Shown here one piece after another: positions 1 to 64,000 of a DNA stretch of 64,000 nt. Source of the stretch: Eledone cirrhosa (taxonomy: Eukaryota); assembly GCA_964016885.1 (NCBI GenBank), contig OZ024741.1, forward strand, positions 403,682,001 to 403,746,000. Reading direction: 5' to 3'. Position 1 is the stretch's first letter, and each line of letters opens with the position of its first letter. The notes below the pieces were generated by a model. It was not told where the DNA came from. It saw only the letters and a list, made by a program, of their open reading frames with translations, and searched no databases. A program made the translations under genes and the position numbers.

Positions 1-3000
1 CATGGAGCTGTCATAAGGTCATATGATCTGTATCTTCATGGAGCTGTCATAAGGTCATATGATCTGTATCTTCATGGAGCTGTCATCATGTCTTATGATC
101 TGTATCTTCATGGAGCTATCATAAGGTCATATGATCTGTATCTTCATGGAGCTGTCATAAGGTCATATGATCTGTATCTTCATGGAGCTATCATAAGGTC
201 ATATGATCTGTATCTTCATGGAGCTGTCATAAGGTCATATGATCTGTATCTTCATGGAGCTATCATAAGGTCATATGATCCGTATCTTCATGGAACTGTC
301 ATAATGTCATATGATCTGTATCTTCATGGAGCTGTCATCATGTCATATGATCTGTATCTTCATGGAGCTGTCATAATGTCATATGATCTGTATCTTCATG
401 GAGCTGTCATCATGTCATATGATCTGTATCTTCATGGAGCTGTCATAAGGTCATATGATCTGTATCTTCATGGAGCTGTCATAAGGTCATATGATCTGTA
501 TCTTCATGGAGCTGTCATCATGTCATATGATCTGTATCTTCATGGAGCTGTCATAAGGTCATATGATCTGTATCTTCATGGAGCTGTCATCATGTCATAT
601 GATCTGTATCTTCATGGAGCTATCATAAGGTCATCTGATCTGTATCTTCATGGAGCTTTCATAAGGTCATATGATCTGTATCTTCATGGAGCTATCATAA
701 GGTCATATGATCTGTATCTTCATGGAGCTGTCATAAGGTCATATGATCTGTATCTTCATGGAGCTATCATAAGGTCATATGATCTGTATCTTCATGGAGC
801 TGTCATCATGTCATATGATCTGTATCTTCATGGAGCTGTCATCATGTCATATGATCTGTATCTTCATGGAGCTGTCATAAGGTCATATGATCTGTATCTT
901 CATGGAGCTGTCATCATGTCATATGATCTGTGTCTTCATGGAGCTATCATAAGGTCATATGATCTGTATCTTCATGGAGCTGTCATAAGGTCATATGATC
1001 TGTATCTTCATGGAGCTATCATAAGGTCATATGATCTGTATCTTCATGGAGCTGTCATCATGTCATATGATCTGTATCTTCATGGAGCTGTCATCATGTC
1101 ATATGATCTGTATCTTCATGGAGCTGTCATAAGGTCATATGATCTGTATCTTCATGGAGCTGTCATAAGGTCATATGATCTGTATCTTCATGGAGCTGTC
1201 ATCATGTCATATGATCTGTATCTTCATGGAGCTGTCATAAGGTCATATGTTCTGTATCTTCATGGAGCTATCATAAGGTCATATGATCTGTATCTTCATG
1301 GAGCTGTCATAAGGTCATATGATCTGTATCTTCATGGAGCTATCATAAGGTCATATGATCTGTATCTTCATGGAGCTGTCATAAGGTCATATGATCTGTA
1401 TCTTCATGGAGCTGTCATAAGGCCATATGTTCTGTATCTTCATGGAGCTATCATCATGTCATATGTTCTGTATTTTCATGGAGCTGTCATCATGTCATAT
1501 GATCTGTATCTTCATGGAGCTGTCATCATGTCATATGATCTGTATCTTCATGGAGCTGTCATAAGGTCATATGTTCTGTATCTTCATGGAGATGGCATCA
1601 TGTCATATGTTCTGTATCTTCATGGAGCTGTCATAAGGTCATATGATCTGTATCTTCATGGAGCTGTCATAAGGTCATATGATCTGTATCTTCATGGAGC
1701 TGTCATAAGGTCATATGATCTGTATCTTCACGGAGCTGTCATCATGTCTTATGATCTGTATCTTCATGGAGCTGTTATCATGTCATATGATCTGTATCTT
1801 CATGGAGCTGTCATAAGGTCATATGATCTGTATCTTCATGGAGCTGTCATCATGTCACATGATCTGTATCTTCATGGAGCTGTCATAAGGTCATATGATC
1901 TGTATCTTCATGGAGCTGTCATAAGGTCATATGATCTGTATCTTCATGGAGCTGTCATCATGTCATATGATCTGTATCTTCATGGAGCTGTCATAAGGTC
2001 ATATGATGTGTATCTTAATGGAGCTGTCATCATGTCATATGATCTGTATCTTCATGGAGCTGTCATAAGGTCATATGATCTGTATCTTCACGGAGCTGTC
2101 ATCATGTCTTATGATCTGTATCTTCATGGAGCTGTTATCATGTCATATGATCTGTATCTTCATGGAGCTGTCATAATGTCATATGATCTGTATCTTCATG
2201 GAGCTGTCATCATGTCATATGATCTGTATCTTCATGGTGCTGTCATCATGTCATATGATCTGTATCTTCATGGAGCTGTCATAAGGTCATATGTTCTGTA
2301 TCTTCACGGAGCTGTCATCATGTCATATGATCTGTATCTTCATGGAGCTGTCATAAGGTCATATGTTCTGTATCTTCACGGAGCTGTCATCATGTCATAT
2401 GATCTGTATCTTCATGGAGCTGTCATCATGTCATATGATCTGTATCTTCATGGAGCTGTCATCATGTCATATGATCTGTATCTTCATGGAGCTGTCATAA
2501 GGTCATATGATCTGTATCTTCATGGAGCTGTCATAAGGTCATATGATCTGTATCTTCATGGAGCTGTCATAAGGTCATATGTTCTGTATCTTCATGGAGC
2601 TGTCATAAGGTCATATGTTCTGTATATTCATGGAGCTGTCATAAGGTCATATGATCTGTATCTTCATGGAGCTGTCATCATTCATATGATCTGTATCTTC
2701 ATGGAGCTGTCATAAGGTCATATGATCTGTATCTTCATGGAGCTGTCATAAGGTCATATGATCTGTATCTTCATGGAGCTGTTATCATGTCATGTGATCT
2801 GTATCTTCATGGAGCTGTCATAAGGTCATATGATCTGTATCTTCATGGAGCTGTCATAAGGTCATATGATCTGTATCTTCATGGAGCTGTTATCATGTCA
2901 TATGTTCTGTATCTTCATGGAGCTGTCATAAGGTCATATGTTCTGTATCTTCATGGAGCTGTCATAAGGTCATATGATCTGTATCTTCATGGAGCTGTTA

Positions 3001-6000
3001 TCATGTCATATGTTCTGTATCTTCATGGAGCTGTCATAAGGTCATATGTTCTGTATCTTCATGGAGCTGTCATAAGGTCATATGATCTGTATCTTCATGG
3101 AGCTATCATAAGGTCATATGTTCTGTATCTTCATGGAGCTGTCATCATGTCATATGATCTGTATCTTCATGGAGCTGTCATAAGGTCATATGTTCTGTAT
3201 CTTCAAGGAGCTGTCATCATGTCATATGATCTGTATCTTCATGGAGCTGTCATAAGGTCATATGATCTGTATCTTCATGGAGCTGTCATCATGTCATATG
3301 ATCTGTATCTTCATGGAGCTGTCATCATGTCATATGATCTGTATCTTCATGGAGCTGTCATAAGGTCATATGATCTGTATCTTCATGGAGCTGTCATAAG
3401 GTCATATGATCTGTATCTTCATGGAGCTGTCATCATGTCATATGATCTGTATCTTCATGGAGCTATCATAAGGTCATATGATCTGTATCTTCATGGAGCT
3501 GTCATAAGGTCATATGATCTGTATCTTCATGGATCTGTCATAAGGTCATATGATCTGTATCTTCATGGAGCTATCATAAGGTCATATGATCTGTATCTTC
3601 ATGGAGCTGTCATCATGTCATATGTTCTGTATCTTCATGGAGCTGTCATAAGGTCATATGATCTGTATCTTCATGGAGCTGTCATCATGTCATATGTTCT
3701 GTATCTTCATGGAGCTGTCATCATGTCATATGATCTGTATCTTCATGGAGCTGTCATCATGTCATATGATCTGTATCTTCATGGAGCTGTCATCATGTCA
3801 TATGATCTGTATCTTCATGGAGCTGTCATGAGGTCATATGTTCTGTATCTTCATGGAGCTGTCATCATGTCATATGATCTGTATCTTCATGGAGCTGTCA
3901 TAAGGTCATATGTTCTGTATCTTCATGGAGCTGTCATAAGGTCATATGATCTGTATCTTCATGGATCTATCATAAGGTCATATGTTCTGTATCTTCATGG
4001 AGCTGTCATAAGGTCATATGTTCTGTATCTTCATGGAGCTGTCATAAGGTCATATGTTCTGTATCTTAATGGAGCTGTCATAAGGTCATATGTTCTGTAT
4101 CTTCATGGAGCTGTCATCAGGTCATATGATCTGTATCTTCATGGAGCTGTCATAAGGTCATATGTTCTGTATCTTCATAGAGCTGTCATAAGGTCATATG
4201 ATCTGTATCTTCATGGAGCTGTCATAAGGTCATATGATCTGTATCTTCATGGAGCTGTCATCATGTCATATGATCTGTATCTTCATGGAGCTGTCATAAG
4301 GTCATATGATCTGTATCTTCATGGAGCTGTCATAAGGTCATATGATCTGTATCTTCATGGAGCTGTCATCATGTCATATGATCTGTATCTTCATGGAGCT
4401 GTCATAAGGTCATATGATCTGTATCTTCATGGAGCTGTCATCATGTCATATGATCTGTATCTTCATGGAGCTGTCATAAGGTCATATGATCTGTATCTTC
4501 ATGGAGCTGTCATCATGTCATATGATCTGTGTCTTCATGGAGCTATCATAAGGTCATATGATCTGTATCTTCATGGAGCTGTCATAAGGTCATATGATCT
4601 GTATCTTCATGGAGCTATCATAAGGTCATATGATCTGTATCTTCATGGAGCTGTCATAAGGTCATATGGTCTGTATCTTCATGGAGCTGTCATAAGGCCA
4701 TATGTTCTGTATCTTCATGGAGCTGTCATCATGTCATATGATCTGTATCTTCATGGAGCTGTCATCATGTCATATGATCTGTATCTTCATGGAGCTGTCA
4801 TAAGGTCATATGATCTGTATCTTCATGGAGCTGTCATAAGGTCATATGATCTGTATCTTCATGGAGCTGTCATCATGTCATATGATCTGTATCTTCATGG
4901 AGCTGTCATAAGGTCATATGTTCTGTATCTTCATGGAGCTATCATAAGGTCATATGATCTGTATCTTCATGGAGCTGTCATAAGGTCATATGATCTGTAT
5001 CTTCATGGAGCTATCATAAGGTCATATGATCTGTATCTTCATGGAGCTGTCATAAGGTCATATGATCTGTATCTTCATGGAGCTGTCATAAGGCCATATG
5101 TTCTGTATCTTCATGGAGCTATCATCATGTCATATGTTCTGTATTTTCATGGAGCTGTCATCATGTCATATGATCTGTATCTTCATGGAGCTGTCATCAT
5201 GTCATATGATCTGTATCTTCATGGAGCTGTCATAAGGTCATATGTTCTGTATCTTCATGGAGATGGCATCATGTCATATGTTCTGTATCTTCATGGAGCT
5301 GTCATAAGGTCATATGATCTGTATCTTCATGGAGCTGTCATAAGGTCATATGATCTGTATCTTCATGGAGCTGTCATAAGGTCATATGATCTGTATCTTC
5401 ACGGAGCTGTCATCATGTCTTATGATCTGTATCTTCATGGAGCTGTTATCATGTCATATGATCTGTATCTTCATGGAGCTGTCATAAGGTCATATGATCT
5501 GTATCTTCATGGAGCTGTCATCATGTCACATGATCTGTATCTTCATGGAGCTGTCATAAGGTCATATGATCTGTATCTTCATGGAGCTGTCATAAGGTCA
5601 TATGATCTGTATCTTCATGGAGCTGTCATCATGTCATATGATCTGTATCTTCATGGAGCTGTCATAAGGTCATATGATGTGTATCTTCATGGAGCTGTCA
5701 TCATGTCATATGATCTGTATCTTCATGGAGCTGTCATAAGGTCATATGATCTGTATCTTCACGGAGCTGTCATCATGTCTTATGATCTGTATCTTCATGG
5801 AGCTGTTATCATGTCATATGATCTGTATCTTCATGGAGCTGTCATAATGTCATATGATCTGTATCTTCATGGAGCTGTCATCATGTCATATGATCTGTAT
5901 CTTCATGGAGCTGTCATCATGTCATATGATCTGTATCTTCATGGAGCTGTCATAAGGTCATATGTTCTGTATCTTCACGGAGCTGTCATCATGTCATATG

Positions 6001-9000
6001 ATCTGTATCTTCATGGAGCTGTCATAAGGTCATATGTTCTGTATCTTCACGGAGCTGTCATCATGTCATATGATCTGTATCTTCATGGAGCTGTCATCAT
6101 GTCATATGATCTGTATCTTCATGGAGCTGTCATCATGTCATATGATCTGTATCTTCATGGAGCTGTCATAAGGTCATATGATCTGTATCTTCATGGAGCT
6201 GTCATAAGGTCATATGATCTGTATCTTCATGGAGCTGTCATAAGGTCATATGTTCTGTATCTTCATGGAGCTGTCATAAGGTCATATGTTCTGTATATTC
6301 ATGGAGCTGTCATAAGGTCATATGATCTGTATCTTCATGGAGCTGTCATCATTCATATGATCTGTATCTTCATGGAGCTGTCATAAGGTCATATGATCTG
6401 TATCTTCATGGAGCTGTCATAAGGTCATATGATCTGTATCTTCATGGAGCTGTTATCATGTCATGTGATCTGTATCTTCATGGAGCTGTCATAAGGTCAT
6501 ATGATCTGTATCTTCATGGAGCTGTCATAAGGTCATATGATCTGTATCTACATGGAGCTGTTATCATGTCATATGTTCTGTATCTTCATGGAGCTGTCAT
6601 AAGGTCATATGTTCTGTATCTTCATGGAGCTGTCATAAGGTCATATGTTCTGTATCTTCATGGAGCTGTCATAAGATCATATGATCTGTATCTTCATGGA
6701 GCTGTCATCATGTCATATGTTCTGTATCTTCATGGAGCTGTCATAAGGTCATATGTTCTGTATCTTCATGGAGCTGTCATAAGGTCATATGATCTGTATC
6801 TTCATGGAGCTATCATAAGGTCATATGTTCTGTATCTTCATGGAGCTGTCATCATGTCATATGATCTGTATCTTCATGGAGCTGTCATAAGGTCATATGT
6901 TCTGTATCTTCAAGGAGCTGTCATCATGTCATATGATCTGTATCTTCATGGAGCTGTCATAAGGTCATATGATCTGTATCTTCATGGAGCTGTCATCATG
7001 TCATATGATCTGTATCTTCATGGAGCTGTCATCATGTCATATGATCTGTATCTTCATGGAGCTGTCATAAGGTCATATGATCTATATCTTCATGGAGCTG
7101 TCATAAGGTCATATGATCTGTATCTTCATGGAGCTGTCATCATGTCATATGATCTGTATCTTCATGGAGCTATCATAAGGTCATATGATCTGTATCTTCA
7201 TGGAGCTGTCATAAGGTCATATGATCTGTATCTTCATGGATCTGTCATAAGGTCATATGATCTGTATCTTCATGGAGCTATCATAAGGTCATATGATCTG
7301 TATCTTCATGGAGCTGTCATCATGTCATATGTTCTGTATCTTCATGGAGCTGTCATAAGGTCATATGATCTGTATCTTCATGGAGCTGTCATCATGTCAT
7401 ATGTTCTGTATCTTCATGGAGCTGTCATCATGTCATATGATCTGTATCTTCATGGAGCTGTCATCATGTCATATGATCTGTATCTTCATGGAGCTGTCAT
7501 CATGTCATATGATCTGTATCTTCATGGAGCTGTCATGAGGTCATATGTTCTGTATCTTCATGGAGCTGTCATCATGTCATATGATCTGTATCTTCATGGA
7601 GCTGTCATAAGGTCATATGTTCTGTATCTTCATGGAGCTGTCATAAGGTCATATGATCTGTATCTTCATGGATCTATCATAAGGTCATATGTTCTGTATC
7701 TTCATGGAGCTGTCATAAGGTCATATGTTCTGTATCTTCATGGAGCTGTCATAAGGTCATATGTTCTGTATCTTAATGGAGCTGTCATAAGGTCATATGT
7801 TCTGTATCTTCATGGAGCTGTCATCATGTCATATGATCTGTATCTTCATGGAGCTGTCATAAGGTCCTATGTTCTGTATCTTCATGGAGCTGTCATAAGG
7901 TCATATGATCTGTATCTTCATGGAGCTGTCATAAGGTCATATGATCTGTATCTTCATGGAGCTGTCATCATGTCATATGATCTGTATCTTCATGGAGCTG
8001 TCATAAGGTCATATGATCTGTATCTTCATGGAGCTGTCATAAGGTCATATGATCTGTATCTTCATGGAGCTGTCATCATGTCATATGATCTGTATCTTCA
8101 TGGAGCTGTCATAAGGTCATATGATCTGTATCTTCATGGAGCTGTCATCATGTCATATGATCTGTATCTTCATGGAGCTATCATAAGGTCATATGATCTG
8201 TATCTTCATGGAGCTGTCATAAGGTCATATGATCTGTATCTTCATGGAGCTATCATAAGGTCATATGATCTGTATCTTCATGGAGCTGTCATAAGGTCAT
8301 ATGATCTGTATCTTCATGGAGCTATCATAAGGTCATATGATCTGTATCTTCATGGAGCTGTCATCATGTCATATGATCTGTATCTTCATGGAGCTGTCAT
8401 CATGTCATATGATCTGTATCTTCATGGAGCTGTCATAAGGTCATATGATCTGTATCTTCATGGAGCTGTCATAAGGTCATATGATCTGTATCTTCATGGA
8501 GCTGTCATCATGTCATATGATCTGTATCTTCATGGAGCTGTCATAAGGTCATATGTTCTGTATCTTCATGGAGCTATCATAAGGTCATATGATCTGTATC
8601 TTCATGGAGCTGTCATAAGGTCATATGATCTGTATCTTCATGGAGCTATCATAAGGTCATATGATCTGTATCTTCATGGAGCTGTCATAAGGTCATATGG
8701 TCTGTATCTTCATGGAGCTGTCATAAGGCCATATGTTCTGTATCTTCATGGAGCTATCATCATGTCATATGTTCTGTATCTTCATGGAGCTGTCATCATG
8801 TCATATGATCTGTATCTTCATGGAGCTGTCATCATGTCATATGATCTGTATCTTCATGGAGCTGTCATCATGTCATATGATCTGTATCTTCATGGAGCTG
8901 TCATAAGGTCATATGTTCTGTATCTTCATGGAGATGTCATCATGTCATATGTTCTGTATCTTCATGGAGCTGTCATAAGGTCATATGATCTGTATCTTCA

Positions 9001-12000
9001 TGGAGCTGTCATAAGGTCATATGATCTGTATCTTCATGGAGCTGTCATAAGGTCATATGATCTGTATCTTCACGGAGCTGTCATCATGTCTTATGATCTG
9101 TATCTTCAAGGAGCTGTTATCATGTCATATGATCTGTATCTTCATGGAGCTGTCATAAGGTCATATGATCTGTATCTTCATGGAGCTGTCATCATGTCAT
9201 ATGATCTGTATCTTCATGGAGCTGTCATAAGGTCATATGATCTGTATCTTCATGGAGCTGTCATAAGGTCATATGATCTGTATCTTCATGGAGCTGTCAT
9301 CATGTCATATGATCTGTATCTTCATGGAGCTGTCATAAGGTCATATGATCTGTATCTTCATGGAGCTGTCATCATGTCATATGATCTGTATCTTCATGGA
9401 GCTGTCATAAGGTCATATGATCTGTATCTTCACGGAGCTGTCATCATGTCTTATGATCTGTATCTTCATGGAGCTGTTATCATGTCATATGATCTGTATC
9501 TTCATGGAGCTGTCATAAGGTCATATGATCTGTATCTTCATGGAGCTGTCATCATGTCATATGATCTGTATCTTCATGGAGCTGTCATCATGTCATATGA
9601 TCTGTATCTTCATGGAGCTGTCATAAGGTCATATGTTCTGTATCTTCACGGAGCTGTCATCATGTCATATGATCTGTATCTTCATGGAGTTGTCATAAGG
9701 TCATATGTTCTGTATCTTCACGGAGCTGTCATCATGTCATATGATCTGTATCTTCATGGAGCTGTCATCATGTCATATGATCTGTATCTTCATGGAGCTG
9801 TCATAAGGTCATATGATCTGTATCTTCATGGACCTGTCATAAGGTCATATGATCTGTATCTTCATGGAGCTGTCATAAGGTCATATGATCTGTATCTTCA
9901 TGGAGCTGTTATCATGTCATATGTTCTGTATCTTCATGGAGCTGTCATCATGTCATATGATCTGTATCTTCATGGAACTGTCATCATGTCATATGATCTG
10001 TATCTTCATGGAGCTGTCATAAGGTCATATGATCTGTATCTTCATGGAGCTGTCATAAGGTCATATGATCTGTATCTTCATGGAGCTGTTATCATGTCAT
10101 ATGATCTGTATCTTCATGGAGCTGTCATAAGGTCATATGATCTGTATCTTCATGGAGCTGTCATAAGGTCATATGATCTGTATCTTCATGGAGCTGTCAT
10201 CATGTCATATGATCTGTATCTTCATGGAGCTGTCATAAGGTCTTATGTTCTGTATCTTCATGGAGCTGTCATAAGGTCATATGAGCTGTATCTTCATGGA
10301 GCTGTTATCATGTCATATGTTCTGTATCTTCATGGAGCTGTCATAAGGTCATATGTTCTGTATCTTCATGGAGCTGTCATAAGGTCATATGATCTGTATC
10401 TTCATGGAGCTATCATAAGGTCATATGTTCTGTATCTTCATGGAGCTGTCATCATGTCATATGATCTGTATCTTCATGGAGCTGTCATAAGGTCTTATGT
10501 TCTGTATCTTCATGGAGCTGTCATAAGGTCATATGATCTGTATCTTCATGGAGCTGTTATCATGTCATATGATCTGTATCTTCATGGAGCTGTCATCATG
10601 TCATATGTTCTGTATCTTCAAGGAGCTGTCATCATGTCATATGTTCTGTATCTTCATGGAGCTGTCATAAGGTCATATGTTCTGTATCTTCATTGAGCTG
10701 TCATAAGGTCATATGTTCTGTATCTTCATGGAGCTGTTATCATGTCATATGATCTGTATCTTCATGGAGCTGTTATCATGTCATATGATCTGTATCTTCA
10801 CGGAGCTGTCATAAGGTCATATGTTCTGTATCTTCATTGAGCTGTCATAAGGTCATATGATCTGTATCTTCATGGATCTATCATAAGGTCATATGTTCTG
10901 TATCTTCATGGAGCTGTCATAAGGTCATATGATCTGTATCTTCACGGAGCTGTCATAAGGTCATATGTTCTGTATCTTCATGGAGCTGTCATAAGGTCAT
11001 ATGATCTGTATCTTCATGGAGCTGTCATAAGGTCATATGATCTGTATCTTCATGGAGCTGTTATCATGTCATATGTTCTGTATCTTCGGGGAGCTGTCAT
11101 AAGGTCATATGATCTGTATCTTCATGGAGCTGTCATCATGTCATATGATCTGTATCTTCATGGAGCTGTCATCATGTCATATGATCTGTATCTTCATGGA
11201 GCTGTCATGAGGTCATATGATCTGTATCTTCATGGAGCTGTCATCATGTCATATGTTCTGTATCTTCATGGAGCTGTCATCATGTCATATGATCTGTATC
11301 TTCATGGAGCTGTCATAAGGTCATATGATCTGTATCTTCATGGAGCTGTCATCATGTCATATGTTCTGTATCTTCATGGAGCTGTCATCATGTCATATGA
11401 TCTGTATCTTCATGGAGCTGTCATTATGTCATATGATCTGTATCTTCATGGAGCTGTCATAAGGTCATATGATCTGTATCTTCATGGAGCTGTCATCATG
11501 TCATATGTTCTGTATCTTCATGGAGCTGTCATCATGTCACATGATCTGTATCTTCATGGAGCTGTCATAAGGTCATATGATCTGTATCTTCATGGAGCTG
11601 TCATAAGGTCATATGATCTGTATCTTCATGGAGCTGTCATCATGTCATATGATCTGTATCTTCATGGAGCTGTCATCATGTCATATGATCTGTATCTTCA
11701 TGGAGCTGTCATGAGGTCATATGTTCTGTATCTTCATGGAGCTGTCATCATGTCATATGATCTGTATCTTCATGGAGCTGTCATAAGGTCATATGTTCTG
11801 TATCTTCATGGAGCTGTCATAAGGTCATATGTTCTGTATCTTCATGGAGCTGTCATAAGGTCATATGATCTGTATCTTCATGGATCTATCATAAGGTCAT
11901 ATGTTCTGTATCTTCATGGAGCTGTCATAAGGTCATATGTTCTGTATCTTAATGGAGCTGTCATAAGGTCATATGTTCTGTATCTTCATGGAGCTGTCAT

Positions 12001-15000
12001 AAGGTCATATGTTCTGTATCTTAATGGAGCTGTCATAAGATCATATGTTCTGTATCTTCATGGAGCTGTCATCATGTCATATGATCTGTATCTTCATGGA
12101 GCTGTCATAAGGTCATATGATCTGTATCTTCATGGAGCTGTCATCATGTCATATGATCTGTATCTTCATGGAGCTGTCATCATGTCATATGTTCTGTATC
12201 TTCATGGAGCTGTCATCATGTCATATGATCTGTATCTTCATGGAGCTGTCATAAGGTCATATGATCTGTATCTTCATGGAGCTGTCATAATGTCATATGA
12301 TCTGTATCTTCATGGAGCTGTCATAAGGTCATATGATCTGTATCTTCATGGAGCTGTCATAAGGTCATATGATCTGTATCTTCATGGAGCTGTCATCATG
12401 TCATATGATCTGTATCTTCATGGAGCTGTCATAAGGTCATATGATCTATATCTTCATGGAGCTGTCATCATGTCATATGATCTGTATCTTCATGGAGCTA
12501 TCATAAGGTCATATGATCTGTATCTTCATGGAGCTGTCATAAGGTCATATGATCTGTATCTTCATGGAGCTATCATAAGGTCATATGATCTGTATCTTCA
12601 TGGAGCTGTCATCATGTCATATGATCTGTATCTTCATGGAGCTATCATAAGGTCATATGATCTGTATCTTCATGGAGCTGTCATCATGTCATATGATCTG
12701 TATCTTCATGGAGCTGTCATCATGTCATATGATCTGTATCTTCATGGAGCTGTCATAAGGTCATATGATCTGTATCTTCATGGAGCTGTCATAAGGTCAT
12801 ATGATCTGTATCTTCATGGAGCTGTCATCATGTCATATGATCTGTATCTTCATGAAGCTGTCATAAGGTCATATGTTCTGTATCTTCATGGAGCTATCAT
12901 AAGGTCATATGATCTGTATCTTCATGGAGCTGTCATAAGGTCATATGATCTGTATCTTCATGGAGCTATCATAAGGTCATATGATCTGTATCTTCATGGA
13001 GCTGTCATAAGGTCATATGGTCTGTATCTTCATGGAGCTGTCATAAGGCCATATGTTCTGTATCTTCATGGAGCTATCATCATGTCATATGTTCTGTATC
13101 TTCATGGAGCTGTCATCATGTCATATGATCTGTATCTTCATGGAGCTGTCATCATGTCATATGATCTGTATCTTCATGGAGCTGTCATCATGTCATATGA
13201 TCTGTATCTTCATGGAGCTGTCATAAGGTCATATGTTCTGTATCTTCATGGAGATGTCATCATGTCATATGTTCTGTATCTTCATGGAGCTGTCATAAGG
13301 TCATATGATCTGTATCTTCATGGAGCTGTCATAAGGTCATATGATCTGTATCTTCATGGAGCTGTCATAAGGTCATATGATCTGTATCTTCACGGAGCTG
13401 TCATCATGTCTTATGATCTGTATCTTCATGGAGCTGTTATCATGTCATATGATCTGTATCTTCATGGAGCTGTCATAAGGTCATATGATCTGTATCTTCA
13501 TGGAGCTGTCATCATGTCATATGATCTGTATCTTCATGGAGCTGTCATAAGGTCATATGATCTGTATCTTCATGGAGCTGTCATAAGGTCATATGATCTG
13601 TATCTTCATGGAGCTGTCATCATGTCATATGATCTGTATCTTCATGGAGCTGTCATAAGGTCATATGATCTGTATCTTCATGGAGCTGTCATCATGTCAT
13701 ATGATCTGTATCTTCATGGAGCTGTCATAAGGTCATATGATCTGTATCTTCACGGAGCTGTCATCATGTCTTATGATCTGTATCTTCATGGAGCTGTCAT
13801 CATGTCATATGATCTGTATCTTCATGGAGCTGTCATAAGGTCATATGTTCTGTATCTTCATGGAGCTGTCATCATGTCATATGATCTGTATCTTCATGGA
13901 GCTGTCATAAGGTCATATGTTCTGTATCTTCATGGAGCTGTTATCATGTCATATGATCTGTATCTTCGTGGAGCTGTCATAAGGTCATATGATCTGTATC
14001 TTCATGGAGCTGTCATCATGTCATATGATCTGTATCTTCATGGAGCTGTCATCATGTCATATGATCTGTATCTTCATGGAGCTGTCATAAGGTCATATGT
14101 TCTGTATCTTCACGGAGCTGTCATCATGTCATATGATCTGTATCTTCATGGAGCTGTCATCATGTCATATGTTCTGTATCTTCATGGAGCTGTCATAAGG
14201 TCATATGATCTGTATCTTCATGGAGCTGTCATCATGTCATATGATCTGTATCTTCATGGAGCTGTCATGAGGTCATAGATCTGTATCTTCATGGAGCTGT
14301 CATAAGGTCATATGATCTGTATCTTCATGGAGCTGTCATAAGGTCATATGTTCTGTATCTTCACGGAGCTGTCATCATGTCATATGATCTGTATCTTCAT
14401 GGAGCTGTCATCATGTCATATGTTCTGTATCTTCATGGAGCTGTCATAAGGTCATATGATCTGTATCTTCATGGAGCTGTCATCATGTCATATGATCTGT
14501 ATCTTCATGGAGCTGTCATCATGTCATATGATCTGTATCTTCATGGAGCTGTCATAAGGTCATATGATCTGTATCTTCATGGAGCTGTCATAAGGTCATA
14601 TGATCTGTATCTTCATGGAGCTGTTATCATGTCATATGATCTGTATCTTCATGGAGCTGTCATAAGGTCATATGATCTGTATCTTCATGGAGCTGTCATA
14701 AGGTCATATGTTCTGTATCTTCATGGAGCTGTCATAAGGTCATATGTTCTGTATCTTCATGGAGCTGTCATAAGGTCATATGATCTGTATCTTCATGGAG
14801 CTGTCATCATGTCATATGTTCTGTATCTTCATGGAGCTGTCATAAGGTCATATGTTCTGTATCTTCATGGAGCTGTCATAAGGTCATATGATCTGTATCT
14901 TCATGGAGCTATCATAAGGTCATATGTTCTGTATCTTCATGGAGCTGTCATCATGTCATATGATCTGTATCTTCATGGAGCTGTCATCATGTCATATGTT

Positions 15001-18000
15001 CTGTATCTTCATGGAGCTGTCATAAGGTCATATGTTCTGTATCTTCATTGAGCTGTCATAAGGTCATATGTTCTGTATCTTCATGGAGCTGTTATCATGT
15101 CATATGATCTGTATCTTCATGGAGCAGTTATCATGTCATATGATCTGTATCTTCACGGAGCTGTCATAAGGTCATATGTTCTGTATCTTCATTGAGCTGT
15201 CATAAGGTCATATGTTCTGTATCTTCATGGAGCTGTTATCATGTCATATGATCTGTATCTTCATGGAGCTGTTATCATGTCATATGATCTGTATCTTCAC
15301 GGAGCTGTCATAAGGTCATATGTTCTGTATCTTCATGGAGCTGTCATAAGGTCATATGATCTGTATCTTCATGGAGCTGTCATAAGGTCATATGATCTGT
15401 ATCTTCATGGAGCTGTTATCATGTCATATGTTCTGTATCTTCGTGGAGCTGTCATAAGGTCATATGATCTGTATCTTCATGGAGCTGTCATCATGTCATA
15501 TGATCTGTATCTTCATGGAGCTGTCATCATGTCATATGATCTGTATCTTCATGGAGCTGTCATAAGGTCATATGATCTGTATCTTCATGGAGCTGTCATA
15601 AGGTCATATGATCTGTATCTTCATGGAGCTGTCATCATGTCATATGATCTGTATCTTCATGGAGCTATCATAAGGTCATATGATCTGTATCTTCATGGAG
15701 CTGTCATAAGGTCATATGATCTGTATCTTCATGGATCTGTCATAAGGTCATATGATCTGTATCTTCATGGAGCTATCATAAGGTCATATGATCTGTATCT
15801 TCATGGAGCTGTCATCATGTCATATGTTCTGTATCTTCATGGAGCTGTCATAAGGTCATATGATCTGTATCTTCATGGAGCTGTCATCATGTCATATGTT
15901 CTGTATCTTCATGGAGCTGTCATCATGTCATATGATCTGTATCTTCATGGAGCTGTCATCATGTCATATGATCTGTATCTTCATGGAGCTGTCATCATGT
16001 CATATGATCTGTATCTTCATGGAGCTGTCATGAGGTCATATGTTCTGTATCTTCATGGAGCTGTCATCATGTCATATGATCTGTATCTTCATGGAGCTGT
16101 CATAAGGTCATATGTTCTGTATCTTCATGGAGCTGTCATAAGGTCATATGTTCTGTATCTTCATGGAGCTGTCATCATGTCATATGATCTGTATCTTCAT
16201 GGAGCTGTCATCATGTCATATGTTCTGTATCTTCATGGAGCTGTCATCATGTCATATGATCTGTATCTTCATGGAGCTGTCATCATGTCACATGATCTGT
16301 ATCTTCATGGAGCTGTCATCATGTCATATGTTCTGTATCTTCATGGAGCTGTCATCATGTCATATGATCTGTATCTTCATGGAGCTGTCATAAGGTCATA
16401 TGATCTGTATGTTCATGGAGCTGTCATCATGTCACATGATCTGTATCTTCATGGAGCTGTCATCATGTCATATGTTCTGTATCTTCAAGGAGCTGTCATC
16501 ATGTCATATGATCTGTATCTTCATGGAGCTGTCATAAGGTCATATGATCTGTATCTTCATGGAGCTGTCATCATGTCATATGTTCTGTATCTTCATGGAG
16601 CTGTCATAAGGTCATATGTTCTGTATCTTCATGGAGCTGTTATCATGTCATATGATCTGTATCTTCATGGAGCTGTTATCATGTCATATGATCTGTATCT
16701 TCACGGAGCTGTCATAAGGTCATATGTTCTGTATCTTCATTGAGCTGTCATAAGGTCATATGTTCTGTATCTTCATGGAGCTGTTATCATGTCATATGAT
16801 CTGTATCTTCATGGAGCTGTTATCATGTCATATGATCTGTATCTTCATGGAGCTGTCATCATGTCATATGATCTGTATCTTCATGGAGCTGTCATAAGGT
16901 CATATGATCTGTATCTTCATGGAGCTGTCATAAGGTCATATGATCTGTATCTTCATGGATCTGTCATAAGGTCATATGATCTGTATCTTCATGGACCTAT
17001 CATAAGGTCATATGATCTGTATCTTCATGGAGCTGTCATCATGTCATATGTTCTGTATCTTCATGGAGCTGTCATAAGGTCATATGATCTGTATCTTCAT
17101 GGAGCTGTCATCATGTCATATGATCTGTATCTTCATGGAGCTGTCATAAGGTCATATGTTCTGTATCTTCATGGAGCTGTCATCATGTCATATGATCTGT
17201 ATCTTCATGGAGCTGTCATCATGTCATATGATCTGTATCTTCATGGAGCTGTCATGAGGTCATATGTTCTGTATCTTCATGGAGCTGTCATCATGTCATA
17301 TGATCTGTATCTTCATGGAGCTGTCATCATGTCATACGATCTGTATCTTCATGGAGCTGTCATAAGGTCATATGTTCTGTATCTTCATGGAGCTGTCATC
17401 ATGTCATATGATCTGTATCTTCATGGAGCTGTCATCATGTCATATGATCTGTATCTTCATGGAGCTGTCATCATGTCATATGATCTGTATCTTCATGGAG
17501 CTGTCATGAGGTCATATGATCTGTATCTTCATGGAGCTGTCATCATGTCATATGATCTGTATCTTCATGGAGCTGTCATCATGTCATATGATCTGTATCT
17601 TCATGGAGCTGTCATAAGGTCATATGTTCTGTATCTTCATGGAGCTGTCATAAGGTCATATGTTCTGTATCTTCATGGAGCTGTCATAAGGTCATATGAT
17701 CTGTATCTTCATGGATCTATCATAAGGTCATATGTTCTGTATCTTCATGGAGCTGTCATAAGGTCATTTGTTCTGTATCTTAATGGAGCTGTCATAAGGT
17801 CATATGTTCTGTATCTTCATGGAGCTGTCATCATGTCATATGATCTGTATCTTCATGGAGCTGTCATAAGGTCATATGTTCTGTATCTTCATGGAGCTGT
17901 CATAAGGTCATATGATCTGTATCTTCATGGAGCTGTCATAAGGTCATATGATCTGTATCTTCATGGAGCTGTCATCATGTCATATGATCTGTATCTTCAT

Positions 18001-20143
18001 GGAGCTGTCATAAGGTCATATGTTCTGTATCTTCATGGAGCTGTCATAAGGTCATATGATCTGTATCTTCATGGAGCTGTCATCATGTCATATGATCTGT
18101 ATCTTCATGGAGCTGTCATCATGTCATATGTTCTGTATCTTCATGGAGCTGTCATAAGGTCATATGATCTGTATCTTCATGGAGCTGTCATCATGTCATA
18201 TGATCTGTATCTTCATGGAGCTGTCATAAGGTCATATGATCTGTATCTTCATGGAGCTGTCATCATGTCATATGATCTGTATCTTCATGGAGCTGTCATA
18301 AGGTCATATGATCTGTATCTTCATGGAGCTGTCATAAGGTCATATGATCTGTATCTTCATGGAGCTGTCATCATGTCATATGATCTGTATCTTCATGGAG
18401 CTGTCATAAGGTCATATGATCTGTATCTTCATGGAGCTGTCATCATGTCATATGATCTGTATCTTCATGGAGCTATCATAAGGTCATATGATCTGTATCT
18501 TCATGGAGCTGTCATAAGGTCATATGATCTGTATCTTCATGGAGCTATCATAAGGTCATATGATCTGTATCTTCATGGAGCTGTCATAAGGTCATATGAT
18601 CTGTATCTTCATGGAGCTATCATAAGGTCATATGATCTGTATCTTCATGGAGCTGTCATCATGTCATATGATCTGTATCTTCATGGAGCTGTCATCATGT
18701 CATATGATCTGTATCTTCATGGAGCTGTCATAAGGTCATATGATCTGTATCTTCATGGAGCTGTCATCATGTCATATGATCTGTATCTTTATGGAGCTAT
18801 CATAAGGTCATATGATCTGTATCTTCATGGAGCTGTCATAAGGTCATATGATCTGTATCTTCATGGAGCTATCATAAGGTCATATGATCTGTATCTTCAT
18901 GGAACTGTCATCATGTCATATGATCTGTATCTTCATGGAGCTGTCATCATGTCATATGATCTGTATCTTCATGGAGCTGTCATAATGTCATATGATCTGT
19001 ATCTTCATGGAGCTGTCATCATGTCATATGATCTGTATCTTCATGGAGCTGTCATAAGGTCATATGATCTGTATCTTCATGGAGCTCTCATAAGGTCATA
19101 TGATCTGTATCTTCATGGAGCTGTCATCATGTCATATGATCTGTATCTTCATGGAGCTGTCATAAGGTCATATGATCTGTATCTTCATGGAGCTGTCATC
19201 ATGTCATATGATCTGTATCTTCATGGAGCTATCATAAGGTCATATGATCTGTATCTTCATGGAGCTGTCATAAGGCCATATGTTCTGTATCTTCATGGAG
19301 CTATCATCATGTCATATGTTCTGTATCTTCATGGAGCTGTCATCATGTCATATGATCTGTATCTTCATGGAGCTGTCATCATGTCATATGATCTGTATCT
19401 TCATGGAGCTGTCATCATGTCATATGATCTGTATCTTCATGGAGCTGTCATAAGGTCATATGTTCTGTATCTTCATGGAGATGTCATCATGTCATATGTT
19501 CTGTATCTTCATGGAGCTGTCATAAGGTCATATGATCTGTATCTTCATGGAGCTGTCATAAGGTCATATGATCTGTATCTTCATGGAGCTGTCATAAGGT
19601 CATATGATCTGTATCTTCATGGAGCTGTCATCATGTCATATGATCTGTATCTTCATGGAGCTGTCATAAGGTCATATGTTCTGTATCTTCATGGAGGTGT
19701 CATCATGTCATATGATCTGTATCTTCATGGAGCTGTCATAAGGTCATATGTTCTGTATCTTCATGGAGCTGTCATAAGGCCATATGTTCTGTATCTTCAT
19801 GGAGCTGTCATCATGTCATATGTTCTGTATCTTCATGGAGCTGTCATAAGGTCATATGTTCTGTATCTTCATGGAGCTGTCATCATGTCATATGATCTGT
19901 ATCTTCATGGAGCTGTCATAAGGCCATATGTTCTGTATCTTCATGGAGCTGTCATAAGGTCATATGATCTGTATCTTCATGGAGCTGTCATTATGTCATA
20001 TGATTTGTATCTTCATGGAGCTGTCATAAGGTCATATGAGCTGTAGCTTCATGGAGCTGTCATCATGTCTTATGATCTGTATCTTCATGGAGCTGTTATC
20101 ATGTCTTATGATCTGTAGCTTCATGGAGCTGTCATCATGTCAT
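1..20143. repeat. 36-bp tandem satellite (~560 units; consensus CATGGAGCTGTCAT[AAGG/CATG]TCATATG[A/T]TCTGTATCTT), runs off the left edge of the window
   Basis: Exact 36-bp periodicity, a few recurrent variant positions, and three 1-bp deletions (~2681, ~6352, ~14277). The long ORFs exist only because 36 nt = 12 codons. Confidence 0.98.
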
Positions 20144-20775
20144 AAACTGGTATGATGTGGTGCTGTCATTGTGTCATAAACTGGTATGGTGTGGTGCTGT
20201 CATCATGTCATAAACTGACATGATGTGGTGCTGTCAACGTGTCATAAACTGGTATGGTATGGCGCTGCCATCATGTCATAAACTGGTATGATGTGGTGCT
20301 GTCATTATGTCATAAACTACTATGGTGTGGTGCTGTCATCGTGTCATAAACTGGTATGGTGTGGTGCTGTCAACGTGTCATAAACTGCTATGGTGTGGTG
20401 CTGTCATCGTGTCATAAACTGGTATGGTGTGGTGCTGTCAACGTGTCATAAACTGCTATGGTGTGGTGCTGTCATCGTGTCATAAACTGGTATGGTGTGG
20501 TGCTGTCATCGTGTCATAAACTGGTATGGTGTGGTGCTGTCAACGTGTCATAAACTGGTATGGTGTGGTGCTGTCATCGTGTCATAAACTGGTATGGTGT
20601 GGTGCTGTCAACGTGTCATAAAATGGTATGGTGTGGTGCTGTCAACGTGTCATAAACTGGTATGGTGTGGTGCTGTCATCGTGTCATAAACTGGTATGGT
20701 GTGGTGCTGTCATCGTGTCATAAACTGCTATGGTGTGGTACTGTTATCGTGTCATAAACTAGCATAGTGTGGTGT
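20127..20775. repeat. 34-bp tandem satellite (~19 units; TGCTGTCATCGTGTCATAAACTGGTATGGTGTGG)
   Basis: Visible 34-bp period. Shares the TGGnGCTGTCATCRTGTCATA core with the 36-mer. Confidence 0.95.
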
Positions 20776-20924
20776 GATCCCTTAATTCCTGGTGGAGTCG
20801 TAGGGGCCCCGTATTGCCATACGACGTATCTAGGACATTTCTTTTTAAAGAGTGACGGAGCTGATCCTTCTCCCGGCATGGGTACAGCAGATTTCTTCTA
20901 GAGAAGGATAGAAAATGAGATGGA

Positions 20925-21122
20925 GAGATAGATAGATAGAGAGAGGTACATAGGAAGAACTGACTCCAGATAGATAGATAGTGAGAGAGAGAGAGAGAGA
21001 GAGGTACATAGGAAGAACTGACTCCAGATAGATAGATACAGAGATAGAGATAGAGAGAGAGAGAGAGACACACACACACACACAGAGGAAGAACTAACTC
21101 CAGATAGAGCGAGAGAGAGAGA

Positions 21123-21159
<37 letters not shown>

Positions 21160-21160
21160 C
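20925..21160. repeat. Compound GATA/GA/CA microsatellite with ~3 copies of a GGAAGAACTGACTCCAGATAG motif
   Basis: Motif repeated at ~20953, ~21011 and ~21087, separated by simple repeats. Confidence 0.8.
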
Positions 21161-21179
21161 AGTAAGAACTGACCTCAGT

Positions 21180-21330
21180 ACTAGACTGGTACTTTATTTT
21201 TACCGTCTTCGAAAGGATGAAAGACAAAGTTGACCTCGGTAGGATTTGAACTCAGATAGCAGAGCGCTGGAACAAATACCATAAACGATTCTACCCAACG
21301 TTCTAACAACTCTGCCAATTCACCGCCTTC
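21180..21330 (-). mobile_element. tRNA-derived SINE copy
   Basis: Reverse complement has TGGCAG A-box-like and GAGTTCAAATCC B-box motifs, followed by the GTCTTTCATCCTT...AAAATAAAGTACCAGT body shared by ~10 copies in the window. Confidence 0.8.
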
Positions 21331-21342
21331 ATAAATTGGTAA

Positions 21343-21523
21343 TTAATTGTTTCTACTTTTGGCACAAGGCCAGCAATTACCTAGTGCATTACTGGTACTT
21401 TATTTTATCGACCCCGTAAGGATGAAAGGCAAAGTTAACTTCGGCGGGATTTGAACTCACAATGGCAAGGGGCGTAACTCTATGCGTCAAAGCATGGCGT
21501 CCGACCCTCTACCGATACTGCCA
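21343..21523 (-). mobile_element. tRNA-derived SINE copy
   Basis: Reverse complement reads TGGCAGTATCGGTAGAG...GAGTTCAAATCCCGCCGAAGTTAACTTTGCCTTTCATCCTTACGGGGTCGATAAAATAAAGTACCAGT...GGCCTTGTGCC. Confidence 0.85.
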
Positions 21524-21730
21524 TGCTAAAACATGAAGCAAACTATGATAAATGCAGTAGCTAAAAGTTTAATCAATTCATTACCATATTTCTAATAAAA
21601 GACATTCTCTATAAGTTTCAAATGATTTAAAAAATAAATAATTATTTATAGGAATCTTGTAATATAATTAACATTCTCATTATTAAGCTGGTGTTTGGAA
21701 CATAACTTACTAAAGTGATTACATAAAATT

Positions 21731-21912
21731 ATAATTGTTTCTACTTTTGGCACAAGGCCAGCAATATCCCAGTATATTACTGGTACTTTATTTTGTCGAC
21801 CCCGTAAGGATGAAAGGCAAAGTTAACCCCGGCGGGATTTGAAATCAGACCATAAAGGGCCGTAACTCTTTGCTGCAAAGCATGGCGTCCGACTCTCTAC
21901 CGATACTGCCAA
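21731..21912 (-). mobile_element. tRNA-derived SINE copy
   Basis: Closely similar to 21343-21523. Confidence 0.85.
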
Positions 21913-22146
21913 AAATTATAATGGAAGGTTTTTAGTTAAATATAAAGTCTTTGAAATAAACGAAATTTGCATCGTAGAACCAGGGTCAGTATTATGCGGT
22001 TTGGAATAAACATGGTTAATATTGTGCTTGAAGCATTCTTCCGGAAAAAGGACATTCTAGTCATGGCAGGAATATCTTTCATTTTGGTCTGACTAAACAA
22101 AATAATATTCTGAGAGTAAGGTTTTTATATTGTTTACTGAAACAAA

Positions 22147-22255
22147 GGGCGGTGGATTGGCAGTATTAGTAGAGCGTCGGAAAACATGCTTTGTGGAATA
22201 TAGTTACGTCCCTTTTTCCTCTGAATTGAAATCCCGCCGATGATGGTTTGCCTTC
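22147..22255 (+). mobile_element. SINE 5' part, interrupted by the CR1 insertion (a SINE 3' part resumes at ~23500-23605)
   Basis: GGCGGTGGATTGGCAG...TTGAAATCCCGCCGA...TTTGCCTTCAT, with the continuation CTTCATCTTACGAGGTCGATAAAAT...GGCCTTGTGCC beyond the CR1 fragment. Confidence 0.65.
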
Positions 22256-23497
22256 ATAAATAAATAAAATAAATAAATAAATATAAATAATAAAAAATAT
22301 AAATAAATAAATAAATAATTAAATTATTGTGTAAAGTGCTCAGGTGCACTACAACTCGTCAAAGGTGCATGTATAGTATATAGAATAATATACAAATGTC
22401 AGGGAAGTAAATAGTGTATGAGTCATGATATACATGTGTATGTGTATGGAGGGGGAACATTAGCTGTAGTGTTGGCGAATCTCGGGAAGCATGGAGGCCT
22501 TAAAGGATGCAGTGTCTCGACAGCTAACAACTGATGCAGGTAGTTTGTTCCATGGTTGTTTTAAAGGATGCAATGTCCCAACAACTAACAACTGATGCAG
22601 GTAGTTTGTTCCATGGAGGTTTTAAAGGATGCAGTGTTTCGACAGCTAACAACTGATGCAGGTAGTTTGTTCCATGGAGGTTTTAAAGGATGCAGTGTCC
22701 CAACAACTAACAACTGATGCAGGTAGTTTGTTCCATGGAGGTTTTAAAGGATGCAGTGTCTTGACAGCTAACAACTGATGCAGGTAGTTTGTTCCATGGT
22801 TGTTTTAAAGGATGCAATGTCCCAACAACTAACAACTGATGCAGGTAGTTTGTTCCATGGAGGTTTTAAAGGATGCTGTGTTTCGACAGCTAATAACTGA
22901 TGCAGGTAGTTTGTTCCATGGAGGTTTTAAAGGATGCAGTGTTTCGACAGCTAACAACTGATGCAGGTAGTTTGTTCCATGGAGGTTTTAAAGGATGCAG
23001 TGTCTCGACAGCTAACAACTGATGCAGGGAGTTTGTTCCATGCTTCAGCAACTCTGAGCGTGAAAACATGTTTCCGAAAGTCATGGGAGCTGTGCTGTTT
23101 TCTGACTTTGTGGGCATGCCCACATGTGTTAGACACATGGAAATCAAAAAGGTACTCAGGGTTGTTGTTGGCAAGATGGTTAATAATTTTGTTGGTGTTT
23201 ACCAAGCCAGTTGCCAGATCTCGGAGCTTCAATGTATCCATGCCCAGGGAAGTAAGGCATTCAGAGTATGGTAGATGCCTGATGGAGGGTATTCGCTTGG
23301 TTGCACGTCTCTGAACAGTTTCCAGGAGGTCAATGTTCTGAGCAAGATAGGGGTTCCAGACTGGTGATGCAAATTCTAAGTGTGGCCGCACCATAGCCAT
23401 GTACAGCCTTAAATAGATAGTTGGAGAGCGGATGATGAAGGTCTTGCTGAGTGATGCTAAGACACCCTCGGCCCTCTTCACAATTTTAGAGACGTGC
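22256..23497 (-). mobile_element. 5'-truncated CR1-clade LINE: RT C-terminal region, 3' UTR and (ATTT)n tail
   Basis: ORF 22951..23577 contains LYMAMVRPHLEFASPVWNPY, LETVQRRATKRIP and FTLRVAEAWNKLPASVV, typical CR1 C-terminal motifs. (AAAT)n at 22256-22320 on + is the tail. Confidence 0.88.
22491..23042. repeat. 61-bp tandem minisatellite (~9 copies) amplified from the CR1 ORF2 end
   Basis: Unit CATGGAGGTTTTAAAGGATGCAGTGTTTCGACAGCTAACAACTGATGCAGGTAGTTTGTTC, period 61. Confidence 0.93.
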
Positions 23498-23627
23498 TTC
23501 ATCTTACGAGGTCGATAAAATATAGAACCAGTAATGCACTGGGGTCGACTTAATCGACTTCCCCCTCCCCACAACAATGTTGGCCTTGTGCCTGAATCAG
23601 AGACTCTTATTTACTCAATATATTTAA

Positions 23628-23806
23628 TAATTGTTTCTACTTTTGGCACAAGGTCAGCAATTCACCAGTGTATTACTGGTACTTTATTTTATCGACCCCC
23701 CTAAGGATGAAAGACAAAGTTAACCTCGGCGGGATTTGAACTCAGTCCGTAAAGGGCCGTAACTGTACTGCAAAGCATGACGTGCGACCCTCTACCGATA
23801 CTGCCA
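23628..23806 (-). mobile_element. tRNA-derived SINE copy
   Basis: Same family as 21343-21523. Confidence 0.85.
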
Positions 23807-24019
23807 ATAATTCAGTTATGACCCTTTAAGTTCTGGCTTAAAATCCCACAGGATTTTACTTTGTGTTTCATTATTTTGGGATCCATTAAATAATCCATTA
23901 ATTTCAATAAGTACCAGTCAAATACGGGAGTTAATTTAATTACCTGTATTCGCTCGCCCCTCACCATATTTTGGTGGTCTTATTTGCCCCAGTCACCAAT
24001 CTGGTACTTTCTCAAACCC

Positions 24020-24488
24020 ACGAAGTCATGAATCTTGGGTAATGACCGAAAGAATACGATCGCGAGTAGATGCGGCGAAATGGGGTTCCTCCGATGGGTC
24101 TTTGGAGTAATGTTATTCGATAGAGTGTGTAGCTCGGAGATGAGCGAGTTACTCCGGGTAGAGCCGCCACTTCTCTGATTTGAGAGATCACTGCTGTGAT
24201 GTGGCTAGAATGTCTGAGGAAAGAATCGCTGGAGGACAGCTTTTACGGGCAAAACCAACTGGCAGGGGACCCAGTGGTAGACCCTAAGCAAGATGATTGG
24301 ATAACATCAATGAGCCTGGCTGGTCTCGCTTTGGGATCCAGCCGGGCTTCTGACAAGACCCACTGGAAGGAGTGTTTCAGGACTCTGCCTCCACGACACC
24401 CTCAGTAATAGGTGGGCGAAGAAGAAGAAGAAGAAGAAGAAGAAGAAGAAGAAGAAGAAGAAGAAGAAGAAGAAGAAGAAGAAGAAGA
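24020..24488 (+). mobile_element. Degenerate 3' fragment of an RTE-clade LINE with a (GAA)n tail
   Basis: Frameshifted translation HESWVMTERIRSRVDAA/EMGFLRWVFGVMLFDRV.SSEM.ELLRVEP matches RTE RT C-terminal motifs. A (GAA)~23 run at 24418-24488 follows directly. Confidence 0.75.
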
Positions 24489-25459
24489 GTTATCCACTAA
24501 ACTCACCACACAAAGTGAGAAATAATTATAGCTATTGTGTTTAAATATATTTATAAAAACCATACCCTTCCAATTTTCTATATTTATAATTCCAACTTGA
24601 ATTATTCCTAATGAGATATCCCCTGATATTATGACAAACAATGTGGCGTTGAGAAACCAGGAATCAAGAGAAAAAAATCAAACTAATTAAAAATGATCAC
24701 CCTTTGGCAATATTATAATAAACATCATCAAGTTATTTGCCTCTGTTTACAGAAAATCACAAAACGTTGTATAATTTTAAAGTTGAGTTTGCCAATATAA
24801 CCAGATTTATTTACATTAATTTTCTTAAACCCGAGGGCTAATCATACGATATCAGTACCCCACACCCCACAAACATACACACATACACAAACACACACAC
24901 ATATATATATATACATAGGTATATATACATACATATATATATATGCATATATATATATATATATATATAATATATATATATATATTAGTAAAAAGGAAAA
25001 GAAAATGGTGACAAATTTTTCCCAGTGAAAAATAGTTTAATTAGGAATAAGTATAAATTAGTAATAAGTATTAGTATTCAGTTATAGTTTTAAGTTTTTA
25101 CCGGTTGCGCATTTCTAATGCTTTACAAAAATAATTTTGAGATAGAGTGCTTGTGAATTTTGCTCTAAGCTGATCAGTTTTTGAAATTTTTCCTGTTTTA
25201 TGTGAAAAAAGTGGCTTGGGAGGTATTAACCAACCAAATCTTAAGAAACTAGTTCATCGCTCCTTTGTCAGTGTTGAACAAAAGGGCAACGATGGTTGCC
25301 GAACACTGTACGGCTTAATTCGGGCTGTTTGTTTACAAACAAACCGAACATTATAATAAATGTTCGGTAAACCCATACGTACATATATATATATATGTGC
25401 ATGTATGTATGTATATACATACTACTGTACGTCTGTATACATATATGTACGTATACATA

Positions 25460-25686
<227 letters not shown>

Positions 25687-26182
25687 AACATGGGAAGAAA
25701 GATGAATACTGCGTGGTTGCACATGGGTTACATATTATAAAATTAGTCCCTCATCATTGGTATTTCATCGCATTAAAAATCAGATACCTCAGGTTGGTGC
25801 GAGCAATAACTAAAATAAGCTATTGGGACAAGTGAATCGCGTAAAGCGAGTGAGACAAGTAAACAACATAGAAGGAAAAGCAAACCGAAGGTAGGAAAAC
25901 AGCAAGCAACATGATGGTTATCCGGTCAGCATAATCTGGGTGAATTTCATGAGCGGTCAGAAAACAGATAGTCCGCCGTGAATGAGATGTGAGAAAGAAA
26001 GAACCCCACTACTAACGAATGGGAGGAAGTGAGAAGGGGAGAAACAGAGAGTGAGTGAGTGGAAGTGCGATATATATATATTTATTAAAATAACAGATTA
26101 AAGTTTAAGCAAAGAATCGGTGCTTTCACTCTTAACGGGATCTTCTGAAACTTTGGATTTTAGTCTTCAAATGTATTATTAT

Positions 26183-26283
<101 letters not shown>

Positions 26284-28569
26284 CGTCTAATGATTTCGGA
26301 GAATATGCCTTCAATCCTTTCAAGGACGATCAATAAAGTAATTTAGAAATGGGGGTAAATTCTTCCTTTATATATCTTCGTCAGTTGTTCTTTCATCCAC
26401 TCGGAGAGGGATTACCTCTGCCGAATTTAAATGTCCAAGACACACGGTATGTTACCTCGGCATGACTAGGACTGTATCAGGAAGTAAAGGCTTATCCATT
26501 TATAAAATCGTAACACGTTACCTGTTGAAAACGGTCATCGCCGAACGAGCAAAAGGAAATATCACCAAAGAAGTACATCTTATTATTTTTACAGACTAAG
26601 TTTAGAGTTCTACATACATACATCAGACACAATCTCCCACCATTGCAAAAATAAAAACAAAACAAAAAACAAAACCAAAACAAAACAAAAACAAAAACAA
26701 AAACAATAAACAATAACAAAAACAAAAAGACAAAAGCGAAAAGAATTCAATTTTGTATAAAAGGAAATTGCACAAATTACAAAATTATGGAAGTACACTT
26801 TTTAAACGATTTCCACAAAAGTAGGTTTCTAGAAGTGGCTACCAATTTTATTTCTAATTTACGAATTTGTGCAATTTCCTTTTATATGTTAAGAGTTTGT
26901 CTAAACTTTGACTGACGTAATGGGTGGGTGTGATGAGAGTTGTCTTGGCATAATACAATTGTTGAAGTCCATAGCCAGTATCTTTCATTAGAAATACCGA
27001 ATGTTATGCCTGTGTCTTTGGTAGGTTCTGTAATATGAGGGTCGGTTGAAAAGCTCAGTCTGAAACGCTCATAAACTGACCAAGATACTCTCATGGAATG
27101 ACCAAACGAGGTTTATTTTTTAACATAGTCCTAGGAAAGAAACAATGCAGTTATTGATAAGTAGAGTTGAAATTAATGGATGTAAGATTTCACAGGGCTA
27201 GCATCACTCCTTCATAGTCAACCTATGAAATATTCCGCCCATCCCCGAAGTAGTGTGGAAACTATTAACACTAATTGTTAGTGTTTACTGTGTGTGTGCA
27301 TGTATGTATATGTGTGAGTGTGTGTATATGTGTGTGTGTAGGTATATGTGTGAGTGTGTGTATATGTGTGTGTGTGTGATCTGTATTTCCCACTCACTGT
27401 TCAATGGTAAGTCCGCCTTATGGTCGCGGCCGACAGGATGGAGATTACATTGCTCCGAAGGACTTGGAGGGAGTCGATCTGCTGGAACAGCTACCCCACC
27501 TCATGGGGCTCGCTCTTGCGTGTAGACAACTCCACTCCTACAGTAGTGAGAAAGGAACAGATATGATCCGAGGACTGGGGGACATAGAACGCCGGAGGTC
27601 TCCATTGTTATAGGTTTGACAAGAAATCAGTCCTCTTCATGGGTTCTCACATGCAGCTAGCCAACTCTGTTCCGATAGCAGTGAGTAGGGATGAGGTAAG
27701 AGTGCCAAGAGCGCCGAATTCTCCACTGCCATAGGATCAACCACAAACCTATCAAAGAGCGGCCGAGACTTTAGCCTGACGAGCAGCGAAGTCTGCGCTG
27801 GTAGCCGAACGCACCAGAATATACAATTGTAAACTTAGTCTGTAATAAGAATATTCCTTTGTTTGACGATATGTCCTCTTCTTTCAAGGATCACCGAGAT
27901 CAGTTTTACTTTCAGGGAAACTTGGTAACGAAAATATAGCAGATCATTTGATAACTCTCATGATTTTGTGTGGTGTATCAACATTTTGATTCCTTTACAG
28001 TCGCAGTAAATTTCCTTTAAAATGGCACACATTATTGTTTCAGATTTTTACTATTCCGATTGATCGATTTGTTCGTCTCTTTTGTAACCATGACAACCTT
28101 CCAATGACGCGTTTTATGATGTAGTAAAAAGATAATGTTGTGCTGTTCTAAATAATCTAATCTCCAGTTTACTGAGCCTTGAAAGACTCATTCGACCGGT
28201 TATAAATAATGGTTCATATTTTCCTTAAATTACACACGACTGACATACACTGTAAAACACACATTGTATAACCGAAACAAATATGAAGTACACTAAATCC
28301 AATTCTCCTAGGGGCGGCCCTAGTTCTTCTTATTTGCGAGTGTAAACTCGGCCAGATTAGATTAGATTAGATAACCTAGTATTAGAGACACTAACATAAG
28401 GTTACTGATGATGATCAAGGTTGATCCTGGCTCTGCGAGATCAGGTCTGGCCTGGGGTTAAATAACAAAATGTTAAAAAGATTTTTACGAAAATGAAATT
28501 ATTTGAGATTATACCCTACCAACATCAACACAAACAAATAAAATGTTTTGATATATTTAGTTATGACAC

Positions 28570-28705
28570 TTGGTGTTCAGGGTTCAATCCCGCCGAAGTC
28601 ATCCATATAGGATCGATAAAATAAAGTACCAGTTAAATACTGGGGACGATATAATCGCCCCCCCCCCCCTCCACTAAAATTGCTAGTCTTGTGCCTCAAT
28701 TAGAC
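28570..28705 (+). mobile_element. Degenerate SINE copy
   Basis: GGGTTCAATCCCGCCGAAGTC...GATCGATAAAATAAAGTACCAG...CTTGTGCC. Confidence 0.65.
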
Positions 28706-28802
28706 ATTGCTATTGCCATTTGAGGGTGGTGGATTGGTCACTTTCGTTAGGACATATATATTTTATAATTCAACTTTTCCAAATTCGTCTTATGTCAGCC
28801 AC

Positions 28803-28913
<111 letters not shown>

Positions 28914-29192
28914 TATAAAGTAAAGTATGTCCATAGAATCATTTGATAATATATATATATCATTTCTTTTCCCAGTTAGCATAATTAACCACACAAAAAA
29001 TCAATTAGACCAGGCTATAAGATTAAAAGGCACCTATGAAGAAACAGTAAATAAATAAACGATAGCAGCGTCTTCGCGGCCAACCGCTATAGAATATTTA
29101 CCCAACATTTCAACATGTGGAAATTAATTAAATATACGGTCAACCATACACAATTAGGTATATAATTAAAGTTAGAAATGCTTATATACATA

Positions 29193-29232
<40 letters not shown>

Positions 29233-29587
29233 CACATATATTGCCGTCAATACTCATCTTTTACCATCTTTTAGACGGTTTTAAACCACACTATCAGGTT
29301 AAAATTTCTTTACTCAAAAATACGGCGAAAGCCTCTATATCTACTAAATTTAAAAACTTCGCTCGCTGTTTCATATATACTGAAATCCAAAGAGGGCTCG
29401 ATAAGGAATATATATATCAAATATATAAGAACCGTAGAGCAAATATTTATTAAAATAACAGATTAAAGTTTAAGCAAAGAATCGCTGCTTTCACCCTTAA
29501 CGGGATCTTCTGAAACTAACAAAGTCAATCTGTAAACGCAGAACTGGATATTTCAAAAAACGTTGCAACCGGAGGAAGACAGGAAGA

Positions 29588-29623
<36 letters not shown>

Positions 29624-29625
<2 letters not shown>

Positions 29626-32229
29626 ATATAGACATAGAATATTCGAAAATATTCTGTATGTTTATAATAAACATTTTGAAGACCTAATCGCTATAGAATA
29701 GAATACGTCACGTATTACAATTAGATTCTCGATAAAAGCAAGGGAAGTAAGTCTACGCGTTTCATTCTTGTTAGAATTCATCAGGACTACATATCCAGTG
29801 CTTTTATCGAGAATGACACAGCTAGAGACTTATAGAATACTTAGCTGTGTACAGGAACTGGTTTGAAAGAGCGGTTGCCGGTCCGGCAGAAATTAGAAAT
29901 TGGAATAAATGCTCTGAAATAGCGATATATATGTGAATATAGACATAGAATATTCGAAAATATTCTGTATGTTTATAATAAACATTTTGAAGACCTAATC
30001 GCTATAGAATAGAATACGTCACGTATTACAATTAGATTCTCGATAAAAGCAAGGGAAGTAAGTCTACGCGTTTCATTCTTGTTAGAATTCATCAGGACTA
30101 CATATCCAGTGCTTTTATCGAGAATGACACAGCTAGAGACTTATAGAATACTTAGCTGTGTACAGGAACTGGTTTGAAAGAGCGGTTGCCGGTCCGGCAG
30201 AAATTAGAAATTGGAATAAATGCTCTGAAATAGCGATATATATGTGAATATAGACATAGAATATTCGAAAATATTCTGTATGTTTATAATAAACATTTTG
30301 AAGACCTAATCGCTATAGAATAGAATACGTCACGTATTACAATTAGATTCTCGATAAAAGCAAGGGAAGTAAGTCTACGCGTTTCATTCTTGTTAGAATT
30401 CATCAGGACTACATATCCAGTGCTTTTATCGAGAATGACACAGCTAGAGACTTATAGAATACTTAGCTGTGTACAGGAACTGGTTTGAAAGAGCGGTTGC
30501 CGGTCCGGCAGAAATTAGAAATTGGAATAAATGCTCTGAAATAGCGATATATATGTGAATATAGACATAGAATATTCGAAAATATTCTGTATGTTTATAA
30601 TAAACATTTTGAAGACCTAATCGCTATAGAATAGAATACGTCACGTATTACAATTAGATTCTCGATAAAAGCAAGGGAAGTAAGTCTACGCGTTTCATTC
30701 TTGTTAGAATTCATCAGGACTACATATCCAGTGCTTTTATCGAGAATGACACAGCTAGAGACTTATAGAATACTTAGCTGTGTACAGGAACTGGTTTGAA
30801 AGAGCGGTTGCCGGTCCGGCAGAAATTAGAAATTGGAATAAATGCTCTGAAATAGCGATATATATGTGAATATAGACATAGAATATTCGAAAATATTCTG
30901 TATGTTTATAATAAACATTTTGAAGACCTAATCGCTATAGAATAGAATACGTCACGTATTACAATTAGATTCTCGATAAAAGCAAGGGAAGTAAGTCTAC
31001 GCGTTTCATTCTTGTTAGAATTCATCAGGACTACATATCCAGTGCTTTTATCGAGAATGACACAGCTAGAGACTTATAGAATACTTAGCTGTGTACAGGA
31101 ACTGGTTTGAAAGAGCGGTTGCCGGTCCGGCAGAAATTAGAAATTGGAATAAATGCTCTGAAATAGCGATATATATGTGAATATAGACATAGAATATTCG
31201 AAAATATTCTGTATGTTTATAATAAACATTTTGAAGACCTAATCGCTATAGAATAGAATACGTCACGTATTACAATTAGATTCTCGATAAAAGCAAGGGA
31301 AGTAAGTCTACGCGTTTCATTCTTGTTAGAATTCATCAGGACTACATATCCAGTGCTTTTATCGAGAATGACACAGCTAGAGACTTATAGAATACTTAGC
31401 TGTGTACAGGAACTGGTTTGAAAGAGCGGTTGCCGGTCCGGCAGAAATTAGAAATTGGAATAAATGCTCTGAAATAGCGATATATATGTGAATATAGACA
31501 TAGAATATTCGAAAATATTCTGTATGTTTATAATAAACATTTTGAAGACCTAATCGCTATAGAATAGAATACGTCACGTATTACAATTAGATTCTCGATA
31601 AAAGCAAGGGAAGTAAGTCTACGCGTTTCATTCTTGTTAGAATTCATCAGGACTACATATCCAGTGCTTTTATCGAGAATGACACAGCTAGAGACTTATA
31701 GAATACTTAGCTGTGTACAGGAACTGGTTTGAAAGAGCGGTTGCCGGTCCGGCAGAAATTAGAAATTGGAATAAATGCTCTGAAATAGCGATATATATGT
31801 GAATATAGACATAGAATATTCGAAAATATTCTGTATGTTTATAATAAACATTTTGAAGACCTAATCGCTATAGAATAGAATACGTCACGTATTACAATTA
31901 GATTCTCGATAAAAGCAAGGGAAGTAAGTCTACGCGTTTCATTCTTGTTAGAATTCATCAGGACTACATATCCAGTGCTTTTATCGAGAATGACACAGCT
32001 AGAGACTTATAGAATACTTAGCTGTGTACAGGAACTGGTTTGAAAGAGCGGTTGCCGGTCCGGCAGAAATTAGAAATTGGAATAAATGCTCTGAAATAGC
32101 GATATATATGTGAATATAGACATAGAATATTCGAAAATATTCTGTATGTTTATAATAAACATTTTGAAGACCTAATCGCTATAGAATAGAATACGTCACG
32201 TATTACAATTAGATTCTCGATAAAAGCAA
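29624..32229 (-). repeat. 311-bp hammerhead-ribozyme tandem array, inverted arm (8.4 units; ribozyme on the - strand)
   Basis: Period 311 (GTCCGGCAGA at 29881, 30192, 30503...). Reverse complement of the unit at 32230-35349. Confidence 0.95.
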
Positions 32230-35200
32230 TTATTCCAATTTCTAATTTCTGCCGGACCGGCAACCGCTCTTTCAAACCAGTTCCTGTACACAGCTAAGTA
32301 TTCTATAAGTCTCTAGCTGTGTCATTCTCGATAAAAGCACTGGATATGTAGTCCTGATGAATTCTAACAAGAATGAAACGCGTAGACTTACTTCCCTTGC
32401 TTTTATCGAGAATCTAATTGTAATACGTGACGTATTCTATTCTATAGCGATTAGGTCTTCAAAATGTTTATTATAAACATACAGAATATTTTCGAATATT
32501 CTATGTCTATATTCACATATATATCGCTATTTCAGAGCATTTATTCCAATTTCTAATTTCTGCCGGACCGGCAACCGCTCTTTCAAACCAGTTCCTGTAC
32601 ACAGCTAAGTATTCTATAAGTCTCTAGCTGTGTCATTCTCGATAAAAGCACTGGATATGTAGTCCTGATGAATTCTAACAAGAATGAAACGCGTAGACTT
32701 ACTTCCCTTGCTTTTATCGAGAATCTAATTGTAATACGTGACGTATTCTATTCTATAGCGATTAGGTCTTCAAAATGTTTATTATAAACATACAGAATAT
32801 TTTCGAATATTCTATGTCTATATTCACATATATATCGCTATTTCAGAGCATTTATTCCAATTTCTAATTTCTGCCGGACCGGCAACCGCTCTTTCAAACC
32901 AGTTCCTGTACACAGCTAAGTATTCTATAAGTCTCTAGCTGTGTCATTCTCGATAAAAGCACTGGATATGTAGTCCTGATGAATTCTAACAAGAATGAAA
33001 CGCGTAGACTTACTTCCCTTGCTTTTATCGAGAATCTAATTGTAATACGTGACGTATTCTATTCTATAGCGATTAGGTCTTCAAAATGTTTATTATAAAC
33101 ATACAGAATATTTTCGAATATTCTATGTCTATATTCACATATATATCGCTATTTCAGAGCATTTATTCCAATTTCTAATTTCTGCCGGACCGGCAACCGC
33201 TCTTTCAAACCAGTTCCTGTACACAGCTAAGTATTCTATAAGTCTCTAGCTGTGTCATTCTCGATAAAAGCACTGGATATGTAGTCCTGATGAATTCTAA
33301 CAAGAATGAAACGCGTAGACTTACTTCCCTTGCTTTTATCGAGAATCTAATTGTAATACGTGACGTATTCTATTCTATAGCGATTAGGTCTTCAAAATGT
33401 TTATTATAAACATACAGAATATTTTCGAATATTCTATGTCTATATTCACATATATATCGCTATTTCAGAGCATTTATTCCAATTTCTAATTTCTGCCGGA
33501 CCGGCAACCGCTCTTTCAAACCAGTTCCTGTACACAGCTAAGTATTCTATAAGTCTCTAGCTGTGTCATTCTCGATAAAAGCACTGGATATGTAGTCCTG
33601 ATGAATTCTAACAAGAATGAAACGCGTAGACTTACTTCCCTTGCTTTTATCGAGAATCTAATTGTAATACGTGACGTATTCTATTCTATAGCGATTAGGT
33701 CTTCAAAATGTTTATTATAAACATACAGAATATTTTCGAATATTCTATGTCTATATTCACATATATATCGCTATTTCAGAGCATTTATTCCAATTTCTAA
33801 TTTCTGCCGGACCGGCAACCGCTCTTTCAAACCAGTTCCTGTACACAGCTAAGTATTCTATAAGTCTCTAGCTGTGTCATTCTCGATAAAAGCACTGGAT
33901 ATGTAGTCCTGATGAATTCTAACAAGAATGAAACGCGTAGACTTACTTCCCTTGCTTTTATCGAGAATCTAATTGTAATACGTGACGTATTCTATTCTAT
34001 AGCGATTAGGTCTTCAAAATGTTTATTATAAACATACAGAATATTTTCGAATATTCTATGTCTATATTCACATATATATCGCTATTTCAGAGCATTTATT
34101 CCAATTTCTAATTTCTGCCGGACCGGCAACCGCTCTTTCAAACCAGTTCCTGTACACAGCTAAGTATTCTATAAGTCTCTAGCTGTGTCATTCTCGATAA
34201 AAGCACTGGATATGTAGTCCTGATGAATTCTAACAAGAATGAAACGCGTAGACTTACTTCCCTTGCTTTTATCGAGAATCTAATTGTAATACGTGACGTA
34301 TTCTATTCTATAGCGATTAGGTCTTCAAAATGTTTATTATAAACATACAGAATATTTTCGAATATTCTATGTCTATATTCACATATATATCGCTATTTCA
34401 GAGCATTTATTCCAATTTCTAATTTCTGCCGGACCGGCAACCGCTCTTTCAAACCAGTTCCTGTACACAGCTAAGTATTCTATAAGTCTCTAGCTGTGTC
34501 ATTCTCGATAAAAGCACTGGATATGTAGTCCTGATGAATTCTAACAAGAATGAAACGCGTAGACTTACTTCCCTTGCTTTTATCGAGAATCTAATTGTAA
34601 TACGTGACGTATTCTATTCTATAGCGATTAGGTCTTCAAAATGTTTATTATAAACATACAGAATATTTTCGAATATTCTATGTCTATATTCACATATATA
34701 TCGCTATTTCAGAGCATTTATTCCAATTTCTAATTTCTGCCGGACCGGCAACCGCTCTTTCAAACCAGTTCCTGTACACAGCTAAGTATTCTATAAGTCT
34801 CTAGCTGTGTCATTCTCGATAAAAGCACTGGATATGTAGTCCTGATGAATTCTAACAAGAATGAAACGCGTAGACTTACTTCCCTTGCTTTTATCGAGAA
34901 TCTAATTGTAATACGTGACGTATTCTATTCTATAGCGATTAGGTCTTCAAAATGTTTATTATAAACATACAGAATATTTTCGAATATTCTATGTCTATAT
35001 TCACATATATATCGCTATTTCAGAGCATTTATTCCAATTTCTAATTTCTGCCGGACCGGCAACCGCTCTTTCAAACCAGTTCCTGTACACAGCTAAGTAT
35101 TCTATAAGTCTCTAGCTGTGTCATTCTCGATAAAAGCACTGGATATGTAGTCCTGATGAATTCTAACAAGAATGAAACGCGTAGACTTACTTCCCTTGCT

Positions 35201-35343
35201 TTTATCGAGAATCTAATTGTAATACGTGACGTATTCTATTCTATAGCGATTAGGTCTTCAAAATGTTTATTATAAACATACAGAATATTTTCGAATATTC
35301 TATGTCTATATTCACATATATATCGCTATTTCAGAGCATTTAT

Positions 35344-35349
<6 letters not shown>
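32230..35349 (+). repeat. 311-bp hammerhead-ribozyme tandem array, sense arm (10 units + 10 bp); candidate non-LTR retrozyme
   Basis: Starts and ends with TTATTCCAAT and is followed by (TA)n. Each unit has CTGATGA...GAAAC GC GTA. Confidence 0.93.
32324..32413 (+). ncRNA. Type I hammerhead ribozyme (first of 10 + strand copies; 8 more complete copies on the - strand)
   Basis: Stem I GTAGTC/GAC(T)TAC, extended through an internal loop by a perfect 16-bp ATTCTCGATAAAAGCA/TGCTTTTATCGAGAAT helix. Core CTGATGA (32354-60), stem II ATTCT-AACA-AGAAT, GAAA, palindromic minimal stem III ACGCGT. Predicted GUA cleavage after 32384. Confidence 0.9.
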
Positions 35350-35382
<33 letters not shown>

Positions 35383-35972
35383 GTTAGAGAAGCAAAAAGT
35401 TGCTTATTGTGATCCAGTTTTTGGTTAAGAAAGCCAGTTTCATGAATGGTTTCAACGTACGGTTAGGGGTAACTCTACAAGTTTCTAAGAATTCCGTTCA
35501 ATCTTGGAGTATAAAGTATAAAAGAGAAAACACAGGTAAGCATTAAGAGAAGGATTTTATCCAGGTATTTACGACCGTTTCATTGGTAAGTGCAACCTTA
35601 TATTGCTATACTGCAAATAGCAGCCACTCAATTATAATTGTTGTTCACAGTCCAAATTTTCAAAATAGTAAGTTACTCTTGAAATAATTCTTAATATATA
35701 GAGAAAAATATTTATTTGGAATTGTATTTACTAGTATAGAGAGAGAGGGATCAGGGGGTGAGGGGACAGACGGCATAGTATAGAGAGAGAGGAAGGGGGA
35801 AGAGGTAGGAAGTAGAGTGACAAACTGAGATGGAGGGAGGGGTAGAGGTAGAAGGATTCCTTGGTCAGTTTTGATAGCAGACTTCATGTCTGGAGTGTAG
35901 TGAGTTAAAGAGAATTAAATAGATAATAGTGGGAGGGATGGATAGAGAGGGAGAGAGAGAGAGAGAGGGGGG

Positions 35973-36015
<43 letters not shown>

Positions 36016-36295
36016 ACATTAATATCTTTATCTTTATTTTATATATATATATATATATATATAAAATAAAGATAAAGATAATAATGACAAAAATAAAAGC
36101 AAAGAAGGGGGTGAGAAAGAAGAAAAGAAAAGATAGCCAAGAAGGGGAGGGAAGGAAGGAAGAAAACGAAGAAATAGAAGAGGAATGAGTGTGAAGAGGG
36201 AGATATATGTGTTGGTTTTGTGGGTAATTAAAGGGTTTAGATATAAGAGGGTATAAAGTCTAAGTATATGCAGTTTGTCAGTTGGTAGTAAGAGG

Positions 36296-37987
36296 TTAAG
36301 GGTTCGATTTGTAGTGCGAAAACTTCTCTTTGAGTCTATGGTTACAATAAATTGATCTCTCGATTTTATTGTTGAGTAACCTATTCTTCGAACTTAAGAT
36401 GTGGAACAGCTCAAGGTCACATAATCGACAGCTTCTCATACCACTCCGATATGGGGGCGCGTTTGATAATTTTTTCCACTTCAGGGTGTATTGATGGTTA
36501 CTTTCTCTCAGTTGCCAGGTCTTGTTTGCAAGGGTAGTTACATAACGGTGCTGGGAATGTTTCATTGCGTAACGGTGTGTATACCAACGGGCTTTAAATG
36601 TATTCCCAGTCGCTCCGATGTAATACCATTTCTGGTTGTCTGATTCCACTGTGCATTGGTAAACCAGGTTAGACTGCATGCATTCATTTTGTAATGGACA
36701 GGTTTCAGGTAGGTGGCAGTTACATTTCTTGTCATGGGCAACTTTGGCATTATTTGTGGGCTGCGATGCCTGAATAAGTGTGTTACGTTTTGTTTGCCTA
36801 TTAGCGGGTGGTTGTGTATTAGATATTCTGTTGTGTTCGGTGGTAATTGTATTGTTATTGTTGTAAATCTGTGTTTTGGTGTTGTTATGTATCTTTTTAG
36901 CGTTAAGCATCTTAATGTGTGCCTTTATATTTGGTGCCGTGGAGTAAGATAGTCTAATAGATTTAGTGTTAAGGATTTTGCTGTATCTATGTGAGTCTGG
37001 GAAGTGCTTATTTATTATTCTAAAGAAAGTAGAGGGTAAGTTAGTACTAATAGAGGTGTTAAATATGGGGTTATACCAAATATATTTTCTACTGCGTGAC
37101 TTTGATTTCGATGTTGTATTTCTATTTGTCGTATACTTTGCAGTTCTATGCGTAAATGTGTGTATGCGTGTGTTTCTGGAGTTTGTGTTATGCGTGCTCG
37201 TGTGCGCTTCACGGAGGCTTTCATCTATATATTCTACTCTATCTAAGTGGCATGCCTTGTCTAATGCGGTATTGTAGTATTCTGTATGTTCTTCGAAGAT
37301 TTGTCGGTTAGACGAGAGGCGGGAGATCCTAAGGCATATGCTGCGTGGAATGGATTTAATTATTGATAGTGGGTGGTTTGAGTTACAGTTGATGTATGCT
37401 AAGTTTTCATTAATCCTGTGAAAAGGTCTTATAAGTCCCGTATTTAGGTTAAGCGTCACATCTAGAAAGTTAACTGTTTTAGTGCTATACTCATACGTTA
37501 TGCTAAGGCCTAGTTTTCCGAGAGTCTTTCTAATATTCTTACGGAGTCTTTCTATGCTCTGGTTATTTAGGCTCTTAACTAGGAGAAGAGCGTCGTCTCT
37601 GTAGATTCCACCGTGAAGGTCGCTAAACTCGGTGTGTAAACTATGGGCTATGTAAATTCCTACTAAGTCTGTGACTTGAGCCGAGTCGTTAGTCCCCATC
37701 GTGATGTCGAAGTTATTTAATCTATCCTTACGTTCCCAGTAGGCGTTTTCAAATTTAATTATTGTTTTCCTAGCGGTTAATATGATTTTTATCTCGTCGT
37801 CTGTTATGTCAGAATTGGCTTTGGCGAATGCTAAGGCTTTATCCAAGGTGTTGGGGGATATAGATGAGTAATAATCGTTAATGTCAAATTGTATGAATTT
37901 AGATACTTCTTTGTTAGCTATATTGTTAAACCACTTAATTGTTTCGGTAGCGTTACCCAATAGTTTAATGACTAGTTTATTCTTCAT
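36296..37987 (-). CDS. Penelope-like RT + C-terminal GIY-YIG endonuclease (reading frame stays open upstream to ~38100)
   Basis: RT motifs QFDINDYYSSI, ITMG, GIYRDDALL and VNFLDVTLNL. CNC...CPL...C linker, then LVYQCTV...YYIGATGNTFKARWYTH and CRLCDLE. The in-frame upstream segment reads FKDHKVNF..PTIRLICPSKSDIGKISK. Confidence 0.9.
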   Translation of the reverse strand: MKNKLVIKLLGNATETIKWFNNIANKEVSKFIQFDINDYYSSISPNTLDKALAFAKANSDITDDEIKIILTARKTIIKFENAYWERKDRLNNFDITMGTNDSAQVTDLVGIYIAHSLHTEFSDLHGGIYRDDALLLVKSLNNQSIERLRKNIRKTLGKLGLSITYEYSTKTVNFLDVTLNLNTGLIRPFHRINENLAYINCNSNHPLSIIKSIPRSICLRISRLSSNRQIFEEHTEYYNTALDKACHLDRVEYIDESLREAHTSTHNTNSRNTRIHTFTHRTAKYTTNRNTTSKSKSRSRKYIWYNPIFNTSISTNLPSTFFRIINKHFPDSHRYSKILNTKSIRLSYSTAPNIKAHIKMLNAKKIHNNTKTQIYNNNNTITTEHNRISNTQPPANRQTKRNTLIQASQPTNNAKVAHDKKCNCHLPETCPLQNECMQSNLVYQCTVESDNQKWYYIGATGNTFKARWYTHRYAMKHSQHRYVTTLANKTWQLRESNHQYTLKWKKLSNAPPYRSGMRSCRLCDLELFHILSSKNRLLNNKIERSIYCNHRLKEKFSHYKSNP

Positions 37988-38075
37988 TTGTGCTAACCCT
38001 CTGTCTAATATATGTTTACTAATTTTCCCAATGTCCGATTTGGACGGGCATATAAGTCTAATTGTGGGGTTATAA

Positions 38076-38471
38076 TCAAAATTTACCTTGTGGTCCTTGA
38101 AGGTTAAATGTGGGGGTACATGGCCTAAGTGGCTCCGTTCTGTCCTCTATTCCTAGGTGTTTGACTATATTGTGTGCCTCGTTGTTGATGTTTATCAGTG
38201 CCGCCTCATTTGTTTTTTTGTATTTCCTATGTAATTCCTTCCGTATGAAGCTATTGTAGGTATTAACATCCATCGTATACACATTTGAGGTTTTGTCCGC
38301 TTTGACAATAATTCCATTGGTGGTTCGCAGCTTTTTTAGGAATGTATTTATGTCATTCTGGAGTTTATTATTCCTCCGCTTTTTGAATTTGATATTCATA
38401 ATCATCTTCAGTAAGTCTTGTTCAAAGGAGGTCATGTATGTATACATGCAATATAAGGTTGCACTTACCAA
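38076..38471 (-). pseudogene. Frameshifted upstream part of the same Penelope ORF
   Basis: SFEQDL..IMNIKF and IIVKADKTSNVYTM, the (P/K)ADK motif that precedes PLE RT. The first few codons derive from the inverted pLTR. Confidence 0.82.
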
Positions 38472-38535
38472 TGAAACGGTCGTAAATACCTGGATAAAAT
38501 CCTTCTCTTAATGCTTACCTGTGTTTTCACTCTTA

Positions 38536-38575
<40 letters not shown>

Positions 38576-38859
38576 AAACACAATATCAACTCCCTCGTAA
38601 CTCATATTATAAACAACTAATAATTGCAAATCATCTTTTTAATGAAAATACATATGCTATTATTAAAATATATTTAGATATTTAGATATTTAACCCACTA
38701 CAATATTATAATAAGATAAATACTTACAAACATAATTCTCCATATAAATATATACATAATATAGGTAAATATTCGAATTTATTTCCCTCAAATTAACGTA
38801 TATAAGTGGTCTTCTTTTTTGCCTTTTCCTTTTTTCTGTTTCCTTCTTCTTCTTCTTTT

Positions 38860-41252
<2,393 letters not shown>

Positions 41253-41253
<1 letters not shown>

Positions 41254-41805
41254 TGGTTACACAACAGTTAGTTCACCATACCGAGAACAATTGTTTCACC
41301 TTAGCGGATCCTCAGCTCGTAATGGACATGGTTATGCGGAACAGGAAGGACAACCGTACGAACGCGCATGCGCAGAAACCGTCACTTCACACAGGCAATA
41401 CTAAAAACCGTGCGAGAGGTGTAAGGGAGATAACTGCGAAAGTCCGAAAAGTTTCTAGTTGATAAGAAAATTAGGATGTTGTGATACAAAGCTCCGGATT
41501 GAATCACAACATCCTAATTTTCTTATCAACTAGAAACTTTTCGGACTTTCGCAGTTATCTCCCTTACACCTCTCGCACGGTTTTTAGTATTGCCTGTGTG
41601 AAGTGACGGTTTCTGCGCATGCGCGTTCGTACGGTTGTCCTTCCTGTTCCGTATAACCATGTCCATTACGAGCTGAGGATCCGCTAAGGTGAAACAATTA
41701 TTGTCGGTATGGTGAACTAACTGTTGTGTAACCACATCTACCTAACTCGTCCCATGGACTGAGTGCTCTACCACTACGGATATTACCTTCCAGTGTTCTA
41801 CCACT
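41253..41805 (+). mobile_element. Fold-back hammerhead mini-element (pLTR-only, Penelope-type): ~235-bp inverted arms plus a 70-bp 3' extension, between TA runs
   Basis: 41253-41485 is the reverse complement of 41503-41735. The left arm (- strand) reads CGAG-CTGAGGA-TCCGCTAAGGT-GAAAC-AATT-GTT-CTCG. Confidence 0.8.
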
Positions 41806-42419
41806 ATATATATATGTGTATATGCAGTGGCGTAGCTAGGGTGTGGCAAGCAGGGCACATGCCACGGGCGCCATATTTAGGGGGGGGGCGCAATTGCGAC
41901 CTAGATCAATTTACATCCATGTCATTTTTATCATTTTAAAAAATATAAGCCAAAAATGAAGCATATGATTTCTTGATAGCCGAGTTCCACGCCATGTCTA
42001 GTGCACTAGATAGAGCAGATGTCTCATTTGACTTCACAAAAACGCCCCCCCCCCCCTCAACACTGACAGCAGGGTGGGTTGCAATTATGCGGGCGGTATT
42101 TTTAGCTATACATTCCAAAACAGCGGATACCTCACTTGACCTCACAAAACCGCCCCCCCCCACACACAGACTGAAGGGATGTAGTTTTGGACGTGCAACT
42201 GGTGGACACTCAGGCGCTATTTTTAGCAATGCATTGCAATGACCAATACAAGATAATTATAATTATGAAGCTGGTTTACAAAACAGAGTAGTTTGTCTTT
42301 TACAACTGGTACATAAGACGTATAGAAAAGGTATCATAATCCAAATGGCCAGATAGGATCGGATAGCTTCTATTAGGAATTCAATTTGACTCCAGTTTAG
42401 ATGGTTCAATGTTTTCTTC

Positions 42420-43287
42420 TATAATACAGTTCGTCAGAATTTACTAAATCGTATCCCAAAAGCAAGATACTATGGTCTGCTGATTGATTCGACCCCTGAC
42501 GAGGCGCACCGAGAACAACTGTCAAGAGTTGTGCGATATGTCGATGTTGATTTCAATATGAAGACGGTCGTTGTGAGGGAATCTTTTCTTGGATTCATTC
42601 AAGTAATCAAAAAAGATGCCGCAAGCCTTGTTGAAACAATCGTGAAAGAGCTAGAAAAAGATGACCTACCACTGCATAACCAATACCGAAATTACTGAGG
42701 ACGTCGAGGTGGCTGCCAGAAAAGAGATAGAGAGAGCAATGCAAAGTTCACTCAATCGTCTTCAAACAGAAATGGAAGAGCGGTTTATTCAACTTAAGGA
42801 AACCGACTCAAGTTTTGGCTTTCTTCTTGATGTCAACTATCTGTTTTATTTGGCTGCTCCTGATAACCTTGTCCTTAAACAAAGGTGCAACAGTCTTGCG
42901 AAACTATACAACTCCGATATCGACAGAGAGCAATTGTATGAGGAAATCTTGGACTGCCGATCTTTGCTGGCTACTAGGACAGGTGACCCAATTTTAAAGC
43001 CGGAGGCACTTCTCCAATTCATCATACAATACGGCGATGAATGTGTTTTTCCCAATTTACGAATCAGCATTCAAATAATGTTGACGATTTCTATTTCAAT
43101 TGGCAGTTATGAGAGGTCGTTCAGAAAGCTAAAGCTAAAACATTCGTGTTTGCGAACTTCAATGGACCAACAACGGCTGACTGACCTCGCCCTTTTGAGT
43201 GTAGAAATCGAAGAGTTTGAACGAACTGATTTCGAGGAAATTACCAACCAGTTTGCCTCATTAAAAGCCCGAAAAATCAAGTTGTAA
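42420..43287 (+). pseudogene. Internally deleted hAT transposase (ZMYM1/hAT-type; C-terminal dimerisation domain)
   Basis: YYGLLIDSTPDEAHREQLSRVVRYV (first catalytic D region) at ~42468-42545 is joined out of frame to ORF 42661..43287, which contains FPNL...ERSFRKLKL...LRTSMDQQRLTDLALLSVE. Confidence 0.88.
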
Positions 43288-43745
43288 CCGTTTTTTGTTT
43301 TTTTATTATAAATTCTACCGCAATTTCGTCTTTGTGGATCTTGATTTTTTGATGGGGGGGGGGGGGGCAATTTTGATGCTTGCCCTGGGCGCCGTTTACC
43401 CTAGCTACACCACTATATATATATTTATATAGCCATTTACCTTTCTACAAAATATGGCGGCAATTTATGAAGATGTGAAGATATCCTGACTTCGAAATAT
43501 GTATTTCTGTAGCTCGATTCCTACACCATTATATCAATGTCTCTCTTTACTTTTAATAATTCATTGTAAAATCTGTAAAAGAAATAGCAACATGGAGAAT
43601 TACATCTGTTTCTTCTTTGTTGTAGTTTAAAATATCGACTTGAAACTATACAAAATCGATATTTTCTTACTTGGAGACATATGTGGATTATTAACTTAGG
43701 AGGAAGAGTCATAAAACACAAGTGTGTGTGTGTGGGTGTGGGTGT

Positions 43746-43843
<98 letters not shown>

Positions 43844-43854
43844 ATCTACTATCT

Positions 43855-44335
43855 GTCTGTTCCTCTGTATTGTGGCTATGGTGAAAGGTTATATGGTGGA
43901 CGAGATTGAGAGGACTGAGGACAGATGCCTTTCTCTCCGGACAACAACCCATTCCCGTCTTTAGGTACCGCTTTAGAAGGAGAATCAGAGTGGAGAGAGA
44001 GGTACTGCACCCCAGTAAATTTACTGAAACGTGGGTGAATATGGCATAAATGGCCCGAGTGATTGGGCCTTTTCTGTATATAAACCTGTAGGTTGAAGAT
44101 GAGAGCAAAAAGAAGAAAGGAGCACTTGCACAACACGCTCCTGGAGTTGAGGGTTGTTCTATCGACGGGCTATTAAACAACCCATTTGTGGGGCCTCCCT
44201 CCTATTGGGGATTTCGATTGTTATATTTGTTTGTTTTATATTTTTACACGACTGTATGTAAAATCCCGGGCATGTGTCTTTGTATTGTCCCCTTTTCTTG
44301 TGCGCCCTTGTGGCTAATAAAGAAATATATCTACC
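43855..44335 (+). mobile_element. 3' fragment of a Tx1-like LINE (diverged relative of 50522-56240)
   Basis: Translates (with one frameshift) FLCIVAMVK..IWWTRLRGLRTDAFLSGQQ..FRYRFRRRIRVEREVLHPSKF.ETWV. The 3' end GCCCTTGTGGCTAATAAAGAAATATATCTA matches the other copies. Confidence 0.85.
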
Positions 44336-44570
44336 TATGTATATATATATATATATATGTGTGTGTGTATGTGTCTGTGTATGTGTGTGTGTATGTGTCT
44401 GTGTATATGTGTGTGTATGTGTATCTGTTTGTGTCTGTGTATATATGGGTGTGTATATGTCTGTGTATGTGTATATATGTGTGTGTATGTGTGTGTGTAT
44501 GTATGTGTGTGTCTGTGTGCCTGTGTCAGTGTCGGTCTGTACCTATATATATATATATATACATACATAT

Positions 44571-44689
<119 letters not shown>

Positions 44690-44713
44690 TAATATATATA
44701 TATATATACATAT

Positions 44714-44825
<112 letters not shown>

Positions 44826-44859
44826 TTATATATATATATATATATACATATATACATAT

Positions 44860-44890
<31 letters not shown>

Positions 44891-44989
44891 TACATATATA
44901 CATATATACATATATACATATATACATATACACACATACACGTAAATATTATGCATGTACATACCTGCATGAGAAAGAGAAAGAGAGCG

Positions 44990-45014
44990 AAATAAATAAA
45001 TAAATAAATAAATA

Positions 45015-45050
<36 letters not shown>

Positions 45051-45345
45051 ACGAACGAATGAAAGAAAGAAAAAAGAAAGAAGAAAAAAAGAGGGAGAGA
45101 AAGAGGGAAAGAGAGAGGGAGAGCGAAATAAATAAATAAAAAGAGAAAGAAAGAAAGGAAGAAAGAAAGAACGAATGAAAGAAAGAAAAATAAAGAATAA
45201 AAAAGGAGGGAGAGAAGGAGGGAAAGAGAGAGTGAGCGAAATAAATAAATAAAGAGAGAAAGAAAGAAAGAACGAATGAAAGAAAGAAAGAATGAAAAAA
45301 ACAATGAAAGAAAGAAAAAAAGAAAGAGAGAGAGAGTGACAGAAA
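44990..45345. repeat. AAAT/AAAG/GA-rich low-complexity tract
   Basis: Directly visible. Confidence 0.9.
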
Positions 45346-45569
45346 GACATCGACAATTAACATAATTCTGTGATATAACAGATATTTAGTCAGCAGACGA
45401 TCTGTAATAAAACAACAAATATCAGTAAATGTTAGTCAAATGGAGTTATATTAGCTATTTCATGCATGGAGCTTCCGTCTCTACATCTATTAGTCACTTT
45501 AATAAGGTGAACATCTTCCAACATCGAATTATTCTTTATAGTTTAGCTTTCATTAATGTGTGTCGGTGG

Positions 45570-45747
45570 TTGGCAGTATCGGTAGAGAGTCGGGCTCCTT
45601 ATTTTCCAGCATAGTTACGTCCCTTTACGATCTGAGTTCAAATCCCGCGAGGTTGACTTTGCCTTTCATCCTTACGGGGTCGATAAAATAAGGTACCAGT
45701 AATGCACTGGGTAATAGCTGGCCTTGTGCCTAACGTAGAAACAATTA
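45570..45747 (+). mobile_element. tRNA-derived SINE copy
   Basis: TGGCAGTATCGGTAGAG...GAGTTCAAATCCCG...CCTTTCATCCTTACGGGGTCGATAAAATAAGGTACCAGT. Confidence 0.85.
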
Positions 45748-45865
45748 ATGTGTGTAGTTTATATCATTGGTTCTATCGTTGTTTTTTTTTACATCAATGT
45801 GGCATCGCAGATGCCTCTTTGAAGATGCAGTTCAAGTCTTTTGAAAACCTATGAATTTCTCTCTG

Positions 45866-45900
<35 letters not shown>

Positions 45901-45942
45901 AAATGAAAATCTGAAGGCAAGGTAAAATTCCAATCATTTTAA

Positions 45943-46016
45943 TCACGATACATGTTTCAATAAGAGATAGATCGATCGTAAAGCCATGATCAATTATCAC
46001 TGATTTCATCAGGTGA
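45943..46016 (-). ncRNA. Degenerate type I hammerhead ribozyme
   Basis: - strand reads TCAC-CTGATGA-AAT...ATT-GAAAC-ATGT-ATC-GTGA. Stem I TCAC/GTGA. The cleavage triplet AUC mismatches stem III (probably from GUC). Confidence 0.6.
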
Positions 46017-46245
46017 AAATGAATTGTCTTCAAATATGAGGGAGAAAATTAGCAATGTTCACTCACAGTTTATTCCCTCATAAAATGATTCAGATTTTCA
46101 TTTTGATACTTATACTCCGTTTTACATCATCTAGCTGTTCCCTTGAATGCAATTGGAGATATACTAAAGCGTGGAGAACTTAATATTGCAAACATAAATT
46201 TATTGGACCGTTTTACACAACCAATAATACACCTTACTATATAAC

Positions 46246-46313
<68 letters not shown>

Positions 46314-46650
46314 GTATATATGTATATATGTATGATGTTGACTTGTTCTTCTTTTTGGTAAATATCATCTTGGTTAAGAGAGTGGGACTGGCTTTGTGCC
46401 GTGCCTTTGCTCACTATAAAAGCTTAACGGCACAGGCATTGCTTTATATCTGGAGATCTCTCTGCACTTGTCGTCACATGGTACCATGGGCCCAGCACTA
46501 TGTGTCAGTAATTGTCACAAGTGTAGTGTTTGTACCAGATTTTTCAAGTCGCTGGCTGGACTAAAAAGTTACACTCGTTCAGCGCATCGGTAGGGGTTCT
46601 CCTACATGGATATAAAGTAGTGGCCGTGCTCGAAAACGAGTTGGCAGCTA

Positions 46651-46706
<56 letters not shown>

Positions 46707-47389
46707 ATATGTATGTATGATGTCTACATGTATATGTATATATATAGTCATTAAAAATGTTTATATATATATGTATATATGTATATAAGTTTATATATCT
46801 ATTCTGTTATTTTGCCCGAGAAAATGTCTATGTGTGTCATCAAACGTTGTACACAGACATTTTTTAAAGTTCGAATTGAGTTCTAGCACGTGGCCTGAAT
46901 TCCTTTTAGAATTCATTGTCCTGCGCATGCATTGTTTTTTTTGGCGGTAATTTACTTCCTCATTTTTGAATCAGTTTGAGTATTTCTTTAGAACTGTTGG
47001 AGTAGCAACCTAACAGATACCTCAAGCACTGATGGTGATTATCGCTAAATACTGATATTGGTTTGATTATCAATATTAGTATTATTGGGCACCAATACTA
47101 AGAGCCCACTTGAATATATATCTGTTGATTTTATACAATCTCCTACATAAATTGGTATAATTTCACCCAAATTGTAGGAATCTTATAATGAAACGAGACG
47201 TCCGTCTGGGAAGTGATATATTCGATATGTCTCATATGAAATAATACAGCCAATTTTCTACATAATACATTTAGTTAGCACCCCGAACGTTTAATTAGGA
47301 ATATACTCACTTATTTCCTAATGTTTGTTGAGTGAGTTGGAATTTGGCTGGAGTATCGCAGAAAAGCTTTCTCCGATAATGTATTTATT

Positions 47390-47426
<37 letters not shown>

Positions 47427-48179
47427 AAATCAAAAGATGGTTAAAAGAGTTCCATGTATTTTATTATGCGCATTTCAAAAACAAATATCATCATGGGATG
47501 ATATTTGCGTTCTCATCAGATAAAATAGGGAGACATGATATGAAGCGTAAAAAACACTTGCGAGCAGTGAAGTGTTAAATCAACATATGAAAAATAAAAT
47601 AAGATGGATATATGAGATTGGAAAAAAGGAAAGGAAGGGGGGAAGGAAAAGGTAAGGAAGAGGAAGAAAGAATATAGATAGAAGAAAAAATATAATAATA
47701 AGGAAAGGATGACGGAGGAGGAGTATAAGAAGGAAGGATGAGAGAGGAGGAGAAAATGAGTTAGAGAGAGAGAGATATAACCTTTAATACTGAGAAACAC
47801 TGTATCACAGAGAAAAATAAAAAAAAACCGTTGTAAGATAATACATAATTTAAAAAATTAAGAAATTAAAAGTTAATGAGGTTTATGAATGGTGATGCTT
47901 ATGATTAAAGAAAAAGGAATTAAGAATACTATTTATTTAAGGTTTATATATTGAAGGGTTTAATAAGATGTCCGAAAAGGAATTTATTAAAATGTATTAT
48001 TAAAATAAAATATATTAAGAAGATAAGGTGAATGAAGATAAGGTTAAATGAATTATGAACTTAGAGGAATTAATTAGGGTCTAAGTTAGTTTCTATATAT
48101 TGTAATAGTACATAATTAATTCCTCAATTTTGATGCTTGCCCTGGGCACTGTTTACCCTAGCTACGCCACTGTGTATAT

Positions 48180-48266
<87 letters not shown>

Positions 48267-48277
48267 TATATATATAT

Positions 48278-48818
48278 AATCAAGGTTTTGCAAATAAGAA
48301 AAAGTTTTAAAATAAATTTTAAAAAGTTTACTGTACCTGCTATAATTACCCTTACCGCGCGGTTTTAAGTCTCAAAATAAATGGATAATCCATGCGGAAA
48401 TCCATTGAGAAGAAGACTTTCGTCAGAGGGTTCTTCTCACTCGGAGAATATAAAATTCCCGAGTTCAAATCACGAACTGGCGCCATACAGAACTGTTCCA
48501 GGATGAGAGTGTATGATGAAGAAACAATTTTGTCTAGTGCCGTGTGTACAGATAGAAGGCAGGGGCGGAAAGGTCAATGTACTGCCACTAGAAATAGCAG
48601 CAGTTAAAACGACCAAAATGTTATCTCGACCAGGGGAGATTAATAATAATAAAGTATGTTTCCCTACATGCAAAATGCATATAGGGACACATGTATTATC
48701 CAACCGTATGCCAATGTGGTTCTATGGTAGGTTAATAAATTAACGAGCCAGAACATATATAATCAATGTTTAGCAAATAAGAAAAAGTTTTAAAATAAAT
48801 TTTAAAAAGTTCACTGTA
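48278..48818 (-). mobile_element. 483-bp hammerhead element with ~58-bp terminal direct repeat (1.1-mer retrozyme/pLTR), between microsatellites
   Basis: 48278-48335 is repeated at 48761-48818. - strand 48348-48431 reads ACCCT-CTGACGA-AAGTCT...AGACTT-AAAAC-CGCGCG-GTA-AGGGT (G12>A). Confidence 0.8.
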
Positions 48819-49415
48819 TATATATATATATATATATGTTGTATATATATATGTTGTATATATGTATATATATATTGCCAGTACAAACCGGTGAGGTATG
48901 TGAACATCCGCAAGAAAACAGAAAAGCCGTTGTTTTACAATCCCCTGATGAGTAATATAGTTCTTCTGCCTCTTGTTAGGTATTGCCTTTTCTCAGATGC
49001 TGTCAGAAATGTAGTGAAGTAATTATTGGTACGTAGACGGGAGTTAGAACATATAACAAACGCCATGCGTTCACATATTGAGATATAGAACATTACCAAT
49101 CTGTAGGATACAGTTGAGAGATGCAACTCAGACTGGGGATGTAGAGTCTGTCATTCCCTCCCAATCCTCTCCTCCTTCTTTAATTTATTCTTTCCTTTTA
49201 TTTCTTTTCTTTTTCTTCTATTCATTATTTTCTTATTGCTTTATATAAATTTTTCTGTAAATAAACATTCATTAATAAATAAATATAAATCTTCCAAGTG
49301 TAACATCTGGAATGAGGTTTTCATCTACAAGCAATATTTATACAAGATCTAAATACTCGTATATTGAATATTTCTAGATAGGAGCAAATGTTTCGCTGCC
49401 TCAGAACGTTTATTA

Positions 49416-49622
49416 TTGGCAGTATCGGTAGAGAGTCGGACGCCATGCTTTGCAGTATAGTTACGTACTTTACAGGCTGAGTTCAAATCCCGCCGAGGTG
49501 ACCTTTGCCTTTCATCCTTACGGGGTCGGTAAAATAAAGTACCAGTAATGCACTGAGGTCGATTTAATCGACTCTCCCCTCCCCTCCAAAATTGCTGGCC
49601 TTGTGCCTATATAAGAAACCAA
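49416..49622 (+). mobile_element. tRNA-derived SINE copy
   Basis: Full A-box/B-box head and body as in the other copies. Confidence 0.85.
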
Positions 49623-49643
49623 TATACACACATACACACACAT

Positions 49644-49680
<37 letters not shown>

Positions 49681-50380
49681 CATATGTGGTTGTTTATTCA
49701 ATAGAGCGTCGAGTAGTTTAAGCCAAAATGTATCTAGGTATACATTTAAGTCTGAAAGAAAATGCAAAAAAAAAAATATTCTATGAAAAATAGGCATTAG
49801 TAGGTAATAATTTTGTGTATTTATATCGACAAAAGAAGAAAACGTGTTTTATAACACAAAAACCTCACATATGATGAGACGAGATATATGCACAAACCTG
49901 TTGGTTTATTGCAGCTATAAGTCTGTAAGCACGTAAAAATGTACAATTAATGATGGAAAAACAATAAACTGCTGCCGCAAGGAAGTAATTTTAGATCAAG
50001 GAAAATAAGACATTGAAGGATTTGCTACGAAGTGAATTTATTGACACTTGGTTTCTCTTTCATATCTCTATTTTATTATACAATTTCATTTACACCTCCA
50101 TAGAACACTATAACCATTCATATGTCTTTCGTTCTTCCTTCTCTTCTTGTCTTTGTTTATCCAGTTGTTTTTCTAAGAGTTCTGGCTTTGTTACAGGTGT
50201 TCTTTCGTTATCAGCAGACCAGTAGTGATAACAGCACGTACTAGCTCTTATAGACTTTTGTAGACCACTTCTCTCATACAGAGAAGCAAAAATCAACAGT
50301 AGAAGAAGATAGAAGTAAAAGATAAGGAGACTGACGTCTGTGAAAGACTTTCAGACAGACAACGAATATATCTGTTGGTA

Positions 50381-50418
<38 letters not shown>

Positions 50419-50788
50419 GGGAGTAGAAAGTATATAGAGAGTGGAAACAGAGAGGAAGTGGGGAGAGACGGGGGAGAGAGAGAGTAGAAAGAGGCGAGAG
50501 AGAGGGTAGAAAGTAGATAGATATGTTTCTTTTATTTGCCACCAGGGCATCAAAAGCGGGACAAGTACAATGGGGGGAGTTTACAAAACAAGGCGTCCTC
50601 AATAAGGAGGTGGCAATAACAATATATAAAAATAAAATAAAATATGACAAAAAATAAAATTTATAACAAAGTCCTCAATAGAGAGGAGGCGCCTTGGGGG
50701 GTCGCACACACCCCCGAAAAAAAGTGTGCAACCCTTTTCCTCAGGAGCACAGTGAAGGGGTGCTCCCTTGGTCTTTCATCTTCCTCAC

Positions 50789-53700
50789 CTATAGTCTGAT
50801 GTAGAGTGAAGGTCCATTCACACGGGCCATTCTCGCCACTTTCACCCATCTTTCATAAAAACGGCTGGGGTGCAGCACCTCTCTCTCCATCCTGATCCTT
50901 CTTCCGAAATGATATCGGAAGGAACGGACCAGTTGTTGGCCAGAGAGAAAGGTGTCTGACCTCAGTCCTTTCAGACGCGTCCACCATACAACCTCTTTCG
51001 CCATGGCTATTACGCACAGAAACACCGCCTCTTCTTCGTTTTTGAAGAGGGGAGGCGGCTTGATCGTTACAATAGACTCGGTGGTCAACCGGATCGGTCC
51101 CACCCTTGACAGCAGTTGTTCGACATAGCCCCACAGATCGGCAATGCCTGAGCAGTGTACCAATGCGTGTGCAACGGTTTCCTCGTCGCACACGCATCTG
51201 GGACAGATCTTTTTCGAGGGGTCCCTACCCGGGCGCCCGTGTCTGTAGAGCCTTTCTCGAACGGGCAGAGCCCTTCTGTAACATTGCCAGGCCAGGGACC
51301 TCTGGAAATTATCCATGGGTCCCGGGCTGAATGTCCTACCGAACAGGTTTGCCAGTTCGTCTTCCTCCATCCCTAGGGCTTCTCCGAGGGCGTCGTCGCA
51401 CCTGCTAACCACCATCCCTCTATAGACGAGGTGGATTCTCCACTGACAGCCGGGTCCGCCTGCCAGAGAGCCGTGAGCGCCTGGGCACACTCGGTGTGCC
51501 AGGCTCCCAGTTTTCTCGGTCTTTGCTTGACCCAGGATTGCAGCTCGGTGAGTGAGACGAGTCTGGGAAAGGCTCGCCTCACAAACGGGGCCCACACCGG
51601 TTGACCGGAGAGGAATACCTGAAGGTGCCGTAGCCTTAATGCGTGTTTACGTATCATTAGCCACGGCATCCCCAGCCCTCCTTTCGAAGGGTGTTGACAG
51701 CAGATGGATCTTCTCACCATAGGAGCCCGCTTCTTCCAAAGGAAATGGAAGAGTGCGCGCTCCATTTTGGCGTGCGTTTCCCTTGGGTAAGGCACAACGG
51801 TCAGCCGGTAGTAGATGACGGACGCTATATAAGTGTTCGCCACCTCCGCCCGACCTTTCAGGGACAGTTTGCACTCGGCCCACTTCTGGGTCAGTGCAAA
51901 CACCCTGTTCGTTACCTCACCCCAGTTCTTCTCCACCTGGAGGTCTGGTCCGAACCAGACGCCGAACAACTTCACCGGGCCCTGCGTCCAGCGCCCGACG
52001 ACGCCATCGGAGGGCATCGATCTGCCCCTCCACGTGCCGAGTTGCAGACCGATCGACTTGTCCCGGTTCAGCTTAGCCCCTGTAAACCTTTCGTACTCCT
52101 CCAGTAAGGTGCCGATCGCCCCGATTTCCGAGGCCGTCGACACCATTACTGTTACGTCATCGGCGTAGGCTGACACCGCTTTCCGCAATCCCGGTTCCAA
52201 CGGGATGCGCTGCAACAACTCCAACTTCCGCAGCAGTGGTTCTAGAGTCATTACATACAGAAGGGAGGAGAGAGGGCACCCCTGTCGGATGGACCGCGCG
52301 ATTTCGAACGGCTCCGAGAGGTAGCCGTTCACCTTGACCCTAGAGCAGATGCGGCTGCTGTGCATGGCATTGATCCAGCCCCTGAAAACGGGTCCGAAGC
52401 CTGCCGCCGCTAGCACCGCATCCAGGTAAACATGGTCGACCCTATCGAATGCCTTAGATTGATCCAAGTTGATCAGGGCCCCACCAAAGCCGGGTTCGTT
52501 CCCAACCCTCTCTATGATGTATCGCATGAGGTGGAGGTTGTCGTGGATGGACCTGGACGGGATAGCACATGTCTGCGCATCTCCCACCAGGTTGCCCACG
52601 ACAAGCGCCAACCTCTTTGCTAGCACCTTGGCCAAAATCTGTAACTCTGTATTTAGCAGAGTTATGGGCCTGAAATTATTTATATCGTCCCCCTTGTTCT
52701 CGTCCTTCCTCACTAGCGTGACTACGCCCTTGGTCACAGCACAGGGAATTCTCCCGTTCTGTTGCCAGTTGCAGTAGACCGCCTCGAGGAGATCGGGGAA
52801 CAAGTCCGGCATAGCTAGATATAGTTCGTATGGAAGACGATCGAGACCCGGGGATTTGCGTTTGCCGCATTGGCTCAGCACGTCCTCTATCTCAGCGGCT
52901 GAAATCGGCTCCTCGCAGGACTTCGCCTCCCTGTCCGAGAGACGCGACAGGCCGTCGAGGTATGGACCGAAGTCCACATCCCCAACAGGCCCCCCGCCCC
53001 TTCCGAACAATCCGGCAAAGTGCTTCTGAAAAGCCTCGCACATCTGATTAGGTTCAAGGATCACCCGTCCATCCTGGTCTCGCAAAGACCGGATAGTGGA
53101 TCTGCTCCCTCTTTTGGCTTCTGTCACGCGGGCCCAGCTAACAGCTTCGGTCCCCTCGTTTCCCAGAACACGTATTTTGCTTCGGACGATGCAGCCTTCG
53201 TGTTTCGCGTCGAAGAATTGGCCCAGGGCCGTTCTCGACGCTAGCACTCTGGCCACGTCACCGCTTCTAATTGCCTCTTCTACACTATCTACCAACTTCC
53301 TTTCCTTCCTATTTCTATTTGAGGCTAACTCCTTACTAAATTCTATAGAGTCTACTCTAATCTCTCTTTTGAGAGATCCCCACCACCTGCTGTTGACGAT
53401 GGCGCCCGTCAACCACTCCTTAACTAAAGTGCTAATCCGGTCCCTGTAAGCCTTACTTGCCGGTAAGGACAAGTTGAGCTTCCAGTAACCGGGTCCCTGT
53501 CTATGAGTTCTGTCAAGGTTGACCATGCAGGTCACTAACTTGTGGTCTGAATAGCCAACCATGCGCATTTTTGGACAACTTAAAAAGTCCTTATCCTTAA
53601 TTCTAACTAAGAACCTATCTAGGTACGACCTAGATGATCCGCTACGATTTTCCCAAGTCCAGATTGGCGCAGTCGGAAAATCTAGTCGATATCTATCGGC

Positions 53701-54246
53701 CAGGTCAAATCGACCGATTAACCCTTTGAGGCTATTACACCCCTCTCTATCGGGACAGGCCCCTACGTAGTCCCAGCGTGCATCTGGGATACCATTCCAG
53801 TCCCCCACTAATAGCAAGGAGCGGGACGTCCCTAGAAAAGTCTCCAGACGATGGAAGAAGTCCGGTCGCATTGACCCGAATGGGCCGTAGGCGGCTACCA
53901 ACCTAAACGCTCCGCCTTTACCACTGCCAAGGTCCAGAACCACTAGTCGACCCTCCGGGTCCAAATGTACCATCTGTGTTGCGAGACCCAGATGTTTTTG
54001 CAGCAGAACGACAACTCCACCCCCACCTCCGGGCTGACAGAGAGATGCATGCATCTCAAAGTCATCAAAGGTGGGGGCCAGCTGTCGCACGTTGCTGATC
54101 CGGGCCTCGCAAATAACCATCACATCTATACGTTGTGACCTGAGGTCATTTAGAAGCATTGCTTGCTTCCAAGTTGAGCCCAGGCCACGCGCATTTAAAC
54201 AGCCTACTCTTAGCATAGCCATGTTGGTGGTGAAGAGAAAAGGCAC
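50789..54246 (-). pseudogene. Tx1-like ORF2 (APE endonuclease, RT, C-terminal CCHC), one frameshift near 51415
   Basis: APE motifs CLNARGL, LLVGDWN, SYLDRF and SDH. RT motifs KSPGLD, FRPITLLN, LDQSKAFDRVDH, RQGCPLS and YADD. Zn finger CPRC...ETVAHALVHC. The frameshift is evident against the intact frame in the 56536..57815 copy. Confidence 0.93.
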
Positions 54247-55877
54247 TTACCTCTCTGCGTCCCGGGTATCGGGCTGCACAATTTCCATTAGGGTGGGGGA
54301 TGGGTTGTTGGGTGGGGTGGTGGTTTGTGGAAGTGTAGGGGCATCAGTGTGTTGTGTGGTTGGGGAGTTTGGAGTTGTGTGGGTGTTTGGGGAGGGGGTG
54401 AGGTAGTTTTTTAGGAGGACGCGGTTAATGGGCCCGACGCAGGGGTGACCCACGTCCTCTTTAAAATTGTTTTTTAAAGTTTTATAGGTGTCCTGTGGGG
54501 CCTTAATCATTTTGAGGTGGGGGAAATCCCCTGCCTGGGTGAAGTTAGGCCCTTGTGTTTTTATTAGATTGTTGTTGTACACAATGTTTAACAGTTTTTT
54601 GTTTCTTGTGTTTATGTATGTGTATGCATGTTTTTGTTTTTGTGTGGTGTTTTTTGTTTGCTGTTGTTGTGAGCTCTTTTGTGTTGGTGTCAGTGTTATG
54701 TTTTGGGGAGGGGTTGTTTTCATTTGTGTGTCTGAGGTGTGTTTTTTTTCTTTCTTTTGATTGTGTGGAAGTGCTCCTCCTCGTCTGACGACGAACTAGG
54801 GTCATCTTCCGCGTTGGAGGGGAAGGGTATATTTTCGGGTTGTGTTTGCGGTGCGGGTGTTTTGGAAATTGTTTTTGTTTTTTGAGTGGAGGGGATGGGT
54901 TGGACATTGTTTTGTTTTGGTTTGAGCTGTGGTGGTTGTTTTTGTAGTGGTAGTTGTGGTGATTGTGTTGGTTGTGCAGTTGTTGGTGGTGTAGGCAGGA
55001 TTGGGGCTTTCTTATTAAGTTGGGGACAGACAGCCCTCAGGTGACCTCTGGTTCCGCAGAGGTAACACGAGGGCCGCCTACCCTCAACGGTAATGTTGAT
55101 GAAAGTTAGATCATCCAGTATGACGCGTTCAGGGATCTGGGCGATCCTTTCGGGCCTCATTTGAACTACAAGTTCGAGGCTCGTTCCACTGAGCGCGTCA
55201 CCCGATGCCTTTCCCATGGACACCAGCGTGTCATTATCCAGGTTCAGGAAACCTGTCAAAACCCACCATATGTCCATAATCGGTGTGGATTTTTATTTTT
55301 TGTGTTCTTCTACCCATGTACGTAGAGTAGAAGGTGTATGCGGTGGATGTGATTGGTTTGATGGACAGTTTCACTGCTGTGTCCCTGTCCTTCATGAGAA
55401 TGGATAGACTCCCGTAGAGTCTATCCTTCTGAATGAAGGTGATGTCCTTCATGACGTCTTTTAAAACCAGCTCTATCTCACTCTGTGATGGTTGAGCTGG
55501 TTTTTTGCTTTTATTCGAGATTGTCCTAAACATGACAGTGTTTAGGAGTCTCTGGCTTTTTAGTTCCGGGGAGGGGGGGGATGGATCGTGAATGAACCAT
55601 TTTCCCCGTACACTATATATTTTTTGGCATCTGCCAGTAGCTCCTTCGCTTTGGTTATATCTACTGGCAGATAGTCGAGGGTTTTCCTTGCCGTCTCGGC
55701 GAAGGAGAAATTTTTTTTGTTTGTGTTGCTGTTGTAGTTGGTGGTGTTGTTGTTATCATTGTTGTTGTTGTCACAGTTATTGGTCTTGTTGTTGTTATTG
55801 TTATTGGTGTTGTTTTCGTCCGTCGCATTGTTGTTGTTGCTGTTGCTGGTGCCGCTGGTTTTTTGGGTTGTTGCCAT
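54247..55877 (-). pseudogene. Tx1-like ORF1 (gag-like), split into 4 ORF pieces by frameshifts
   Basis: Consecutive ORFs 55560..55877, 55234..55533, 54720..55277 (VEGRRPSCYLCGTRGHLRAVCP, CX2CX4HX4C) and 54247..54723, ending immediately before ORF2. Confidence 0.85.
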
Positions 55878-56271
55878 GGCAACGTCAAGTTGTCGGTTAA
55901 CAGGTGGAGAAAATCCTTCCTCTGGCTAACCTTTCTTTTTGAAATCTGCTACTGTGACAGTGGCAGGGGGAAGCTGTAAGCTTATCTTCCCCTTTCCTCC
56001 TTCGAATTTTGGTGAAGATGCTTCAGCCATTTTTAAAAAAATAGGATTTTTCGAAATATTAAATGTTTACGACACTATTTCGCCTAAAGGCGTAGAATAT
56101 TTTGAGAGACTGACCAGATCAAAATTTGACCTGGCAGTCCCTCTACAAAATGGTACAAAAATGAAAGTTTACAGTTCACAATTTCCAGTTAAATTTAAAC
56201 GAAACTTACCGAGCGAGCTCAGCACATGTGTCCATCGTAAAGAGATAGATAAGAAAGTGTATAGATAGATA

Positions 56272-57815
56272 TATTTCTTTTATTTGCCACTAGGGCATCA
56301 AAAGTGGGACAAGTACAAAGGGGGGAGTTTACACAAAAAGGCGTCCTCAATAAGGAGAAGGCAATAACAAAATATAAAAATAAAATAAGATATAACAAAA
56401 AATAAAATTTTTAACAAAATCCTCAATAGAGAGGAGGCGCCTTGGGGGGTCGCACACACCCCCGAAAAAAGTGTGCAACCCTTCTCCTCAGGAGCACAGA
56501 GAAGGGGTGCTCCCTTGGTCTTTTATCTTCCTCACCTATAGTCTGATGTAGAGTGAAGGCCCATTCACACGGGCCATTCTCGCCACTTTCACCCATCTTT
56601 CATAGAAACGGCTGGGGTGCAGCACCTCTCTCTCCATCCTGATCCTTCTTCCGAAATGATATCGGAAGAAACGGACCAGTTGTTGGCCAGAGAGAAAGGT
56701 GCCCGACCTCAGTCCTTTCAGACGCGTCCACCATACAACCTCTTTCGCCATGGCTATTACGCACAGAAACACCGCCTCTGCTTCATCTTTGAAGGGGGGA
56801 GGCGGCTTGATCATTACAATCGACTCGGTGGTCAACCGGATCGGTCCCACCCTTGACAGCAGTTGTTCGACATAGCCCCACAGATCGGCTACGCCCGAGC
56901 AGTGTACTAATGCGTGTGCAACGGTTTCCTCGTCGCACACGCATCTGGGACAGATCTTTTTGGCGGGGTCCCTACCCGGGCGCCCGTGTCTGTAGAGCCT
57001 TTCTCGAACGGGTAAAGCCCCTCGGTAGCACTGCCAGGCCAGGGACTTCTGGAAGTTGTCCATAGGTCCCGGGCTGAATGTCCTACCGAACAGGCTGGCC
57101 AGTTCGTCCTCCTCCATGTCTAGGGCTTCTCCGAGGGCGTCGTCGCACCTGCTGCGTACCAGCCCTCTATAGAATGTTGCGGTGGAGTCTCCACTGATAA
57201 CCGGATCCGCCTGCCAGAGGGCGGTGAGCGCCTGGGCACACTCAGTGTGCCAGGCGCCCAGTTTTCTCGGTCTTTGCTTGACCCAGGATTGCAGCTCGGT
57301 GAGTGAGACGAGTTTGGGAAAGGTTCGTCTCACAAACGAGGCCCACACCGGTTGTCCGGTGAGGAATACGTAGAGGTGCCGTAGCCTTAATGCGTGTTTA
57401 CGCATCATTAGCCACGGCATCCCCAGCCCTCCTTTCGAAGGGTGTTGACAGCAGATGGATCTCCTCACCATAGGAGCCCGCCTCTTCCAAAGGAATTGGA
57501 AGAGCGCGCGCTCCATCTTGGTGAGGGTTTCCCTTGGGCAGGGCACTACGGTCAGGCGGTAGTAGATGACGGACGCTATGTAGGTGTTCGCCACCTCCGC
57601 CCGACCTTTCAGGGATAGTTTGCAACTGGCCCACTTCTGGGTCAGTGCAAACACCCTGTTCGTAACCTCCGCCCAGTTTTTCTCCACCTGGAGGTCCGGT
57701 CCGAACCAGACCCCGAGCAACTTCACCGGGCCCTCCGTCCAGCGTCCGACGACGCTATCGGAGGGCATCGGTCTGCCCCTCCACGTGCCGAGTTGCAAAC
57801 CGATCGACTTGTCCC
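56272..57815 (-). mobile_element. 5'-truncated second Tx1-like copy, head-to-tail with the full-length copy
   Basis: Closely similar but not identical to 50522-52065. The uninterrupted ORF2 C-terminus lies in ORF 56536..57897, whose first ~27 aa come from flanking repeat. Confidence 0.93.
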
Positions 57816-57977
57816 GAGATAGAGACGGAGAAAGAGGGAGTAGAAAAAGGAGAGAGTAGAAAGTAGATAGAGAGAGTAGGGAGAGAGACACACACATACA
57901 CCACTCATATATTTATACATGATATATACACTAATACGTATTCTGTTTGCAATTTTGCGCACAGAATAATATGAGTA

Positions 57978-58038
<61 letters not shown>

Positions 58039-58741
58039 GGGAATGTAACGTCCAATTACTGTAGTTTCACCCGAGTAAGCACTCAATACGTAGTTTCTAG
58101 TTGGTAAACTGGTGTAGAACTAAGCATAGTGTAATTACAATAATAAAAGGACGATTTGTTATGTCTTCGTTATGTTTATTGAGTAGTGACACGCGTTTCA
58201 CTGAAGGTTCGATCTGTAACGATCTGGCCTGACTCTGGAATCAAAAGCTTGTCGGACCTCTGCTGTGGTAATGATAGAATGAACCCTGCGTCTAAAAATA
58301 ACGTTTTTTCAGCCTATACCTCAACCTCATTCGCATACTCATCTTAATAATTTGAAATATCTGACTTTTCCTCTCTTTTCCTTCACTATAAAAGAAAAAC
58401 TTAAACCGTTAAGGTATCTTTTCTTGGCTATGTCAAAATTTATAAAACAAACTTTGTATTTTATCTGATGAAAGCGTACCAAAGTTTTGGTACCCTTGAA
58501 ATATATATAATAGAATAAATATGGTTTTATAAATATAGTTTCCATTTATTTAATATCATTGAATATTATACGCCAGAAAACTTGTCGAGTGCTCTGAATC
58601 AGTTATAAACATTTATATTTGTTGAATTACCAACAAATTGAATATCCCTTTTGCTTATATATATATATAAATAGGAAAATGTTAGACCTCGACGGCAGGG
58701 CTCAAGCCGTTTCGATGGCTACTTCTGGAACACCTCCTTTG

Positions 58742-58783
<42 letters not shown>

Positions 58784-59289
58784 GGAATGAGAATAAGAAG
58801 AAAGCAAGAACGGGGTGGTGGTGGTAGTGGGGGGAGTTTATCTCGTCAGTTGTCTACTGGGGGTCTTGGATATTTCAACGCTTTAAAGACAATATATCTA
58901 CCCCCAGAGCGTTAAATAACTGGGTAAGTTATTGGGAAAACGGAGGAGCGAGGGAAGGAAAATAGAAGGTAAAGGGAAAAAAGGGAAGAAAAAAGAAAAA
59001 CAGCGAAAAAAACAAATCGAGGAAGGTGCGAGAAACTTAAGGTAAGCAAATCCAAGACGACAGCGGGAACAGAACTTAAGTTCGAGATCGTGTGGGCGAA
59101 CGAAAAGACACGACTGACCCCAGCGAATGTAAGTGAGAAAAGGACTGCTAGAGGGTCAGCTGAGGTAAACAATGAGGTGGGTGGCAGAGAGAGGGTGAGT
59201 GAAAGTGAGAGGGAGATAGGGTGAAGAAGAAAAAGGGGGGAGAGTAGATAGTAATGTACTAGACCACTTAAAAATACTAATCTCTACAT

Positions 59290-59329
<40 letters not shown>

Positions 59330-59342
59330 TTATATATATAAA

Positions 59343-60157
59343 CTAGCAGTGGTACCCGGCGTTGCACGGGATATGGTATTTTGTAACGCGGGCTGCCAAC
59401 AGACCTAATCGTGGAAAAACTGCATGCGTGGACAATATGTAAAGAAAATAAACCCAATACTCTGATGGCTGGATAATCTTTAAGATTTTTCTCGATGAAG
59501 CAGGAAAAATGCAGGTTTTCACCTAATGAGGGCCCTAGACCATAAAAAAGTTGGATTTTCTTTGCTCACGGTATGAAGAAGAGACTGACTAATGCATAGT
59601 TACAATTTCAAGGAAATTAGTCTGACGTAACGACTCAAAAAACCCCCCAAAACCTGAAAAAAAACGCAGTTTATCAAATAATGCAAGCCCTAGGGGATCA
59701 AAAAGTTGAATTTATTTATGTGCATAACACTCCCTGAAACATAAGTAATATACATGTAAAGTTTGAAAAAAAGTCGGTTGGGTACTTCTCGAGTTTTAGG
59801 GATTCAAACTCAGACACACACAGACAGACACACACACGCACACACACAGACATCCTCAGGGAAGTGACGTAATACAGACAGCCAGACATACAGATATTAT
59901 AAGGGCACGACGTTATATGTATGTATCTATCTAAAAAGAGAAAGACTAAGAATATTAGAGAGAGATCGCTAAATCGCCTAATGCGGTCCCTAGGGCATTG
60001 ACAATTTGAAATTTCTTTTGTTCAGAACACTCCCTGAAACATAAATATTACATGTGTAAAGTTTGAAAACAGTCGGTTGGATGGTTCTCGAGTTTTAGGG
60101 ATTCAAACACACACACACACACACACAGACAGACATCTTCAGTTTTATATATATAGA
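59343..60157 (-). mobile_element. Non-autonomous Helitron
   Basis: - strand starts A|TCTATATATATAAAA plus a CTGT/GT microsatellite and ends with hairpin CCCGTGCAACGCCGGG..CTAG|T. Internal ~170-bp duplication. Confidence 0.85.
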
Positions 60158-60689
60158 TATCATATATATGTGTGTATATACTGAAATGCTTATCTAGTAT
60201 TTTTTTTTTTTTTTTTTTCTACTTTTCTTATATAAATGTAGAGAAAAGTTTATTAAAAATATTCACATTGGTTTGCCTTCATCATAAGGCTAGTAGCAAA
60301 CATCATAGATGTTTTAGGTACCTTAGTTCTCGCCACAAATTCAAGCTAAGTATTATCGTAAACTATCAGCAAATCTTGAATTCATATATATCTTTGTTTG
60401 AAAATCTTCATAGCGAATTGTTCAACAAAACAAATTTAAGGTTCAGTTGTGAGTCATGAAAATAATATACATATTTCTGTTAACGCATCAAGAACATTTC
60501 AATGCAAAATCTACCAAATTCAGAAATTTAATATTCTTTAGAATTATATGAAATTCAAATCTATAATATATGATAAAATACAATATAACACAGCCGATTT
60601 CTTCCAGAGAATGAAGAAAGTGTGATAGATTCATATATATATATATAGTCATCTTCTGTCTTTAATAGGCCGTCTAAAAACATCTAACT

Positions 60690-60980
60690 TATAAAATGTC
60701 AGTCAATCATATTGGTGGCTTCCCCCACAGCCCCGGCGGACAGAATGGAGAAGGTGTTTCTCAGGAGGACGGCAAGGGAGACGCGTTGGAAAAGCCAAGC
60801 CAACTCGCGGGGCTCACACCTGCGGCTGGTCAGCTCAGCGCCTATGGTGGTGAGTAGGGAGGTAGCCCTAGGGCCGAGGACACCAGAAGTCTCCACTGCC
60901 AGGGGTACAACCGCAAACCTATTGGAGAGTGACCGGTATTTGAAGAGTTTGGCCTCCTCAGCTTGACGTGCAGCAGAACC
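60690..60980 (-). mobile_element. C-terminal fragment of a CRE-like (RLE-type) non-LTR retrotransposon
   Basis: AEEAKLFKYRSL..FAVVPLAVETSGVLGP...WLFQRVSLAVLLRN..SIL matches the K..KY / P.A.ET.G / QR.S.A...N pattern. Confidence 0.7.
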
Positions 60981-60984
60981 TTAG

Positions 60985-61135
60985 ATACTGGTGTAATATT
61001 TTTACTGTTTTTATCGACATCGAATGGATGAAAGATAAAGTTAACCTCGGCACAATTTGAACCCAGAGCAAATAAATCCGGAACGAATAACACAAAGCAT
61101 TCACTACGGCGTTCTAATGACTGCCAATTCTTCAC
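60985..61135 (-). mobile_element. Degenerate SINE copy
   Basis: TTTTATCGAC...GGATGAAAGATAAAGTTAACCTCGGC...TTTGAACC...CTGCCAA. Confidence 0.7.
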
Positions 61136-61764
61136 TTACCTGTAGCAGTACTATAGAAGGTCAAATGAGAGGGAATGATATTGGATATAAGTCAATAGAG
61201 AAATTTCATCCTGAAGGCTTATTTCCTTAAACATTTCAAGCTGATTGTTTCAATGGATAATTATACAACAATGTATTGAAATTCCACGCCAAGATTTCGA
61301 TATTAAATCCCAAAGTAGTACAAAAGTTGGAACTTGAATCTCCTGTGAATATGTTTAGAAGGAAAATTATCTTCTATCATGGAACTTAGTAATGGAAAAG
61401 AAATGTTTTCAGCGAATATATTGAGTGGTCTAATGCACACACACACACACACATATATATATGGTATGATCGAAGTCACTGTTTCAACATATATACAAAT
61501 TTATTGGCATGTTACATTCGTTTCAATATCGATCAGTTCATGGTACAATCATAATGTCTGGGGCCCGACTCTTTATCGACATCTCCTCGGATGTGCGAAT
61601 TTATAAGTGCAAAGACACATCTAAGATACCAATAAAGTTTATGTATAAACTGCAACAGTGACTTCGATCCTACTTACCTTATTCACATTCTACACACTAC
61701 AGCCTGTAACACACATGTATATATATATATATATAACTTAACGAGATATCGTTTAAGGTAATCC

Positions 61765-61851
61765 AGTATTCTGATGAATTGGTTGTGTATCGACTGTAAT
61801 TAAAATCAAGTGACGTAGCATCTTGCGAACGTCGAATGAAACAATTGTTAA
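61765..61851 (+). ncRNA. Type I hammerhead ribozyme split by a Helitron (stem I completed at 62577-62580)
   Basis: AGTATT-CTGATGA-ATT...AAT-GAAAC-AATT-GTT-AA|TACT. AGTATT/AATACT pair once 61852-62576 is removed. Confidence 0.75.
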
Positions 61852-62576
61852 TCTGTATATATATAAAATTAAGTATGTGTGTGTGTCTGTGTATTACCTA
61901 TAGGGGCCTACATCTTACGACCGATTTTCATGAAACTTTACAGGCTCATAGATTAGTCATCGGGGAGTGTTTTCTATATCCGGGGTCATATCGTTTTTTT
62001 CATTCCGGGGTCATTCTGCAGATAAAAATAAGATATTTGGCTCTAGCTCCCACATTTTGCCACCGATTTCGTTCAAATTTTAAAGCAAAATAGAATTTAT
62101 CATTGCACATCCTGTAATGGCTTTATATTTTGCATTTGTTGTTCAGGGACGGCGTGGCAGCCGCTTAAATATTAAAAAATACCACTTTTAGACTCAAATT
62201 TTCACTTTTTCGGCTCTAGCTCCCACATTAATCAACCTACTTTGTTCGAATTTTACACTACGCTAGATCTGATTATTTCACATCTTAAAATAGCTTTACA
62301 TTTTGGATTTTTTGTTCGGGAACGGCGTGGCAGCGGCTTAAATATTCGAAAATACTACCTCTTCGCTCAAATTTCCGCCTTTTCGGCTTTAGCTCCCACA
62401 TTTTTCAACCGATTTCGTTGAAATTCGAAACTTCGGCTCCACCTCACACATAAATAAATTTATTTGGTTCAACTTTTATACTACGATAGAACCTATGATC
62501 AACACTATGATCAACACCTTTTCATCAAAGCTGATATTATTTTACCTACCCAGGCAACGCTGGGTACTGCTGCTAG
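61852..62576 (+). mobile_element. Non-autonomous Helitron
   Basis: A|TCTGTATATATATAAAA start, ACCCAG-GCAACG-CTGGGT hairpin, CTAG|T end. Internal ~180-bp tandem repeats (CTAGCTCCCACAT-like motifs at ~62043, 62216, 62389). Confidence 0.88.
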
Positions 62577-62627
62577 TACTTTGAATAAACCCTATTGTAC
62601 AGTCAACTAAGTTATTATTCACTCATT

Positions 62628-62662
<35 letters not shown>

Positions 62663-63301
62663 TACAACCTACATAGAGCACTCTTTTTTCCTGGACCTTT
62701 CCGACAGAATTACTTCATTCACACACACATATATATATATTCATTCTCTCTCTATCTATCTAACTAACGGTCTGTCTGTCTTTTTTAACACAATACATAG
62801 ATATCTAGTCTAGTGGAGAAAACTTGGAATATATAAAAATAAACCAATACCGCAGCCTAACCTCATTGTCTAAATACAAACCATTATGATAATGTTTATT
62901 GATATTTACATAAAAATAAAGAAAAAATATTGGCATGATCCTTTTGTATACCAGCACCTTTGTAAAATATCCCACTGTATAGCCACAGCAATAATTTGGT
63001 TGTTCTGTTATATAAAGGAAATTATAATATCAAAGCATATATAAGTATAAAAGTTGATCCTAATAATGGTATGTAAATCTGAAAGAAGAATCAGTCGTTA
63101 TGTAACGCAGGTAGACATTTCTATAGATTTTAATTGTCTCTAGAAGATTACATGTTATCAATGAAATCATTGTTCAGAGGTTCTTTGCTCTCATCAGAAA
63201 TAATGGTTAAAAGAGGTTGTGTAATATTGTAGCTAGTTTGTTGAACATTGATAGGGATGTGGGAATAATATGTTGAGGGAGTGTTCTACATCACTAAATA
63301 C

Positions 63302-63377
<76 letters not shown>

Positions 63378-63547
63378 GGAAAATGTATGACCTCTACGGC
63401 AGAGCTCAAGCCGTTTCGACGGCTATTTCTGGACTGAAATAGCCGTCGAAACGGCTTGAGCTCTTTTCCTATTACCATTCTACTACCCTAAGTATTGAGT
63501 ACTCTGGTACGTTATGGTCCATCTGGTTCCTTACCACAACTCCTTTG

Positions 63548-63597
<50 letters not shown>

Positions 63598-63639
63598 GAG
63601 TATATCTATCTATCTATCTATCTATCTATCTACTATATC

Positions 63640-64000
63640 TTTCAAAACGAAAACACACACAAGAACAACAGACAAAGACTAACACAACACAACACAAATA
63701 TTATACATACATAAACACTGACAATAAAACCTTGTTGGTCATCTCGAAAAACCCTTCCGTGGAAACCGAAGGAAAATATTTTACCAAATGTAAAGACAAA
63801 CCTAATTTAAGGACACCTATAAGTCCTTAAAGGAAAACTTTGCTGAGGACGTGGGGAATATGTGTTAAACCAACGAACCGCGTCCCCTTGAAACTTTTCC
63901 CCACCCCCACCCCAGACACCCCACCCTACAAGACACCCCTCCCCACCAAACATATCCGTCCCCACCCCGCCAGGAACCACCACCCTACCAAACAACCCCT
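63640..64000 (+). mobile_element. Start of another 5'-truncated Tx1-like copy (ORF1 C-terminal region), continues beyond the window
   Basis: YYTYINTDNKTLL...TEGKYFT.../DTYKSLKENFAEDVG aligns with AYTYINTRNKKLL...TQGPNFT...DTYKTLKNNFKEDVG of ORF 54247..54723. Preceded by (TCTA)n. Confidence 0.8.

Follow-up and report, generated by a model that had tools for sequence, protein, structure and literature searches.

A head-to-head array of hammerhead retrozyme units in Eledone cirrhosa and its likely insertion by a Penelope-like (PLE) enzyme from a predicted RNA circle

The closest described systems are the non-LTR retrozymes of animals, with which the array reported here shares a non-coding, low-GC tandem unit of 150-450 bp and a type I hammerhead with a short palindromic stem III in every unit (PMC7229834; 10.64898/2026.07.22.740005), and the endonuclease-bearing Penelope-like elements (PLEs). 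The latter, as described in PMC3846280, PMC8557442 and PMC11167929, resemble the array in having an inverted, 5'-truncated head-to-head copy, a one-sided tail of 30-40 nt, targets that are AT-rich or (TA)n, joins by microhomology and a hammerhead upstream of the tail; they differ in that the array has no ORF and each of its arms is a long multimer of a single 310-nt unit. The PLE hallmark, according to PMC3846280 and PMC8557442, is a head-to-head repeat bearing its tail at one side; PMC8557442 also names the origin of the inverted repeats and tail as unresolved. A PLE protein, predicted to be a dimer and favouring DNA that is AT-rich, nicks and extends both strands, and in vitro PLE reverse transcription starts at two adjacent internal sites, the interval between them being the tail (PMC11167929). 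Rolling-circle reverse transcription and PLE help have both already been hypothesised for non-LTR retrozymes (Cervera and de la Pena 2020, PMC7229834; Li et al. 2026, 10.64898/2026.07.22.740005). Ideas on which enzyme moves animal retrozymes, and on its copying of the RNA circle, have so far been based on co-occurrence and sequence kinship. The family described below is young and counts about a thousand loci; its strict rule of one A and one B end, the independence of its breakpoints and its single-haplotype arms provide countable evidence both on this question and on how PLEs form their inverted repeats and tail.

The window, i.e. the whole 64,000-nucleotide stretch of DNA that was analysed, contains at 29624-35349 a head-to-head array in which 8.4 minus-strand units of a 311-nt repeat are followed by 10.0 plus-strand units. 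Both arms match the unit with zero mismatches, the junction between them is blunt, and the array comprises 8 + 10 = 18 hammerhead cores. The features are as follows.

29590..29621, no strand: left (TA)n tract, insertion target site
29624..32229, minus strand: arm A, 2,606 nt, 8.38 identical units
Outer end of arm A, minus arm: RNA-sense 3' end faces outward and stops at site A (unit position 285)
32229..32230, no strand: head-to-head junction, blunt, unit positions 168 and 1, without mirror symmetry
32230..35349, plus strand: arm B, 3,120 nt, 10.03 identical units, 3' end at site B (unit position 10)
32230..32540, plus strand: single 311-nt unit, 34% G+C, non-coding; predicted RNA monomer or circle
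32325..32412, plus strand: 15-bp inverted repeat (32325-32339 with 32398-32412) closing the hammerhead domain
32348..32391, plus strand: type I hammerhead as a sequence motif, first of ten on the plus arm
Hammerhead parts: core 32354-32360; stem-loop II 32361-32374; GAAA 32375-32378
Hammerhead parts: palindromic stem III 32378-32383; predicted cut after 32384 (GUA site)
32472..32511, plus strand: A+U-rich hairpin, a predicted fold immediately upstream of site A
32515..32524, plus strand: site A (unit 286-295), putative first reverse-transcription start
35315..35349, plus strand: 'tail' between sites A and B, 26-35 nt, at the right array end only
35348..35382, no strand: right (TA)n tract, insertion target site

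The preliminary description of an inverted 8.4x/10x array without visible differences, flanked on both sides by (TA)n and built from a non-coding unit, was thus accurate, the longest open frame in a trimer of the unit being 59 aa. The end of arm A extends to unit position 295 if a single mismatch at 29623 is tolerated, and any target-site duplication would be masked by the (TA)n on both sides. No LTR-like architecture was seen in the array; an ORF for RT and GIY-YIG between pseudo-LTRs is absent, the arms consisting of the unit only. The predicted fold of the unit is more stable than 100 of 100 shuffles (z = -5.0), and the A+U-rich hairpin within it is a candidate enzyme-binding site.

Judged by its motif, each unit is almost certainly a non-LTR hammerhead retrozyme of functional type, as first proposed. 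The core is intact, no fixed variants fall on the 12 hammerhead core positions, and a motif search returned 1,136 matches against 0 in the reversed control. Among 79 distinct motifs from the window family and related families, position 3-8 is C-G in 61, U-A in 18 and mixed in 0, and stems I and II covary across the same set. The core, GAAA, palindromic stem III and GUA site stand where they had originally been placed, but the pairing of stem II does not: rather than 5 bp with 4 nt, comparison favours a 10.1-11.1 pair followed by 3 bp and a 6-nt loop. The window has the A10.1-U11.1 form of this pair and the majority of units U10.1-U11.1, and a sister form has U3-A8 at position 3-8. An Rfam search gave no match at the gathering level, the only hit being Hammerhead_HH9 (17.8 bits, E 0.16). 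Cleavage has been reported in only one of nine retrozyme dimers (Li et al. 2026, 10.64898/2026.07.22.740005).

Genome copies, counted by pattern searches, amount to approximately 16,500 units (16,487 matches) at an estimated 1,000-1,300 loci, mostly in back-to-back arrays and totalling about 5 Mb; exact site-B ends number 1,041. Most units are 310 nt long, the 311-nt form representing a minority subfamily (1,148 exact core matches versus 16,487 units). The copies are dispersed and recently mobile. The array had initially been viewed as a singular event, whereas the head-to-head arrangement is the usual form in a family of about a thousand loci. That the insertion is recent is supported.

Next, the ends and haplotypes of insertions from contig C1 and the window were compared, 96 of the 109 fetched stretches having been chosen by one end. 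All 90 complete two-armed insertions run minus-then-plus, i.e. head-to-head, with one A end and one B end (AA and BB insertions were both 0), and site B lies 26-35 nt beyond site A. An end-blind set, comprising all 18 clusters among the first 100 unit matches listed, gave the same result in 14 of 14 two-armed insertions, the remainder being three single-armed clusters and one cut by N. A second family with a 466-nt unit likewise showed an A and a B end in 13 of 13 two-armed insertions. The target was (TA)n or AT-rich in 73 of 73 two-armed insertions tested, a figure to be read with the caveat that one end was usually selected for it and that site A itself contains TA repeats. The 5' ends of complete single-arm insertions adjoin simple repeats. 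This end rule, the most informative feature of the family, had been overlooked in the earlier reading of the sequence.

The rule of one A and one B end ties the family to PLE enzymes, and the spacing of 26-35 nt matches both the PLE 'tail' and the two start sites of reverse transcription in vitro (PMC11167929). The mover is therefore very probably a PLE enzyme. The available text of a 2020 review describes non-LTR retrozyme repeats as having no motif indicative of a helper element (PMC7761336), whereas the end rule here does indicate one. Two-arm head-to-head insertions, two fixed ends and single-haplotype arrays are not described for non-LTR retrozymes in the available portions of PMC7229834 and Li et al. 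2026, nor is a two-arm end rule for non-autonomous Chlamys elements such as MRC1 in the available text of PMC8557442, that clade differing also in its lack of canonical hammerheads. Indeed, a head-to-head two-end signature for a non-LTR retrozyme was not found described in the literature, the class itself being known.

Inner breakpoints proved mostly independent: their distance is compatible with a uniform distribution (KS p 0.48), all 76 junction pairs tested differ from each other, and the longer arm is A in 39 insertions and B in 44. Pointing the other way, breakpoints are no more than 10 nt apart in 13 insertions versus 6 expected. Independent breakpoints and the freedom of either arm to be longer speak against a strand switch; they favour priming from each of the two nicked strands, which is accordingly the probable mode of initiation. 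L1 twin priming is similar in that cDNA synthesis is primed by the two nicked target strands and microhomology joins the products. Its template is a linear mRNA, on which one start is the poly(A) tail and the other an internal site of variable position. Conversely, both starts here are fixed, 26-35 nt apart and without poly(A), and the arms cover the same sequence many times.

A coding partner was sought among PLEs. None with the ends of the unit was found in 30 + 30 loci of two PLE families, in a genome that has many more, nor in 30 loci of a related hammerhead family and 30 sister-family loci; no ORF within 1.5 kb was linked to the related hammerhead family (7,717 matches) or sister families (4,568 matches), and continuity with a coding body was seen in 0 sampled insertions. 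The PLE-like ORF at 36296-38146, beside the array, and a second PLE family were each rejected as partner, having no end sequence in common with the unit.

With respect to the template, 35 haplotypes were distinguished among 90 insertions of at least 3 units. The haplotype differs between loci and is fixed across both arms within a locus, which indicates re-amplification of a single monomer, rolling-circle reverse transcription being the likeliest route, in keeping with the original proposal for the source of the identical units. Partly shared variants are absent from 83 of the 90 insertions, six private variants are fixed in 8-24 units of a single locus, in both arms, and single-unit differences occur at 5.4e-4 per base. 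A ligation scar at the cut site was not found (4 differences in 995 passes).

The course of events that we consider likely is that a PLE enzyme nicks both (TA)n strands and rolls round one predicted RNA circle from each nick. By analogy with tested retrozymes, the array would be transcribed, the hammerheads would cut the transcript to monomers and a host ligase would circularise them. A PLE RT/GIY-YIG dimer would then bind the circle near the hairpin upstream of site A and nick both (TA)n strands; of the two 3'-OH ends, one would prime at site A and the other at site B, AT microhomology being on offer at either site. Each RT would circle the same RNA for 0.2 to >30 turns, and the free cDNA ends would be joined bluntly or via short microhomology. 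The outcome would be two arms arrayed head-to-head and a tail at one end, or, were only one nick to prime, a single-arm insertion. That the circle is the direct template of reverse transcription is somewhat favoured over other templates. Counting against the mechanism are the findings of Frangieh et al. (PMC11167929) that insertion in vitro needs no hammerhead cleavage and that the strands show no start-site difference. The fuller reading, in which the arrays are direct genomic footprints of a PLE cycle on circular ribozyme RNA, with the enzyme dimer priming both strands at two dedicated sites and both RTs rolling round the same circle, has perhaps an even chance of being correct. If so, PLEs owe their long-unexplained inverted repeats and tail to a dual priming that is obligatory, and the 'satellites' of animal retrozymes arise at full length, as multi-kb palindromes, in a single step, variation arising at the RNA stage. 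Two further consequences would follow: perfect palindromes of kb scale would be being seeded across a genome, amounting here to about 5 Mb, and a small circle of RNA would be written into chromosomal DNA by a natural RT, a matter of interest for RNA-templated insertion tools. For the in vitro assay of PLE activity that already exists, the family supplies a substrate of 310 nt whose two predicted start sites lie at unit 286-295 and 10-17.

A possible, if less probable, alternative is PLE dual priming on a linear multimeric RNA, either an array transcript left uncleaved or a concatemer that rolling-circle copying of the circle produced at the RNA level. Locus L101 carries an identical in-register mosaic in both arms, its two outer units sharing a haplotype that differs from that of the inner units, which favours a linear mosaic multimer, or a joint template switch, over one circle; its junction is unique in the genome, and gene conversion from a donor with that junction was rejected, there being no second copy. 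Arm lengths are correlated (rho 0.32), six insertions are mirror-symmetric (6/90 versus 1.6 expected, p 0.004), and the main substrate in vitro was unprocessed RNA (PMC11167929). However, plain array transcripts offer no way for a new variant to become fixed in 8-24 units across the two arms, the arms would get shorter every generation, and the 35 fixed haplotypes require a monomer bottleneck followed by re-amplification; nor are arm ends in excess at the cut site, with 5 inner ends falling in unit 150-162 versus 7.5 expected. The RNA-concatemer version encounters none of these objections, and is indistinguishable here from a circular template.

The inverted arm had originally been attributed to a strand switch. 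Such a fold-back, in which one primed cDNA is copied into the inverted arm, lies close to the self-priming model of PMC3846280 and would account for the six mirror-symmetric insertions and for the 19 of 90 junctions that overlap by >6 nt at self-complementary sites. Yet 84 of the 90 insertions are not mirror images, either arm may exceed the other by several units, and the outer ends invariably fall at two distinct fixed sites, so that, together with the independent breakpoints, fold-back is largely refuted as the general route and is improbable, though it may account for a minority class.

Marginally less probable again is an origin in short PLE-type insertions that unequal crossing-over and gene conversion afterwards lengthened and made uniform at the DNA level, with no need of a rolling circle, a route put forward by Li et al. 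(10.64898/2026.07.22.740005). Variants are periodic or partial in L050, L051 and L073, and partly shared in these loci and L061, indicating that DNA-level shuffling also happens. Nevertheless, in 56 of 90 insertions the two inverted arms are each multimeric, with a common locus haplotype; the youngest loci, the window array included, are already long and without differences; and a PLE-type family that also follows the two-end rule in this genome has no multimers among the first 100 matches listed. An assembly artefact, which might affect the exact unit count, is hardly credible for the array or its inversion given about a thousand loci with distinct flanks, junctions and locus-specific haplotypes. 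Against it, too, an independent sequencing run (X1) contains the unit at a depth of 1-3e5, shows the main variants again and has loose ends in (TA)n at site A.

At least half of the unit's words were present in 20 of 24 listed sequencing runs, under 18 organism labels. Among eight runs examined, X1 yielded 609 contigs with the unit, X4, X5, X6, X7 and X12 one contig each of 331-340 nt (depth 7-365), and X8 one of 280 nt (depth 5), while raw Hi-C reads of organism E (X23, 12.8 million reads, ~1% of the run) gave 0 matches. Trace contamination by a 16,000-copy repeat explains this occurrence as well as true presence, and horizontal transfer is therefore not claimed. Finally, fixed sense-strand changes were A>G in 9 cases and T>C in 3 (p 0.04; 10 versus 3 in another count), recurring on several haplotypes, a bias that gives a hint only of A-to-I editing of the template (p 0.06 against the single-unit spectrum).

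The array in the window was described unit by unit, with unit positions (u) numbered such that u1 corresponds to window position 32230.

29624-32229, minus strand: minus arm, 8.38 units, matching the 311-nt unit without mismatch
32230-35349, plus strand: plus arm, 10.03 units, matching the 311-nt unit without mismatch
u125-131: hammerhead core
u132-145: stem-loop II
u146-149: GAAA
u149-154: palindromic stem III
after u155 (32384): predicted cut
36296-38146, minus strand: ORF resembling those of Penelope-like elements (PLEs), 950 bp right of the array, in a 5'-truncated element at 35383-38530

The arms are joined bluntly (32229/32230), and the preliminary description of two opposed arms with no mismatches, 18 hammerhead cores and a (TA)n tract on either side was borne out; the array is judged to be real and to belong, as a very young member, to a large family of retrozymes. 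The longest frame of the unit is at most 59 aa, and its fold has a z of -5.0. The Rfam search initially proposed as a check gave no match in the window at gathering level, and a Hammerhead_HH9 match below it at 32339-32405 (17.8 bits, E 0.16). Within the ribozyme, fixed variants of the family affect N7, position 10.1, loop II and those stem I positions where wobble pairing is kept; 12 core positions are free of them (p 0.03), a sparing that taken alone is modest evidence for a hammerhead. Covariation across families is the stronger test. A pattern search of the same genome, with stems free and C/U at 3 and G/A at 8 allowed independently, returned 1,136 matches on the true sequence versus none on the reversed-sequence control; among the 79 distinct motifs the 3-8 pair was C-G in 61, U-A in 18 and mixed in none, and stems I and II showed at least three pair types at most positions. 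The available text of PMC4209133 records the U3-A8 swap as a natural hammerhead variant. In most of the family, stem II has U-U at its base, and an axolotl retrozyme with the same pair shows weak cleavage of the monomer and stronger cleavage of the dimer, according to the available text of PMC7229834. Judged from sequence, the unit is predicted to self-cleave. Another, minimal hammerhead-like motif with palindromic stem III occurs as a head-to-head pair at 41315 (minus) and 41673 (plus), close to (TA)n at 41212-41251.

Within the 3.0 Gb host genome, an exact mid-unit 30-mer has 16,487 matches, the core variant of the window unit 1,148, and the site-B end directly at TA 1,041, sites A and B being the two fixed outer ends of the arms; site-A ends number 605 on the forward strand, the reverse-strand count being inflated by overlapping matches. 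The family is estimated at 1,000-1,300 loci. Ends were surveyed in the window and 109 stretches, every one from contig C1, comprising 9 core matches, 81 site-B matches taken in listed order, 15 stretches whose site-A end lacks an exact B partner, and 4 completing the mid-unit list; L038, which overlaps L039, and one duplicate block were omitted. This gave 112 blocks. Two arms are complete in 90 of them and a single arm in 13; one block has four parts, 7 are truncated by N or by the limits of the stretch, and one is a piece of a sister family.

In each of the 90 complete two-armed insertions the minus arm precedes the plus arm, so that the RNA-sense 3' ends face outward. One of these ends always lies at site A (u286-295) and its partner at site B (usually u10, sometimes u11-17), with no AA or BB pair among them. 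Since most stretches had been chosen via one end, the 18 clusters in the first 100 mid-unit matches were checked separately: 14 were two-armed, all with A and B ends, 3 were single-armed and 1 was cut by N. (TA)n was present at both ends in 73 of 73 insertions tested, although site A itself contains TA repeats. A 466-nt family (7,828 core matches; arrays of up to 31 units; L097, L100, L181-L200) has its own A and B ends, ~70 nt apart, in 13/13 two-armed insertions out of 20 examined; the remaining seven have a single arm, a very short arm, an interruption or a cut. In older sister families, which are 67-80% similar to the unit, the tail region between the two sites is retained, and those inspected have the same two ends. 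These families (L044, L075, L109, L112, L119, L231-L260) account for 4,568 tail matches, and their hammerheads have C3-G8 and U3-A8 forms and longer stems III. A third tandem hammerhead family, of period ~460-500 nt, occupies L043 3700-7130, with six minus cores then one plus and ends ~130 nt apart by eye.

Across 982 units, 166 differences are confined to single units, a rate of 5.4e-4 per base. There are 35 haplotypes (variant sets common to the units of one insertion) among the 90 insertions of at least three units, and partly shared variants are absent from 83 of these insertions. Six variants that are private to one sampled locus have reached fixation in 8-24 units, spanning both arms, and the only route by which a new variant could fill both arms is through a monomer, then re-amplification. 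Arm ends at the cut site number 5 versus 7.5 expected, with no scar there (4 differences in 995 passes). The simplest reading is that the template is a closed monomer copied by rolling-circle reverse transcription, a hypothesis that Cervera and de la Pena had put forward (PMC7229834, available text). The preliminary description had proposed the same, and single-haplotype arms with fixed private variants favour it, but one mosaic counts against it: at L101 (3095-9496) the haplotype of the outer two units differs from that of the inner units in both arms, a switch after exactly two units whose junction occurs once in the genome. This supports copying of both arms in register, is the best single clue to the nature of the template, and would be compatible with a mosaic linear RNA or with both arms switching template together. 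An RNA-level concatemer is possible also. Partial variant patterns in L061, L050, L051 and L073 point to DNA-level exchange afterwards. A dispersed family with the same two-end rule (L201-L230; 7,717 matches) and a very similar core and stem II has two 3' ends 68 nt apart and no multimers in its first 100 matches, indicating that the end rule by itself is not enough to produce tandems. In many of its copies the 5' end lies immediately upstream of the core, preceded by a pyrimidine tract plus AG that resembles a splice acceptor.

The inverted arm had been attributed to a strand switch; however, if a hairpin copy or fold-back of the first arm were responsible, the two arms should be mirror images and the second should not exceed the first in length. 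This fails for 84/90 insertions, and the six mirror-symmetric ones (1.6 expected, p 0.004) point to a possible minor class formed by fold-back or a common stop. Median arm lengths are 986 nt (A) and 1,176 nt (B); the longest arms measure 4,229 nt (A) and 8,459 nt (B), and a truncated one extends beyond 9,495 nt. The A arm is longer in 39 and the B arm in 44 of the 90. Inner breakpoint distance is compatible with uniform (KS p 0.48), and junctions show overlaps of 0-6 nt in 53, larger overlaps in 19 and extra bases in 18. The lengths of the two arms show a weak correlation (rho 0.32), as their joint synthesis would lead one to expect. The head-to-head-plus-tail form is common to these arrays and coding PLEs. 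The PLE protein studied by Frangieh et al. (PMC11167929), a predicted dimer, introduces nicks into both strands of AT-rich DNA and extends both, starting at two adjacent internal RNA sites, the interval between which is the genomic tail. No difference in start site between strands was seen there, whereas unit arrays have one A and one B, and so the rule goes beyond those data. In their available texts, Arkhipova et al. (PMC3846280) describe head-to-head repeats with a one-sided tail and propose self-priming, and Craig et al. (PMC8557442) include targeting of (TA)n and regard the origin of such structures as unresolved. A four-part junction at L031 4343-4520, holding a short re-duplicated piece, suggests a repeated template jump while ends were joined.

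On the basis of the insertion signature, a PLE-type enzyme is the probable mover of the unit. No ORF is continuous with the insertion among those sampled. The ORF at 36296-38146 has no Pfam match; in its nearest Atlas clusters some of the members have HTH_animal, RVT_1 and GIY-YIG, and we take it to be PLE-like from its RT and C-terminal GIY-YIG-like motif. The 3' end of its element, which has at least 70 related copies (the best 81-96% identical), adjoins one common (TA)n tract with the array, and the same pairing recurs at L036. No end sequence is common to the unit and either this family or a second PLE family. Retrozyme repeats are said to hold no motif indicating a helper (PMC7761336, available text). 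Li et al. 2026 (10.64898/2026.07.22.740005) argued a PLE origin of retrozymes from co-occurrence and trees; 'tail' and 'orientation' are absent from its main text, and 'inverted' appears in a reference only.

A search of the texts of openly available papers found no description of two-armed retrozyme insertions; the available text of PMC12910113 holds nothing bearing on them. The retrozyme class, and the head-to-head-plus-tail form for coding PLEs, are known already. As far as searched, the combination of the two, together with the strict end rule and the single-haplotype multimers, is new, and it makes two mechanistic questions testable.

Sequencing runs assigned to other organisms (X4-X8, X12) each contain the unit as one contig of unit length and low depth, which may reflect contamination, a shared element or a free RNA circle. 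Elsewhere in the window, ~560 copies of a 36-bp satellite fill 1-20144, followed by a 34-bp array up to 20774; a remnant of a hAT transposase C-terminus (PF05699) lies at 42655-43287, and two copies, one partial, of an AP-endonuclease/RT non-LTR retrotransposon (RVT_1, Exo_endo_phos) lie at 50789-57912 on the minus strand.
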